Position numbers and translations under genes: made by a program
Assembly (NCBI GenBank): GCA_045046875.1
Contig: JASFYY010000118.1
Coordinates: 1 to 64,000, forward strand
From: Verrucomicrobiota bacterium
GTDB lineage: Bacteria; Verrucomicrobiota; Verrucomicrobiia; Verrucomicrobiales; DEV007
Length of the DNA: 64,000 nucleotides
Reading direction: 5' to 3'
Shown here: in pieces, positions 1-64,000 of the stretch
How positions within the stretch are numbered: the first letter of the stretch is position 1
Layout: each line of letters opens with the position of its first letter
The notes under the pieces: model-generated
Database searches by the model: none
The model's input: the letters and a program-made list of their open reading frames with translations, nothing else
Told to the model about the DNA's origin: nothing

Positions 1-114
1 GCATACTGGATAGCAGGAAACTTACAACCAGCTACCAAGTTGCCCAACCCTTTTCCAGTGCAATCCTGAACACCACACAAAATCACGAAGAGCCGAAAAA
101 AATGACACCTAATT

Positions 115-466
115 GCCAAGGAGAGCATCACACAAGAGGAATGGGAGAATCTACCAGACACTCTTGTTGTGAGATTGGTTCGCTTACGAGCAAAAGGCCG
201 CGACGGAAAAATGCGCACCATTTATTTGGCCACCACTTTAACAGATACCCAGAAGTATCCTACAGAGGAAATTGCGCTGCTTTATGCCGAACGCTGGAAA
301 ATCGAAGTGAAGTCCCGAAATATTAAAACCGGCCTGGCAGGCAAGAACCCAGAGCTCAAAAACTACGGCCAAATCCCCACCAATACCTCTCTGCCCCACG
401 TTCAGAATCTATCGAAATATTCTCACCGCGACCACAACGGGAAGGCCGCTTAATGCAGTGCCATTC
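115..466 (+). mobile_element. Degenerate IS4-family transposase remnant with right end
   Basis: Reads ...EEWENLPDTLVVRLVRL...LATTLTD..YPTEEIALLYAERWKIE..RNIKT (IS4 Y-R-E-K-type region). It jumps in another frame to RPGRQEPRAQKLRP (typical C-terminus) and ends at taatgcagtgccattc (451-466). Internal deletion and frameshifts; left boundary approximate. Confidence 0.75.
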
Positions 467-532
467 TTACCTGTCCCCTTTTAACCCCATTGACTGCCCC
501 CCCTTTTAACCCGATACTTGTTAATTTGATAT

Positions 533-1216
533 ATGGGTCCAATTCAAAAGATATTCAAATATCAAATCTGGCATCTATTCTCGCTAGTGATCTTGATTCT
601 AGCAGCAACACTATACCTGTCTAACAAACCGGCTATTCTCGATGGTGTCTTATGGGGAGTCCACACAACCACATGGTTTTACCTGGCCATGGCCACCCCC
701 ATTATTCACCAAATCTATGTTTGGCTGGTGTGGAGGTTCGAGCTTCACCTGAGAGTATTTTCAAATAAATTAGGCACAAAACAGGCATTTAGCATTTATG
801 CGATTGGCTTTTCATTTCTTTTCATCAGTCGTTTAATCACCATTATATTTCTTGCTATAAGCAGTAAAAATACCCTGCATCTAAACCCTCTTGTTGCATA
901 TATTATTGTCGCGCTGATCACACCGCTTGTTATTTATCTTTTTTATTCAGTCAAAAAGTATTTCACGATTGCAAGGGCTTACGGGATTGACCACTTCGAT
1001 AAAAACTACAATGAGCCCTATGTGAAAAAAGGAATATTTAAATATTCTAATAACGGGATGTATGTCTTTGGCCTTTTGATTCTCTATTTGCCAGGGCTGC
1101 TGTTTTTATCCGAAGCCGCACTGTTGGTCGCCCTATTCAATCATGTTTATATCTGGGTGCATTATTACTTTACTGAACGGCCAGATATGGTGGTGATTTA
1201 TGGCAATGCGCCATAA
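533..1216 (+). CDS. Membrane protein, phospholipid N-methyltransferase (PEMT)-like
   Basis: Multiple TM segments and C-terminal motif KKGIFKYSNNGMY; markedly AT-rich. Confidence 0.6.
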   Translation: MGPIQKIFKYQIWHLFSLVILILAATLYLSNKPAILDGVLWGVHTTTWFYLAMATPIIHQIYVWLVWRFELHLRVFSNKLGTKQAFSIYAIGFSFLFISRLITIIFLAISSKNTLHLNPLVAYIIVALITPLVIYLFYSVKKYFTIARAYGIDHFDKNYNEPYVKKGIFKYSNNGMYVFGLLILYLPGLLFLSEAALLVALFNHVYIWVHYYFTERPDMVVIYGNAP

Positions 1217-1282
1217 AAACCCGTAACACAAATTCCCACATTTGTTTCTTCTTAACCTACGGGATACCCCTGACAAACGAAG

Positions 1283-2179
1283 CTAACCTTGTTTCAGCAA
1301 AGCCATCATTCCAGCCAGATGAACATCCTGCGTGCACCTCAGATAAGCTATTTCAAAATAGTCAAAAGCCTTACCATAAAGCTCAGCTGAGCGGTTATTC
1401 CCAATCAAATGCACCTGCCCTGTGGCAAACTTGCGCGCTTCGCGGATTTCATGACCAATCAGCACTCCGGAAATCAAACTGGGCAAATGTTCGGCTCTCA
1501 CCCGCTTGGTCAACATGTCCGTGCGTCCGAGAAACAAATGATGCAATAAGCCCGCTGTTCGCCCCGAGTGCTCAAGCCCACGCACAAACGCCCCTTCATC
1601 AATATCCCGATCAAGACCTTCGCCACCACCGGATATCAAACTATCCTGAGTAAGTTTTTCAAAAGCCTCTCCGGTGAACCATGTGCGGAAAGAAACAATC
1701 TCTCCCGCCTGACAATTAACCCACTTACTATGAGTCCCCGGCCCACACACCGTCACCTGCTCGCCCTGCACGCCTGCCAACAAACCCAACACCTCGGTTT
1801 CCTCTCCCCGCATCACATCTGTGGTGCCATCGGCAAAATCGTGTCTCAATCCCGGCACCAAAAGAAGTTCTCCCAAGGTCTGGGTCTGCACTGGCACCAA
1901 TTCACCTGCCAAGGCCTCAATCCCCATCGCTGTCCGGCAATACGGCACCTCCACCCAGCCTTCACGGCTGCCAATCATGCCACTCATCACCACCGGCAAA
2001 TCCGCTTGTTGTGTTTTCCAATCACCGCACAAGGAAAACAAAACCTCTTCGAAAGCAGCTGCCTGCACATTTTTGATCCCCTTCCCACACTCCCGGCTCT
2101 CCACCAACTCCCCCTCCACTACCAATTTGGCACGCAAATTAGTCGACCCCCAATCCACCGCTATCAAAGAACTTGTCAT
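1283..2179 (-). CDS. dgoK: 2-dehydro-3-deoxygalactonokinase
   Basis: Motifs DWGSTNLR, GMIGSREGW, DVMRGEETE, PGTHSKWV. Confidence 0.92.
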   Translation of the reverse strand: MTSSLIAVDWGSTNLRAKLVVEGELVESRECGKGIKNVQAAAFEEVLFSLCGDWKTQQADLPVVMSGMIGSREGWVEVPYCRTAMGIEALAGELVPVQTQTLGELLLVPGLRHDFADGTTDVMRGEETEVLGLLAGVQGEQVTVCGPGTHSKWVNCQAGEIVSFRTWFTGEAFEKLTQDSLISGGGEGLDRDIDEGAFVRGLEHSGRTAGLLHHLFLGRTDMLTKRVRAEHLPSLISGVLIGHEIREARKFATGQVHLIGNNRSAELYGKAFDYFEIAYLRCTQDVHLAGMMALLKQG

Positions 2180-2222
2180 TTTAACTCCTGAATTTTAAAC
2201 TTCCGATCTCAAATATCAAATT

Positions 2223-3284
2223 CTACCCGGTATAATGTCTCTCCAACGAGTTTTTGATAAAGCGGCTGCTGCGCTGGATCTGCCGCTCCGCTTTTGCCGG
2301 ATCATGAGTCAAGGCGATATGAAACAAAGCGTCCCCCTCATCCACCGCCGCATCCCGCGAGCAACCAATGATCACTCCGCTCTCTCGCGCCTTCACCTTA
2401 CACTCTCCCCGGCCAAAAGGGTCCGCGACTATACCAAGCACCTCGCCCACTGTCACCGCCTTGCCCAACTCCTTCATTGGAGTGAAAATCCCGCCCATCG
2501 GAGCCCGCTCCCAGTAAGTTTCATCAGCCACCACCGTTTTTGTTCGGCGGCGCGTATCGACTTTACGCTCCTGGGGCAACATCGAAAGCGAACGCATCAC
2601 TGACACCAGACCGCGCACACCGTAACGCACTGAAGAGTGGTCCAATCTCCCGGCCTCTCCGGCTTCGAACAACAAAGACGGAATCTCTCTAGCCAAAAGA
2701 GTCTGCCTCAGCGTGCCCTCGCGTACCGGTGATTCAATTACCACCGGCACCCGGAAAGCCTTGGCCATTTCCATCGCTGCTTCATCATCAGGAGAAATCC
2801 GGATTTGAGGCAAGTTGGGACGGTTCACCGCTCCCGAATGCATGTCCACGGCATGAGTGCATTTTCCCACCACTTCTTCAACAAACAAACTCGCCAAACG
2901 GCCTCCCAGAGATCCCTTCGCAGACCCGGGAAACAAACGATTCAAATCACGACGATCCGGCAGATACCGCGAGCGCGCCATGAAGGCCGGCATATTCACC
3001 ACCGGCACCACAATCAGATCACCTCGCAATCGTTTTAACAGCCTCATTTTCAATAACAGTCGCAATGACTCCACCCCACAGATCTCATTACCATGAATCC
3101 CCGCACTCACCATCAAACAGGGCCCTGCTTGTCGCCCCCGGGCTACATGCACCGTCATCGACAAAGGCTGATGATCGATCATATGCCCAACCGTCAACTC
3201 CAGCGTACCACTGGTTCCCGGCGCAAAAGATTGCCCGCCTAAAACCAGTGGCTCCCTCTTGATGATTTTTTTTCCTCCAGCCAA
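2223..3284 (-). CDS. Succinylglutamate desuccinylase/aspartoacylase (M14-like) family protein
   Basis: GIHGNE, DLNRLFPG, DMHSG, FEAG motifs; directly downstream of rimK. Confidence 0.9.
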   Translation of the reverse strand: MAGGKKIIKREPLVLGGQSFAPGTSGTLELTVGHMIDHQPLSMTVHVARGRQAGPCLMVSAGIHGNEICGVESLRLLLKMRLLKRLRGDLIVVPVVNMPAFMARSRYLPDRRDLNRLFPGSAKGSLGGRLASLFVEEVVGKCTHAVDMHSGAVNRPNLPQIRISPDDEAAMEMAKAFRVPVVIESPVREGTLRQTLLAREIPSLLFEAGEAGRLDHSSVRYGVRGLVSVMRSLSMLPQERKVDTRRRTKTVVADETYWERAPMGGIFTPMKELGKAVTVGEVLGIVADPFGRGECKVKARESGVIIGCSRDAAVDEGDALFHIALTHDPAKAERQIQRSSRFIKNSLERHYTG

Positions 3285-3289
3285 AATAT

Positions 3290-4195
3290 CTAACCTTTAC
3301 CACGGGTTCGCGTTTTGCCCACCCCCGCATGTTTTTCGATAAACGCCACAATCACTCCGGCCACATCTTTTCCTGTCGCCGTTTCGACTCCCTCCAATCC
3401 TGGTGACGAATTCACTTCCATCACCACTGGTCCGTGATTGGAACGCAACAGATCCACACCCGCCACACTCAGCCCCATGATCTTCGCCGCCCGCACCGCT
3501 GTCGAACGCTCTTCCGGGGTGATCTTCACCAAGGAAGCGGTGCCCCCACGATGCAAATTAGAGCGGAACTCTCCCTCCTTGGCTTGTCGTTTGATCGAAG
3601 CCACCACCCGGTTACCAACAACAAAACAACGCACGTCGGATCCCCCTGCCTCTTTGATATACTCCTGCGCCAATATATTCGCATTCAGCCCACGAAAAGC
3701 CTCGATCACACTCTCCGCTGCTTTCTGAGTCTCCGTCAATACCACTCCCACGCCCTGGGTTCCTTCCAGCAATTTGATCACCAGCGGAGCTCCCCCGCAC
3801 AAGCGAATCAGATGTTTGGTAGCCCGCGGATCATGGGCAAAACCCGTCACCGGCAAACCAATGCCCTTGCGCGCCAACAACTGCAAACTGCGCAGCTTGT
3901 CCCGCGCCCGACTGATCGCCACCGATTCATTCAAGCTGTAAACCCCCATCACCTCGAACTGACGCACCACCGCGCAGCCGAAAAATGTGTGCGAAGCCCC
4001 GATCCGCGGAATGATCGCGTCATAACCCTTCAGTGCCTCGTCCCCGAGATAAATCATCGGCCGATGAGAAGTGATGTCCATGTGACACTTCAAATAATCG
4101 ATCACTTTCACATCGTGGCCTCGCTTTTCAAAAGCTTCCAACAGGCTATTGGTCGAATACAGTTTTCTGTTCCTTGATAAAATTCCAATCTTCAT
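3290..4195 (-). CDS. rimK: Ribosomal protein S6--L-glutamate ligase (ATP-grasp)
   Basis: [45 protein letters not shown]. Confidence 0.96.
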
Positions 4196-4650
4196 CACTT
4201 CTTATCCCCGTTATAATGCGCGCTTAAATTTTTCCCCAATAGATAGGACTTGGCTGGATTGACCAGGAAATGATTTTCCAACCCCTTGCGACCAAGCAAC
4301 ATCCGGAATCTCATCTGCTCCCGATTAGTCAGGCTTAGCTCAACCCGCCACTCGAATCCGGCCAGACAAACACGGGTCTCAATGAACGGACGTTTTTCGA
4401 TATGTCCACCTGAATCTTTCACCTCCCGAAAAGCAATCACCCTGGCTTCCCCCTGCCTGAAACAATGATGCCTTCTTTTCAAAGGATGCACGATGAAACG
4501 AACCCGGCTCTGCCCTGTCTCATCCTCAAAACATTCGTATTCAGCTGTATGCAGCGCCGAGCTGCGGGCGCCGGTGTCGATCTTCGCCTTGATCCCCGGC
4601 ACATCCAGATCCGGCAAGGACACCCATTCACGCCATCCGATTTCTGTCAT
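4195..4650 (-). CDS. RimB-like retropepsin-fold protease (putative ATP-dependent zinc protease family)
   Basis: [25 protein letters not shown]; abuts the rimK start. Confidence 0.88.
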
Positions 4651-4658
4651 GACGAGGG

Positions 4659-5798
4659 TTAATCCTGCTTTATTTCAAAGTCGGGAATGGCCAGGTTTTT
4701 TGCCGTTTTCATCGGCCTCCGCAGCGCTTCGCGCATCCGCTGCACTTCATCCCCTGCACGACGATCGGTACAATCAGGATGCACCTCGTCACTCGCGATC
4801 AAACCCATCAGTTTCAAACAAGCCGCCGTGCTGTGTTTATACGACGCTGCACTGCCCTGCTCATTCAAGCGGAACACCGAATCCTCCAATGACTGGAACG
4901 CTTCGAACAGCTTATACACCTGGGTATCAAAATGATCTCCACCCACACCCAGCGCATGGGTTTTATCCGCACAAGAATCAAACAACCACATATCCCGCGC
5001 TGCACAGATCAAGGGGCAAGCGCTCACCCCCGCACCGATCAATAAAGGCGAACCCAAACGAATGGCGGTCGCGATGCCATAATCATCCCCACTGTGCGGA
5101 ACAAAGTCCAGGCCAAGGTCACGGCACATCGCAGACCAATAGAGAAAATGGGGTTCATCGAGAGTAGAGATTTTTCCCGCGACAATTTTTTCATGCCCCG
5201 CCAGTTGATGCAACAACCAAGGTTCATAAGGCGTCGCCCAGGATACAAATGATGGCTCCAGCGCATGCACAATCATCGGCACGTTCACCTGCTCGGCAAT
5301 CTCAAAATACGCATCGCGACGGCGTTCGGGATCCAGCTCGTTCAACTGGCGCGAAGTCATGATCATCACTTCAACTTTGTCAAAAGACTGGGCAATGTCG
5401 AGATGTGGACGGTACCACTCTGCTTTGAACGTATCACCCTGCGCACCCACCGCCGTGGTTCCACAAATAATCGTCGGCTCTGGAAATGAAGCCCGGAATC
5501 GCTCGATCACCTCACGGTAAAGATCTTCGGAAATTTCAAAAATGTAACCAGTATCCGCATTCAATACAAACACCAGATCCACCCCATAATACTCACCGCA
5601 CTTCAGCATCCAACGCACACTGCGCTCGAATCCCTGCCAATCAGGTTTACCCTCGGCAAAAGGCAGCAGCGTCGCCACACAAATCCTCGCTTTGCGCCGA
5701 TGATTCACCAATGACTCCTCAGCTGTGAAAGCCCACTGGGTCTCCGCCCAGCGAGTGGTCGGAGTCAGCTCAGCTGGATCTGAAATCAAATCCCTCAT
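4659..5798 (-). CDS. Dihydrodipicolinate synthase-like (class I aldolase) family protein
   Basis: LLPF..G.PDW, NADTGY, GKIS (candidate Schiff-base Lys), SGDD; start chosen at ATG 5798. Confidence 0.65.
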   Translation of the reverse strand: MRDLISDPAELTPTTRWAETQWAFTAEESLVNHRRKARICVATLLPFAEGKPDWQGFERSVRWMLKCGEYYGVDLVFVLNADTGYIFEISEDLYREVIERFRASFPEPTIICGTTAVGAQGDTFKAEWYRPHLDIAQSFDKVEVMIMTSRQLNELDPERRRDAYFEIAEQVNVPMIVHALEPSFVSWATPYEPWLLHQLAGHEKIVAGKISTLDEPHFLYWSAMCRDLGLDFVPHSGDDYGIATAIRLGSPLLIGAGVSACPLICAARDMWLFDSCADKTHALGVGGDHFDTQVYKLFEAFQSLEDSVFRLNEQGSAASYKHSTAACLKLMGLIASDEVHPDCTDRRAGDEVQRMREALRRPMKTAKNLAIPDFEIKQD

Positions 5799-5800
5799 CC

Positions 5801-7162
5801 TTAGAGCCCTTTTATTTCCCAACCTTTACGGTAGTCATAACCTTTGGCCAGAGCATTCGCAGCATCAGAATTAGTGAATTTAGCCGCCGCATCATCCCAC
5901 TGCAATTTCTCTCCCGGCAAACGCGTAGCCACCGTTCCCAACAACACCGCTTCACTCATCGGGCCACTGTAATCAAAATTCGACAGTGGTTTATCCACCT
6001 TACCAATAATAGCGTCGATCCAATTGTTAAAATGATTGCCTGCTGGCACCTGCTCAACCGGAGAGCTTTCAAACTTCGAAGTTGGGAACAGACGCGGAAT
6101 ACCTCCACCTCCGTGTGGAATCGCCATCGCTCCATCCGTGCCTATCACCACCGTGCCACTGCGCGGGATATTCATCGCTTCACCGACAGCCTTGGCCACC
6201 TCTGGAGGTGTTTCTTGATTTCCATCATACCAAGTGAAAACAAAATTATTGCCTCCGGTCAAATCATTGCCTGCAAATTCATATTCCACCTTGGAATTAA
6301 TCGGCCAGCTATCACCGTCCACCGGTCCGGGGCCGAGTGATTTCACCGACAGCGGTGTGGGAGTCTTCAAACCCATGAACCACGGATGATAAATATGGCA
6401 CCCCATATCCCCCAATGTCCCTGTACCAAAATCCAACCGCTTGCGCCACTGACCCGGGTGATATTCCCCCTTAATGTAATCACGCATTGGTGCACCGGCA
6501 ATCCAGTGATCCCAGTTCAGACCAGCCGGGATTTCATCTTTACGTTTGGGCAGTGGATCCATCGATCCCCACGATTTAGGGTTCATGCTGTGAACCGAAA
6601 TCACATCTCCAATCAGCTTTTTCTGTAACAAAGCCACCGCCGTCTGGTTGCCTGCACTGGATGCCACCTGGGTTCCCATCTGGGTGATGATTTTATTTGC
6701 CGCAGCAAACTCCCGCAAAGCGCGTGCTTCATGCAGCGTACGAGTCAGTGGTTTCTGACAATAAACATGTTTGCCGACCTGCATCGCACTCATCGCCATC
6801 GGCGCGTGCATGTGATCCGGCGTTCCCACTCCGGCGCAGATGAAGTTTTTCTCCTCCTTATCGAGCATCTCCTTCCAATCGGTGTAAAACTTTGCTTCGG
6901 GAAAAGCCTTACGCGCATTCAAAGCCCGGCTCGCATCCAGATCCGTCAAAGCCACCACTTTCACCGACGGGTGTTTGGAGAACTCCTTCAAATCCGCCCA
7001 GGCCCGTCCACCGGCACCAAAACTAGCCAGATGCACCGTATCATTCGGCCCCGCTCCACGCGCCGCGGTTTTCCACCCGATAAAAGGAAAAGCAAGCGCC
7101 GAGCCCGCAGTGGTTTTTAAAAATTTACGCCTTGAGGAGTTTGTCTGGGAATTCTGTTTCAT
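5801..7162 (-). CDS. Gfo/Idh/MocA oxidoreductase with Tat signal
   Basis: SRRKFLK twin-arginine signal, TPDHMH, HVYCQKPL, GDMGCH. Confidence 0.92.
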   Translation of the reverse strand: MKQNSQTNSSRRKFLKTTAGSALAFPFIGWKTAARGAGPNDTVHLASFGAGGRAWADLKEFSKHPSVKVVALTDLDASRALNARKAFPEAKFYTDWKEMLDKEEKNFICAGVGTPDHMHAPMAMSAMQVGKHVYCQKPLTRTLHEARALREFAAANKIITQMGTQVASSAGNQTAVALLQKKLIGDVISVHSMNPKSWGSMDPLPKRKDEIPAGLNWDHWIAGAPMRDYIKGEYHPGQWRKRLDFGTGTLGDMGCHIYHPWFMGLKTPTPLSVKSLGPGPVDGDSWPINSKVEYEFAGNDLTGGNNFVFTWYDGNQETPPEVAKAVGEAMNIPRSGTVVIGTDGAMAIPHGGGGIPRLFPTSKFESSPVEQVPAGNHFNNWIDAIIGKVDKPLSNFDYSGPMSEAVLLGTVATRLPGEKLQWDDAAAKFTNSDAANALAKGYDYRKGWEIKGL

Positions 7163-7282
7163 ATCGCCAAAACCCTTACCCCATCCGAGCCCAAGGTCAA
7201 CTCTCCCTTACAAATCCGCTTTCTTCCTGATAAACTTTCTTCCTTGTAAAAAACACCTTCTCCGATGAGTTTCCATACAAAC

Positions 7283-8306
<1,024 letters not shown>

Positions 8307-8320
<14 letters not shown>

Positions 8321-9236
8321 TCTAATTTATGTTGCCGGCCACAAAGGAATGGTCGGCAGCGCCATCATGCGTCAACTGGAGTCGAACGGCTACCACAACA
8401 CCCTCACCGCCACTCACCAACAACTCGACCTCACTCGCCAAACCGACAGCGAAGATTTCCTCGCAAAACATCAGCCCGATGTCGTCATCATCGCCGCTGC
8501 CAAAGTCGGCGGTATTCTCGCTAATGACACCCAACCCGCTGACTTCCTCTACGACAACCTGAGCATCGCCAACAACCTGATCCACGCGGCCTATCAAACC
8601 GGAGTCAAACGCCTGCTCTTTCTCGGTAGCTCTTGCATCTACCCGCGCGAAGCTGAACAACCGATCACTGAGAACTCCCTGCTCACCGGCCCGCTGGAAA
8701 CCACCAACGAAGCCTACGCCATCGCCAAGATCGCCGGCCTCAAACTATGCGAATTCTATCGCCGCCAGCATGGCTGCCTGTTTCACTCCGCCATGCCCTG
8801 CAACCTCTACGGCCCAGGCGACAACTACCACCCGCAGAACTCCCACGTCATCCCCGCTCTCATCCGGCGTTTTCACGAAGCAAAGGTCAACGCCGCGCCA
8901 CAAGTCACCTTGTGGGGTAGCGGAACCCCTCGCAGGGAGTTCCTTCACTCCGATGATCTCGCCGCAGCCATCCTGCAACTGCTCAACCTTGATGACCCTC
9001 CGAATCTGGTTAATATCGGAGCCAGCCAGGATCTACCCATCCGCGAACTCGCAGAACTGATCGCTGAAGTTATCGGCTACCAAGGAACCCTCGTGCAAGA
9101 CCCGGGTAAACCCGACGGCACTCCCGCCAAACTGATGGACTCTTCTTTGATTCGTTCACTGGGCTGGAAACCCAACATCACTCTATTAGAAGGTCTGCAA
9201 TCCACTTGCCAAAACTTCGTCCGCGATATCATCTGA
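8307..9236 (+). CDS. fcl: GDP-L-fucose synthase
   Basis: [31 protein letters not shown]; follows gmd. Start may be ATG 8301. Confidence 0.95.
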
Positions 9237-9285
9237 TCTCAAAATTTGCATTTACCCCTCAAATCGTCCAAATTCCAAAATACTC

Positions 9286-10284
9286 ATGAAAAAAATCACC
9301 CACTTCTTCGCGCTCACTGCGGCTTGCGCACTCGCACTCAACTTCTCCGCCCCTCTTCAAGCTCAAAACAAAAAAGCTAAAACCTGGGAGACAGAAAAAG
9401 CAGCCAAACTGAAACCGGCCACTGCCGAAGAAAAAGAGAAAATCACCGCAGCCATTCCTACCAAAACCACCGCCCAGCCTAAAAAGGACCGCAAGCTATT
9501 GATCTTCTACCGCTGTGAAGGTTACATCCACGCCGCGATCAGCATCGCCAATCATGCCATTCCGGAAATGGGCAAAAAAACCGGAGCCTACACCGCTGAT
9601 GTCAGTGATGATTACGCTGTTTTCACCAAGGACAACCTGGCCCAATACGACGCCATCCTTTTCAACAGCACCACCCACCTCAAATTCCCCAAACCCGAAC
9701 AGAGAGCCGCGATTCTCGATTTCATCAAACAAGGCAAAGGCATTGTCGGCATCCACGCCGCAGGCGATTGTTTTCACGCCTGGCCGGAAGGCGCAGCGCT
9801 GATGGGAGGACTGTTCAGCGGCCACCCGTGGACAGCCGGAGGCACTTGGGCTTTCCGTCTCGACGAACCCAAACATGTTCTTAACCAAGCCTTTGGCGGC
9901 AAAGGCTTCTGGCATCAGGACGAAATCTACCAGTACCAACCCACCACCTTTGCCGGACCGGAAAACCTGCGCATCATCGTCAGTCTCGACATGACAAAAA
10001 AAGACGTCTCCGACAAACTCAGTGATCCCAAGCTCGACAAACACAACAAGGCCTTCAAACCCGGCAAACGCGAAGTGCCTGTTACCTGGTTACGCGAATA
10101 CGGCAAAGGCCGCCTCTTTTACACCAACCTGGGACACAACAAACAAACTTACTGGGCAGCTGATGTGATGCAACATTACCTGGACGGCCTGCAATACGCA
10201 TTTGGAGATCTCGATGCCGATGCAACTCCGACCGCAAAGGCGGAAAAAGTTGAGCCCGCTTTAGCTCCTGCTAAAGCACCTTGA
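9286..10284 (+). CDS. ThuA domain-containing secreted protein
   Basis: Signal peptide; GIVGIHAA, DEIYQ, GKGRLFYTNLGH. Confidence 0.85.
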   Translation: MKKITHFFALTAACALALNFSAPLQAQNKKAKTWETEKAAKLKPATAEEKEKITAAIPTKTTAQPKKDRKLLIFYRCEGYIHAAISIANHAIPEMGKKTGAYTADVSDDYAVFTKDNLAQYDAILFNSTTHLKFPKPEQRAAILDFIKQGKGIVGIHAAGDCFHAWPEGAALMGGLFSGHPWTAGGTWAFRLDEPKHVLNQAFGGKGFWHQDEIYQYQPTTFAGPENLRIIVSLDMTKKDVSDKLSDPKLDKHNKAFKPGKREVPVTWLREYGKGRLFYTNLGHNKQTYWAADVMQHYLDGLQYAFGDLDADATPTAKAEKVEPALAPAKAP

Positions 10285-10317
10285 TTTGGCCCTGCCAAAT
10301 CTGTCGTATTGCTCGCT

Positions 10318-10353
10318 TGATCGGTCGGATCTGTCTGATAGAACAAATCCGAC
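10318..10353. repeat. Short imperfect palindromic intergenic element between convergent genes
   Basis: gtcggatctgtc...aacaaatccgac can form a hairpin; possible terminator or REP-like unit. Confidence 0.35.
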
Positions 10354-10387
10354 TGGTTTCCATACCGTTCTCACGGCTGACCACGCA

Positions 10388-10888
10388 TCATTCAATTCCC
10401 TTCACGGTTTTATAAACCGTGAACCCCCGGCGCTTGTAATTGACCAACGCGCTCTGGTGATCCCGAGTGCAAGTGTGCAACCAAACCCGCCGCGTTCCAC
10501 TGAGTGACCAGGCAGATTCAATCGCTGTCGTTACCAACGCACCGCCCAATCCACAAGCCACATATTCCGGCAGCAATCCGAGCTGAACAATTTCCACATC
10601 ACCACCCTGCTGCGACTCGATCTCAAAATAACCAGCAGGCTGACTATCCACAGCAATGACTCCCGTAGTCAAAGCTTTGCGATTGACATAGGCATGCCAT
10701 TGCTCATCCGACCACTTCAAGCGTTCTGTCCATTGCCAGTCCCCTCCGACTTTCTGGTAGAACTGCCGATTCACATCAGGCGCCGCCTCTTCCAGAATCG
10801 TAACAGCGAAATTCGATGGCCCCGCTTTCACGCACAAGACTTCCCGATCCAACATTTCCAAATAAAAGGTCGTCAACTCACTCATCAC
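10388..10888 (-). CDS. GNAT family N-acetyltransferase
   Basis: GLLPEYVACGLGGAL, RVWLHTCTRDH..A..NY.RRGF. Confidence 0.88.
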   Translation of the reverse strand: MMSELTTFYLEMLDREVLCVKAGPSNFAVTILEEAAPDVNRQFYQKVGGDWQWTERLKWSDEQWHAYVNRKALTTGVIAVDSQPAGYFEIESQQGGDVEIVQLGLLPEYVACGLGGALVTTAIESAWSLSGTRRVWLHTCTRDHQSALVNYKRRGFTVYKTVKGIE

Positions 10889-11070
10889 AGCTCAAAGCTA
10901 CATCGGTCAGTAAATTAAGGCAAATTCGGTATAAATGTCGCCCCAAATACCTAAACAAACCTTTTTTTGAGACAATAATCCTAAAATCTGAGCAGAACAG
11001 CCTAGAGTTCTCTGTCTAGATCGGCTTTTGTGAGCTATCTTTGAGAATCCCCCTCGTTTCCCCTGCTCCT

Positions 11071-13950
11071 ATGATATTCCGTTCTTCACTAGCTTCGTTT
11101 TTTGCCTCTGCTTTTTTCATCAGCACCTCACTGTCTAGTCTTGCTGCTGCCCCAAAAAGCGAATCCTTTTTTGAATCCAAAATTGCGCCCATTCTCGAAG
11201 CGAATTGCCTCGAGTGTCACAACAGCAATGTCAGCAAAGGAAATTTGTCACTGACATCCCTCAAGGAAACACTTGCTGGTGGCGAAGATGGCCCAGGGTT
11301 GATTCCATCCAATCCCGACAAAAGCCGCTTGGTCCAATACATCAGTGGACCGGATCCGGACATGCCTAAAAAGAAGGACGCCCTTTCTGCCGATCAAGTG
11401 AAACTGATTCGCCAGTGGATTGCCAAAGGAGCCGACTGGCCCATGCAAGTGGTGCTGCGCGAAAAATCCAAAGGCGATAAATCCTGGTGGGCCTACATTC
11501 CACTCTCGGACAAAAAACCGCCCTCCCCAGCTAAGCTCCCTCCCGAATGGAGCCTCAACCCGATTGACCGTTACATTTTTGCCGGACTGGCAGAAAAAAA
11601 GCTCCAACCCAACCCGCCGGCTGACCGCCACGCGCTCATCCGCAGAGTGACTTACGACCTCACCGGACTGCCTCCCACTGCAAAAGAAATCGATACTTTT
11701 GTCAACGACTCCGGCCCCACCGCCTACCGCCAACTCATCGAACGGTTGCTCGATTCACCTGCTTATGGTGAACGCTGGGGGCGTCACTGGTTGGATGTGA
11801 TTCGTTTTGGTGAAAGCATCGGTTTTGAGCGTAACGGCATCATCGACAATGCCTGGCCCTTCCGTGACTACGTGATCAAATCATTCAACGACGACAAACC
11901 CTTCGACCAATTCACCCTGGAGCATCTTGCTGGTGACGTCATAGCTCCCAACAATCCTGCCATCGAAGTTGGCACGACTTTTCTAGTCTGTGGCCCTTTC
12001 GACAATGTCGGCAATCAGGACCTTGTTCAGAAAGCCCAGATCCGCGCCAATACGATTGATGAAATTGTCCGCGCCACTGGCGAAGCTTTTCTCGCTACCA
12101 CCATCGGATGCGCCCGCTGCCACGACCACAAATTTGATCCTGTGAGGCAGGAAGATTATTACGCTCTTTATGCCACCTTCGCCGGTGTCAAACACGGTGC
12201 CCGTGTCATCGCGCCCGCCAAAGACAAAAAAGCACGTGCTGACAAACTGAAATTACTCACCGATAACAAAAACAAGCTCAGCAAAGAAAAATCTTCCCTG
12301 GAAAATAGCGTCATGGCTCGGGCGGAAAAAAAGGCATCCAGCTATGACGCCGCTTATACCCGCCCCGCAACCGAGCGTTACGGAACCGAAGAAACCTTTG
12401 CTCCGGTCAAAGCAAAACACCTGCGATTCACTTCTGAAGGTTTAGACACCAATCCCAACGCAAGCTCGGGTTTTCGTCTCGACGAATTTGAAGTCTGGAC
12501 CTCCGGCAAAAAAACACGCAATGTTGCCCTCGCTAGCAATGGAGGAAGCGCCGAAGGGAAAAGCCGCATCGCCGGTGACTTTGCAGGAGCTTACGGAGCA
12601 CAGCTCACTATCGACGGTAAATTTGGAGCTCGCTGGGTGGCATCTTCACCGCAACTGACCATCACCTTCGCAAAGCCTGAAACCATCCAACGGGTCTTCT
12701 TCTCCAGTGACCGGCTCAAACAGCTGGTCAAACACAGCAAAACCACCTTCGTCGGAGAATACCGCATTGAAATTTCAACCGACGGCAAAAACTGGACCGA
12801 AGTCGCCAACTCCCACGACCGCAAAGCGGCCACTGCCGCCCAACGAAAAAAACGTTTCCTCAAACTAGAAACCCAAGCCGATGAAGGCAAACGCCTTGCC
12901 GCCATTTCCGCCGAACTCAGAAAAACCGAAACCGCCATCACTGCTCTTCCAACCCTTCCCTCTTGGTGGGTCGGACAGTTTGCCGAACCTCCTGAAAAGA
13001 GTTTCCACGTTTTTATCGGTGGCAGCCCCCAACGACCGGGCGCCAGCGTATTGCCCGCCAGCCTCTCAACCTTGAGCGAAGTCACGCCCTCATACCAATT
13101 AAAAAACGAAAGCCCGGAAAAAGAACGCCGCCTGGCACTGGCAAAATGGATCATCAACCAAGACAATCCGCTCACCCCACGGGTGCTCGCCAACCGCCTG
13201 TGGCATTACCACTTTGGCACTGGCTTGGTGGATACTCCCAGCGACTTTGGTTATATGGGATCCAAACCCACCCACCCCGAACTGCTCGACTGGCTCGCCC
13301 GTCGAATTCATCAAACCGGCTGGCGTCTGAAAGACGTGCACCGTGACATCCTGCTCTCCCAAACCTACCAACAGTCCTCCGCCTACCGCAGCGACGCCGC
13401 CAAGGTCGACTCTGATTCCCGCCTCTTGTGGCGCTTCCCTCCCCGCCGCCTCTCCGCAGAAGAAATCCGCGATACGCTGCTGACCCTCTCTGGCAAGCTC
13501 AACAACAAAATGGGCGGCCCCGGCTTCCGTTTATACCAATACCTGGTGGACAACGTATCAACTTACGTCCCGCTCGACCACCACGGCCCGGAAACCTGGC
13601 GACGCTCGGTTTACCATCAAAACGCCCGCGCCGCTTTTGTCGATCTGCTCTCCGAATTCGACTGCCCCGACAATGCTTTTGCCACCCCGAGGCGTTCTTC
13701 CACCACCACACCCTTACAGGCGCTCACCCTGATGAATCATAGCTTCACAGTTGAAATGGCTGGATTTTTCGCCCAGCGACTGAAACAAAAAAACGTCGCC
13801 GCGCAAGTGGATGAAGCTTTTTTGCTCGCCTACGGCAGACCTCCCGCCACAAAGGAAAAACAAGCCGCCACCCAACTCATCCAACAACACGGGCTCACCG
13901 CATTCTGCCGTGCCTTGCTCAACTCCAACGAATTGATCTATCTCAACTAA
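11071..13950 (+). CDS. Planctomycete cytochrome c / DUF1549 / DUF1553 protein with discoidin-like insert
   Basis: CLECH and [11 protein letters not shown] heme motifs, YGERWGRHWLD, PTHPELLDWLA; central F5/8C-like segment; start chosen at ATG 11071. Confidence 0.9.
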   Translation: MIFRSSLASFFASAFFISTSLSSLAAAPKSESFFESKIAPILEANCLECHNSNVSKGNLSLTSLKETLAGGEDGPGLIPSNPDKSRLVQYISGPDPDMPKKKDALSADQVKLIRQWIAKGADWPMQVVLREKSKGDKSWWAYIPLSDKKPPSPAKLPPEWSLNPIDRYIFAGLAEKKLQPNPPADRHALIRRVTYDLTGLPPTAKEIDTFVNDSGPTAYRQLIERLLDSPAYGERWGRHWLDVIRFGESIGFERNGIIDNAWPFRDYVIKSFNDDKPFDQFTLEHLAGDVIAPNNPAIEVGTTFLVCGPFDNVGNQDLVQKAQIRANTIDEIVRATGEAFLATTIGCARCHDHKFDPVRQEDYYALYATFAGVKHGARVIAPAKDKKARADKLKLLTDNKNKLSKEKSSLENSVMARAEKKASSYDAAYTRPATERYGTEETFAPVKAKHLRFTSEGLDTNPNASSGFRLDEFEVWTSGKKTRNVALASNGGSAEGKSRIAGDFAGAYGAQLTIDGKFGARWVASSPQLTITFAKPETIQRVFFSSDRLKQLVKHSKTTFVGEYRIEISTDGKNWTEVANSHDRKAATAAQRKKRFLKLETQADEGKRLAAISAELRKTETAITALPTLPSWWVGQFAEPPEKSFHVFIGGSPQRPGASVLPASLSTLSEVTPSYQLKNESPEKERRLALAKWIINQDNPLTPRVLANRLWHYHFGTGLVDTPSDFGYMGSKPTHPELLDWLARRIHQTGWRLKDVHRDILLSQTYQQSSAYRSDAAKVDSDSRLLWRFPPRRLSAEEIRDTLLTLSGKLNNKMGGPGFRLYQYLVDNVSTYVPLDHHGPETWRRSVYHQNARAAFVDLLSEFDCPDNAFATPRRSSTTTPLQALTLMNHSFTVEMAGFFAQRLKQKNVAAQVDEAFLLAYGRPPATKEKQAATQLIQQHGLTAFCRALLNSNELIYLN

Positions 13951-13990
13951 TTTCCTGTATTACCGACATCCTGCCGATAATTTCCCCGCC

Positions 13991-15463
13991 ATGACACCGG
14001 AAAAACCTCAGCTCATGAACATCCCTCCCCACCTCCAATCCCGCCGCGATTTTCTGGGAAATATCCAGACCGGTCTGATGGGCATCGCCCTGTCCGACCT
14101 GCTGCAAACCGATGCCAGCGCCACGACTTCATCAACGGTTGCCCAGTGGTTACCTGGACGCGGAAGCTGCCACCACCACCCCAAGGCCAAACGGGTTTTG
14201 CAAATTTTCTGCCCCGGAGCGGCCTCGCACATGGATCTGTGGGAGCACAAACCCGAGCTCGACAAATGGCACGGCAAACCCCTTCCCGGTGAAGAAAACC
14301 TGGTTTCTTTTCAGGGCAAAAATGGCAACTTGATGAAATCCCCCTGGCCTTTCATCAAACAAGGGCAATCCGGCAAAGCGATCAGCAGCCTACTTCCCCA
14401 CCTTGGACAACACGTCGATGACATTGCCTTCATCCACTCGATGCACTCCGACACCAATACCCACGGCCCCGGCTGTGTGTTCATGAATACTGGCCAACCC
14501 ACCGAAGGCTTTCCCAGTGCCGGAGCCTGGCTCAGTTACGCTCTAGGCAGCGCCAATCAAAATTTACCTACTTACATCTGCATCCCCGACATCCGCGGCG
14601 AGCCGCCTAACGGCAAAGCCAACTGGAGCAACGGCTTTTTACCCGCCCAGCATCAGGCCATCGTGATGAACGCCCAACAGCCCATCCGCAACCTGACCCT
14701 GCCCGCTGGTATCAACGCCAAACAAGAATCCGCCTCGCGTGATTTTCTTCGCCAACTCAATCAACAACACATCGAACGCAATCCCGGCAACTCCAATCTG
14801 CAAGCCCGCATGGCCTCCTACGAATTGGCTGCCCGCATGCAACTGTCCGCGCCCGAGGTCTCCGATCTCAAATCCGAGCCCAAATCCATCCACAAACTTT
14901 ACGGCACCGAAGATCCCAACCGGCTCAAATCCGCTTACGCCAAAAACTGCCTGCTCGCCCGCCGCTTCCTCGAACGCGGCGTTCGTTACGTCAATCTCTA
15001 TTGCTCGTCCCGCGCCTCTGGCGTTGATGGGCTGCTCAACTGGGATGCCCACAAAACGCTCAAATCCGACTACGAACGCCACTGTCCGGTTCTCGACCAA
15101 GCCACCGCAGCTCTGCTCACTGACCTCAAACAGCGCGGCATGCTCGAAGACACTCTCATCCTTTGGACCACCGAATTTGGACGCATGCCAACCCATCAGG
15201 CGGGCACCGCTGGACGCGACCACAACCCCGACGGTTTCACCTGCTGGATGATGGGAGGCGGCATCAAAGGTGGCACCAGTTACGGATCCACCGACGAGTT
15301 CGGTCGCCGTGCACAGGACAAACCCACCACCGTCTGGGATTTCTACGCCACAGCACTTCACCTGCTCGGTTTCGATCACGAAAAACTCAGTTACTACAAC
15401 AACGGCCTCGATCGACGCCTAACCGGCGTAGAAGGAAATCTAATCCGTGGGATCATGGCCTGA
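13991..15463 (+). CDS. DUF1501 domain protein (Tat-exported, sulfatase-like)
   Basis: SRRDFL, KAKRVLQIF..GAASHMDL, WDAH, EFGRMP, GRDH; follows DUF1553 gene. Confidence 0.92.
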   Translation: MTPEKPQLMNIPPHLQSRRDFLGNIQTGLMGIALSDLLQTDASATTSSTVAQWLPGRGSCHHHPKAKRVLQIFCPGAASHMDLWEHKPELDKWHGKPLPGEENLVSFQGKNGNLMKSPWPFIKQGQSGKAISSLLPHLGQHVDDIAFIHSMHSDTNTHGPGCVFMNTGQPTEGFPSAGAWLSYALGSANQNLPTYICIPDIRGEPPNGKANWSNGFLPAQHQAIVMNAQQPIRNLTLPAGINAKQESASRDFLRQLNQQHIERNPGNSNLQARMASYELAARMQLSAPEVSDLKSEPKSIHKLYGTEDPNRLKSAYAKNCLLARRFLERGVRYVNLYCSSRASGVDGLLNWDAHKTLKSDYERHCPVLDQATAALLTDLKQRGMLEDTLILWTTEFGRMPTHQAGTAGRDHNPDGFTCWMMGGGIKGGTSYGSTDEFGRRAQDKPTTVWDFYATALHLLGFDHEKLSYYNNGLDRRLTGVEGNLIRGIMA

Positions 15464-15479
15464 CCTCGTCCCGATTTGT

Positions 15480-15884
15480 TCACAATTTTCCTGAGATTTT
15501 AAGAAGCTTGACCTTCTGACGGTTGTATTCTGACGCAAAATAAAACGCGGCTAGATTGAAATTACGATGCGCATCACTGACAATCGCGTCAGAAGTTCCT
15601 TTGATATGTTTCACTCCATGCTTCTCCGCCACCAACTTCCCCACTTCAAAATCCAAACCAGGGTAATACAGACTATAACTGCTGGCTGAAAATATCCCGT
15701 AAGAAGCCCGCTCAAAGTCAGTTACTGCCTCTTTGACAGCTTTCTTAGCTTCAAACTCTCTGGTTCGACGGCGATAACTTGCATCGCTCGCGCCATCTGA
15801 ACCTCCCTGCCCTTGATTCAAGTCCGCACAGCCTTGAAAAACAAAAATCACCAGTAGCGAACAATAGACCCATGCAAATTTCAT
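15480..15884 (-). CDS. Hypothetical lipoprotein
   Basis: MKFAWVYCSLLVIFVFQGC has a signal with lipobox-like FQGC; 134 aa. Confidence 0.5.
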   Translation of the reverse strand: MKFAWVYCSLLVIFVFQGCADLNQGQGGSDGASDASYRRRTREFEAKKAVKEAVTDFERASYGIFSASSYSLYYPGLDFEVGKLVAEKHGVKHIKGTSDAIVSDAHRNFNLAAFYFASEYNRQKVKLLKISGKL

Positions 15885-15887
15885 CAC

Positions 15888-15950
15888 CGACTTCTCTGTC
15901 CCTTCATGATTAAAATCATCATCTTTGCGCTCTTTGCGCCTTTGCGAGAA
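15888..15950. repeat. Short tandem-type intergenic repeats
   Basis: tctttgcgctctttgcgcctttgcgaga (three ctttgcg units) plus cttctctgtcccttcatgattaa. Confidence 0.5.
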
Positions 15951-15976
15951 ACCCTCATCCCATTCCCAATCGGATC

Positions 15977-16816
15977 TCACTTCCCCTTCTTCCCATAACC
16001 CTTCGCCGGGGTTCCATCTTCCTGCAGCTTGCCGCAAGTCCACAGCAAACCACGCGTCAATAAATCCAGATAGACCGGATCCAACATCGTCTCATTGTGA
16101 TGCCCAATCGTCGTTCCAAAGGTTTTACAGCCTTTGTATTCGTTCACCCAAATACAAGTCTGCGCCGCTTCTGTTGAAGGGATCTTCCCCTCCGCCAAAG
16201 CCGTCGCCGAGTCCCATACCTTGGCATCGGGATGAGCTTTCGAATTGGTATTATAAAGCTCCCCCTGCGGCGTCACCCAATCATCCGGCAAAGCCTTGAT
16301 CACCGGATGCGTTTTATTTAATTTAGCCAGCTTGATCGGACTCTTTTTGCCGTGATTAAAAGAACTCACTCCAATCAATTTACGGTATTCGTCCGTCTTC
16401 GCCGCACGATAGGAATGCATCGAACAATGCAATACCACCACTCCCACTCCGTAATCCGTATGAGCCTTGACCATCGCGTTGACAAAATCGTCATCCGCCA
16501 CTCCGCCATAACACTCATTATGAACAATCACATCATAATCCTTGGCCCAATCCTTTTTTTTGTAGATCCCAATCTGATGCTCCCGCCCCTCAAATTGCTC
16601 GTAAACCAAATCCCACACCACCTTGGCCCGCTCGCTCACCCCGTCCATGATGATGCGTTTCTGCATATCATAATCATGACAACAACCCCCGGTGATCAAC
16701 AAAGCTCTAATCGCAGCTGGACCATCTGCTTTCTTTTTTTTCTGCGCCTGCAGATCCAGAGTCGTCAACAAAGTGAAAGAAAGAAACAATAAAATATATA
16801 CAGGGAGTCTTTTCAT
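15977..16816 (-). CDS. ThuA domain-containing secreted protein
   Basis: Signal peptide; LLITGGCCHDY, LHCSMHSYR, ELY, FGTTIGH. Confidence 0.85.
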   Translation of the reverse strand: MKRLPVYILLFLSFTLLTTLDLQAQKKKKADGPAAIRALLITGGCCHDYDMQKRIIMDGVSERAKVVWDLVYEQFEGREHQIGIYKKKDWAKDYDVIVHNECYGGVADDDFVNAMVKAHTDYGVGVVVLHCSMHSYRAAKTDEYRKLIGVSSFNHGKKSPIKLAKLNKTHPVIKALPDDWVTPQGELYNTNSKAHPDAKVWDSATALAEGKIPSTEAAQTCIWVNEYKGCKTFGTTIGHHNETMLDPVYLDLLTRGLLWTCGKLQEDGTPAKGYGKKGK

Positions 16817-16859
16817 AAATCTTCTTTCCCACGAAATCGATCTCTTTGCAAGTAACCTC

Positions 16860-17270
16860 TCACCGCGGTAAATAACAAAGTAAATACAGCCAGTTGAGCA
16901 GTAACAACACCGTGATCACAACTCCCCACCACTTGCCCGGCTTGCTTGCTGTCTGACTGACACCTCCGCCCGCCCCAACTTGATACCTCGCCAACTTGAT
17001 CGTGCTCACGGTCCAGACAAACCACAGCACGATCACTGCCACCGCCAACACCACCAACGGATTAAAGCCTGCAGCCTCGCCAAGCTCCCCTCTGGACAAA
17101 GCCTTCATCGCCCGTGTCCCTCCACAGCCTACACAAGGCACCCCCGTCAACGTGCGCAGCGAACACTGTGGAGCCTTCACCGGCCAGGCATCATAAGTTC
17201 TTGCTGCGAGCAACAAAAACACTACCGCCAACAAACTCACCGACGGAGCCACCAATCGATCATAACGCAT
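16860..17270 (-). CDS. DUF2752 family membrane protein
   Basis: CSLRTLTGVPCVGCGGTRA..NPL motif; start chosen at ATG 17270. Confidence 0.85.
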   Translation of the reverse strand: MRYDRLVAPSVSLLAVVFLLLAARTYDAWPVKAPQCSLRTLTGVPCVGCGGTRAMKALSRGELGEAAGFNPLVVLAVAVIVLWFVWTVSTIKLARYQVGAGGGVSQTASKPGKWWGVVITVLLLLNWLYLLCYLPR

Positions 17271-17271
17271 A

Positions 17272-18294
17272 TCACTGATCCCCTGATTCAAGCGCACGCA
17301 AGCGCTGTCGCCCGAATACACCTTCGTAAAAACACGCCAGAGCCAGCATGCTCCAAGGCAGGGTAAAAAACAGTCCCACACAAATCATTACAGTTCCCAT
17401 CAGGCTCACCAATCCAAGCAACATCCCAAATAACATACAAGCAAACCAGTGTTTGTTTACCGCCTTCATGCTCAGTGACATTGACGACCAGAAATCTATT
17501 TTTTTATCGACACACAACAAACCCGCAAACATCCAAGCCACATTAATATAGATTAAAGGTATAAGCAGAACAATCACTCCGAGAACCACGATTGAAACAC
17601 CTGCCACCTCGGAGAACTTATCAATCGCGACCGTGCCACCCAATATCACTAAAATACCCGGAACCATAACTGCCAACATAAGTAATCCTGACACCAAAGC
17701 CATAAGAATCAGCTGCCAAAAATTACGACTGAACCCTGAAAAGCTGTCTTCCATTCGAGCACTCTTCCCGCGCACTTTAAGCAGCATATAATAGGAAAGC
17801 CCCGCAAACAGCGGAGTGGCCAGCAATCCACCAAAGGGGGCCTGGGAAGCCACCGAATAAATAATCAATATGACAGCAGTAACACCCACCATCGGCCAAA
17901 AGTCTGCAGTGTACAACTGCCAGGCCTGATTAAAATACCGACTTGCGCTCGGATCATAATCACCCACATCCTCACTGCCTTCGACCTCGCTGCCCTCCAT
18001 CAGATGTTGAACAAAATCCTCTCGATGATCAGGCAAAATCCAGCGTTCGCCATAAGGAACCATTTCACTCTTGGGTCTCACCTCTCCCGAATGAGCGCAT
18101 ACCGCCAGTTCCTCCCCTTGCTCGTTTTTTAAAATGTCCGCTTTTTCCAGCGGCATCCAATCAGCCAATCCTTCCCGCCACACCAAACTCGTCAAACTCA
18201 GATCCCCCGCCTCGAATAGGCGCACCAAATCAGCCGCATCTACCGGCCCGTTTTGTTTGCCTGCTTTTTCATAATACCATTCCATTGAATTCAA
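17272..18294 (-). CDS. GYF_2 (DUF4339) domain membrane protein
   Basis: N-terminal WYY....QNGPV...LVWREGLADWMP followed by several TM helices. Confidence 0.85.
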   Translation of the reverse strand: MNSMEWYYEKAGKQNGPVDAADLVRLFEAGDLSLTSLVWREGLADWMPLEKADILKNEQGEELAVCAHSGEVRPKSEMVPYGERWILPDHREDFVQHLMEGSEVEGSEDVGDYDPSASRYFNQAWQLYTADFWPMVGVTAVILIIYSVASQAPFGGLLATPLFAGLSYYMLLKVRGKSARMEDSFSGFSRNFWQLILMALVSGLLMLAVMVPGILVILGGTVAIDKFSEVAGVSIVVLGVIVLLIPLIYINVAWMFAGLLCVDKKIDFWSSMSLSMKAVNKHWFACMLFGMLLGLVSLMGTVMICVGLFFTLPWSMLALACFYEGVFGRQRLRALESGDQ

Positions 18295-18344
18295 GATACG
18301 GAATCTAACGCAAAAGAAAACTTAAATCACCTAATACCCCTTCC

Positions 18345-19139
18345 TTACTTCACCACCTCTGCCAGAGGCTTGCGAAGTTGATTCATCAACACGTCATAAC
18401 CCCGCATCGTTAGATGAGTTCCATCCACCGTCAGCCCCCGCTTCCACGTTCCTGCTGTGGTCAAAAAACTATCGTGCACATTCAAAAAATCAATTTTACC
18501 CATCACCTCCAATTCACTCAAAGCCTGATTGGTTAAACGCACACTCCCTCTCAAAGCAGAACTCTGATCATAACCGTTTGGTAAGATCGACAACAACAAA
18601 ACCCGACTCCGAGGCAACTTCAACTGAATCACTTTCAACACCGCAGCCACTCCTCGCGCCACATCTTCAGGTTTGTCCGGTGGTGATTTGGATAAATTAT
18701 TCGTGCCCAACATCAGCACCACCAGCCCGGGCTGAATTTTCTCAAGCCCGCCATTCTTTAATCGCCACAGAATATTCTCCACCCGATCCGCCGCCATCCC
18801 CAGATTGGCCACCTTTTTATCATGAAACTCCAAGAGCCAAACCGGCGATCCTTCGTTGCTCCAAAATTCCGTCAAAGAATCTCCGACAAAACAAATCTCC
18901 GGTTTCACCGCATCCGCCTGACGGCTCAAGCGATTCGCCTTGCCCCCCCATCCCGAACTTTTCCCCGGCTCAGCTTTCCAAGGTTTTGATTCACTCTCGA
19001 CAGCAAATCCACCATCGACAGCCAGCACCCCAACACACCAAACCAAAAAAAAGCGGACTAAAAAGTCCGCTCTCTTTGTAATTGTAAAATCAAGCTCAGT
19101 CACATCCACATCCTCCACCGCAACAACCGTCTTTGGCAT
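18345..19139 (-). CDS. GDSL/SGNH hydrolase (PAF-acetylhydrolase-like)
   Basis: FVGDSLT, GTNN, DGTH; true start probably near 19040-19070 rather than 19139. Confidence 0.85.
   Translation of the reverse strand: MPKTVVAVEDVDVTELDFTITKRADFLVRFFLVWCVGVLAVDGGFAVESESKPWKAEPGKSSGWGGKANRLSRQADAVKPEICFVGDSLTEFWSNEGSPVWLLEFHDKKVANLGMAADRVENILWRLKNGGLEKIQPGLVVLMLGTNNLSKSPPDKPEDVARGVAAVLKVIQLKLPRSRVLLLSILPNGYDQSSALRGSVRLTNQALSELEVMGKIDFLNVHDSFLTTAGTWKRGLTVDGTHLTMRGYDVLMNQLRKPLAEVVK
19044..19071 (-). terminator. Putative intrinsic terminator after the ylbF-like gene
   Basis: agcggact-N4-agtccgct 8-bp stem followed by a T-run on the - strand. Confidence 0.6.
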
Positions 19140-19512
19140 TCATTTCTTTTTCCGTCGGAACCTTGCCGTTTTCGATCGTTTTAGAAACGTATTTTGACAC
19201 CTTCTGGTGCAAGGAATTCAATTCACTCTGCGCACTCATGAAGCTTTTCACCTTCAAATTCTCATCCGCAGCTTTACGCAAGGTTTCGTATTCGTCCAAA
19301 TCAGCATCCGTCACTTCCGCGCCGGAATGTTGTTTCTGATGCATTTCCTCCCCCTTTTGGGCAAAGTTCACATAAACCTCTTTAGAGGCCGGATCATCAA
19401 GCAGAGATTCAATCGATGCCACCCGCCCACGGTATTCTTCGTCCGCGAGAATGGTTTCACACAAGTCCTGGATTTTTTCGTCAATAGTTGTTTCAGCAGT
19501 CAGCGTTTGCAT
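19096..19512 (-). CDS. YlbF/YmcA family regulator
   Basis: Helical protein with C-terminal GCCGGGCGC tail; start chosen at ATG 19512. Confidence 0.75.
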   Translation of the reverse strand: MQTLTAETTIDEKIQDLCETILADEEYRGRVASIESLLDDPASKEVYVNFAQKGEEMHQKQHSGAEVTDADLDEYETLRKAADENLKVKSFMSAQSELNSLHQKVSKYVSKTIENGKVPTEKEMNAKDGCCGGGCGCD

Positions 19513-19631
19513 TACCCTACATAGCCCACTTTCACCGCTACCGCAAATCAATCACTTTGATCAATTTCTCCCTTTGGTAAAAGCCCAGTTTCCTGTAGTT
19601 TCCCATTTACCAAAAGCCAAACCCTATACCC

Positions 19632-20882
19632 ATGAAACCTTCATCCTTTCGCGCCACCCTGCTCGCTGCATTCATCATGACAAGCCAATCGCTGCCCGCT
19701 ATTCCCATTCATACCACCGCAAAAGAACTGCCGCACATTCCCCTGTGGCCCAAGGCCGCGCCCTACTCCCACGGTGACAGCGGCAGCGACCAACCCTTCT
19801 TCGACATCTATCTGCCCGAAGAAAAACTGCGCAACGGTGCGGCCGTCGTGGTCTGCCCCGGCGGAGGATACGGAGGGCTCGCCCTCGATCACGAAGGCAA
19901 ACAGATCGCCGAGTTCTACAACGCCTTCGGCGTCACCGCCTTTGTTTTGCATTACCGCCTCGGCCCCCATAAATATCACTTCCCCACCCAACTTGCCGAT
20001 GTGCAACGAGCTATGCGTTTTGCCCGCAGCCAGGCCCAGAAATACCACATCGACGCCAAACGCATCGGCGTGATGGGTTTTTCCGCCGGCGGCCACCTGG
20101 CTTCGATGGCAGCCACCAAGTTTGATGAAAAAGCTTACCCGGCCAGTGATGCCATCGACCAGGTATCCGCTCGACCGGATTTTGCCGTACTTTGTTACCC
20201 GGTCATCACCATGGATCCGGAATTCACCCACAAAGGCTCACGCAAAAACCTGCTCGGCCCGGACAAAAACGACGACCCCGAAGCGGCCGACCACGTCTCC
20301 TCCGAACTCAACATCACCGCCCAAACTCCACCGACCTTTCTCTTCCACACCAATGAGGACACCGCCGTACCAGCGGAAAACTCAGTGCGTTTCTACCTCG
20401 GTCTGCGCCAGCACAAAGTCCCTGCTGAGCTTCACATTTATCAAAAGGGACCTCATGGAGTCGGGCTGCAAAAAGGCGACCCCATTCTTGGCACTTGGGG
20501 CGGGCATCTCAAGGACTGGTTGCGCACTAATGATTTCCTCGCTCCGGCAGGGAGCCCCAAACGAGTCGCCGTCTCGGGTAAAGTCTCGCTCAACGGCACG
20601 CCGGTCAGCTGGGGCTCGATCACCTTCACTCCTGAAGATCCGAACCTGCCCTTCACCTCGACCGTGGTGCGTGGCGGAAAGTTTCGCACTACCGCTGACA
20701 ACGGCCCCGCCGCGGCGCCCTCTCTCATTTCCTTCGAAGCCTCAATCTGGGATGCCACCCACCAAACAGAAGACCGTGTCATACAATGTGATCGTTTGTC
20801 ACAAAACGACCCGCAACCGTTATCCCTCGATGTCGCCGCCCGAATGAAAGCGTTGCAATTCGAACTGACGCAAACAAACTGA
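19632..20882 (+). CDS. Alpha/beta hydrolase (esterase, BD-FAE-like) with C-terminal beta-sandwich domain
   Basis: PGGGY, GFSAGG nucleophile elbow, D..V, GPHG; C-terminal VSGKVSLNGTPVSWGSITFTP. Confidence 0.85.
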   Translation: MKPSSFRATLLAAFIMTSQSLPAIPIHTTAKELPHIPLWPKAAPYSHGDSGSDQPFFDIYLPEEKLRNGAAVVVCPGGGYGGLALDHEGKQIAEFYNAFGVTAFVLHYRLGPHKYHFPTQLADVQRAMRFARSQAQKYHIDAKRIGVMGFSAGGHLASMAATKFDEKAYPASDAIDQVSARPDFAVLCYPVITMDPEFTHKGSRKNLLGPDKNDDPEAADHVSSELNITAQTPPTFLFHTNEDTAVPAENSVRFYLGLRQHKVPAELHIYQKGPHGVGLQKGDPILGTWGGHLKDWLRTNDFLAPAGSPKRVAVSGKVSLNGTPVSWGSITFTPEDPNLPFTSTVVRGGKFRTTADNGPAAAPSLISFEASIWDATHQTEDRVIQCDRLSQNDPQPLSLDVAARMKALQFELTQTN

Positions 20883-20895
20883 CCCGAACTTCCTC

Positions 20896-23151
20896 ATGCA
20901 AAAAATCCTCATCACCTTGCTACTGGCCCTGAACCTCACCCCACTTCCAGCTCAGGAAGCTTCCCCCTCGGCCAAAGCCCGTGAGCTGATCAACGCTGGA
21001 GGGGGAGAAATCGCGCTTAACAAATCCGTTCCCGGAAAAATCAAAATCACCGGTGATCAAGCTTTTGCCCTGCTCAACGATGCCAACGCCAACATCATCG
21101 CCGCCGCCGGAGCCTCCGGCAAAGGCCGGGTGATCGCCTTCAGTCATGGCAGCTTTTTAGTTGGCGACCTGCTTGATCAAAAACCCGTTACAGACTTCAC
21201 ATCAAACGCTTTCCGCTGGGCAGGTCATTCCTCGAAACCTAAGATCGGCCTGCAAACTTCGATGAAAAAACTAGGCGAATCTTTACAAGAACAAGGATTC
21301 AAAGTCACCTTCATCCAAGACCAGCAACTCTCCCGCGCTTTGAAAAAATTGGATGTTTACGCCACCATTGGGCACAGCTTGAAAGACGACAAAGCGATCA
21401 AGGCCATTCAAGAGTTCGTTGCCAAAGGCGGCGGCCTGATCACCGCCACCACTCCTTGGGCATTTGGCAACAAATACCCGGACTATTCCACTTTCCCCGG
21501 CAATCAAATCATAGCCGCAAGCGGTCTGGTTTACCTGCCTAACGGCACGGCTGGCAAAGGCCCTATTATTATCAATCCCAGCACACCAGGAGGCAAAGCT
21601 ATCGCCGCAGCGCACCAACTCACCAAAAATCACAAAAACCTAAACCCCTCCGAACGCAGAGAACTGACCGCTCAAGTCGGCGAAGGCAAACACCTCACTG
21701 GATCCAGTTTGACCGAATTCCTACAAGCGCTCGACCAACTCGAACGGGAAACAGGCTTAGTGGTCCCTAGCAAAGAAAACCCCATCCAACCAGCCAGCAG
21801 TGGCAGCTCCCCCAATCTCGCTGAAACCATCATCCGTGTGCGCGACCACATCAATCAAAATGCCCCCGCCCGTTTCATCACCAAAATACCCGCCGCCGAT
21901 GACTACCCCGGGGCCATTGCCAAAAACACCAAACGCATCAGCCAAACCTTGACCATAGACGGAAAATACCGTGGCTGGCTTTCCGGTCGTGGTGCCGGCG
22001 CCTGGGCTGCCAAGGAAATGCGCGCCACCGGAATCTACGCGCCACCCGGCGAACTCATCAAAGTCACCTTCCCCGAACAACTGGTCAACAAAGGCTTCGA
22101 AGTGGTCATCGGCGCCTACGGCGGCAGCCTGCTCAACAAAGACAAATGGACCCGCTACCCACGTCTGCGCAATGAATTTGATATTGATAAAACCATCACC
22201 GCCGCCGCCAACGGACTCGGCGGACTGGTCACCATCCGCGTGCCGCGTGACGCGGACTACCCTGCATTCAAGATCACCATCGAAGGAGGTGTGCGTGCGC
22301 CCCTCTATGTGCACGGCAAAACCAAACTCAGTGACTGGAAACAAAGCATCCGCAAATACCCCGCACCATGGGCCGAACTCGTCTCCGACCGCATGATCAT
22401 CGCGCTGCCCTCCGAATACATCCGCAAACTCAACGACCCTGACAAGGTGATGGAAATCTGGAACGACATCATCAACACCGCTGCAGAACTGGTGGTCGTG
22501 GATCGCAAGGACTATCGCGCTGAACGCCTGGTATTCGAACGCCAACTCTCTGCCGGTTACATGCATTCAAGTTACCCGGTCGCCGCCCACCTTGATAAAA
22601 ATGCGGTGCAAGCCGTCGATGCCCGTGACCTGCGCAAAAACGGCAACTGGGGATTTTTTCATGAATACGGCCACAACCATCAACACGATCTCTGGGCTCT
22701 ACCCGGAACCGGGGAAACCACCTGCAACCTCTGGTCGGCTTACATTTACGAAAAGCTGATTGGCAAAAAAAACACCGACACCCATGGAGCCATAAAATCC
22801 GACAAGCGCAAAGAACGTCGTGAAGCTTATTTCAAGGGAGGTAGGAAATTTAATCCCGACTGGAGCATGTGGACCGCCCTGGACACTTACTTGATGATCC
22901 AGGAAGAATTCGGCTGGGAGCCCTTCAAAAAACTCTTCGACGAATACAACCATCTGCCTAAATCAGAGTGGCCAAAAACCCAACAGGAAAAAAACGATCA
23001 GTTTGTCATCCGTCTCTCCAAAGCCTGCGACAAAAACCTCACCCCCTTCTGGCAAGCCTGGAACCTACCACTCACAGATAAAGTCGCCGCAGCAACCGCC
23101 GACTTGCCAAAATGGGAAAACCATCCGGTGGAGAAATACGTCAAGCCTTAA
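20896..23151 (+). CDS. M60-family metallopeptidase, secreted
   Basis: ATGIYAPPGE, APWAEL, WGFFHEYGHNHQ...GETTCN (HExxH...E). Confidence 0.92.
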   Translation: MQKILITLLLALNLTPLPAQEASPSAKARELINAGGGEIALNKSVPGKIKITGDQAFALLNDANANIIAAAGASGKGRVIAFSHGSFLVGDLLDQKPVTDFTSNAFRWAGHSSKPKIGLQTSMKKLGESLQEQGFKVTFIQDQQLSRALKKLDVYATIGHSLKDDKAIKAIQEFVAKGGGLITATTPWAFGNKYPDYSTFPGNQIIAASGLVYLPNGTAGKGPIIINPSTPGGKAIAAAHQLTKNHKNLNPSERRELTAQVGEGKHLTGSSLTEFLQALDQLERETGLVVPSKENPIQPASSGSSPNLAETIIRVRDHINQNAPARFITKIPAADDYPGAIAKNTKRISQTLTIDGKYRGWLSGRGAGAWAAKEMRATGIYAPPGELIKVTFPEQLVNKGFEVVIGAYGGSLLNKDKWTRYPRLRNEFDIDKTITAAANGLGGLVTIRVPRDADYPAFKITIEGGVRAPLYVHGKTKLSDWKQSIRKYPAPWAELVSDRMIIALPSEYIRKLNDPDKVMEIWNDIINTAAELVVVDRKDYRAERLVFERQLSAGYMHSSYPVAAHLDKNAVQAVDARDLRKNGNWGFFHEYGHNHQHDLWALPGTGETTCNLWSAYIYEKLIGKKNTDTHGAIKSDKRKERREAYFKGGRKFNPDWSMWTALDTYLMIQEEFGWEPFKKLFDEYNHLPKSEWPKTQQEKNDQFVIRLSKACDKNLTPFWQAWNLPLTDKVAAATADLPKWENHPVEKYVKP

Positions 23152-23317
23152 CCAAGAGGCCGACATCATTTTAAACCACCCTTTTGGGCTCCATAAAGGA
23201 CTACTAAAAAATCGAACACCTGCGCCCTTCGGCTTGTCTGACACCTTAGTCATCCATTGTTGAACCCTTGTGCAAAATCGCCATGGAACACTGGACTCAA
23301 TCCACTGCTCTGCCTGC

Positions 23318-24832
23318 ATGCCCTTACATCCTTTTATCATCTCTGCGCAAAAAATCGCTGCATGGCTGTGCCTGCTCACGCTCTTGCTCGGGTCAGCCCC
23401 CTCTCTCTCTGCGATTGAAAAAAACACCCTCTCCGCAATGGAACTGATGCGTGACGAATGCCTGCGCTGTCACAAAAAAGAGAAAAAAAAGGGTGGCCTG
23501 CTGCTCACCTCCCGCCAAGCTCTACTCGATGGCGGAGATACCGGCCCGGCCATCGTGCCTGGCAAAGCTGTCGACAGCTTCCTGCTCGAAGGCTTGGAGG
23601 CCGAGGCCGATCCCCACATGCCTCCCAAAAAACAACTCAGCAAAAAGGAGATCGAAATGCTCTCACTTTGGATCAACCAAGGCGCTGCCTGGGATGCCAA
23701 AACCCTCGCCAAAATAAAAGCCCCACCTGCACCCAATGCCAAGGACCTCGCCGCATTGCCCTCATCCTACCGTCCTGTGCTCACCATGGCCTTGTCACCA
23801 AATGCCAAAACCCTCGCCACCGGTCAGGGCGGAGATATTGTGTTGTTTGACTTCCTCCAGGCAGATGCCAAGCAAAAAACCAAAACACGGCTGCAAAAAA
23901 AGAGCACCCTGCCCGCCCACAAAGATGCCGTGCAATCGCTGATATGGTCGCCCGATGGCAAAAAACTCGCTTCGGGAGCTCATCGGGAGATTCGCATCTG
24001 GCAACCCGGTCAGGACAAAGCGCTGTTCACTCTCAATGACAAACTGAACGGACGCATCACCGTTCTAACCATCACTCACGACAACAAAACCCTGCTGGCC
24101 GCCGATTCCATTCCATCGGTGAATGCTGACATCCACATCATCGATCTGGCATCAGGCAAAATACTGCGCACCATCAACAAAGCACATGCCGACACCATTT
24201 TCAGCATCAGCCTCAGCCCCGACAAAAAACATTTTGCCACCGTGTCCGCTGACAAGCTGATCAAAATCTGGGATCTCTCAACTTGGAAAACAGTTGCCAC
24301 CCTTGAGGGCCACACCGGATTTGTACTGGCCGCCGCTTACAGCCCCAAAGGGGATCGCCTCGCCACCAGTGGCGACGATGAAGTGATCAAAGTCTGGGAC
24401 ATCAAAAGCAAAAAACAGTTACAATCTTTCGGCTCCAAGCTCGCCGGCCCCATCACCGGTTTACGCTGGATTTCAGATCCTGAAAAAGTGAAAAAGAAAG
24501 CCGCGGAAAAAGACAAAAAGAAAGCGGCCAAGATCAATACCGATAAAATTTTTGCCATCAGCGAAGATGGCCGTCCCCGAACCTACGGAGACCTCGTCCT
24601 GCACGACGGTGCCCAACGCTCCACCGGGGCCCGGGAAAAAGCCTATACGGCGCAAAAAGAATCGCTGGCCACCCTGGCCGTCGCCACATCAAAAGACAGG
24701 AAAGCCCCGTTCCCCTTCCTCTTCGCCGGCTCCGACAGTGGATCACTCTTCATCTGGGACGCCGCAGGCAAGCTGGTTTTCCAACAGCATCCCAATGATC
24801 AGGTTGCCGATTCCACCGCGGGGGAAAAATAA
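23318..24832 (+). CDS. Planctomycete cytochrome c domain + WD40 repeat protein
   Basis: CLRCH...KGGL.L...MPPK, then GH...WD repeats; start uncertain (23270 or 23318). Confidence 0.85.
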   Translation: MPLHPFIISAQKIAAWLCLLTLLLGSAPSLSAIEKNTLSAMELMRDECLRCHKKEKKKGGLLLTSRQALLDGGDTGPAIVPGKAVDSFLLEGLEAEADPHMPPKKQLSKKEIEMLSLWINQGAAWDAKTLAKIKAPPAPNAKDLAALPSSYRPVLTMALSPNAKTLATGQGGDIVLFDFLQADAKQKTKTRLQKKSTLPAHKDAVQSLIWSPDGKKLASGAHREIRIWQPGQDKALFTLNDKLNGRITVLTITHDNKTLLAADSIPSVNADIHIIDLASGKILRTINKAHADTIFSISLSPDKKHFATVSADKLIKIWDLSTWKTVATLEGHTGFVLAAAYSPKGDRLATSGDDEVIKVWDIKSKKQLQSFGSKLAGPITGLRWISDPEKVKKKAAEKDKKKAAKINTDKIFAISEDGRPRTYGDLVLHDGAQRSTGAREKAYTAQKESLATLAVATSKDRKAPFPFLFAGSDSGSLFIWDAAGKLVFQQHPNDQVADSTAGEK

Positions 24833-24878
24833 AAGCTGCTGAGAAATAAGCTTTTTCCTCTTGTCGAATGAAAGCAGG

Positions 24879-24906
24879 TTGATCAAAAGCCGGAAAGTGC
24901 TACTCT
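24879..24906 (+). promoter_or_regulatory. Possible sigma70 promoter of tRNA-Val
   Basis: TTGATC-16 nt-TACTCT about 65 nt upstream of the tRNA. Confidence 0.35.
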
Positions 24907-24969
24907 TGCGTCTTCCCCGCCGAAAAAGCTCACAGATCATCAATCCAAGAGCCTGAATGTCTGGCAAAA

Positions 24970-25044
24970 GCGCGATTAGCTCAGGGGTAGAGCACCTGCT
25001 TCACACGCAGGGGGTCGCAGGTTCAAATCCTGCATCGCGCACCA
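24970..25044 (+). tRNA. tRNA-Val (anticodon CAC)
   Basis: Cloverleaf: acceptor gcgcgat/atcgcgc, anticodon arm cctgc-ttCACac-gcagg, T-loop ttcaaat, encoded CCA. Confidence 0.97.
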
Positions 25045-25153
25045 GCCTTCGCTTCGAATGACAAATTCGAAAGAAAGACTGCCGCGCCGTAGCCTACAAG
25101 GCGAAGGCGGGCGATTTTAGGGCCTACGTAAGTCTGAAGCTACGGCTCGGCAG
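25045..25153 (+). repeat. Structured inverted-repeat element directly downstream of tRNA
   Basis: ctgccgcgccgtagc (25079-25093) pairs with gctacggctcggcag (25139-25153) at 14/15; also a ttcgaat/attcgaa hairpin. Confidence 0.7.
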
Positions 25154-25395
25154 GCAGGCTCTCCTCCAAAGATTGAGGACAAGAGTATTTTTTTAGTTTG
25201 TGTTGTGTTTAGGTTATCCTTTGCCACCCGAGTTTGTTGCGCAAATCGCCTATTTTTGTAACAAATATATACGAATGGGATATCTATTCGCAACACGCGT
25301 GAATGAGCGCAATTAAAAGGCTTCCATTTTCGCAACAATTCCGACACACTCATCCATGTGATAGCTCCGGTCACATCCCTCTAACGCCCTGCTAC

Positions 25396-26538
25396 ATGTT
25401 CCATAAACCCATCCAAGCCCTACCTTTCTTTTGCCTCCTTTGGCTACTACTGCCTTTGCTCACAGCCCCCGTCTCATCTTCTGCCCAGGGCAATAAAGAC
25501 GCCTGGCTCAAAAAAATGGCTCCATTGATGAAGCCCACCCCCTTCACCAAAAGCTCCCTGGGCACGGTTCAGGGACAAATGATCAAAGTGATTTCTGTGA
25601 TAGGGAAATCGGATCGCACCCAGGGCCCCAAACCTAATGAGCTCATCACCCGAGCCTGTGAAACCCACCAATCCCATGGCCCCATTCGTACGATGATCAC
25701 CGCCAATATCGTTGAGCAAGCTTACGAAGAAGCTTTGTTCCTAGGCCTGTTTGACAAAAAAGGAAATTTTAAAAATGTCATCCAGAATGGCCCTTATACC
25801 GGTGAAAGAGTTAAATTTGAATACATCGTACCGGCTGAAAAAGCCCCTGAGTTTTCCCAGGACATTGCCAATCTACGCTTGGTAAGGATCGGGCAAAAAC
25901 AGCAAGACAACAGCTTTGCCGATCGTGAAAAAATCCACCTGCTAAAACTACAAAAAATAAAACAAGAAACCCGCAGCCGCCAGGTTTTACACGAAAGCGA
26001 AAGCGGCCACCTACTCGACACCTCTATTTCCACTCCCGACAAAGGCCCGCATTACGAAAAGTGGGAAGCTGCCATGGAAGTGGCCGAAGAAGTAAAAAAT
26101 GAACCGCCCCGGATCAAATTAGTGGCTCGTAAACAATCCAGCGCTAGTCGCAACAACGGTGAAAAACTAGCCATTTGGGTTAAAGTCGAAAATCTCAGCA
26201 AAGCTCCAACCATGGTCACAGTGCATTGTTTCATGCTGGGCAGAACCGAACGCGAGCGTGTGCTGTTCAACATCGGCCACGGCAAAAAAGAAGTCGTTCT
26301 TCTAGCCGGCGACACCCAACAGATGCTGCTTTACTCCCGTTCCTTTCCCAGTATGAAAAACCACGTGGCTGATTTGGATAAATTGAAAAAAAAGGAACGC
26401 GGCAAAGCCAAATTTTTTGTCCGCGGATGGGTCGTCAGAGTCGAACACAATGGCAAGGTGGTGGCCACTGGCGCTTCCATGTCCTCCCTGCTCCCCTACG
26501 CTGACGAAAACTACCGAGGACTCAACGGCCTGCCTTGA
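25396..26538 (+). CDS. Hypothetical secreted protein
   Basis: Long ORF with signal peptide; start chosen at ATG 25396. Confidence 0.75.
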   Translation: MFHKPIQALPFFCLLWLLLPLLTAPVSSSAQGNKDAWLKKMAPLMKPTPFTKSSLGTVQGQMIKVISVIGKSDRTQGPKPNELITRACETHQSHGPIRTMITANIVEQAYEEALFLGLFDKKGNFKNVIQNGPYTGERVKFEYIVPAEKAPEFSQDIANLRLVRIGQKQQDNSFADREKIHLLKLQKIKQETRSRQVLHESESGHLLDTSISTPDKGPHYEKWEAAMEVAEEVKNEPPRIKLVARKQSSASRNNGEKLAIWVKVENLSKAPTMVTVHCFMLGRTERERVLFNIGHGKKEVVLLAGDTQQMLLYSRSFPSMKNHVADLDKLKKKERGKAKFFVRGWVVRVEHNGKVVATGASMSSLLPYADENYRGLNGLP

Positions 26539-26577
26539 CCTCCCTCACCTTCACCCCAAAAAAACGCTACAAAGGGG

Positions 26578-27732
26578 TCACCGTTTTTTGCGTCCCTTAT
26601 CAGCTTTCTGAGGCACCGCTGCAGGGGTAAGCTTCATACTCAGCTTTTCTATCCCACGCAATACTTCCAAATTCAAACTCCTTCCCACACTGGCCACATA
26701 AAAAACATCCACCAAATCATTCAAATCGGCGACCCGCCTATTCCCCACCCGCAAAATAACATCCCCCGAACGAAGCCCGCATTGCTCAGCAGGAGAATTT
26801 TCTCTCACAGTCATCACTTGCGGCGTGGTTGACTGCAAATGAAACGAAGCCCCGATCCAGGCCCGTGAACTGCGACCGATTCGCCGTTGATCGCGCAGCA
26901 GTTTTTCCAAAACCGCTGACGGCAACGCATGATGCTCTGAAGCTTCTTTCAAAGCACGCCCGGTCAAAATCCCCAACACCCCTCCCGCTTCATCCAACAA
27001 AGGGCTACCCGCCGCACCACGCAACAGATGCATGTTCACTCGATAAAATGAAGTAGGCAGCTCCAAGCCTTGATAAATGCTATCGCGTCCTGCCAGGCGA
27101 CCCGCCACACAAACATCAGCCTCGCCTGTGCCAGGCCGGTTAATACTGAAAACCAGACTCCCTGAATCCACTTGATCACCAGTGGGGCGCAGGGACAAGG
27201 CCGCCGGTGAAGACAAACTGCCCTCCGCAGTTTTCACCAAACACAACCGCGTCCGCACATCTATCGCTAATACAGTTCCAGCCTGCTCCCGTCCATTGCC
27301 ACGCAATAGCAATCCATCTTCCTTAGTGACCCCGTCGGGGATCACAGTTGCATAAATACCTTCATTGGTTGCCTTGAACCCCATGGAATAAATTCTAGAG
27401 TTCGCCCCACCCCAGAACACCTCGACCAAAGCTGGCTCGATACGCTCATACAAATCCCGCGCAGATACTCCGAATCGTATAGACTCATCTGCCTGACTGC
27501 CAAAAGCCCGGGCATTTTGGACCGGCGCAACAACCGTGTCCGGTGGCCCTGACTCCGTATCCTGGGCAAGCACTTGATTCTGCCAAAGACCGCAGATCGC
27601 ACCGCTTAACAAGGTGGCAAAAACCAGCTGAGACCAATGAACCCTCTGCCAGCATTCACGCTGAATCGAGCGAGCCGGAAACCATTTCCACCCACTACTT
27701 ACTCGCTCAGAATGAGTTAACTCAGAATTCAC
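26578..27732 (-). CDS. HtrA/S1C-like protease-fold + PDZ protein, catalytic residues apparently absent
   Basis: Trypsin-like layout ending GAAGSPLLD..G.V.GI; PDZ motif SPAEQCGLRSGDVI; start uncertain. Confidence 0.8.
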   Translation of the reverse strand: MNSELTHSERVSSGWKWFPARSIQRECWQRVHWSQLVFATLLSGAICGLWQNQVLAQDTESGPPDTVVAPVQNARAFGSQADESIRFGVSARDLYERIEPALVEVFWGGANSRIYSMGFKATNEGIYATVIPDGVTKEDGLLLRGNGREQAGTVLAIDVRTRLCLVKTAEGSLSSPAALSLRPTGDQVDSGSLVFSINRPGTGEADVCVAGRLAGRDSIYQGLELPTSFYRVNMHLLRGAAGSPLLDEAGGVLGILTGRALKEASEHHALPSAVLEKLLRDQRRIGRSSRAWIGASFHLQSTTPQVMTVRENSPAEQCGLRSGDVILRVGNRRVADLNDLVDVFYVASVGRSLNLEVLRGIEKLSMKLTPAAVPQKADKGRKKR

Positions 27733-28165
27733 GCAAAAAAGATTTAATCCCAGCCGGGACGATACTTTCATTCGCGGGCTTTTGATCACCCAATACCGGC
27801 ACAGTCGACTGATTGGCGGAGTCACCAATTTCATATAGAACGGTAGAAGATTGATCCAAGCCCGATCCGTTTTTTGCCTGTAAATCATCATCACCCGCAC
27901 GAAAAAAGAGGCCGATCATCACTGCGGCATAAGCCGCTCCCGCCAAATAAACCCGCTTGCGGCTGCCCACTCCCCAGAACCAGGTCTCCACGCGGTCCCA
28001 AAATAAACTCCATGCCGAACGCTGCATGATCTCAACCCGCTGGCGATCGTGCAAATCATCCAGAAAGCGCTCATAAAACCCTTCAGGCGGGTGTTCATAA
28101 CGCTTCAAATGGAGCAATTTCTCCAAATCTTCGTATTGTTTGTCTTGTTCCTCGTCTGACTTCAT
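27722..28165 (-). CDS. Putative anti-sigma factor (single TM)
   Basis: LL.LKRYE.PPEGFYE.FL..LH.RQR plus one TM segment; directly downstream of ECF sigma. Confidence 0.65.
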   Translation of the reverse strand: MKSDEEQDKQYEDLEKLLHLKRYEHPPEGFYERFLDDLHDRQRVEIMQRSAWSLFWDRVETWFWGVGSRKRVYLAGAAYAAVMIGLFFRAGDDDLQAKNGSGLDQSSTVLYEIGDSANQSTVPVLGDQKPANESIVPAGIKSFLREF

Positions 28166-28260
28166 AACCGGGATAAGTAGTCGTTGTTGTTCTCATGCGA
28201 GCCTGCCAGCCCACCTCAAATGAAATTTTCCATATAAAAATAAACAGAATAAATCGATCT

Positions 28261-28866
28261 CTATTTTCTAAATTCTTCTAAATAATTTTGCAATTGACGG
28301 TGGGCATAAAACAACCGGGATCTCACAGTGCCCTCTGATACTCCCAGAATTTTACTTATTTCCGCATGCGGCATCCCCTGTATATCAAACATGGTCACCA
28401 CTGCTCTATGGTCATTCGACAGCTCTTGCAAGGCTACGTTCAATCTTTGCTGCAGTTCAGAAATGTTCACCTCCCTCACCGGATCGCTTTTTGAAGTCGC
28501 CTCAATGAAATCAGGATCACGCTCGATCGCCATATCGACGTCATCAAGACTCATCGCCCGCCTTCTCCCCCGTTTTTTCAAAAAATTCAAGGTCATGTTC
28601 ACCGAGATCGAGTAGATCCAGGTGTAAAAGGTGGATTTCTCCTGAAAACGCTTCAACGACCGGTAAGCCTTGGCAAACACATCCTGCAACACATCATTGG
28701 TATCCTCGTGGTTGGAGGTCATGTGATACACCAAACCATACAAACGCGGGGTGTACTTCACCACCAATTCATCGAAGGCATGAGTATCCCCATCGCGCGC
28801 GCGCGCCACCAAACCCTTGTCCTCGTCCGGCTTGCGTTTTTTCTGGGGGATTTTTTTCGATTTCAT
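28261..28866 (-). CDS. ECF sigma-70 factor (RpoE-like)
   Basis: AFDELV, D..QDVF.KAY..L..F...STFYTWIY.I..N, GTVRSRLFYA. Confidence 0.93.
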   Translation of the reverse strand: MKSKKIPQKKRKPDEDKGLVARARDGDTHAFDELVVKYTPRLYGLVYHMTSNHEDTNDVLQDVFAKAYRSLKRFQEKSTFYTWIYSISVNMTLNFLKKRGRRRAMSLDDVDMAIERDPDFIEATSKSDPVREVNISELQQRLNVALQELSNDHRAVVTMFDIQGMPHAEISKILGVSEGTVRSRLFYAHRQLQNYLEEFRK

Positions 28867-28940
28867 TCAGACAGTCACCCTCGTATCACCAAAGTGAACA
28901 GGCATCGCAAACAACACTCAAGTCAGCAAAAACTCAATAC

Positions 28941-29306
28941 TTAATAATCTCCCACGCAAATCTTCACCGAAACATAATCCGTATCGGTCAAAATAAATTT
29001 TTTCACCTCCACTTCAACCCTGGCCACCCGCTCAAATTTTAAAGCCGCCTGAGCGATTTCCTCGGCCAAAGTCTCGATCAAACGACGACTGCCCGTCTGT
29101 GCTACCTGATGAATCCGCTGACTGACTTGATAATAATCAATCGTAGCGTCTATATCATCCGCCAGAGCCTGCAGCGATTCTTGCGGATGGATAACCAGAT
29201 CCACCTGCAAGTCCTGGGCATTCTCCCGCTCTTCATCGGGCACCCCTACCCGCGACTGAATCCGCAGCCCTTTAATTTCAATCTGATCCCGGTGTTTCAT
29301 ATTCAA
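28941..29306 (-). CDS. folB: Dihydroneopterin aldolase
   Basis: GVPDEER...Q, DDIDATIDY, LIETLAEEIA, VKK. Confidence 0.92.
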   Translation of the reverse strand: MNMKHRDQIEIKGLRIQSRVGVPDEERENAQDLQVDLVIHPQESLQALADDIDATIDYYQVSQRIHQVAQTGSRRLIETLAEEIAQAALKFERVARVEVEVKKFILTDTDYVSVKICVGDY

Positions 29307-29327
29307 GCGTTCATCCCCAGCGCAGCC

Positions 29328-29699
29328 CTAACCTATACGGAAATCAATATCCTTGATCTGATCACGCCCGAAGCGCTCCTGCATCTTAGCCAAAATCGCA
29401 CCTTTCATCTGCTGAGCCAGCACATAGTGAATGGAGGGCTGCAAAACCTGCACAATCAAAACCTTGCGTCGCACCTCAAGCGGTTGGGCATTATTAGCAA
29501 TGTTACTGCCGACCACTTCCGCCCAGGCGTTGAGCATTTCTTCCTGGTCACAACGCTTATCCAAGCCCAAGCCCTGCAAAGCCGACTCCATCACATCGCC
29601 CACCGGACGACTGAATTTCGATAGATCCTCCGGCTCCCACACGCCTCGCCACGCCGCCAGCAAGTGATCCTTCTTTGAACGTATCCGTCGTCTGCTCAT
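29328..29699 (-). CDS. dciA: DUF721 / DciA family protein
   Basis: AWAEVVG..IA..AQP......L.V.V...IKDIDFR pattern. Confidence 0.8.
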   Translation of the reverse strand: MSRRRIRSKKDHLLAAWRGVWEPEDLSKFSRPVGDVMESALQGLGLDKRCDQEEMLNAWAEVVGSNIANNAQPLEVRRKVLIVQVLQPSIHYVLAQQMKGAILAKMQERFGRDQIKDIDFRIG

Positions 29700-29756
29700 A
29701 TCTGCCGCTGCGAGCCGGTCTCACAGACCTCCCTATTAATACCCGAAATTAGACAT

Positions 29757-29791
29757 AAAAAAACCGCACCAGTCAAACTCGTGCGGTTTTT
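29757..29791 (-). terminator. Intrinsic terminator after ferredoxin (possibly bidirectional)
   Basis: aaaaaccgcac-loop-gtgcggttttt. Confidence 0.7.
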
Positions 29792-29819
29792 AAAATTGTT
29801 GTTAAATCCGTTTTTAGAA

Positions 29820-30056
29820 TCAATCAGCACCATTCTCGCCAATCGCTTCAACCGGACAGCCTTCCATGGCTTCTTCACACAAGGCTCGCTCCTCGTCATT
29901 CTCAGGTTGTTTATAAACGTATGAATACCCTCCGTCTTCATTACGTGTAAAGTTATCAGACGCAGTCTCACGACACAAGTCACAATCGATGCATTGGTCG
30001 TCTACATAAAACGCCCCGTCTACGTTATCAGAATATTTGTCTTCTACTTCAGCCAT
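29820..30056 (-). CDS. 4Fe-4S ferredoxin
   Basis: CIDCDLC...CPVEAI, acidic, 78 aa. Confidence 0.95.
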   Translation of the reverse strand: MAEVEDKYSDNVDGAFYVDDQCIDCDLCRETASDNFTRNEDGGYSYVYKQPENDEERALCEEAMEGCPVEAIGENGAD

Positions 30057-30243
30057 GTCAGGTCAGTTTAAATTTCGTTGGATAATAGCGGCATTCCAAA
30101 CGCTTGCAACGCCTTTTTATCCATAATGTTTTTTTCCTCGTATATTTTAATGGCAAGAAGCCCCTGAACGGTTCACTTTACAGCAATGGGGTTTACAGAA
30201 ACCCCGCCATTTTTATTTTTGACCCTGCTGCCAAATACAACCT

Positions 30244-31035
30244 ATGTCATCACCACTCCAGATCGCCGACCGTAGCTTTCAATCCCGCCTATTGTTAGGA
30301 ACCGGTAAATTTTCCTCCAATGAAGCCATGCGCGACAGCCTCGCCGCCTCCGGAACGGAAATCGTGACCGTCGCTCTGCGCCGTGCCGACCTTTCCGAAA
30401 AAGGCGATGACCCCTTCGCCAACATCCTCGACTTCGTTGACTCTGAAAAGTACCTCCTGCTGCCCAATACCTCTGGAGCCGCCACCGCCGATGAAGCCGT
30501 GCGCCTCGCCCGCCTCGCTGTCGCCGCCGGCCTGCCCAAATGGATCAAACTCGAAATCCACCCCGACCCCACCTACCTGCTGCCCGACCCCATCGAAACC
30601 CTCGCCGCCGCAGAGATCCTGGTGAAAGAAGGTTTCACGGTGCTGCCCTACATCAATGCCGACCCTGTGCTGGCCAAACGCCTACAGGACGTCGGCACCG
30701 CAACCGTCATGCCCCTGGGCTCCCCAATCGGCTCCAACCAAGGACTCGAAACCCGCCGCCAACTGGAAATCATCATCGAACAAGCCACCGTGCCCGTCGT
30801 GATTGACGCCGGCCTGGGCGCCCCCTCGCACGCCGCCGCCGCAATGGAATTAGGCGCCGACGCCGTGCTCGTCAATACCGCCATCGCCATCTCACCCCAA
30901 CCCTGCGAAACCGCCCGCGCCTTCAAACTCGCCACCGAAGCCGGTCGCATCGCCTGGGAAACCGGCCTACCCGAAAGCCAACACACCGCCACCCCCACCA
31001 GCCCCCTCACCTCATTCCTCTACAAAAAATCATAA
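30244..31035 (+). CDS. thiG: Thiazole synthase
   Basis: [40 protein letters not shown]. Confidence 0.96.
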
Positions 31036-31073
31036 CCCTTCCCGCTTCTAACTTCACACTTCAAACGCCCTCC

Positions 31074-31859
31074 GTGCCTCTGCTCAGCGTTCAGAACCTA
31101 AACATCTGCCAAACCCGGCCCGATCGCTGGCTGCGCTATCAAGCCGCCCCGGAAAAACTGCTCGACCAAGTCAGCTTCGAACTCGAAGAAAAACAATGCC
31201 TGGCTCTCGTCGGTGAACAACGCAGCGGCAAAATGCCGCTCACTCTAGCCCTGTTGCGCCAGCACCCGGTTTCTTCAGGCCGGATCGAATACCGCGGACA
31301 GGATATCCTGGCAATGAGCAAAAAGCGCTTCCAAAGCAGCTGCCGCGAAATCCAAGTAGTCTTTGCTGACAACTTCTCAGCCCTGAACCCCCATCACAGC
31401 GTCAAAAAAATACTCAACGAACCCTTGGCGGTTCATTTCCCCAGCCTCAGCGAATCAGAAAAAAAACACCACATGGAATACGCCATGCAGCTCAGCGACC
31501 TCGACCCGGAACTGTTGCCGCGTTGGCCCGATGAACTCAAGCCCGGTCAACGCATCCGCCTCGCCCTCGCCCGTGCCCTGATCGTCGAACCCCGACTGCT
31601 CATTTGTCACGACATCGTCAACGCACTCGACAGCCCGGTGCAAGCGCAGATTCTCAATCTGCTGCTCGATCTACGCGACACCTTGAATTTGACCCTGTTA
31701 TTTGTCACACATGACCTTGCGATTGCCGACCACATGAGTGACCATATGCTCATCCTGCACCGGGGCAGCATCGTCGAAAGCGGCAGCCCGGAAGAAATCA
31801 TCCACCATCCCAAACACAGCTACACCCAAAAGCTCGTCTCCTCGACCACCACCATTTAA
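31074..31859 (+). CDS. Oligopeptide-type ABC ATP-binding-like protein with degenerate motifs
   Basis: OppF-like sequence; Walker A GEQRSGKM, signature LKPGQ, Walker B LLICHD, VTHDL. Confidence 0.85.
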   Translation: MPLLSVQNLNICQTRPDRWLRYQAAPEKLLDQVSFELEEKQCLALVGEQRSGKMPLTLALLRQHPVSSGRIEYRGQDILAMSKKRFQSSCREIQVVFADNFSALNPHHSVKKILNEPLAVHFPSLSESEKKHHMEYAMQLSDLDPELLPRWPDELKPGQRIRLALARALIVEPRLLICHDIVNALDSPVQAQILNLLLDLRDTLNLTLLFVTHDLAIADHMSDHMLILHRGSIVESGSPEEIIHHPKHSYTQKLVSSTTTI

Positions 31860-31907
31860 AATCTACCCCATTCAACCTCCTGAATTCTCTCTACTACCTT
31901 CTTTCAA

Positions 31908-33095
31908 GTGACTCCTCTTCTGCGAAAATTTCTAGGTTTGAACTGGGTATTGGTCTTCACCATGCTCGGCTTGATCATTTTTGGAATTTTTTCCATCTAC
32001 GGAGCCAGCTGGATGCGCAGCGACCCTGATCTGGCCAATAAATGGCGGGACCAACTCAACTGGGTATTGATCGGCTTCGGGGTATTTTTTGTTGTCTCCC
32101 TGATCGACTACCACTGGATCAAATGGGCTTCCATACCTTTTTATTTGGGATCCCTGGTTCTGCTCATTATCGCTGAGTTCAAGGGTATTGAAGTGCATGG
32201 CACCCAAGGTTGGCTGCGCCTGCCCGGTGGCATTTCCTTTCAGCCTTCACAGGTTGCCATTGCTGCCGGCATCATTATGCTGGCGATGGTTCTGAGCCAC
32301 CTGCACAAACTGCACTCCATTTTTCGCAACCACTTCCTGCGGGTTTTTGTCGCCGGAGTAGTCGGCGGCCTGCCCTTCCTGATGGTGCTGAAATCCGGCG
32401 ACCTGGGATCCGCGCTGGTCTGGGCTCCGGTGATCGGAGCCATGCTGTTAATCGGAGCCATTCCCTTCCGCTACTTGATCGTCATCGTGCTGACCGGCAC
32501 CCTGATCCTGCCCTTCGCCTATTTTTTCGGGCTCAAGGATTACCAGAAAAAACGCATCACGGTGCAGATCGACATGCTGATGGGTCGCGAAGTTGATATC
32601 CGCAATGAAGCCTACTCCGCCCACAACAACCTGATGGCCATTGGCAGTGGCGGCTGGGCTGGCAAAGGTTTTAAAAATCCCGACACCCTCAACTACAAAG
32701 GTTTCATTTCCAAGGACACCGCCATCACCGACTTCATTTTTCCCGTGCTCGCAGAAGAACACGGCTTCCGCGGAGCCTTCTTGATGCTGTCAACTTTCTT
32801 ACTCCTTCTGCTTCAAAGCCTTTTTGTAGCTTTTTACGCAAAAGATATGGTAGGCAGACTGCTGGTTGTTGGTGTGGTTGCGCTCTTTTTTGCCCATATT
32901 TTCCAAAACGTGGGCATGAATGTACTGCTGATGCCCATCACCGGGATCCCCTTGCCGCTGATTAGCTACGGTGGCACGTTCATGGTCATGGTTCTTTTTT
33001 TACAGGGACTGGTGCAAAGTGTCTGGGTCCATCGCCATGACCTGCAAGCTGAAGCCAAAGCTGCCAGCGGCATGCAGATCGACCATTTGAACTGA
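31908..33095 (+). CDS. rodA: SEDS peptidoglycan glycosyltransferase RodA
   Basis: QPS, DLGSALV, AIGSGG..GKG, TDFIF....EE.GF.G, PITGIPLPLISYGG. Confidence 0.88.
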   Translation: MTPLLRKFLGLNWVLVFTMLGLIIFGIFSIYGASWMRSDPDLANKWRDQLNWVLIGFGVFFVVSLIDYHWIKWASIPFYLGSLVLLIIAEFKGIEVHGTQGWLRLPGGISFQPSQVAIAAGIIMLAMVLSHLHKLHSIFRNHFLRVFVAGVVGGLPFLMVLKSGDLGSALVWAPVIGAMLLIGAIPFRYLIVIVLTGTLILPFAYFFGLKDYQKKRITVQIDMLMGREVDIRNEAYSAHNNLMAIGSGGWAGKGFKNPDTLNYKGFISKDTAITDFIFPVLAEEHGFRGAFLMLSTFLLLLLQSLFVAFYAKDMVGRLLVVGVVALFFAHIFQNVGMNVLLMPITGIPLPLISYGGTFMVMVLFLQGLVQSVWVHRHDLQAEAKAASGMQIDHLN

Positions 33096-33245
33096 GCTTC
33101 ACCAGATTAACTGCGCAGATCAAACTTTGAGTTGAGCACACGCCATTTTTCCGTAACGGTAGACCTCCGTTCATCAATCCCGATCAAGCTTGGATAAAAG
33201 GGCTCTTCCCTATCCAATCATTCATCCATTTCAATACACATCAGC

Positions 33246-34436
33246 ATGAAAATCGCATTCCTTACCGCCGGCGGCCTCGCCCCCTGTCTTTCTTCTTCGA
33301 TCGGTGCTCTCATCCAACACTACCAGACCCTGGCTCCCGATGCTGAATTTGTCGGTTACCTCAACGGCTACCAAGGGCTGCTGCTCGGCAAATCGATCAC
33401 TTTCCCCGAATCGGCCAAAAAAAATTACGAGGTTTTTTATAAATTCGGTGGCAGCCCCATCGGCAACAGCCGGGTGAAACTCACCAACGTCGAAGACTGT
33501 GTCAAACGCGGCTTGGTTCAAAAAGGTGAAACTCCGCTCAACGTCGCCGCCGAGCAATTGCGCAAAGACAAAATCGACATCCTTCACACCATCGGCGGAG
33601 ATGACACCAATACCACCGCCGCCGACCTCGCCGCCTACCTGCACCAACACGATTACGAATTCACCGTCGTCGGCATGCCCAAAACGGTCGATAACGACGT
33701 TTACCCCATCTCCCAATCCCTCGGAGCTTGGACCGCCGCCGAACAAGGCTCGCTATTTTTCCAAAACATCGCCAACGAAAATACCACCAGCGCGCGCCAG
33801 CTGATCATCCATGAAGTGATGGGACGCAACTGCGGTTGGCTGACCGCCGCCACCGCCGCCGCCTACCGCAAAAATCTATCCACTTGGGATTTCTTTCCCG
33901 AAGTTCTGCTCACCCAGGAACGCTGGGACATCGATGCCGTGTGGATTCCCGAGATGCCTTTGGATTTAGAAAAAGAATCCACTCGCCTCCGTCAACGCAT
34001 GGATGAAAAAGATTGCGTCAACGTCTTCATCAGCGAAGGCGCTGGCGTCGATGCCATCGTCAAACAAATGGAAGCCGAAGGCACCGAAGTGCGTCGTGAC
34101 GCCTTTGGACACGTGCGGCTCGACGAAGTGAACGTCGGCCAATGGTTCGGCAAAGAACTGAAAAAAAGCCTCGGTGCCGAAAAAGTACTGGTACAGAAAA
34201 GCGGCTACTTCGCCCGCTCCGCCGCGCCCAACGACGCTGATCTCGAGCTCATCAAGCAGAGCGCTGGAATCGCCGCCCAAGGAGCCCTCGCGGGAACCAG
34301 TGGCGTTGCCGGACTCGACGAAGACCAAGGCAATGAAATGCGTGTGATCGAGTTCCCGCGGATCAAAGGTGGCAAGCCTTTTAATACCGAAGAACCCTGG
34401 TTCATCGATATGCTGAAAGAAATCGGCCAGGCTTAA
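33246..34436 (+). CDS. pfp: Pyrophosphate--fructose-6-phosphate 1-phosphotransferase
   Basis: TAGGLAPCLS, GGDDT (PPi-type), PKTVDND, EVMGRNCGWL. Confidence 0.93.
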   Translation: MKIAFLTAGGLAPCLSSSIGALIQHYQTLAPDAEFVGYLNGYQGLLLGKSITFPESAKKNYEVFYKFGGSPIGNSRVKLTNVEDCVKRGLVQKGETPLNVAAEQLRKDKIDILHTIGGDDTNTTAADLAAYLHQHDYEFTVVGMPKTVDNDVYPISQSLGAWTAAEQGSLFFQNIANENTTSARQLIIHEVMGRNCGWLTAATAAAYRKNLSTWDFFPEVLLTQERWDIDAVWIPEMPLDLEKESTRLRQRMDEKDCVNVFISEGAGVDAIVKQMEAEGTEVRRDAFGHVRLDEVNVGQWFGKELKKSLGAEKVLVQKSGYFARSAAPNDADLELIKQSAGIAAQGALAGTSGVAGLDEDQGNEMRVIEFPRIKGGKPFNTEEPWFIDMLKEIGQA

Positions 34437-34447
34437 GCGGCGGAACC

Positions 34448-35764
34448 TTAGATCAAATCAAAGCGCCCGCTGCTATCCCCCAAGCGATCTTGCTTCACCC
34501 CCACTCGATCCAGCATCGACAGATACATGTTGCTCATCGGCACCGCTTGGACGGTTTTCAAATGACGCCCAGCCCGTAGCCCGCCACCTTTACCTGCCAG
34601 GATCACTGGCAAGTCATCGTGGTTGTGGCGGTTGCCATCAGAGATCGCACCCCCATAAACGATCATGCTGTTATCCAGCAAAGAGCTGCCGTCCGGCTCC
34701 TTGACCGCCTTGAGGCTTTCAAGAAAATAAGCAAACTGATCCAGATAAAAACGATCGACTTTTGCAATCTTGGCAATTTTTCCCGCATCATTGCGGTGAT
34801 GAGACAACTGGTGATGCCCCTCGCCTACTCCCAGACTTTTAAAATTACGATTGCTGCCATCATGCGCCACCAAAAAAGTAGCGATACGGGTGGTATCACT
34901 CTGAAAAGCCAATACCATCAAATCATACATCACCCGGATATGATCCTTGTACATCGCAGGAATGCCGGTAGGTTTGTCAATATCAGGCAAAGACGCCGCA
35001 AATTTTTCCGCATTGACGATCTTACGCTCCAGATCACGCACCCCGGTCAAATATTCGTCCAACTTTTGCCGATCCGAGTATCCCAGCTGACTTTGTAATT
35101 TTTTGGCATCTTGCAAAACAAAATCCAGGATACTTTGATCATACAAAGTCCGCCGCGCCCGACTTTCTGCATCCTGTTTGCGATCGCCGCTGCCAAACAT
35201 CTGCTCAAACACCAAACGCGGATCAATCTCTGGAGGCAAAGGCAAGGATTCGGTTTTCCAGGAAAAATTAAACTGATAAGCGCAGCTGTAACCCGAATCA
35301 CACCGCCCCGCCTGACGTGCCGGATCGCAGCCCAGTTGCAGCGATGGCAAGCGAGTCAAATGCCCGACCTTAGCCGCCGCATACTGATCCACCGAAATCC
35401 CATTTCGAATATCCGCCCCAGCCGTCTTGCGTGCTTGGATCCCGGTAAGAAAAGTTGCGTTCGCCCGTGCGTGATCCCCTGCCCCGTCACCATTGGCTTT
35501 AGCTTTGTCATGAGCCAAACCGGTGATCACCTGGATTTCATTCCTCAGCTTCTTCAAACCCGCCATCGATTCTCCCAACTGCCACTTCGCCCCCACCCCC
35601 TTCGGTCGCCAACGATCCATGATCGCGCCATTGGGAGCATAAACAAAAGCCATTCGCTGGGGGCGCTTGCCGCCCCTCTGCTCCGCCATCAACTGCAAAC
35701 CAGGCAACGCCACCACACTGCCCAATCCTCTCAAAAAAGCCCGCCGATGTATCCTGCCTTTCAT
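34448..35764 (-). CDS. DUF1552 domain protein
   Basis: RRAFLRG.G..VALP.L, GDHAR, SVDQ, CDSGYSCAY, HHQLSHH. Confidence 0.92.
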   Translation of the reverse strand: MKGRIHRRAFLRGLGSVVALPGLQLMAEQRGGKRPQRMAFVYAPNGAIMDRWRPKGVGAKWQLGESMAGLKKLRNEIQVITGLAHDKAKANGDGAGDHARANATFLTGIQARKTAGADIRNGISVDQYAAAKVGHLTRLPSLQLGCDPARQAGRCDSGYSCAYQFNFSWKTESLPLPPEIDPRLVFEQMFGSGDRKQDAESRARRTLYDQSILDFVLQDAKKLQSQLGYSDRQKLDEYLTGVRDLERKIVNAEKFAASLPDIDKPTGIPAMYKDHIRVMYDLMVLAFQSDTTRIATFLVAHDGSNRNFKSLGVGEGHHQLSHHRNDAGKIAKIAKVDRFYLDQFAYFLESLKAVKEPDGSSLLDNSMIVYGGAISDGNRHNHDDLPVILAGKGGGLRAGRHLKTVQAVPMSNMYLSMLDRVGVKQDRLGDSSGRFDLI

Positions 35765-35861
35765 CATAAAATCTCCCTTGTCTATATACTTTCCTTCACC
35801 ATAAATGGCTCCTAATCAAAATATCCCACAAACATCAAAGAAATCCACCTTCACTCCAAAC

Positions 35862-38180
35862 TCAACCATCCCCTCGCCGCTGTTGGAAAGGCGTCGATCT
35901 CACTACAGCCTTGATCAATTCATGCATCCGGTATTCCCCTTGCTCCACCTTGGAAGTAATCTCGCGTAAAGCGGGTTTGTCATAATATTCCATCCCCCTG
36001 CCCAAGGCATAGATCAACATCATCTCACTCAGACAACGAACAAAAGCATCTTTTTTTCCATTGGCCAACAACCGGCGCATCTGCGCCGGACCATCAAACG
36101 ACTCTCCGGTGTACAACACCCCCGATGCATCGATGGCTTTTCCACCTTCTTCATCTTGCCAGGCCCCGATGGCATTATAACTTTCCAAGCCAAATCCAAT
36201 CGGATCCATCCGGTTATGGCAGGATGCACACATCGTGTCCTCACGATGAATTTCCAACTGCTGTCTGAGCGATTTGTTTTTATTATCACCCTTGGCAGAT
36301 TCCTCCAAGCTGGGCAAATCCGGAGGCGGGGGCGGCGGCGGCGAACCTAGGATATTCTCCAACACCCAATTGCCTCGTTTCACTAACGAAGTTCGTGTGG
36401 GGTTCGAAGTGATCGTCAGAATACTCGCCTGAGTCAACAACCCTCCACGCTGTCGCTGCAAACCCTCGCTCAATTTCACCCTGCGAAAGGCCTCGCCTTT
36501 CACACCCGGAATCCGGTAGTGCCGTGCCAATCTTTCATTCACAAAAGTATAATCCGTGTCCAACATTTCAAGAATATTTCGATTTTCATCGACGATCGAA
36601 GCAAAAAAATGCTCAGTCTCTCCTAACATCGCAGCTCGCAAAGCTTCATCCCATTGCTTGAACTTTTTCTGATCAGGACTGACTATTTTTAAATTGCGTA
36701 ATTGAAGCCACTGTCCGGCAAAATTTCTACTTAATGCCGAGATCTTGTCATCAGCCAACATCCGGTCAAGCTGGGCATCCAAATTCTTCCTGAGCGCCCC
36801 TCTTTCCGCCATATTCAAAAGTTCATCATCGGGCATCGTGCTCCATAAAAAATAAGAAAGCCTACTAGCCAAAGCATATTCATCGACCTCGTGAATCGAT
36901 TTTTCATTATCCGGATCCGGCTGAATTTCACCACGAAAGAGAAAATGTGGCGACATCAAAACCGCCTGCATCACTAATCTCACCCCGGCTTCAAAACCCT
37001 CTCCCTGTTGCCTGGCCATTTCATAAAACCCCATCAGCCCCTTTAAATCCTGTTCCGAAACCGGCCGACGAAAAGCACGCCGGGCAAAAGCCCTCACGAC
37101 CTCACGAGCCCGCTCCGGCTCGGACCCTTTACCTTCTCCTGCTGCGAACAGCTTCCGTTGAACCTCACTTGGTGCAGGAACAGGTCGATTCAGAGGCCCG
37201 GTAAGCTTCACTCTCAACACTGACAAATTGCGATCTCGCTGACGGGGATCTTTTGCTTTGGGGTCATAATAATCATTCGAAAAAGTCATCTCCACCCAAT
37301 GCTCACCTGACTTCATTTCTGCTTCGATCACAAAAGCCTGCGGATTGTTGCGATTCGTCGTCACACGAAAATCTTTAGCCGGACCATTCTGCAGCTTCAC
37401 CTTCATCAACGGCCACTGCTTTTTTGCCGGGCTCCCTCCCGCCAAAATAGCGATCTGATATTTACCTGAATCAGCAACCTTCAAGCTCACCGCCACCGTG
37501 CCATTACTGCTCAAATCACCCGACTTGTTCGGCTTCCCTTTCCTGCCCTTGAATTCATTCTCATTATACAGCAACACTTCGGGAGCAGCTGCCTCGGTGA
37601 CAATGGCTTGGTTTAAAATATCTCCGCTCGCCTTCAGATAACGCTCCATCAAGACTGGCGGCAGCGACAAAACATCCCCGATGTTATCAAACCCGTAACC
37701 GGTGTCATCTTCCGGGAATGAATCAGCTGGCCGCAAATCCAGACCAATCAAATCGCGCATAGTATTATTATACTCCTCGCGATTCAGTCTGCGTATCGTC
37801 ACTTTTCCCGGATCCGGATGTTTGGCATCCAACTGAAAAACCTCACTTTCGATCCAAGCGATGACAAGTTCCCGCTCATCACTCCCAGGCTGCGACTTAT
37901 CCGGCGGCGGCATCAGATGTTTTTCCAAATTGTCATAAACCGCTGCCCACATCTTTTTATCACTCACCAACTCAAGTTCGTCAGCATACTCATCCAGAGC
38001 AATGCCCCCCTTATCCATGCCATCCCCATGGCAGTCGTAACATCGCTCGATCAACACAGGCTCCACATCAAGACCATAACTCAAGCGCTCCCCCTCCATC
38101 GAGCGCCATAAGGCCAGGCCGATAGCAATGATCAACGCGCTCACCAAAACGAGTTGGATTCCTAAAGAGTTAATCTTCAT
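35862..38180 (-). CDS. DUF1587/1595/1592/1588/1585 cytochrome c-containing protein
   Basis: CYDCH, RRLNREEYNNT, LASRLSYFLW, CASCHNRMDPIGF. Confidence 0.92.
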   Translation of the reverse strand: MKINSLGIQLVLVSALIIAIGLALWRSMEGERLSYGLDVEPVLIERCYDCHGDGMDKGGIALDEYADELELVSDKKMWAAVYDNLEKHLMPPPDKSQPGSDERELVIAWIESEVFQLDAKHPDPGKVTIRRLNREEYNNTMRDLIGLDLRPADSFPEDDTGYGFDNIGDVLSLPPVLMERYLKASGDILNQAIVTEAAAPEVLLYNENEFKGRKGKPNKSGDLSSNGTVAVSLKVADSGKYQIAILAGGSPAKKQWPLMKVKLQNGPAKDFRVTTNRNNPQAFVIEAEMKSGEHWVEMTFSNDYYDPKAKDPRQRDRNLSVLRVKLTGPLNRPVPAPSEVQRKLFAAGEGKGSEPERAREVVRAFARRAFRRPVSEQDLKGLMGFYEMARQQGEGFEAGVRLVMQAVLMSPHFLFRGEIQPDPDNEKSIHEVDEYALASRLSYFLWSTMPDDELLNMAERGALRKNLDAQLDRMLADDKISALSRNFAGQWLQLRNLKIVSPDQKKFKQWDEALRAAMLGETEHFFASIVDENRNILEMLDTDYTFVNERLARHYRIPGVKGEAFRRVKLSEGLQRQRGGLLTQASILTITSNPTRTSLVKRGNWVLENILGSPPPPPPPDLPSLEESAKGDNKNKSLRQQLEIHREDTMCASCHNRMDPIGFGLESYNAIGAWQDEEGGKAIDASGVLYTGESFDGPAQMRRLLANGKKDAFVRCLSEMMLIYALGRGMEYYDKPALREITSKVEQGEYRMHELIKAVVRSTPFQQRRGDG

Positions 38181-38429
38181 AGATAAAAAATAACCATCGT
38201 AGATTTTTAAAAATCAAACTCTCTTCGAGTTTTCCGCGTGCAGCTACCTGCCTCCTTTTACTGACTACTCAATCCGGAATTTGTTCATTCCGCCAGACTC
38301 CCCGCAGGTGAAATGCCCGCCTTTCAGAAGCACCCGGCAACACTCCCTACTCGCCAGCATCCAGCTAAGCACCCAGGCAAACACCCTCTCATATCTTTTA
38401 TTTATTTTTTCCTAAAAAAAGCTTGTAAT

Positions 38430-38466
38430 TAGTTAAGTTTTCTATAATTTCAATAAAACTTAACTA
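38430..38466 (+). promoter_or_regulatory. 12-bp perfect inverted repeat enclosing a TATAAT box
   Basis: tagttaagtttt (38430-38441) / aaaacttaacta (38455-38466); TATAAT at 38443-38448; 8 nt before ATG 38475. Confidence 0.6.
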
Positions 38467-38474
38467 TTTCAAAT

Positions 38475-39191
38475 ATGAAAAAGCTGATTGTTGTCGCTAA
38501 CGACCTGGAGGATTCTGGCAAGTCCACCTTCTCTCTCTCCTTCCAACACCTTTTGAATAACCAGGGAGTTAAACACCTATTCATCACTACCGATGAAGGT
38601 GACGTAGATGATAACTTTTCCGGTGATTACTGGGACTTTGACGAACAGCTTGAGATCTCCCAACTCATCCGGGCGATTGATCGCAACGATGTAGTTATTC
38701 TGGATCTCAACAGTGGTGACGCCCGCATTTGGGCCGAGTTTTTTGAAGAAAACGAGATCGACACGGTATTAGCGGAAATTGATGCTTCCATGACCTTGGT
38801 TGTTCCCTGCCACGACAGCGAGCGCTGCCACAACGAACTCATCGAACTCGCCGAGATATTTTCCGACAGCGCCGACTATGTCATCCCCCATTTCTCGTCC
38901 ATCACCGCACAAACTAAAAAACTACCGTGGAAAGGTAGTTACGCAGCCAAAGTCACTGACTACTTGGGTGCCCTGCACTTTGAAATACCGGAACTCAGTC
39001 AAGAGCTGGAAACGGCGCTGGAATCCCATGATCTTACTTTGTCTCAAGCCTTGACCCAACTCGATCAACTGCCACGTTTTGTGGAAGTTGCCGCCATGCA
39101 ATGGCTCGAACAGGTAGGCAAAGCCATCAACGGCACTGGAGAATACGTGTTGCCAAAAAATACGACTATGCGCAAAACAATGGCAGTTTGA
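38475..39191 (+). CDS. ParA/MinD-like P-loop NTPase fold protein
   Basis: N-terminal LIVVAND..DSGKST, LFITTD, VVILDL. Confidence 0.6.
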   Translation: MKKLIVVANDLEDSGKSTFSLSFQHLLNNQGVKHLFITTDEGDVDDNFSGDYWDFDEQLEISQLIRAIDRNDVVILDLNSGDARIWAEFFEENEIDTVLAEIDASMTLVVPCHDSERCHNELIELAEIFSDSADYVIPHFSSITAQTKKLPWKGSYAAKVTDYLGALHFEIPELSQELETALESHDLTLSQALTQLDQLPRFVEVAAMQWLEQVGKAINGTGEYVLPKNTTMRKTMAV

Positions 39192-39208
39192 GCCAGCGCT
39201 TCCCTCTC

Positions 39209-40798
39209 TCAAGGCAACGGCAATTCATCCAATTCTTTAAGCAAAGGCCGGTAAGCGTATTTATTAAGGATGGCAATCACACCACGGTCGCTGTTGTCAC
39301 GCGCAACATCAGCATAAATACCCAGTGCGTTGTGCATCTGCTCGACAGCAGTTTCCAGATTTTCAACCTGGGCATCCGTGTCCTTGGCTGCGCGCGCGAT
39401 TCCGGCTTTGCGCGCCGCATCAACCGCCATCATATAATGCAACGCGAAGGTGAAATGTTTTGCCTGGTACAAAATAAAAGGACGAGCCCCATCGCGGGCA
39501 CGGGTATTACCACGATACATTTCATTGACGGCTGTGCCGTAAAGTTCCGTCGCTTTTGCCCACCATTCAGGAGCGGGTTCGGATGAGGTGTAGTTCTTCA
39601 TGAACATTTTTGGATCAGGCACCGCAAAATCATAGTCATTTTTTTCGATCAAAGCCGACACCTCTTCGATAGCGGCAAACCCGTTGGAGAGACGTTCGAC
39701 AACCCCCTCTCCGCAGATGGGTTTTACCAGATCCACCAGAGATTCTGCCGGGGTGATTTTAGAATCAAAAGAAGCGCGCGAAAGGTAATAGATATCCATA
39801 TTTAAATCGCCGGGGATTGAGCATGTCACTGCAAATCCATCCTTTTTACCGCTTCGAATCTCCGCCAATTTAGCCGGAAGTTTGCTGGTGGAAAATTGCG
39901 GCAGCAAACCGCCTCCTCCTTGCCCCAATGGCAATAATACAATTTTTGAATCAACTTGTTTTTTTGCTATAGCTGAAGGTCTGATCCCGAGCTTACGAGC
40001 CAAGTTTGAAACCTCTGCCAGCATTTTTATTCGAGCATCAATCCGCTCTTGCACTGTATTCTTCCCTGCTAAGTCGGGATTTTCGAAAATCTTGGCTCCA
40101 GCAAAAACGGATCGCCCGGCAGTATCACCGGAAACAGAAAACTCCTTTCCATTTGCATTTTCTTGCTGACTTGCTTTTTGCGCTAAAGACACCCTGTTGA
40201 ATTTTAACTTAGCCAACTGCTTTAAAAGTATTTTCTGTTCGGCCAGCCCCCATGATTCCTGACTAGCCGGCCCCGCAAATGCCACTTGCCACGCTCTAAT
40301 GCGTAGATTGGGCTCAAGAACAGTATCAAAACCGGCAAGCGTGAATTCAGGTGTATCCACGGGAAGAAAATCGTCGTGCAACATGTAGCGAATCCCGAAG
40401 GAATGCCCAAGTTCATATACCGCCCATAGTGTTGCCACTGGGCTGCCCCCACCAACAATCAGCACCGTCTTGCCATCTATCTCGATGCTTTTCAAAAGGT
40501 GTCCTTGTTCTGAGAGCTTCTTCGGCCACTTGTCGCCAACTAATTTTGCAATCGCAGGGTTGGTCGCAGGGCTACCGACGAGAACCAGATGTTCCGTGTT
40601 CGGCGGAGCGAATTTAGCCACCTCAACACTAGCTTGAAACAATTCCTTAAATTGGCGTGCCATTTCCAATGCGGCATAAGCTTCCAGAGCTGGGGCATCC
40701 TCGCCGATAGCTACCGTGACGGTAGGCGCGGCAGCGTTCGATTTAAACGCAATACCGACGAACAATAAAAGCGAAATAAAGAATGTGAATTTTTTCAT
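39209..40798 (-). CDS. Secreted hypothetical protein with glycoside-hydrolase (GH20/GH67-type) N-terminal domain
   Basis: AALE, LVGSPATNP, IVGGGSPVATLWAVYEL...GIRY..H.D pattern. Confidence 0.6.
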   Translation of the reverse strand: MKKFTFFISLLLFVGIAFKSNAAAPTVTVAIGEDAPALEAYAALEMARQFKELFQASVEVAKFAPPNTEHLVLVGSPATNPAIAKLVGDKWPKKLSEQGHLLKSIEIDGKTVLIVGGGSPVATLWAVYELGHSFGIRYMLHDDFLPVDTPEFTLAGFDTVLEPNLRIRAWQVAFAGPASQESWGLAEQKILLKQLAKLKFNRVSLAQKASQQENANGKEFSVSGDTAGRSVFAGAKIFENPDLAGKNTVQERIDARIKMLAEVSNLARKLGIRPSAIAKKQVDSKIVLLPLGQGGGGLLPQFSTSKLPAKLAEIRSGKKDGFAVTCSIPGDLNMDIYYLSRASFDSKITPAESLVDLVKPICGEGVVERLSNGFAAIEEVSALIEKNDYDFAVPDPKMFMKNYTSSEPAPEWWAKATELYGTAVNEMYRGNTRARDGARPFILYQAKHFTFALHYMMAVDAARKAGIARAAKDTDAQVENLETAVEQMHNALGIYADVARDNSDRGVIAILNKYAYRPLLKELDELPLP

Positions 40799-40813
40799 AA
40801 ATTTATCTCCCGC

Positions 40814-42253
40814 TTACTTCGCTTCATTAGAAAAACAAAACACACTCTCCCGTGTGCGAATGTATATCCGCCCATCCGCAATCGAGGGTGATGCAAAAAT
40901 CTCTTCGCCCACATCATTCTTGGCTAGAACTTTCAACTTGGAACCATCGTCAATCACCACCACAAAACCATTGCGTCCGGCGATGTAAATTTTTCCATCG
41001 GCAGCAATCGGCGAGGCGTAATAATCACCAAAATTGCGCAAACGGGTTCGCCCCCAGACTTCGTCACCCGTCTTCGCATCAAAACATGATGAGATCCCAC
41101 CTGACTTCACCACGTAAACGCGTTCTTTAAATACCAGAGGAGATGCTAGGTTCGACGGCGATTTGTTATCAATGTTCCAGACCAGGTGAGTCTTCGTCAC
41201 ATCCCCATTCCCCCCTCCCCGAACCGCCTGAATGGTATTGCCGCCACCAACCATATTATCAGGGTGCTGAAAGGCGGTTTCGATTTCTACCTTATCAATC
41301 TGCCCATCCTTGTTTTTGTCCGAAGCATCGAAGCGCCCGAAAAACTCTTTCGGCATTTCATCACGAGCCAGCATGCCGTCCTGGTTGGTATCGAGCCACT
41401 GCAGCAGGGCAAACTTCAAGGTGCGCTTGGAATCACCGTAACTCTGCACCGCGATGTAAATGTGATCGTCTTTCACTACCGGAGATGTCATCACCGTGCG
41501 CAACAGCGTATTGCAAGTCCAGCGCTCCTTACCGGTGTCGGGATCATAACCTTTCAGCTTTCCCGAACCTGCCACCACCAGATCCGTCCGACCGTTGACG
41601 GTGCAAAACACTGGCAATGCATAACCCGCCAGCATATCGGGCCGCGCTGTCTTCCAGACTTGTTTACCCGTTTTTGCATCCAAAGCCAGAACATAGGATG
41701 CAAGGTCGTCATCCTGAGAAAAATAAATTTTATCTTCGTGAAGAACGGGCGAAGCCCCTGCCCCCCAATCCATCAGATAAATGGGTCGCGGTAATTCATG
41801 CCGCCAGATTTCATCACCACTCTTTGCATCAAATGCGAGAATTCCCAGCGTACTGAAATAGACATATACCCGTTCACTGTCCGCCGTGACCGTCGACGAA
41901 GCCTGGCTGTTGGGCGGTGTGATCCTGAGTAGATCCCCGGTAGGCAGATCCTTTTGCCACAACGCTTTACCCGTCTTACTGTCATGGCAGAACACGGTGA
42001 AAGCTTTATCCCCGGTCATCGCCGTATTAAAAACACGTCCGGCAACAATCACAGCCGAACCAATCCCATCCCCGAGTTTCGCTTTCCACAGCAACTTGTT
42101 TTCAAAGGAAAACTCCGTCGGCAAAGGCCCTGAATCAACGGCCACTCCCGAACCATTCGGACCTCGGAATTGTGACCAGTCGTTTGCCTTGACGAGCGGT
42201 GATGCAAGGAAAATAAAGGCGGGTAAAATAATTAAAGGGCTAAAAAATCTCAT
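40814..42253 (-). CDS. PQQ-like beta-propeller protein with EF-hand insert
   Basis: DWSQFRGPNGSG, repeated SP...DAKTG...W, DTNQDGML and DKNKDGQI EF-hand loops. Confidence 0.88.
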   Translation of the reverse strand: MRFFSPLIILPAFIFLASPLVKANDWSQFRGPNGSGVAVDSGPLPTEFSFENKLLWKAKLGDGIGSAVIVAGRVFNTAMTGDKAFTVFCHDSKTGKALWQKDLPTGDLLRITPPNSQASSTVTADSERVYVYFSTLGILAFDAKSGDEIWRHELPRPIYLMDWGAGASPVLHEDKIYFSQDDDLASYVLALDAKTGKQVWKTARPDMLAGYALPVFCTVNGRTDLVVAGSGKLKGYDPDTGKERWTCNTLLRTVMTSPVVKDDHIYIAVQSYGDSKRTLKFALLQWLDTNQDGMLARDEMPKEFFGRFDASDKNKDGQIDKVEIETAFQHPDNMVGGGNTIQAVRGGGNGDVTKTHLVWNIDNKSPSNLASPLVFKERVYVVKSGGISSCFDAKTGDEVWGRTRLRNFGDYYASPIAADGKIYIAGRNGFVVVIDDGSKLKVLAKNDVGEEIFASPSIADGRIYIRTRESVFCFSNEAK

Positions 42254-42479
42254 GGGGGTCTAATTCTATATCAGCCCTTCGAATATGAATCAATCCCCAA
42301 TATAAAACAGCTTCAAAATTGATGCTTTAACCACTTATCCTTACCTGCTTCAGATTAGCGCTCGTTATCAGCAATACTTGTGAGAAAAATTCAGCGCCGC
42401 TGAAAAACAACTGACAAAATCGCCTGTCATATAATATCACAAAGGGTTTTGTTAAATATTTTGACCAATTTTCCCAAGC

Positions 42480-43466
42480 TCAATGAGGCACCACCAACTG
42501 CTCTCCCTCTTTTGGAGCCAATACCTGATGATGAACATTCTGTGCTATCGCGGCCAAATTCAACCGCCGCATCGGCTCGCACATGCTCTCATTGCCCAAC
42601 GGAAAAGTAGCGTGATGCATCGGGATCATGCGATTGGCCTTCAAATCGACAAACGCCTGCAAAGCTTCTTCCGGGTTCATATGCACATCACGTCCACTCG
42701 GTGCTTCATAGGCACCGATGGGCAAAAGTGCCGTCCCTATGTCATAGCGCTCCCCGATATCCCCAAAGCCCTCGAAATAAGCACTGTCTCCACTGTGGTA
42801 TAAACTCGCGTGCGGGGTATTGATCAAAAATCCTCCGAACCCCCGGTGGGTATCATGAATCATGCGTGCCCCCCAATGATAAGCTGGAGTAAAAACGATC
42901 TCCGTATCCCCCACCCTGAAGGTGTCCCAATTATTCATTTCCCGCACCACCGAGAAGTTCATCCGCTTCATCAACCGGCCGACCCCGGTCGGCACCAGAA
43001 TCGGTTGACCTTTGGCTATTTTTTTCAAAGACGGCCGGTGCAAATGATCAAAATGCGCATGTGTCACCAAAACCAGATCAATCGTCGGCAGATCCATCAG
43101 CGCCATACCGGGATGGCGCGCACGTTTGACCGGCCCGTGCCACATCGCCCAGTTGGGATCAATCATGATATTCAGTTCCGGGGTGCGAATCAAAAACGAT
43201 GCGTGGCCTATCCAGGTCACTTCGATTTCGTGATGTTCCAAATCAGCATACACCGGACGTCCGATAAATGAACGCTCCCGCTGTTTTAATATCGTCGGCA
43301 CCAAACGGCTACCAATAAATTGACAATTTCTTTTTGCCCAACCCTTCTGCGGTTTCAGTCCCACCCGCTGATCCTCCGTTACCGCCCCGGCATCGAGTCC
43401 ACTTCCCAACTCACGATTCCTTCGGGATAAATTGCGCAAATTAAAATCCGGAAATTTTCGATTCAT
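42480..43466 (-). CDS. Metallo-beta-lactamase fold hydrolase (NAPE-PLD-like)
   Basis: TWIGHASF, THAHFDHL, HW, GDS, PIGAY, HMNPEEA. Confidence 0.9.
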   Translation of the reverse strand: MNRKFPDFNLRNLSRRNRELGSGLDAGAVTEDQRVGLKPQKGWAKRNCQFIGSRLVPTILKQRERSFIGRPVYADLEHHEIEVTWIGHASFLIRTPELNIMIDPNWAMWHGPVKRARHPGMALMDLPTIDLVLVTHAHFDHLHRPSLKKIAKGQPILVPTGVGRLMKRMNFSVVREMNNWDTFRVGDTEIVFTPAYHWGARMIHDTHRGFGGFLINTPHASLYHSGDSAYFEGFGDIGERYDIGTALLPIGAYEAPSGRDVHMNPEEALQAFVDLKANRMIPMHHATFPLGNESMCEPMRRLNLAAIAQNVHHQVLAPKEGEQLVVPH

Positions 43467-43633
43467 TGAAGGGGGATAAGGGGTAAAAAGCTCGCAATTT
43501 ATTTATATGAAATTTTTCAGCAAACTGAAACAAAAAAAACTCCGTTTATTAAAAATATCTGCAAGCGAAAATGTTCAATCTATGATTCGATCATAATCAA
43601 GACGCCGGCATCAAACTTTCCCTACAGACTTGC

Positions 43634-45010
43634 TTAATTTTTCTGCAACAGTTCCTTGACCGCCTGCATCAACACCCCCTCAACCTCGGGCTGCGTTCGT
43701 GACACCCGGCCCACCTCGTAACCTCCCTGCCCATAAGCAATCTGAGTCCCAATATAACCCGGGCCGCCATCCCCGTAAGCGGCCACCGCCACCATCTGCT
43801 CCGGTTTCATCTTTTTGGCCTGCAATTGATACTCCACAAACAACTCACCAGGAAAAAACAATGCCTGCGCCGGCCCCACCGCCAGCCGCCCGATATCGAT
43901 TTTGTGACCTTCCTTCCAACGCCGGAAATAAACCAAATCACGCGCCGCACGAATACGAGTGCCCAACGGGGTCTTCTCATCCAGCAGTTCTTCATTCAGC
44001 TCATCCTCTGTTTTGCCCTTCCACGGCAAACTCACCGGAACCGTGTTCCACTTCACTCCGGCCAAGTCCAGCTTCACCTTCTGCTGGGATTCCCAGGCCC
44101 GTTTCATACCCGCTTCCATACGTGCAGTGAGCACTGCTCGATTGCCCACCGAACCATCATTATATTTCCCCGCCGCCACATTGCCACCGGCTCCATTAAA
44201 ATGAATATGCGTCACCCCGGTTTCCTGCTGCCGCAGCCGCCGTGCCAGACCAGACGTATCCGGTGTCACCCCGCCCTTGCCGTAATAACTCATGGGATGC
44301 GAAGCGTAAAAAGTCAATGCCGCCACCGCCTGTTCCCCATTCCAAAAGCTCAACAAACTCAACTCCGGATCTATCGTGCCTTCCGCAGCCGCAGCGACCT
44401 CCGGTTTTTTACAGGAGCTGCCACGCCACCATTTGATTTTTCCGTCCTCACCCAGAATCCGCCGATTGGAAGCGAACTTTTCCACCATGCCCTTACCACT
44501 ACCCACATGCGTGATGCGCTGCTTCTTGGCCAAAGCATCCTTCAGTGCTACCACCGTTTTAGCAATCGCCAGATCATGAGAGCTCTGATCAAAAATCACA
44601 TTTTTTAATCCCTGCCCATCCAATAGTTTTGCCGCCGATGCATCACAACCCGGCGAGTCATGGTTGTGAATCGTATGCACCGCCACCCGGTCGCGAGTGG
44701 TGCCCGCCGCCTTGGCAATCGCCTCACGCCATTGATCACTGCTGCCATTGGCAATACCGACGAAGTCCACCACGCACAGCACCACCGGCTCCCCCGCTCC
44801 CAGCAATACCACCCCCCGTGCCGTCAAAGGATCAACCACTTCCGTCATCGGCTTGACCAATCCGTAACAAAGCGCATCCCCTACCTCCGGAGTCACGTCG
44901 ACTTCGAATACAGCCAATTCCAGTTCCGTTTCCGCCGCACTCAAGCCGACTCCCATCCCACACAGAACCCCCGCCAAAACCCATGCCCACATCCGTCTTT
45001 TTATTTTCAT
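43634..45010 (-). CDS. Secreted protein, neutral ceramidase N-terminal-like fold
   Basis: VDVTP, DPLTARG, HTIHNHDSP, YASHP, GAGGN, PGELFVEY; start chosen at ATG 45010. Confidence 0.65.
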   Translation of the reverse strand: MKIKRRMWAWVLAGVLCGMGVGLSAAETELELAVFEVDVTPEVGDALCYGLVKPMTEVVDPLTARGVVLLGAGEPVVLCVVDFVGIANGSSDQWREAIAKAAGTTRDRVAVHTIHNHDSPGCDASAAKLLDGQGLKNVIFDQSSHDLAIAKTVVALKDALAKKQRITHVGSGKGMVEKFASNRRILGEDGKIKWWRGSSCKKPEVAAAAEGTIDPELSLLSFWNGEQAVAALTFYASHPMSYYGKGGVTPDTSGLARRLRQQETGVTHIHFNGAGGNVAAGKYNDGSVGNRAVLTARMEAGMKRAWESQQKVKLDLAGVKWNTVPVSLPWKGKTEDELNEELLDEKTPLGTRIRAARDLVYFRRWKEGHKIDIGRLAVGPAQALFFPGELFVEYQLQAKKMKPEQMVAVAAYGDGGPGYIGTQIAYGQGGYEVGRVSRTQPEVEGVLMQAVKELLQKN

Positions 45011-45131
45011 CCTGATAAACTTATGAATTTTCACCTCCCCGTCCACCCAAACTTCATCTTCCCTTCCAGTCCCAATCCTCTCCTTGCATCCCGTTCCGAC
45101 CTGTTGCACCGTTCAAAGCACCCATACGACT

Positions 45132-46187
45132 ATGTTCAAACCCTCCACACTCTTGTTATCCTTCGCTATCTGGACCAGCCTCGTGATTTCCCCGAAATTC
45201 ATTCAAGCTGCCGGTCAGGTCGACGATTCAAAGTTCTCCCCCCTGGTCCGCAGTTTTGAAGCAAGGGAAAAACCCAAACCTGTTTTCGAAAGTCAAAAAT
45301 TCAGCCCCTACCCCGGTGAAACTGTTTCTTTTATTGGTGGCACCAATACCTTCGATTTACAAAACTCGGCCTACCTGGAGGCTCTCCTGCAAATAGCCTA
45401 CCCCCAGCTCAAACTCAAAGTGCGCAACCTTGCTTGGCAGGGCGACACCGTCTTCGAACAGACCCGTCCACGTTTCTTTTTCACCAGGACCGGTGACAAA
45501 CAACCCGGCAGCACCCCCGACCAACGCAAGCGCATCAAACCCGGAATCGTATTTGTCAATTTTGGCAAAATGGAATCGCTCGAGGTCGGCGATAGCCTGA
45601 CGGCTTTCCAGCAAGCCTACCAAACCTTCCTCGATCAATTACAAACCCGCAGTCGTCGCATCGTTCTCGTATCGCCTACGCCGTTTTTTCCCCTCGGCCC
45701 GGCAAAAGCTCTCACGGATGAACGCAATAAAAAACTCATCCCGTTTGAAAAAGCGATCCGCAGCCTAGCCAAAAAACGCAATTTGCTCTATCTCGACTTG
45801 CTCACCCCTTTACTCAAAAAACTCGACCCATCCCTCTCCACGGACGGCATCCATCTCAGCAATAGCGGCCAACGCCAAGTCGCCCTACTCACTGCCCGAT
45901 CACTCGAATTCCCCATCGACCCCACTGCTGTCTTGAATTCTCCAAAACTGCAAGCCCTCGAACAAGCGTTGCACCGCAAAGACTTTTTATGGCAACAATA
46001 CTACCACCCCACCAACTTCCCCTTCCTCTACGGTGATCGCCAAAGCCAGCCCGCCAGCCGTAGTCACATCGACAAGGACAAACGTTGGTTCAAAGAAGAA
46101 ATTGGCCAAATACCTAACTTAATCAGCGAAACAGAAAACGACATCCACCGTTATGCCGCTGAAGCCGCGTCTTCGATTTCAAAATAA
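45132..46187 (+). CDS. SGNH/GDSL-fold protein
   Basis: FIGGT, RNLAWQGDTV, FG..ES, DGIHL; start chosen at ATG 45132. Confidence 0.8.
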   Translation: MFKPSTLLLSFAIWTSLVISPKFIQAAGQVDDSKFSPLVRSFEAREKPKPVFESQKFSPYPGETVSFIGGTNTFDLQNSAYLEALLQIAYPQLKLKVRNLAWQGDTVFEQTRPRFFFTRTGDKQPGSTPDQRKRIKPGIVFVNFGKMESLEVGDSLTAFQQAYQTFLDQLQTRSRRIVLVSPTPFFPLGPAKALTDERNKKLIPFEKAIRSLAKKRNLLYLDLLTPLLKKLDPSLSTDGIHLSNSGQRQVALLTARSLEFPIDPTAVLNSPKLQALEQALHRKDFLWQQYYHPTNFPFLYGDRQSQPASRSHIDKDKRWFKEEIGQIPNLISETENDIHRYAAEAASSISK

Positions 46188-46222
46188 ACCTTCCCTCCCA
46201 CTTCCCTCTTTTTTTCACCGCA

Positions 46223-49219
46223 ATGAAACCCAACACCCCAGCTTCCTCACCCCGCCGCCCCGCGATCTTGGCTCTAAGCTTATTATTAGCATTTTCCAGC
46301 TTCGCCTCCGCTTCCGGACCGGACAGCAGCAAAGCCAAGGACAATACCGTCACCGCTGAAAAAGCCTCACTAAGAATCCACCCGGATTTTGAGATCAGTC
46401 TGTTTGCCGATGAAAAACTCGGCATCTCCAATCCCATTGCCTTACAATGGGACCATCGCGGACGCGCTTGGGTACTCTGCACCCTCGCTTACGCCCAACT
46501 CAAACCAGGGGAAATCCCCAACGACAAGATTTTCATCCTCGAAGATACCGACGGTGACCATGTCGCGGACAAGAGCACTATCTTCGCCGACAATCTCAAC
46601 ATGCCCACCGGTTTTGCCCTCGGTCACGGCGGTGTGTATCTCTCCGAAGGTGCCGACCTGATTCATCTCGCCGATACCAATCAGGATGACAAAGCTGACC
46701 AGAAAAAAATCATCCTCAGTGGTTTTGGCACCGGCGACACCCACCAGAACATCAGCAACTTCGTCTGGGACAACGGTGGCTTTCTCTACTTCAGTCAAGG
46801 ACTGCACACCGACTCGCAAGTCGAAACCCCATGGGGAACCGTGCGTGGGGTGCAAGCCGGTTTCTGGCGCTTTGATCCACGTGCCACCCGCCTCGCCCCC
46901 TTCTGTTTTCCGGTGCTGATGAGCGCTAACCCCTGCGGCATTGCCCTCGACAAATGGGGAGCTTTGTTTGTCAAAAGCAATGGACCCGATACCGTCTTTT
47001 CCACCCCCGGCCTCATTCCCACCACCCATCCCCTGCGACTCAACACGGTCGCCAGTATCGGCAATACACCGGGCAAAAGCATGGGCGGCGAAATCATCGA
47101 AAATGCCCATCTGCCTGAGTGGTTACAAAACAACATCGTCATCGCCGGATACTTCTCACGCCGGGTCACCGCGCTTCCGCTCACTCCAGAGAATTCCGGA
47201 TTTGCCAAAGTCAAATCCACCGAACTGGTTTACGGTGAGCACGTCAGCTTCCGCCCCGTGGATGTGCAGGCGGGTCCCGACGGAGCTCTCTACATCGTCG
47301 ATTGGTTCAACCCCATCATCAATCATTACCAGGTCTCCCTGCGCCATCCTGATCGTGATTACGAACACGGACGCATCTGGCGACTCACTGCCAAAGATAA
47401 AAAACTCACTCAGGCTCCCAAACTCGACGGACTCTCTGCGCAAAAACTTTTCCCCTACCTCAAATCCTCCGACCGCTGGACCCGTGACCAGACCGAACGC
47501 CTGCTGATGGACATGCCAGCGAAGCAAGTCACCTCGGCTCTGAGCCAATGGAGCCAAGCTCTCGACGCTAAAAAAGACGCTCACGCCCTGCTCGAAGCCG
47601 CTGGAGTTATCGAAGCTCACAACGCGATCACCCCCGCTCTTCTCGAGCAACTGGTCGCCTCACCCGAGCCGCTCACCCGGGCCGTAGCTGCCCGCATCAT
47701 CAGCCGCAGTCATCCACTACCCGACAACGCCATGAGTCTGCTGACAAAACTGGCCCGTGATCCCCATCCGCGTCCACGTTTGGAGAGCGTCATCGCCTGC
47801 TCCAGCATCGCCACCGCTGAATCATTCAAAACTGCCCTCACCGTGCTCGACTCCAAAATGGATCGTTTCATCGACTACTCCCTCACCCAAACCGTGCACG
47901 CGCTCAAAGAACAGTGGTTGCCTGCTTTGGAATCCGGCAAACTCAGCTTCGCCAATCCCCAACACCTCGCTTACACCCTCGAGTCCTACGGCGGAGCTGC
48001 CGCTGCCACTCTGGCCCGCAAGTCACTCGAATCAGGATCCGATCCAGCCACCCAAACCCGCCTACACGCCGTGCTTGCTAAAGTGGGCAACGCCAAGGAC
48101 GTGCAAAACATCCTCAATCTAAAACCCGCCCAGGCCGATCTGCTCAATGCGCTGATCACCAACTGGTCCACCCGTCATATCAAACCCCAGGCGCCCTTTG
48201 CTCCCCGACTTACCGAATTGCTTTCATCTAGCTCAGTCGGCGTGCAAATCGCCGCCATCCGTCTAGCCGGATTATGGAAGGTTTCGGAAAACACCGACAG
48301 CATTGAAAAACTTGCCCTCGACAGTCAAGGCCAAGACATCGTGCGCTTTCCGGCTCTGATCAGTCTCGGCCAACTCAAAGGCAAAGCCGCCACCGCTTCG
48401 TTGCAAAAAATTGCCACTGATAAAAACAGCGCACTGAGTATCCAACAAGCTGCGATCACCGCCCTGGTCAGCCTTGACTTCAATCTTGCCGCCAAAACCG
48501 CAGCCGGCATCCTCGCTAAAACAACTGACAGCAAAAACGCCTCCAGCATCCTGACTCCCTTCCTCGGCAAAAGCTCCGGCACCGAGGTGCTTGCCACCGC
48601 TCTAGAAAAAGTCAGCCTGCAAAAAGAACCCGCGCAGAAAATCGCCAGCGCACTCTCTAGTATCGGACGAGTGGATCTCAAGCTCTCCAGTGTTCTCAAT
48701 CAGGCCCAGGGATTACAAAACGCCAGCCCCGAATACGATGCTGAGTTTGTCCAACGACTGGCCGCCGAAGTGCGTGCCTCCGGCGACGCGGAAAAAGGCA
48801 AAGCAGTGTTCAACCTGCCGCAAACCACCTGCGTCGCTTGCCACAAAATCGGCGAAGTCGGCGGCATCCTCGGCCCCGATCTCACCACCGTCGGCGCTGG
48901 ACTGCCCACCGACATCATCATCGACTCCGTCATCTGGCCCAAACGCCAGATCAAAGAAGGTTACGTCTCGGTCTCCGTCACCACCAAGGATCAAAAAATA
49001 TATGCCGGTTACCAGGACCGCGTCGAAAACGGCATCCTCTACCTGCGCGATACCGCCACCCAAAAAACCATCCCGATCAAGCTCTCTGACATCGCCAAAA
49101 AAGACGAGATCGGCACCATCATGCCAGCCGGCTTGACCAACTCCCTGACCCGCGAACAAATCCGCAACTTGATTGCTTATCTCACTCATCTTAAAGGTGA
49201 CGCACCGCAGTTGAAGTGA
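46223..49219 (+). CDS. PVC-type heme-binding CxxCH protein (membrane-bound dehydrogenase propeller, HEAT repeats, cytochrome c)
   Basis: WD.RGR.W, LEDTDGD..AD, GFGTGDTHQ, FRPVD...GPDGALY..DW.N, CVACH..GPDLT. Confidence 0.92.
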   Translation: MKPNTPASSPRRPAILALSLLLAFSSFASASGPDSSKAKDNTVTAEKASLRIHPDFEISLFADEKLGISNPIALQWDHRGRAWVLCTLAYAQLKPGEIPNDKIFILEDTDGDHVADKSTIFADNLNMPTGFALGHGGVYLSEGADLIHLADTNQDDKADQKKIILSGFGTGDTHQNISNFVWDNGGFLYFSQGLHTDSQVETPWGTVRGVQAGFWRFDPRATRLAPFCFPVLMSANPCGIALDKWGALFVKSNGPDTVFSTPGLIPTTHPLRLNTVASIGNTPGKSMGGEIIENAHLPEWLQNNIVIAGYFSRRVTALPLTPENSGFAKVKSTELVYGEHVSFRPVDVQAGPDGALYIVDWFNPIINHYQVSLRHPDRDYEHGRIWRLTAKDKKLTQAPKLDGLSAQKLFPYLKSSDRWTRDQTERLLMDMPAKQVTSALSQWSQALDAKKDAHALLEAAGVIEAHNAITPALLEQLVASPEPLTRAVAARIISRSHPLPDNAMSLLTKLARDPHPRPRLESVIACSSIATAESFKTALTVLDSKMDRFIDYSLTQTVHALKEQWLPALESGKLSFANPQHLAYTLESYGGAAAATLARKSLESGSDPATQTRLHAVLAKVGNAKDVQNILNLKPAQADLLNALITNWSTRHIKPQAPFAPRLTELLSSSSVGVQIAAIRLAGLWKVSENTDSIEKLALDSQGQDIVRFPALISLGQLKGKAATASLQKIATDKNSALSIQQAAITALVSLDFNLAAKTAAGILAKTTDSKNASSILTPFLGKSSGTEVLATALEKVSLQKEPAQKIASALSSIGRVDLKLSSVLNQAQGLQNASPEYDAEFVQRLAAEVRASGDAEKGKAVFNLPQTTCVACHKIGEVGGILGPDLTTVGAGLPTDIIIDSVIWPKRQIKEGYVSVSVTTKDQKIYAGYQDRVENGILYLRDTATQKTIPIKLSDIAKKDEIGTIMPAGLTNSLTREQIRNLIAYLTHLKGDAPQLK

Positions 49220-49339
49220 GGGATTGGGAGGAAGGAGGGAAAAGAAGTTCAGAATACCAGACATGGGACAACCTTATTCTGATACCACTTTGAGCCGCCG
49301 TTCACAGCACATTAAGGCTTTGCTCCTTAACCTCAGCAT

Positions 49340-49362
49340 GTGGCATGGATTGGCAATCCGTG
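49340..49362 (+). repeat. REP-like hairpin (GTAG/GTGG type)
   Basis: GTGG followed by catggatt-ggc-aatccgtg stem-loop. Confidence 0.45.
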
Positions 49363-49468
49363 TTTCTCGTTTCGGTATCGCTTTTAATTTTACCCTCAAA
49401 TTTAACGCACCCCACTCCAACAACATTTTCCTAGAACGTGTCCGGTGTTCTGAAGTTGTGTAACTAAA

Positions 49469-50524
49469 TTATTCGGCCAACGTTGTCCAGTAATAGTAAG
49501 CTTCTGGACTGATACCTTTCAAGCGTTGCAGGATCGTAAAATTTTCCGGTAGCTGGTGGTCTTTGATTTGATCAATGTGTGAAACATCGAAAACAGGGAG
49601 ATTTTCGGAAATTGAATCACGTCCGATAATCGAAACGAGGGCTGCGGTTTTTGCAGCAGCGATTTTGGCCTGCGGCAGTCGGAAGCGGCAATCAATCAAG
49701 TGATTGGGCAGCTGCTTGATGCCGCGACGAAGGAGGCGGGTATGTTCCGTTTCAGTGAACCCTTTCAAATCCAGGGAGCAAAGTTGAAAGCAAGTTTCGA
49801 TGGTGTCGGCAAGGTAATCCGCGTAGCTGGGGGCGGAATCGCGGTAGGAGCATTCGGCTGAGTGTGCCGTTCGGTTGGCAGCTGCAACAGATTCTAGATC
49901 AGTTACTACATCGTAGAGTTGTGCAATGTCGAAGAGTTGCTTGATCACTTGTTGACTGAAGCGCTCGGTCAAAGGCACGCCGATGGTGTTGGGAGCAAAG
50001 GCGGTGAGTTTGTCGCCGAGTAGAGCATTCACCGTGGGCGTAGTCACAAATACGGGTTTCGATGTTTCAATGAAGGGAGTCGTTATAGATTTCTCGACAA
50101 GATCGCTGAGGGTGTTTTTCTCGGTGACGATATCGAGCAGGATGGGAGTTTCACGCCCAGGACGGAGGGGCGAATCGTAGTAGAATTTGTAATGAAGCCG
50201 TTTGGGCAGTCGATGCTCTCCGCGCAACTGTTCTTCCCAACGGGAAAAGGGTGTATCCGTTAATAGTGAATCGAGAATGGGAGCCAACAAGCCTGCATCG
50301 GTATCACAGACGATGTCGATATCGATGGACAGACGTTGCGGCTTGGGCAAATGCAGCAACAGCGAGGTGCCGCCTTTGAAAACAAAACCCAGACTGCTAT
50401 GGGATAGCGCGCAGAGCAAGGTAAGGGCAAAAATAGCCCGTTCGAGGATCTCAGGATCGACCGCGTTCAAGCCTTCCCGTTGGGATTCGATCCATTCACG
50501 GCTATGACAATGCGGCTCGATCAT
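49469..50524 (-). CDS. AbiEii/AbiGii-family nucleotidyltransferase toxin (type IV TA)
   Basis: FVFKGGTSL..H.....RLSIDID, LLDI, DKLTAF, KQLFD. Confidence 0.9.
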   Translation of the reverse strand: MIEPHCHSREWIESQREGLNAVDPEILERAIFALTLLCALSHSSLGFVFKGGTSLLLHLPKPQRLSIDIDIVCDTDAGLLAPILDSLLTDTPFSRWEEQLRGEHRLPKRLHYKFYYDSPLRPGRETPILLDIVTEKNTLSDLVEKSITTPFIETSKPVFVTTPTVNALLGDKLTAFAPNTIGVPLTERFSQQVIKQLFDIAQLYDVVTDLESVAAANRTAHSAECSYRDSAPSYADYLADTIETCFQLCSLDLKGFTETEHTRLLRRGIKQLPNHLIDCRFRLPQAKIAAAKTAALVSIIGRDSISENLPVFDVSHIDQIKDHQLPENFTILQRLKGISPEAYYYWTTLAE

Positions 50525-50527
50525 GGA

Positions 50528-52621
50528 TCAGATGATGGAAGGGAGCAATTCTTTCACATCGATTTTGCGCCGCTCGGCGTAGCGTTTGAAAGCGGTGAGG
50601 TTGATTCGTTTAGCTGAAGTCAGGTTGTGCAACAAGCGGCGGTATTCTTCCAGCTCGTAAAGTCCGAGCTTTTGGATTTCGTAATAAAGATCGATCAGGG
50701 TGTGCTCTATAGGCGAGCGTTTTTCGACGTGATCGGAGGACAGACGCGGGCGCAGGATGATCGTATCTTCTGTTTCCAAGGAAAAGGACTTTGCTGCTTC
50801 TCCGAGGGGATGAATGACGACCCTGTGTCCGGCATCGCGCAGGGAATCGGCGACCGGCTCGAAGGCGTCGCGATCCACCATCAGGAAGGTGGCGTGACGG
50901 GTTGGCAGATGATGGAAATAGGCAGCAAGTTCGCGGGTGCTCCAGAGGGTGTGGTCGAGCAGAGGGAAGTCTTGCTTGAGGCTTTTCTGCAGCGATTGCA
51001 TCACAGCAATGTTCTGATCGGGAAGAAAAGCTTCGGGCAGATCGGAATACCAGCCGCGACCAGCGTCATGAATCAGGCCCTCGCGCATCCAGTCCTGCAG
51101 GTAACGTTTGATGGTAGCGGATTCGTAATGCAGAGCCTCGGCTTCGATGGTCTTCTGAATGGTGGCTAGGTCGATGTAGTGACGGGAGAGGCCGAAGAGT
51201 TTGGGTAGCAGTTCCCCGGCGACGTAGTGCTTGCCGTCGAGGTAGGCGAGCGCGGTTTTTTCGTCCTGTTCGATGGCGATCTCGACAGCACGTTTGGCGC
51301 GGGCTAGGAGGGATTTGGAGTGGTGTGATTTGTTTCGGGATTCAAAAACTAAGTCGCGAATTTTATTTTGAATATGTTCAGGAGCCAACCAAATCTTAAA
51401 ATCAGCAATATCACTGGGATAGAGTTCAATTTGACCAGAAGAACCACTGTATCTTTGTTCCACTTGAAGCTGACCTGCAGGACTGTTCAGAAAAGTTGCC
51501 AAATAAGTAGGGTCGATGGAGTGCTCCTTAATTTTGATAATAGTAACATGGTTGTCAGGCAAAGCTGGGTAAGGTTCTAAATAGGCAGCAGAGCGTCCTA
51601 TGGTGCCTACACCAGTTCCATTAATAAGAACATTGCCTTTCTCAATAAGTAGAGAGTTGTCCCGAGGCTGAGCAAATCGATTTCCATCATCGATACGAAC
51701 TGTCCCTTTGGCCACATGTTTCGAGTTCACTACAGGTAAACCTTTCTCAGTGTAGTCGGGTTGTCTGCCCCTACTGATTTGAGACGATAAATTTCCAAGG
51801 ATTTCTAACTCACCAGCTTGAGCAATTTTATTTTCAAGAGCTTCAAATTTTGGGTGGAAAAAATTAGCATCATACCGTTTCGCAGCGAATACATCACTGG
51901 CTGGTTTTTCATAACTCAATGGATTGGGCGGCTCCCAGTTATCGAGCTTGAGCGCGGAGAGGAGGGTTTGTTCGGCTTTGTCGCGGGCTTGTTCAGAACA
52001 CTCCAGCGCGATGCGTGCCGCTTGGACTTTTCCAACAATTTCCCGTTTTAGTTCAGTAGATAGTTGAGGGATCAATACTTGGTCAACGTCTTCCAATAAA
52101 AAGCCTGTTTGAACTGTTCCCCTACGAAATCTTTGTATTTGGGAAGCACCTAATTTAGACTCTAGGTAAATTGCCAAAAATTCAGCTTCTATAGAATGGG
52201 GTCGAAAAATGGCTAACTTACATGAACAAGTTGCTTTCCGGTCAGATCCTACCAAAGACAGAGCACCAACGGTTCCAACTATAGACAGCAAGACGTCCCC
52301 TTTTTCCAAGTGGGAGCGTTTCATGTGATTATCAGCAAATGCTTCGGATGTTATTTCGATTGGATTAGATTGCTCGATAAAAAATGGTCCTGTTACATCC
52401 TGTCCGCGATAATAGGGAATCCCGCTCTCAATGAATGAATCTGAAATTGAGAAATGGTTGCCGTCAGAAACAGCTACTAAATCAGCAATTGAGAAAGTTT
52501 TTCTAGAAGCTAGATTTTTTTCTATTAAAACATGGGATTTCTTGAAAAATTCTGCGTCGATGCGTTTCGTGCGTTCGAGATCGTAAAGTCGAATCTCGGT
52601 TGCTTCCAGCCCCTCCAACAA
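50528..52621 (-). CDS. Two-TRD restriction specificity (HsdS-like) subunit fused to AbiEi-like (DUF6577-like) antitoxin
   Basis: Repeated RIDAEFF/RYDANFF, GDVLLSIVGTVG and GNVLINGTGVGTIGRS TRD motifs, helix AKRAVEIAIEQD. No stop follows; the frame continues into a wHTH (TIKRYL..WMREGLIHDAGRGWY), FPLLD..LWST, IEHTLIDL, RYAERR. Confidence 0.88.
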   Translation of the reverse strand: MLEGLEATEIRLYDLERTKRIDAEFFKKSHVLIEKNLASRKTFSIADLVAVSDGNHFSISDSFIESGIPYYRGQDVTGPFFIEQSNPIEITSEAFADNHMKRSHLEKGDVLLSIVGTVGALSLVGSDRKATCSCKLAIFRPHSIEAEFLAIYLESKLGASQIQRFRRGTVQTGFLLEDVDQVLIPQLSTELKREIVGKVQAARIALECSEQARDKAEQTLLSALKLDNWEPPNPLSYEKPASDVFAAKRYDANFFHPKFEALENKIAQAGELEILGNLSSQISRGRQPDYTEKGLPVVNSKHVAKGTVRIDDGNRFAQPRDNSLLIEKGNVLINGTGVGTIGRSAAYLEPYPALPDNHVTIIKIKEHSIDPTYLATFLNSPAGQLQVEQRYSGSSGQIELYPSDIADFKIWLAPEHIQNKIRDLVFESRNKSHHSKSLLARAKRAVEIAIEQDEKTALAYLDGKHYVAGELLPKLFGLSRHYIDLATIQKTIEAEALHYESATIKRYLQDWMREGLIHDAGRGWYSDLPEAFLPDQNIAVMQSLQKSLKQDFPLLDHTLWSTRELAAYFHHLPTRHATFLMVDRDAFEPVADSLRDAGHRVVIHPLGEAAKSFSLETEDTIILRPRLSSDHVEKRSPIEHTLIDLYYEIQKLGLYELEEYRRLLHNLTSAKRINLTAFKRYAERRKIDVKELLPSII

Positions 52622-52663
52622 GTCCTCGTAACGAGCTTTGTCGAAGGGGCTTACCCTTTTCCC
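52608..52663 (-). promoter_or_regulatory. Candidate -1 programmed ribosomal frameshift signal
   Basis: G_GGA_AAA (52663-52657), 5-nt spacer, 14-bp stem (52651-52638 with 52621-52608) enclosing a 4-bp inner hairpin. Confidence 0.65.
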
Positions 52664-54756
52664 GGCGCGAACGACAGGCCCTCTCGTTTAGCGAACTCCC
52701 CAAAGGCCTCCGCAATTCCATCCTGCGTCTTGCCGTCGTGATTGAACAAGTCGTGTTTCACGATCAGATGCCCATGCCCATCGAGCACAAACTCATCGAG
52801 ACTGCTTGCGGTCGCTTCGTAGCGATTAGGCACCTCATCCCATTTGTCCGCCACCTGCTTGCGGTCACTTCCATTTCCTTCCTTGATCTCCAACAAATCC
52901 TTGCGTTTCAAATAAATCTTCTCCCCCGAGTTGTCTTTACTCGACTCCTGCATCGTCGCAAAAAAGATCGGGTAATCGTCTTTTTTCGGACAGAGTTTCT
53001 CGTCCCACTTCTGCACCAACAGCACCGAAGTCTTAGTTCCCGTGTGAGGCTTGAACACATTGCCATGCAGTCCCACCACCGCCAGAATGCGACAGTGCTC
53101 CATGATGTATTCGCGCAGGTGTTTGTCAGAGGAATTATTAAACCGCCCCTGTGGCAGCACTACCGCCATGCGTCCACCGGGTTTCAAAAAATCCAGATTG
53201 CGTTCGATGAACAACAAGTCTCTACCGACTTTCGTCTGGTATTTGCCATTGGGCTTTTTGCCCAGGTCATACTTGGCGAGAATACGTGACTCTTTTATGT
53301 CCCCGGCAAAAGGCGGGTTTGCCAGCAGCACATCAAAGTTGAAATGATGATCACTGTTTTTCTTCGCCCGCAGTTTTTTCAGCTTCTTCCAGCCTTGATT
53401 ATAAGTATCGATCCACTCTTCATCCTTGGTTTTTTCATCCCAGCGCTCCCAATCCAGTGTATTGAGATGCAACACATTGGTCTGTCCATCCCCAGCGATC
53501 AAGTTAAGCGTGCGCGCCACCCGCACCGAACGTTCGTCAAAATCTATCGCGAAGACCTTGTCGTTCACGTAGTCGGTGCAACGCTGCGATTTTTCCTCAG
53601 CGGTGAACAAATGACTCTTCGGCAGTCCCTCGTCGGCGAGGATTTTCTCCCACACATGAAAGATCGAGTGAACCGGAAAACCACAACTGCCTGCCGCAGT
53701 ATCGATCAGCGTCTCATCCTCCTTGGGATCCAGCATCTTTACGCACATGTCGATGACATAACGCGGAGTGAAGTATTGCCCCTTTTCGCCCTTGCTCGAT
53801 TTGTTGATCAGGTATTCGAAAGCCTCGTCCACTACATCGAGGTTGGAGTTGAAAAGCTTCACATCCTGCAGGGACGAAACACAAACTGAAAGATGGGAAG
53901 CGGTCAGGTCGATCTTGGAATCCGGACTGAAAACGCCTTCCCATTTTTTCTTAGCTAGATTAAAAAGTTCGCCGATCTTCTCCTTCAGCTCGGTTTCGGT
54001 ATCACCGTAGTTGCGAAACTCCAGATGGCGCTTTTTGTTCCGCCCCGATGACATTTCATCAAAGAGCTTGGTGAAAATCAGTTTGAACAATTCCTCGAAA
54101 ACATCCACCCCGGCATTGGCCAGCACCTCGTCCTCCATTTCGAGAATCAAATCCTTGAGCGATTTGCGCTCGTTGATGAGCTTGTCCTTTTTGACTAAGT
54201 CATCAATCGTCCAGCGCTCGGTGAGGATGTCCGAAAGTTTTTCCGTCGCTTTGGGGATACCAGGAATGTCCTCGAAAAAATTCGGATCCTTGCGGTGGTA
54301 ATACGAGATCGACTCCCCATTAGTCCACACTCCGATTGGAGCACCCGTAGCATTGCAATAGGATTTGAGCTGCTCCTTGCCGTCTTTGAGTTTGGGTTTT
54401 TTGAGCTCGACGATCAGATAAACCGAACGCGTATCCTGTTTATCAAAAATGACAATGTCCGCACGCTTTTTCTCCCGCCCGAAGCTGACCGAATACTCCA
54501 GCTCCATACGGTCGAGCGGATAGTTGAGATCTTCATGCAATACGCGCAGATAGAGCTGACGAACAGCTTCTTCAGGCGTGAGTTTAATGTCCTTTTCCCG
54601 CACCAAGCAATGGATATAAGGGGCATCCTTGCCGCGAACCGTTTTTTCAAACACCAATTTCTCGAAAGCCTCAATCTGTTCCTTAGTAAATTGGCTGAGA
54701 CTATAGTTCGAGTCCTTAAGAATGGATGAGAGTTGGAAAGTGCTTATTTCAGTCAT
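52651..54756 (-). CDS. Endonuclease (HsdR-N-like PD-(D/E)xK)-N6-adenine methyltransferase fusion (type IIG/IIB-like)
   Basis: RADIVIF...IVELKK nuclease motif, KGQYFTPR, DTAAGSCGF (motif I), NPPF (motif IV); start chosen at ATG 54756. Confidence 0.92.
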   Translation of the reverse strand: MTEISTFQLSSILKDSNYSLSQFTKEQIEAFEKLVFEKTVRGKDAPYIHCLVREKDIKLTPEEAVRQLYLRVLHEDLNYPLDRMELEYSVSFGREKKRADIVIFDKQDTRSVYLIVELKKPKLKDGKEQLKSYCNATGAPIGVWTNGESISYYHRKDPNFFEDIPGIPKATEKLSDILTERWTIDDLVKKDKLINERKSLKDLILEMEDEVLANAGVDVFEELFKLIFTKLFDEMSSGRNKKRHLEFRNYGDTETELKEKIGELFNLAKKKWEGVFSPDSKIDLTASHLSVCVSSLQDVKLFNSNLDVVDEAFEYLINKSSKGEKGQYFTPRYVIDMCVKMLDPKEDETLIDTAAGSCGFPVHSIFHVWEKILADEGLPKSHLFTAEEKSQRCTDYVNDKVFAIDFDERSVRVARTLNLIAGDGQTNVLHLNTLDWERWDEKTKDEEWIDTYNQGWKKLKKLRAKKNSDHHFNFDVLLANPPFAGDIKESRILAKYDLGKKPNGKYQTKVGRDLLFIERNLDFLKPGGRMAVVLPQGRFNNSSDKHLREYIMEHCRILAVVGLHGNVFKPHTGTKTSVLLVQKWDEKLCPKKDDYPIFFATMQESSKDNSGEKIYLKRKDLLEIKEGNGSDRKQVADKWDEVPNRYEATASSLDEFVLDGHGHLIVKHDLFNHDGKTQDGIAEAFGEFAKREGLSFAPGKG

Positions 54757-54814
54757 CGTGATGCGAGTTAAAACCCTATTGAATAATAGGAACCTCACTA
54801 AAAATCAATACAAC

Positions 54815-54859
54815 AATCCCTCTTTGTCACTTTTTTAAAAAATGTGACAAAGAGGGATT
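54815..54859. promoter_or_regulatory. 16-bp perfect inverted repeat upstream of the defence operon
   Basis: aatccctctttgtcac (54815-54830) / gtgacaaagagggatt (54844-54859); 13-nt spacer ttttttaaaaaat. Confidence 0.7.
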
Positions 54860-54980
54860 ACCCTCACTTCCCCCGCCTCTTTTTTTCCTCGCTCATTTGC
54901 CTTCGGGCTGTTGCCTTACAGTCGGCTGAGTCAAAAAATTCTCTGGAAGATTTCTTGCGAGTCTTTACATTGATAGCTCG

Positions 54981-57900
54981 ATGCCCCCCATCCCTCAACC
55001 CAGCTCTTGTTTGCGCGTTTATTTGTCACTACTGACCTGGCTGTGTGCTTTCTCTGTGACGCAGCCTGGCTCGGCAGCTGAAAAGGCGGTCGATTTCAAT
55101 CGTGACATCCGCCCCATCTTGTCGGACAAATGTTATTACTGTCACGGGCCTGACGCCAATAAACGCAAAGCCGATCTGCGCCTGGATGACCGGGCGGCGG
55201 CTATCAAAGCAGGCGCTTTTGTTCCAGGTGACGTCCAGGCCAGCGAGCTACACAAACGCATACACCACCGCGATCCGGACGAAGTGATGCCTTTGCCCAA
55301 ATCCAAGCTGAAGCTGAGTGCAGCGGATAAAAAATTGCTCGACCAGTGGATCGCCGAAGGAGCGCCTTACGCCCAGCACTGGTCTTTTGTCACCCCCGGA
55401 AAACAGCCTGCCCCCAAATTGCCGCAATCACTAAAAGATTGGGCAAACAATGGCATCGACTATTTTGTGGCGAAAAAATTGCATCACGCAAATTTAAAAC
55501 CTTCCCCCCAGGCAAAAAAAGAAACCCTGATACGTCGCGTAACACTCGACCTCACCGGTCTTCCTCCGACCCCAAAAGAGGTTGATGATTTTCTCGCCGA
55601 TGCATCGGATCAAGCTTACCAAAAGCTGGTCGACCGCCTGTTGAAAAGCCAACATTACGGCGAGCGCATGGCTTTGCCCTGGCTCGACGCGGCGCGCTTT
55701 GCTGACACCGGGGGTTATCAGGGAGACCTGGTCAAAACCCAATGGCCCTGGCGTGACTGGGTGATCCGGGCTTACAATGCAAACCTTCCCTTTGATCAAT
55801 TCACCATCGAGCAGTTGGCAGGAGATCTGTTGCCGAACCCAAGTGAAGATCAACTGCTAGCGACCGCATTCAATCGCAATCACCGCATCAATGACGAAGG
55901 CGGTATCATTCCCGAAGAGTTTCTGGTGGAGTATGTAGCCGATCGGGTGGAGACCACCACCACGGTGTGGATGGGGCTCACGGTAGGTTGTGCCCGTTGC
56001 CATGACCATAAATATGACCCCATCACCCAGCGTGACTTTTACCAACTGTTCGCCTTTTTTAACAATGTCCCGGAAAAAGGCAAAGACGGGGATATCGCCC
56101 CAAAACCCAACATGGCCATCTATACCGGAGGAACAAAAGCTGAGCACGAAAAAATAAAAATCTCAGCTGCCGGTCTGCGTAAAAAGCAAAACACTTACAC
56201 CAAGGCCAATGACAAAAAAATCACTCAATGGTTGGCTCAAAAATCAACGAGCACTCGTAAGTTACCTGCTTACACCGACCTACCCGATCCGCTGATCCAC
56301 CTTCCCCTCGATGCCGCGATCAAAAACCGTTTTCAGAACCTTGGCAGCTCTGCGGGAAAAATCCCAATCAAAGGCAAAGCCAAAGCTGTGCAGCTTGATC
56401 AAAAAGCGCGGCACAACAAGGGCGTGCTCATCCGTCTGGGCGGCTATTTGAATCTGGGCAAACTGAATACTAACAAAGGTTTTGATTCGAAACATGCCAT
56501 GACTTGGAGCACATGGGTCAATCCCCCCAGCACCACCTTTGGCATCGAAGGGCCGGTTTTCAGTTGTCTCAGCCCCGATGATAAAGCGCAGGGTTATCAA
56601 ATCAACTTGGTGGAAAACAGTGACTCCGAATTTTCAATCACCTTTCGCTTACACAGCAATCGAGCAGCTGGAAAAAGTATCGAGGTGTCCACCAAACAAG
56701 TGATATCCAGAAAGAAATTCGCCCACCTCGTGGTGAGCTATGACGGGTCGATGAAAGCGTCTGGTGTCAGGATTTTCCTCAATGGCAAAGCAGTAGAACT
56801 GGAGATAAAGAAGGATCTAATTGGCGCAGCTTTCACCACCCGGGAGGATCTTCTGGTGGGAGTTGAAACAGAAACTTCGGGACCAAAAGGCATCCGCGAT
56901 GAACTGCTGCACAACGCCATTCTCGATGACATCCAGATATACAACCATGTGCTCAGCGCTTCTCAAATCCATACACTTTATCAACTAGACCCAGTTCAAT
57001 TACTCGCGGCGAGGCAGGAGCAGAGCCCTGTTGTCAGAGCCTTTCTCTCCACGGTTTATTTCCGTGATGAAGATCCTGTCTATCAAAAATTGATAAGTCA
57101 GTTGAAAAAAATTGAAGCTTCTCTCAAAAGCTTTGAAAGCAGCAAAATCACCAAAGTTTCGATCATGGAGGAAATGGAAAAACCTCGCGACACTTATCTG
57201 CTCACACGCGGCGCTTATGACAACCCGAACAAATCAGCAAGACTCTCGCCTGCCACTTTCGCTTCCTTATTGCCCATGGCTGAAAACCTGCCAAAAAACC
57301 GTCTCGGCCTCGCCCGTTGGTTGTTCGATCCGGAGCATCCCCTGACCTCCCGGGTAGCAGTGAACCGTTACTGGCAGATGTATTTTGGTCGAGGTCTGGT
57401 GAAAACTTCAGAAGACTTCGGATCACAGGGCAGCCCCCCGACCCATCCTGGCTTACTGGACTGGCTAGCCGTGGAGTTCCGCGAAAGTGGCTGGGACGTG
57501 AAAGTGATGCAGAAGCTGATCGTGATGTCTGCAACTTATCGTCAGAGTTCAGTCATCAGTTCCGAGCTGTTGCGCTTGGATCCGGAGAACCAGCTGTTGG
57601 GCCGTGGCCCGCGTTTTCGTCTCTATGCCCATGCTTTACGCGACCAGGCTCTTGCCATCAGTGGCAAGCTGGATTCCCGTATCGGAGGTCCACCGGTGAT
57701 GCCCTACCAGCCAGCGGGACTGTGGGAAGAAGTGAGCGCCAAAGGAAAAAAATACATCGTTGCTGAAGGCAAGGACCTCTATCGGCGTAGCCTTTACACC
57801 TTCTGGCGCCGCACCGTGCCGCCTCCTTCGATGATGAATTTTGACAATGCCAGTCGCGAAATTTGTTCTATCAGCTCCAACCGCACCAATACCCCGCTGC

Positions 57901-58238
57901 AGGCGATGAATCTGATGAACGACCCTCAATATGTCGAAGCTGCCCGGCTCATGGCTGAACGCATGATCAGCGAAGGCGGAGACTCTGCCACTGATAGAAT
58001 TATTTTTGGCCACAAGCTCGCCCTCGCCCGGAAGCCGGATGCCAGGGTTTTAAAAATTCTGACTCAAGGTTATAACGATTACCTTAAGCAGTTCAAATCA
58101 AAGCCAGCAGACGCCAAAGCCTTGATCACCATCGGAAAATCAGTTGTCGGAAAAAATATCGATCCCGCTCAACTAGCCGCCACCACAGCCGTAGCCAGTG
58201 TTATTTTGAATCTTGACGAAACCGTAACCAAGGAATGA
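54981..58238 (+). CDS. Planctomycete cytochrome c / DUF1549 / DUF1553 protein with LamG-like insert
   Basis: [69 protein letters not shown]. Confidence 0.92.
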
Positions 58239-59683
58239 ACCCGCTCAATGAATCCCGTCTCCATTTGAATCGACGTCATTTTTTCGGACGCTCGGCCACT
58301 GGCATTGGCACTGCCGCCCTCGCTAGTCTGCTGGGAAAAGATTTGCTCCAAGGAGCAAATTCTTTGCCATCCACCACCTTTCCCAATTTTGCCCCCAAAG
58401 CCAAACGGGTGATCTACCTATTCCAATCGGGCGCGCCCTCACAGCTCGACCTTTTTGATCACAAACCCGAGCTGACAAAACGCTTCGACGAAGACCTGCC
58501 GGACTCGATCCGCCAAGGCCAGCGTTTGACCGGCATGACCGTCGGGCAAAAGCGTTTCCCCGTGGCTCCGAGTAAATTTACTTTCCAGCAACATGGTCAG
58601 TCCGGCGCCTGGATCAGTGAGCTGATGCCGCACATTTCATCTATTTCCGATGAACTCTGCATCATCAAATCAATGCACACCGAGGCCATCAATCACGACC
58701 CTGCGATCACTTTTTTCCAGACAGGCTCCCAGATTGCCGGCAGGCCGAGCATTGGCAGTTGGTTGAGTTATGGGCTGGGCAGTGAAAACAGTGACCTTCC
58801 CGCTTTTGTCTCGATGGTGTCCACCGGCACAGGCCGCCCCGGTGGTCAGCCTCTCTATGACCGCTTGTGGGGCAGTGGTTTTTTACCGACCACTCATCAG
58901 GGAGTGAAATTTCGTGGCCTCGGTGATCCGGTTCTCTACCTCAATGATCCGGCGGGCATCAATCGTAAAATGAGACGCCGCATGCTCGATGACATCGCCG
59001 CTATCAATCAGCACAAGCTGGAAGAGTTTGGCGATCCGGAAATCGCCACCCGCATTGCCCAATACGAACTCGCTTACCGGATGCAAGCTTCGGTTCCAGA
59101 GCTGACGGATCTTTCGAACGAACCGCAGTCTGTTTTTGATGCTTACGGCCCGGAATCAAAAAAACGCGGCAGCTACGCCAGCAACTGTATTCTCGCCCGG
59201 CGTCTATGTGAACGAGGAGTGAGGTTTGTTCAACTTTTTCACATGGGATGGGACCAACACAGCACCTTGCCCAAACAAATTGCCGGACAGTGTTACGATA
59301 CAGACCAGGCAACGGCGGCATTGATCCGCGACTTGAAAAACCGCGGTTTGCTCGACGACACCCTGATTATCTGGGGAGGCGAATTTGGTCGAACAGTGTA
59401 TTCACAAGGCACCCTGTCCAAGGAAAACTACGGACGCGATCATCATCCCCGCTGTTTCACCATGTTCATGGCTGGCGCAGGAATTAAGCCAGGCATGACC
59501 TATGGTGAGACCGATGACTTCAGTTACAACATCACCCAAAACCCCGTGCATGTACATGATCTGCACGCCACCATTTTCCACCTGCTCGGAATCGATCACG
59601 AACGCCTGACCTACAAATACCAGGGACGCCGCTTCCGCCTCACCGATGTTCACGGAAAAATCGTCAATGACATTCTAGCGTAG
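58235..59683 (+). CDS. DUF1501 domain protein
   Basis: [46 protein letters not shown] overlap with upstream gene. Confidence 0.93.
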
Positions 59684-59713
59684 ACTTATGCCTCCATGCA
59701 GTAGTCCATTCCC

Positions 59714-60583
59714 TCAATCCGAAGGAATGCCGGGAATTATGTTATGCCCTTTTTCGATAAATCCTTTTAGCAACTCAATATAATCTTCGGCATTTTCTCC
59801 ATGATACCCCTTCTTCCCCCCCAACAACTTGCCGTCATTATGTAAAATGAAAAAAGTAGGCACAGATTTTATTCCAAATTCTTTCACCACCCCTGAGCGG
59901 GTATCGATATTTCCCCGGTATTCTATTTTTACAGAAATCAAACTCTCGTCTGCAAATTCTTTAAAAGCATCCGATGACAACACCTTATCTTCAAGACTCT
60001 TGCAATCAGGATTAAATGAATCTGCGGTAAATAAAAGATATATTGGTAGGTTTTTCTCACGAGCCAGTTCTTTAGCTTTATCAAAATTGTCCAGCCACGC
60101 CCCCCTCTTTGAATGGCTCGCTCTTCCAGCTGTTACCGTATGGAGTTCTGGTTCAGCCACATATTTCCCCTCGGGCACGCTCTCAAAAAAAGCCTGATCC
60201 TCATCACTCAATTTGTCCAAAGGCAGGACAAACCTTTTTTTGCCGGGCAAACGCCACAGAGCAATCTTTCCATCCATTTTGCCCAGAACCTCGGCATCGA
60301 TTTCCCGCCCCTTGGTATCCTTGATCTTTCGCTTAAAAGGGAACTCAGGAATGGGCGCAGCTTTAGGGCTTGGATCCATACCCTCGCTTCCATCGCCATC
60401 TTCCATCGCTATCTTGTCCGCAGGCACAGGATCTTTTTTGCTGAAGACATCCTCACCTTCTGCAAAAGAGGCCTTCACCTCTGGCTCTTCAGGCCGCTTA
60501 CACGAACTGATCTGTAACAACAAAACCCCTGCCAAGCCTAGCCCTAGATAAAACTTCATTCTCCTACCCACCTTATTTTTCAT
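59714..60583 (-). CDS. Lipoprotein with SHD1-like domain and thioredoxin-fold domain
   Basis: Lipobox ISSC; D.KGREI.A...LDKLS.EDQ; W..NFDKA..LA...N.PI.LLFT..SFNPDC, VPT. Confidence 0.75.
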   Translation of the reverse strand: MKNKVGRRMKFYLGLGLAGVLLLQISSCKRPEEPEVKASFAEGEDVFSKKDPVPADKIAMEDGDGSEGMDPSPKAAPIPEFPFKRKIKDTKGREIDAEVLGKMDGKIALWRLPGKKRFVLPLDKLSDEDQAFFESVPEGKYVAEPELHTVTAGRASHSKRGAWLDNFDKAKELAREKNLPIYLLFTADSFNPDCKSLEDKVLSSDAFKEFADESLISVKIEYRGNIDTRSGVVKEFGIKSVPTFFILHNDGKLLGGKKGYHGENAEDYIELLKGFIEKGHNIIPGIPSD

Positions 60584-60723
60584 TTCTTCGCATCCTCCTT
60601 TTTCTTCCTCTTCAAGATCACCCAGATGGATGCCCCAATGATGATAGCAGGCAACAAAACTAGTATCCCAAAAACCATCGCAATCAACACCATTTCCTGT
60701 ATACCTATCGGCCCCATAAACAT
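60580..60723 (-). CDS. Small membrane protein (45-47 aa), not in the ORF track
   Basis: MFMGPIGIQEMVLIAMVFGILVLLPAIIIGASIWVILKRKKKEDAKK; AGGAG 6 nt before Met3 (60717); ATGA overlap with the next gene. Confidence 0.65.
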   Translation of the reverse strand: MFMGPIGIQEMVLIAMVFGILVLLPAIIIGASIWVILKRKKKEDAKK

Positions 60724-60730
60724 CTCCTAT

Positions 60731-63700
60731 TCATTCCCAAAGCACTTCCACCGCAGCTAGAGCCGTTTCCCCTTTCACGCTCGACAGCTTGATTTTTAGT
60801 TTGCCATCACTTTTGATAACGACGTCGAACTCCTCCATCACCACACCTTGGGGCCCCACCTCTTTAGCTATATCAAATGCCGACAAAACCTTTTCACCTT
60901 GCAGAGAAACATCAAAAACCCGCTTACCTTTTTTGATCTTCTCATCAAGCTCGGAAAAGTACAAACGCACTTTGGCCGCGCCATCCTTGTGATCCGTCAC
61001 AATCTCCAGCCGCTCCGCGCCCTCAAGCACCGAAGCCCCCAACCAATCAGGTGCCGCAAGTGAGCCCTTCATCAATGAGGCATGTTTCCTAACATAAACC
61101 ACCTTCTTCCCTTTAACTTCGATATCCAGCTTCGGCGAGACCCCGCCCACCACCGGGTAATCCAGGAACAAAGTTCCCGATGCAGAACGTCGATCCCCCG
61201 GCGCTCCAAAGTTAATTCCCAAACGACCGCTATCACGGCTTGCTCCATTGGTCCAAACTTCCGCTTCAGGCATGTGAATCAGCGCCAGTGACGTCTGGTT
61301 TTGATAGGAACACACACAGGTCCGGGTATAATCCGGAGCGTTAAGAATACCATCGGCGACGATCAGATTGGCCGTGCAACTGGATTTAAAGCCGCCAAAA
61401 TTCCCTGTCCCCGAATCACCGGCCATGTCAAAAAATCCCGCAGCTCCCGAACGGAAAGTCAGCAAGTTTTCACTGCCGATCGCTGTATTGCACCCGTAAG
61501 TCCGCGCGTATTGCCAACCGGTTTTGCGGCCACTGAAAAGCTCAACCGCAAAACCTCCGGTCCCGTTAGTGAGAATTTTATCCCGCCACAACAAACAAGG
61601 CCCATTGTATTCAATGTCAGCATCAAACCACAATACTTTGCCATCTTTCCCGCGCAGCACCATCATACCCTTGCCACTCTCATCAACTGCCCGATCGCGG
61701 AAAGCACTACCGGCTTGCAATAACAGCCCGTGCTGGGTGGAGTAGTTGAGAAAAGTTCCAAACACATCCTTCTCCCGCTCCCAAATCACTTCACCATTTT
61801 CCAAGTCCAATGCGTAAAGCATCGGTTTGCCAGTGAACTTCATCCCCCTGCGGGCCAGACTCGTTTCCTTCTGCTCGGTCAGACGATCAATGCAAAACAC
61901 CCGGTCTCCCGCCACTGCAATATTATTGTGACGAAAATTAAACTGCGCCTGCCTTTTCCACAACATCCGCCCGCTATGCCGGTCATACACCACCAGCAGG
62001 CGACTGCCCGAACCCTGGCCTGTCTTCAAAGTGCCTGTCCTATTTTTATCAGCCCCCTCCAAAGCCAGCGGCATGGCGGTAGCGATCAAATAATCCCCCG
62101 ATACCCGGATAGAGCCCCAGTCAGGCGATTTTGCCACTGGGTTTTTTTCTTTATCATTCGCCGCCAGTTGAAAATTTTTGACAACTTCTCCATCCACCGC
62201 GTTCAGCTCAAGAATCACATTGCCATTCATCGCATAAATTCGATCCGGCATGGAAACATAATTACTTCCCGTCTCACCAGCACCGGCGAAGTGATCGGTA
62301 CGATCAAAATATTCGCCAAAACCAGGGATCTTGCGTTCCCACATCACTCTTCCGCTATAAACATCCGTGGCGCGTAATAAATCCGGCCCTTCTATGATCA
62401 AACGCCCTCCAGCCACCTGCGGCGAGGGGCCATGCCCATGCCTTGGCAAAATCCCCGCATGCGATGCTCCGCCAAACCACAATACTCCGAAAGGAGCTTT
62501 CACTCTTTTGTCACGCGATACCAGAGTCTGTTCCACATTGCCATACTGGTGGGTCCAATTATCGCTATCAGGCAAAGCTCCCGCACGCACCAGAAAAGAC
62601 AACTCCCCCGAGCGCTTGACCTCCGCATTGGCAAACTTGTCACCACTGCTCACCATGCGACTCAAGGTTTTATGCCCGTCCTCCGAAGCTGGCAAGCAAA
62701 ACAGCCCTCCATAAGGGCGCAAAGCTTGGAACACTTGTGCAAGTCTCGTTCTCTTTTTCGCCAACAAGTTCACCAGTTTGTTATTTTCAGAGACAATCAA
62801 ATTACACAAATAAGTGGGCAAGCCTCCTTGAAAGATATCCCCTTCGATCACCGAGGCCCGCGAACCATACCAGCCCGCCGCTTGCATTTTTCTCCGGAAG
62901 GCTAACACCTTGCCCGCATCCGGCTCCAAGACCATCACGCGCAACTGCGACCGGTTTAACAATGCATCAATCATCTGACCCGAACCAATCCCCAAGACCA
63001 GGGCGTATCCCTCTCCAGCCCCTTGATGTTTGAGAATTTCCGTTACCTTGCCCGACCACTCTCCCTGCGTTTCCTTTGTGATATTTTTCTTTAGCAAAGG
63101 AATACGCTTCGCCGCACCACCTGCCGGATCGCCTTCACCAAAACAATACAATTTCCCCTCGTCGGTTACCACAAACAGACGCCCGTCTGCAGCCAACAAA
63201 CTTTGCGCCTCACCTTCTATTTTGCCACTCCAAACGGGTTTATTCTCCCCTGATTCATAAGCCGAAACCACTTTTGCTCCGCCAGTATAAAATCGGTCGC
63301 CCGCTCCCATCATCCAACGACCGGTGATCGCCTTGGCCAATTTATTCTGTTCTACTTTTTTATATTTAGGAGTCATTACCATCACTTCATTGCCACGGAA
63401 ATCTGTCTTTTTCTCTGCCACAATCTCTACCGCGGCAGAACGCGTCAGCATGCTATTGGGATCCGTCGCTAACATGCGCTTGTCATTAAAAACGGCTGGA
63501 GCTCCCCCACCAATTGCCAATCCATTTTTCATCGTAAAAGCCCGCGCCTCGGTGAACAACAATTCGCCCACGGCTCCCACCTGCGAGCCCCCCTCTTTTT
63601 TCCCTTCGGCAAAAGCAAAATTCAACTGCTTACCACCGCCCGCATCGTAAACTCCGGGAATCGAACGCCCGCCTGGAACGACTAACTTGCCTCCCGATGC

Positions 63701-64000
63701 CGCCAGATGCCCCTGAGGCACCAAGCCGGAAAATGCCACCGCCCCACCATGCGGTTGATTGATGTAGTTGCTGCCATCTCCGCTATTGGTCCAGATCACC
63801 TTGCCATCCTCCGGATCCACCGCGCGAATAAAAATGCCCATGAAAGGCCAGATGCTCGCCCCAAAATAAAGTTTACCCTGATGCAACACCACTCCGCCAC
63901 GCGCCGGCCAGGACGAGATCAAACGATGATTACCCAAAATCAACCGTCGCTGATCCGGTCCCCCTTTCACTTTCCATAACTGCTTTCCATTGTCCGCATT
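60731..64000 (-). CDS. Multi-domain PQQ-like propeller / SAM-methyltransferase-like / propeller / malectin-like protein (5' end outside window)
   Basis: SSWPARGG, LVLGIGSG, WTHQYGN, RTYGC...SSCTANLI, C-terminal VRLYFSE...GKRVFDVSLQG. Confidence 0.85.
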   Translation of the reverse strand, partial: NADNGKQLWKVKGGPDQRRLILGNHRLISSWPARGGVVLHQGKLYFGASIWPFMGIFIRAVDPEDGKVIWTNSGDGSNYINQPHGGAVAFSGLVPQGHLAASGGKLVVPGGRSIPGVYDAGGGKQLNFAFAEGKKEGGSQVGAVGELLFTEARAFTMKNGLAIGGGAPAVFNDKRMLATDPNSMLTRSAAVEIVAEKKTDFRGNEVMVMTPKYKKVEQNKLAKAITGRWMMGAGDRFYTGGAKVVSAYESGENKPVWSGKIEGEAQSLLAADGRLFVVTDEGKLYCFGEGDPAGGAAKRIPLLKKNITKETQGEWSGKVTEILKHQGAGEGYALVLGIGSGQMIDALLNRSQLRVMVLEPDAGKVLAFRRKMQAAGWYGSRASVIEGDIFQGGLPTYLCNLIVSENNKLVNLLAKKRTRLAQVFQALRPYGGLFCLPASEDGHKTLSRMVSSGDKFANAEVKRSGELSFLVRAGALPDSDNWTHQYGNVEQTLVSRDKRVKAPFGVLWFGGASHAGILPRHGHGPSPQVAGGRLIIEGPDLLRATDVYSGRVMWERKIPGFGEYFDRTDHFAGAGETGSNYVSMPDRIYAMNGNVILELNAVDGEVVKNFQLAANDKEKNPVAKSPDWGSIRVSGDYLIATAMPLALEGADKNRTGTLKTGQGSGSRLLVVYDRHSGRMLWKRQAQFNFRHNNIAVAGDRVFCIDRLTEQKETSLARRGMKFTGKPMLYALDLENGEVIWEREKDVFGTFLNYSTQHGLLLQAGSAFRDRAVDESGKGMMVLRGKDGKVLWFDADIEYNGPCLLWRDKILTNGTGGFAVELFSGRKTGWQYARTYGCNTAIGSENLLTFRSGAAGFFDMAGDSGTGNFGGFKSSCTANLIVADGILNAPDYTRTCVCSYQNQTSLALIHMPEAEVWTNGASRDSGRLGINFGAPGDRRSASGTLFLDYPVVGGVSPKLDIEVKGKKVVYVRKHASLMKGSLAAPDWLGASVLEGAERLEIVTDHKDGAAKVRLYFSELDEKIKKGKRVFDVSLQGEKVLSAFDIAKEVGPQGVVMEEFDVVIKSDGKLKIKLSSVKGETALAAVEVLWE

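Follow-up and report, generated by a model that had tools for sequence, protein, structure and literature searches.

How does a cell obtain the specificity subunit (S) of a restriction enzyme when the S frame carries no ATG? The question is raised by a locus in the window, by which we mean the whole 64,000-nucleotide stretch of a Verrucomicrobiota contig that was analysed. An RM gene of 700 aa on the minus strand (52651..54753) encodes an HSDR_N_2 nuclease and an N6-adenine methyltransferase (Pfam PF13588, PF02384) without a motor domain. Its best solved relative by sequence is RM.BsaXI (E 3e-20), and PADLOC labels it 'Type I methyltransferase'. The ATG at 54753 was preferred over the GTG at 54798 because homolog matches start at residues 2-11 and because single nucleotides are missing at 54781 and 54795 in a related contig. 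The S part (51227..52657, minus strand) lies in the -1 frame relative to RM and, as claimed in an earlier note on this DNA, that frame is open from 52687 and lacks ATG. It comprises a linker helix, two TRDs and two conserved helices, with an approximate boundary (51227/51226) to the antitoxin domain that follows. PADLOC recognizes it as Specificity_I (E 2e-87), and its predicted structure resembles PacII S and S.BsaXI. The earliest start-like codons of S are TTGs at 52621 and 52618, both inside the 3' arm of a hairpin stem.

Judging from sequence comparison, it is very probable (about 0.88) that programmed -1 ribosomal frameshifting makes RM plus RM-S. Ribosomes on the RM gene would pause at the hairpin with a slippery heptamer occupying the P and A sites. 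Some would terminate one codon further and release RM (700 aa); others would slip back one base and continue through S and AbiEi, giving RM-S-AbiEi of 1408 aa (699+709, from the ATG at 54753). The two-product scheme of the earlier note is supported, although its sizes of 701 and 1409 aa are not. Actual slipping, and its rate, we infer. In this genome such a slip looks like the only route to the DNA-reading part of the enzyme and its fused antitoxin.

The proposed slip junction and its conservation

The layout at the junction is the one first described, all on the minus strand. The heptamer G_GGA_AAA (52657..52663) is in phase with the RM frame and is followed by a 5-nt spacer (52652..52656) made of the last RM codon and the beginning of the RM stop, TAA at 52653-52651. 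The candidate stimulatory hairpin (52608..52651), proposed on its fold and on covariation in relatives, has 14 bp including 2 G-U (5' arm 52651-52638, 3' arm 52621-52608), and its 16-nt loop contains a small inner hairpin. Taken alone, the hairpin of this locus exceeds the chance expectation only moderately (z = -2.17, with an equally good fold in 6 of 200 shuffles). It is regarded as beyond chance because it is conserved in relatives.

We compared 140 distinct related junctions; in 123 of them S lies at -1 and its frame lacks a start. This comparison shows the signal and the start-less frame to be conserved. An in-phase slippery heptamer was present in 123/123, against a background in RM genes of 429 in 67,062 codons (0.64% per codon), and the spacer was 5 nt long in 122/123. 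The position of the stop varies, falling directly after the heptamer in 70 junctions and one codon beyond it in 52. These 123 junctions span at least seven phyla and include the four nearest relatives of this locus. The heptamers were U_UUU_UUU (65), G_GGA_AAG (37), U_UUU_UUC (15), G_GGA_AAA (5) and A_AAA_AAG (1). On a tree built with FastTree, U-type and G-type heptamers interchange repeatedly, the G type requiring 11 changes of which at least six are forced by strong branches. All five belong to the classes V_VV.A_AA.R and H_HH.U_UU.Y, termed the most efficient in E. coli (PMC4066793). The same paper reports that earlier E. coli work called G_GG.A_AA.A inefficient; therefore a 1:1 product ratio is not assured.

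The stem is retained too. Across 108 distinct rows, 97.9% of cells are paired and five pairs have changed on both sides, one of them occurring as U-A (78), C-G (15), G-C (8) and A-U (3). None of 500 shuffles, which ignore the relatedness of the rows, reached this covariation. The hairpin window outscores all control windows in 119 of the 123 loci and in none of eight loci with a separately started or missing S, and hairpins at the identical offset come in three sequence types. Junction codons are fixed: Ser is AGC in 107/107 and Gly is GGG in 120/120, compared with 38% and 13% usage in RM genes. Upstream of the TTG, the S frame encodes Pro and Phe in 108/108 rows; the loop Tyr is kept in 107/108 while its codon is free to change synonymously. 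This pattern of substitution indicates that the pre-TTG peptide is constrained at the protein level. The -1 phase, the heptamer and this peptide, whose loss in homologs the earlier note had named as evidence against its reading, are all kept. Together with the constant spacer, the covarying stem and the natural RM-S fusions found among relatives, they support the frameshift interpretation.

The signal is absent from the eight junctions with a separate or missing S, and was not found in distant plasmid and phage homologs of about 30% identity (L176-L178). In an independent phylum sample of 400 genomes, ten had a match, and seven of these showed the signal. Conservation does not extend to an SD-type stimulator upstream: an SD-like word lies 5-14 nt upstream in 50/80 U-type and 3/42 G-type junctions.

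The earlier note had offered a second reading, in which the hairpin hides a weak GAGGA/TTG start. Ribosomes terminating on RM would melt the hairpin and re-initiate at the TTG in its 3' arm, making separate RM and S-AbiEi (~697 aa) proteins by translational coupling. A TTG, GTG or ATG does stand at the Leu-Leu codons in 97/108 rows, gene callers place the S start there, and EcoKI is a known case of hsdM-hsdS coupling (PMC3510504). However, an SD-like word precedes these codons by 4-12 nt in only 3/108 rows, and at this locus the word GAGGA is present as claimed but sits 1 nt ahead of the first TTG and 4 nt ahead of the second. No ATG, GTG or TTG precedes the conserved Tyr in 108/122 junctions (a start-like codon occurs there in 14/122), and in 13/122 the frame is free of start codons up to and including the Leu-Leu codons. 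Under coupling there would be no need for a heptamer in phase, for a spacer held at 5 nt or for conservation of the peptide upstream, and true separate-start relatives have neither the hairpin nor the peptide. We therefore regard coupling as improbable here.

Still less probable is a homopolymer run that brings S into frame, whether by slippage during transcription or by phase variation. Runs of 7 or 8 occur in 65/123 junctions, one junction (L011) resembles a single-T loss, and the hairpin is also kept by a clade whose S is in the +1 frame, which a -1 slip leaves unexplained. Yet this locus has four A's at most, the longest run is at most 4 in 39/123 junctions, and the bacterial cases described in the available text of PMC5009743 concern stretches of 9 A or T. 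The heptamer, being in the ribosome's phase, and the stem 5 nt away are in keeping with a ribosomal event.

A broken gene or assembly error, in which an ancestral RM-S ORF was split by a chance indel and is functionless, is the least probable explanation and is already largely refuted. In-frame RM-S fusions exist, and the window belongs to an assembled genome of 163 contigs. Against a chance split, the identical layout recurs in all 123 distinct junctions across those phyla and in the nearest relatives, and the S frame is open for ~480 codons in most loci. A related contig spanning heptamer and stem has no indel listed there; contigs of three sequencing runs yielded related alleles only.

In-frame fusions, BcgI-like enzymes and known frameshifts

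Five in-frame RM-S fusions retain heptamer, spacer and hairpin, and in them the -1 frame hits a stop immediately. Translational coupling leaves a signal inside fused genes unexplained. The mirror layout was seen in 4/4 fused loci and on plasmid pAQ6 of Synechococcus PCC 7002, where the fused chain (WP_012308631.1) is 1179 aa long. By their arrangement, these fusions are a dnaX-like mirror layout, and both polarities are represented in the RM-S family. E. coli dnaX likewise has a heptamer and a 3' stem and makes two chains, tau and gamma, that share an N-terminus and serve one complex; a reversed layout has been proposed for some bacteria, so that both polarities occur there too (PMC5009743, in the part available). 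Unlike dnaX, the present case concerns another class of gene, and the long product is the one that would need the slip and would gain DNA specificity and antitoxin. Phage lambda gpG/gpGT resembles it in a slip near the gene end that lengthens the chain at its C-terminus in a set proportion, but that system is a tail assembly chaperone (~30:1) and not a host defence enzyme (same part of PMC5009743).

Producing RM and RM-S from a single message would suit the (RM)2S architecture of BsaXI/BcgI-type enzymes. The Type IIB trait is present here, namely a nuclease-methylase fusion without ATP motor and an S with two TRDs, and S.BsaXI is also the best solved relative of S by fold. According to the available text of PMC11997821 and PMC4027205, BsaXI and BcgI consist of RM and S in (RM)2S stoichiometry and are encoded by two separately started genes, while TstI and AloI are single chains. 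In contrast, S is start-less here and has an antitoxin attached, and identity is low. Against the frameshift reading, TstI needs no free RM, since it works as a homotetramer (PMC4027205, available text); in its favour, an engineered EcoKI M-S fusion required extra free M in vitro (PMC3510504). We infer that RM and RM-S assemble into one complex whose subunit stoichiometry, like the antitoxin dose, would be set by the frameshift. Membership in MADS was rejected: among NCBIfam models RM and S come closest to MAD2 and MAD5, but the scores stay below the cut-offs (318 of 720; 115 of 400), and the neighbouring genes do not form the eight-gene mad operon (bioRxiv 10.1101/2023.03.30.534895, part of the text).

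A distant BcgI-like family, its RM only 22% identical to that of the window, shows the same layout in 12/12 fetched loci: the heptamer C_CCA_AAG, a spacer of 5 nt, then a hairpin. In all 12 a GTG overlaps the RM stop, which speaks for coupling and makes it possible in those loci. In this family, Krebes et al. described the S of the H. pylori HP1472/HP1471 system as lacking a start codon, which is its likeness to our locus. HpyUM032XIII is natively active (99.96% of sites), and Hpy99XXII belongs to the same group. To the H. pylori authors the junction was either a defect or a boundary between separate genes; in the text available they did not propose frameshifting (PMC3936762, PMC4450513, each in part). 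Genomes matching the S primer of Krebes et al. have heptamer, 5-nt spacer and hairpin; the UM032 junction is not among them. Frameshifting may also be at work in BcgI-like systems that annotations have long marked as defective; if so, it would offer a reason why those of H. pylori can be active with an S described as start-less.

Few cellular bacterial genes are known to use programmed frameshifting. Our literature search found no description of an RM-S frameshift signal, and the text and part of the supplement of Antonov 2013 list no such R-M cluster. If the frameshift reading is true, it would define a widespread class in defence enzymes, in at least eight phyla and in both polarities. Many specificity genes would need re-annotation (false TTG starts, 'defective' junctions), and cloning practice would change.

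Antitoxin, toxin and candidate operator

Particular to this locus is the fusion of S to an AbiEi-type antitoxin, followed by an AbiEii toxin. The antitoxin domain (DUF6577; 50528..51226, minus strand) is an in-frame extension of S with a winged helix and a C-terminal domain (PF20217; PADLOC AbiEi, E 1e-26). Its top-ranked fold match, a weak one, is S. agalactiae AbiEi 6Y8Q (E 1.4e-5, TM 0.35). The fusion-type domain and its linker are common to 33 proteins, and a class sample of 400 genomes yielded no S-AbiEi fusion. The toxin, a nucleotidyltransferase of 351 aa (49469..50524, minus strand; PF08843; PADLOC AbiEii, E 1e-97), has its own ATG 4 nt past the AbiEi stop, and its motifs KGGT and R-x-S-x-D-x-D are invariant in 11/11 aligned homologs. 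The AbiE trait is therefore present, with a candidate antitoxin of AbiEi fold immediately before AbiEii.

A predicted complex of the AbiEi domain with AbiEii scored 0.54 (best control 0.00), a mark reached by 116/157 solved complexes and 2/215 mismatches but within the weak range of up to 0.60, where 18/157 solved complexes and both passing mismatches fall. At least 92% of contacts agree between runs, the partner pLDDT does not fall below 84, and there is precedent in a related complex. The model thus lends weak support to pairing of the domain with the toxin, which the long chain would neutralise.

No stand-alone antitoxin gene with its own start exists at this locus. An in-frame start ahead of the winged helix is missing from the window and from L048, and is scattered and non-conserved in the other three loci. 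The long chain would carry the sole antitoxin copy against AbiEii, and since the antitoxin is fused to S and has no conserved internal start, its supply would depend on the frameshift. The AbiE systems of S. agalactiae and M. tuberculosis (Rv2827c-Rv2826c) share a winged-helix antitoxin before a nucleotidyltransferase toxin and an inverted repeat upstream of the operon. They have a free antitoxin of ~23 kDa in a two-gene operon, whereas here it would be the C-terminus of a frameshift-made restriction chain (PMC7319586; bioRxiv 10.64898/2026.01.19.700257, both in part).

Upstream of RM lies a near-perfect palindrome (54815..54859) with 22-nt arms (54815-54836 and 54838-54859) and the core GTCAC-N13-GTGAC; it has no second copy in the 5.59-Mb genome when up to one mismatch is allowed. 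The core occurs 77-95 nt upstream of RM in 5/5 S-AbiEi loci and 0/139 others, the five being one clade and the pattern having been derived from two of them. Among perfect inverted repeats upstream of RM only the palindrome of this window was found, and the degenerate core surfaced in a later search. This co-occurrence makes the palindrome a candidate operator for the winged-helix domain. The long chain would bind there and probably repress the operon, and given the AbiEi fusion and the palindrome, autorepression would probably also depend on the frameshift. The core was not found upstream of stand-alone AbiEi loci. A promoter and terminator scan gave counts close to the shuffled expectation and no site upstream of RM. 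An Rfam miRNA match to the palindrome was below threshold and regarded as chance. In one Type IIG-AbiEi locus, the core lies at the 3' end of abiEi.

If the frameshift reading holds, restriction, an abortive-infection toxin and transcriptional feedback would be tied to one recoding event here. A more tentative proposal, which we consider rather unlikely as a whole, is that one recoded chain serves as specificity subunit, antitoxin and autorepressor in a frameshift-gated, self-guarding operon with AbiEii as back-up. A phage that destroyed or blocked the restriction complex, or disturbed translation, would then free AbiEii and provoke abortive infection. Type IIG enzymes have independently acquired an antitoxin fused to their R-M chain, a hint that guarding of this kind may be a general design.

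Heptamer, spacer and hairpin at the end of RM

Three genes follow one another on the minus strand of the window: RM (700 aa; HSDR_N_2 nuclease domain and N6 methylase), the S-AbiEi frame (52687 to 50528; a two-TRD specificity part, then a DUF6577/AbiEi domain) and, as third ORF with its own ATG, the AbiEii toxin. The enzyme is Type IIB-like by sequence, its cleavage mode being a prediction. The RM/S junction carries an in-phase G_GGA_AAA, 5 nt containing the RM stop, and a stem of 14 bp, two of them G-U, which bears out the signal that an earlier note had described there. That note's two-product scheme also remains the probable one, but its 701 and about 1409 aa become, as computed, 700 aa unshifted and 1408 aa shifted. 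Taken by itself, the window hairpin is modest (z = -2.17).

For relatives, the best 80 were taken from each of two sets, at least 570 genome loci and at least 548 metagenome loci. Together with the window, and after removal of nine without an RM end, five with short downstream DNA and seven duplicates, they gave 140 junctions: 123 with S in the -1 frame and no start of its own (L027 placed there by hand), four in-frame fusions, five at +1, and eight, all classed by hand, with a separate start or no S. Three of these eight have S at -1 with its own ATG and no heptamer; a heptamer is thus carried by 123 of all 126 best-match junctions with S at -1. Slippery site and phase, proposed for comparison in the earlier note, are thus kept in homologous loci: all 123 start-less junctions have the heptamer in phase, its end 0 or 1 codon ahead of the stop (background, 429 of 67,062 codons), and 122 have a 5-nt spacer, within which the stop shifts position. 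The hosts belong to Verrucomicrobiota, Bacteroidota, Pseudomonadota, Bacillota, Spirochaetota, Campylobacterota and Ignavibacteriota. In an RM-domain tree built with FastTree, 11 changes are required for the G-type heptamer, at least six of them forced, for which junction recombination could be an alternative source. When 400 genomes from the window's phylum were sampled separately, 10 of them gave a match, seven with the signal, two with S starting at ATG and one at which no S was seen.

The stem covariation that the same note proposed to look for is present. In an alignment of the 110 start-less junctions, out of 123, whose loop has the standard length (108 of them distinct), pairing holds in 97.9% of cells and five pairs are altered on both sides; slid registers pair at 33-63%, and 0 of 500 shuffles, which take no account of relatedness, match this pairing and covariation. 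Synonymous codons are invariant where pairing demands (AGC, 107/107; GGG, 120/120). The 60-nt hairpin window exceeds every control window of its own RM gene in 119 of 123 start-less loci and in 0 of the eight separate-start or S-less loci; in some loci longer or entirely different hairpins occupy the same offset. The loop Tyr ahead of the TTGs is retained in 107 of 108 rows, the two Tyr codons both being in use; this argues for translation of the stretch and agrees with the conserved upstream peptide that the note had anticipated. As far as sequence can tell, the junction is real and conserved, and programmed -1 ribosomal frameshifting is very probable (about 0.88); it would work like the recoding of dnaX or lambda G-T.

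The signal also occurs on a Klebsiella plasmid (L174, NZ_LR890357.1, ~4950-5010), where the RM stop lies nine codons past the heptamer, in the hairpin loop. Longer S frames (587-758 aa) occur in L080, L100, L157, L059 and L071, and at least the first three, which share the signal, appear to hold one more TRD behind it. The TRD-coding stretches (window 51350-52580) have ~41% GC versus 49-55% in RM, AbiEi and AbiEii, and vary among relatives; we read them as swappable specificity cassettes.

In-frame fusions and subunit ratio

Translational coupling would explain the junction differently, ribosomes that finish RM melting the hairpin and re-initiating at a TTG. The strongest argument against it, which also favours a role in setting the subunit ratio, comes from the naturally fused versions that the earlier note had suggested seeking. 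Four in-frame fusions retain U_UUU_UUU, 5 nt and a hairpin (above all control windows in two of the four), with an immediate stop in the -1 frame; the 1179-aa fused gene of Synechococcus PCC 7002 pAQ6 (L173, NC_010480.1, ~5010-5090) has the same layout and is a tractable case. Because a -1 slip there would yield a short RM, selection seems to maintain a pair of products regardless of which frame is the long one. Both layouts are reviewed for dnaX (PMC5009743, excerpt). One hairpin type is common to close relatives of opposite polarity, L133 and L145 versus L030, L130, L140 and L152 (extension versus truncation).

BsaXI is (RM)2S (PMC11997821, excerpt) and an EcoKI M-S fusion required additional M in vitro (PMC3510504, excerpt), whereas TstI, active as a homotetramer, counts against necessity (PMC4027205, excerpt). 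The literature searched, covering few subscription journals, describes neither ribosomal frameshifting in an R-M operon nor a fusion of S to AbiEi; excerpts of PMC3711429 and its supplement, PMC6158711, PMC3526280 and bioRxiv 10.1101/630434 contain no relevant statement.

The antitoxin fusion

Among the best-match loci, the window and the four relatives nearest to it have S running in frame into AbiEi, with AbiEii as the next gene in all five. Since no conserved internal start was seen in these five S-AbiEi frames, the antitoxin would be supplied by the shifted chain and the toxin from its own ATG. We infer, on the analogy of PrrC and EcoprrI, that the RM-S-AbiEi chain may restrain AbiEii as a guard. 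The AbiEi domain model (pLDDT 89) best matches the fold of S. agalactiae AbiEi, and modelling hints weakly that AbiEi may bind AbiEii. The AbiEi C-terminal domain is enough for antitoxicity (PMC7319586, excerpt), and AbiEi binds AbiEii and triggers auto-phosphorylation of the toxin (bioRxiv 10.64898/2026.01.19.700257, excerpt). S. agalactiae AbiE gave no phage protection in E. coli (same preprint), so a defence role of the window toxin is conjectural.

AbiEi proteins repress their own operon via inverted repeats (PMC7319586, excerpt). A GTCAC-N13-GTGAC-type palindrome lies 77-95 nt ahead of RM in all five S-AbiEi loci and in 0 of 139 other loci; under a stricter consensus its only other occurrence in 205 loci is at one Type IIG-AbiEi locus, L200, where it stands at the 3' end of abiEi. 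A longer-protein search gave 39 matches, 33 of S-fusion type and six others, five of which are Type IIG enzymes with C-terminal DUF6577. These Type IIG-AbiEi fusions (L200, 1878-6039; L201, 5783-1604; P0046, P0048-P0051) are a second R-M/antitoxin fusion, with AbiEii following in both genomic loci. In L032 an unfused AbiEi-AbiEii pair (2275-3963) immediately precedes a frameshift-type RM-S locus.

A +1 clade and a BcgI-like family

In a Bacteroidales clade (L012, L019, L135, L143, L206, L207) S lies at +1 behind a five-T run and stop, with the hairpin intact; this heritable arrangement is left unexplained by a -1 slip.

Krebes et al. described H. pylori BcgI-like S genes without a start codon, for which one was engineered (PMC3936762, excerpt). 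Their S primer matches 25 of 401 Campylobacterota genomes, and all 12 loci fetched, which are close kin rather than independent cases, have C_CCA_AAG, the stop within a 5-nt spacer, a hairpin and S at -1. Their RM is 22% identical to that of the window. As a caveat, a GTG overlaps the stop in the 12, though the published 26695 primer (as excerpted) differs at that base. HpyUM032XIII is natively active (PMC4450513, excerpt). In these loci (L179-L190, signal at ~position 1500) eight of 12 S frames end early, at 85-219 aa, which fits the phase variation that has been reported.
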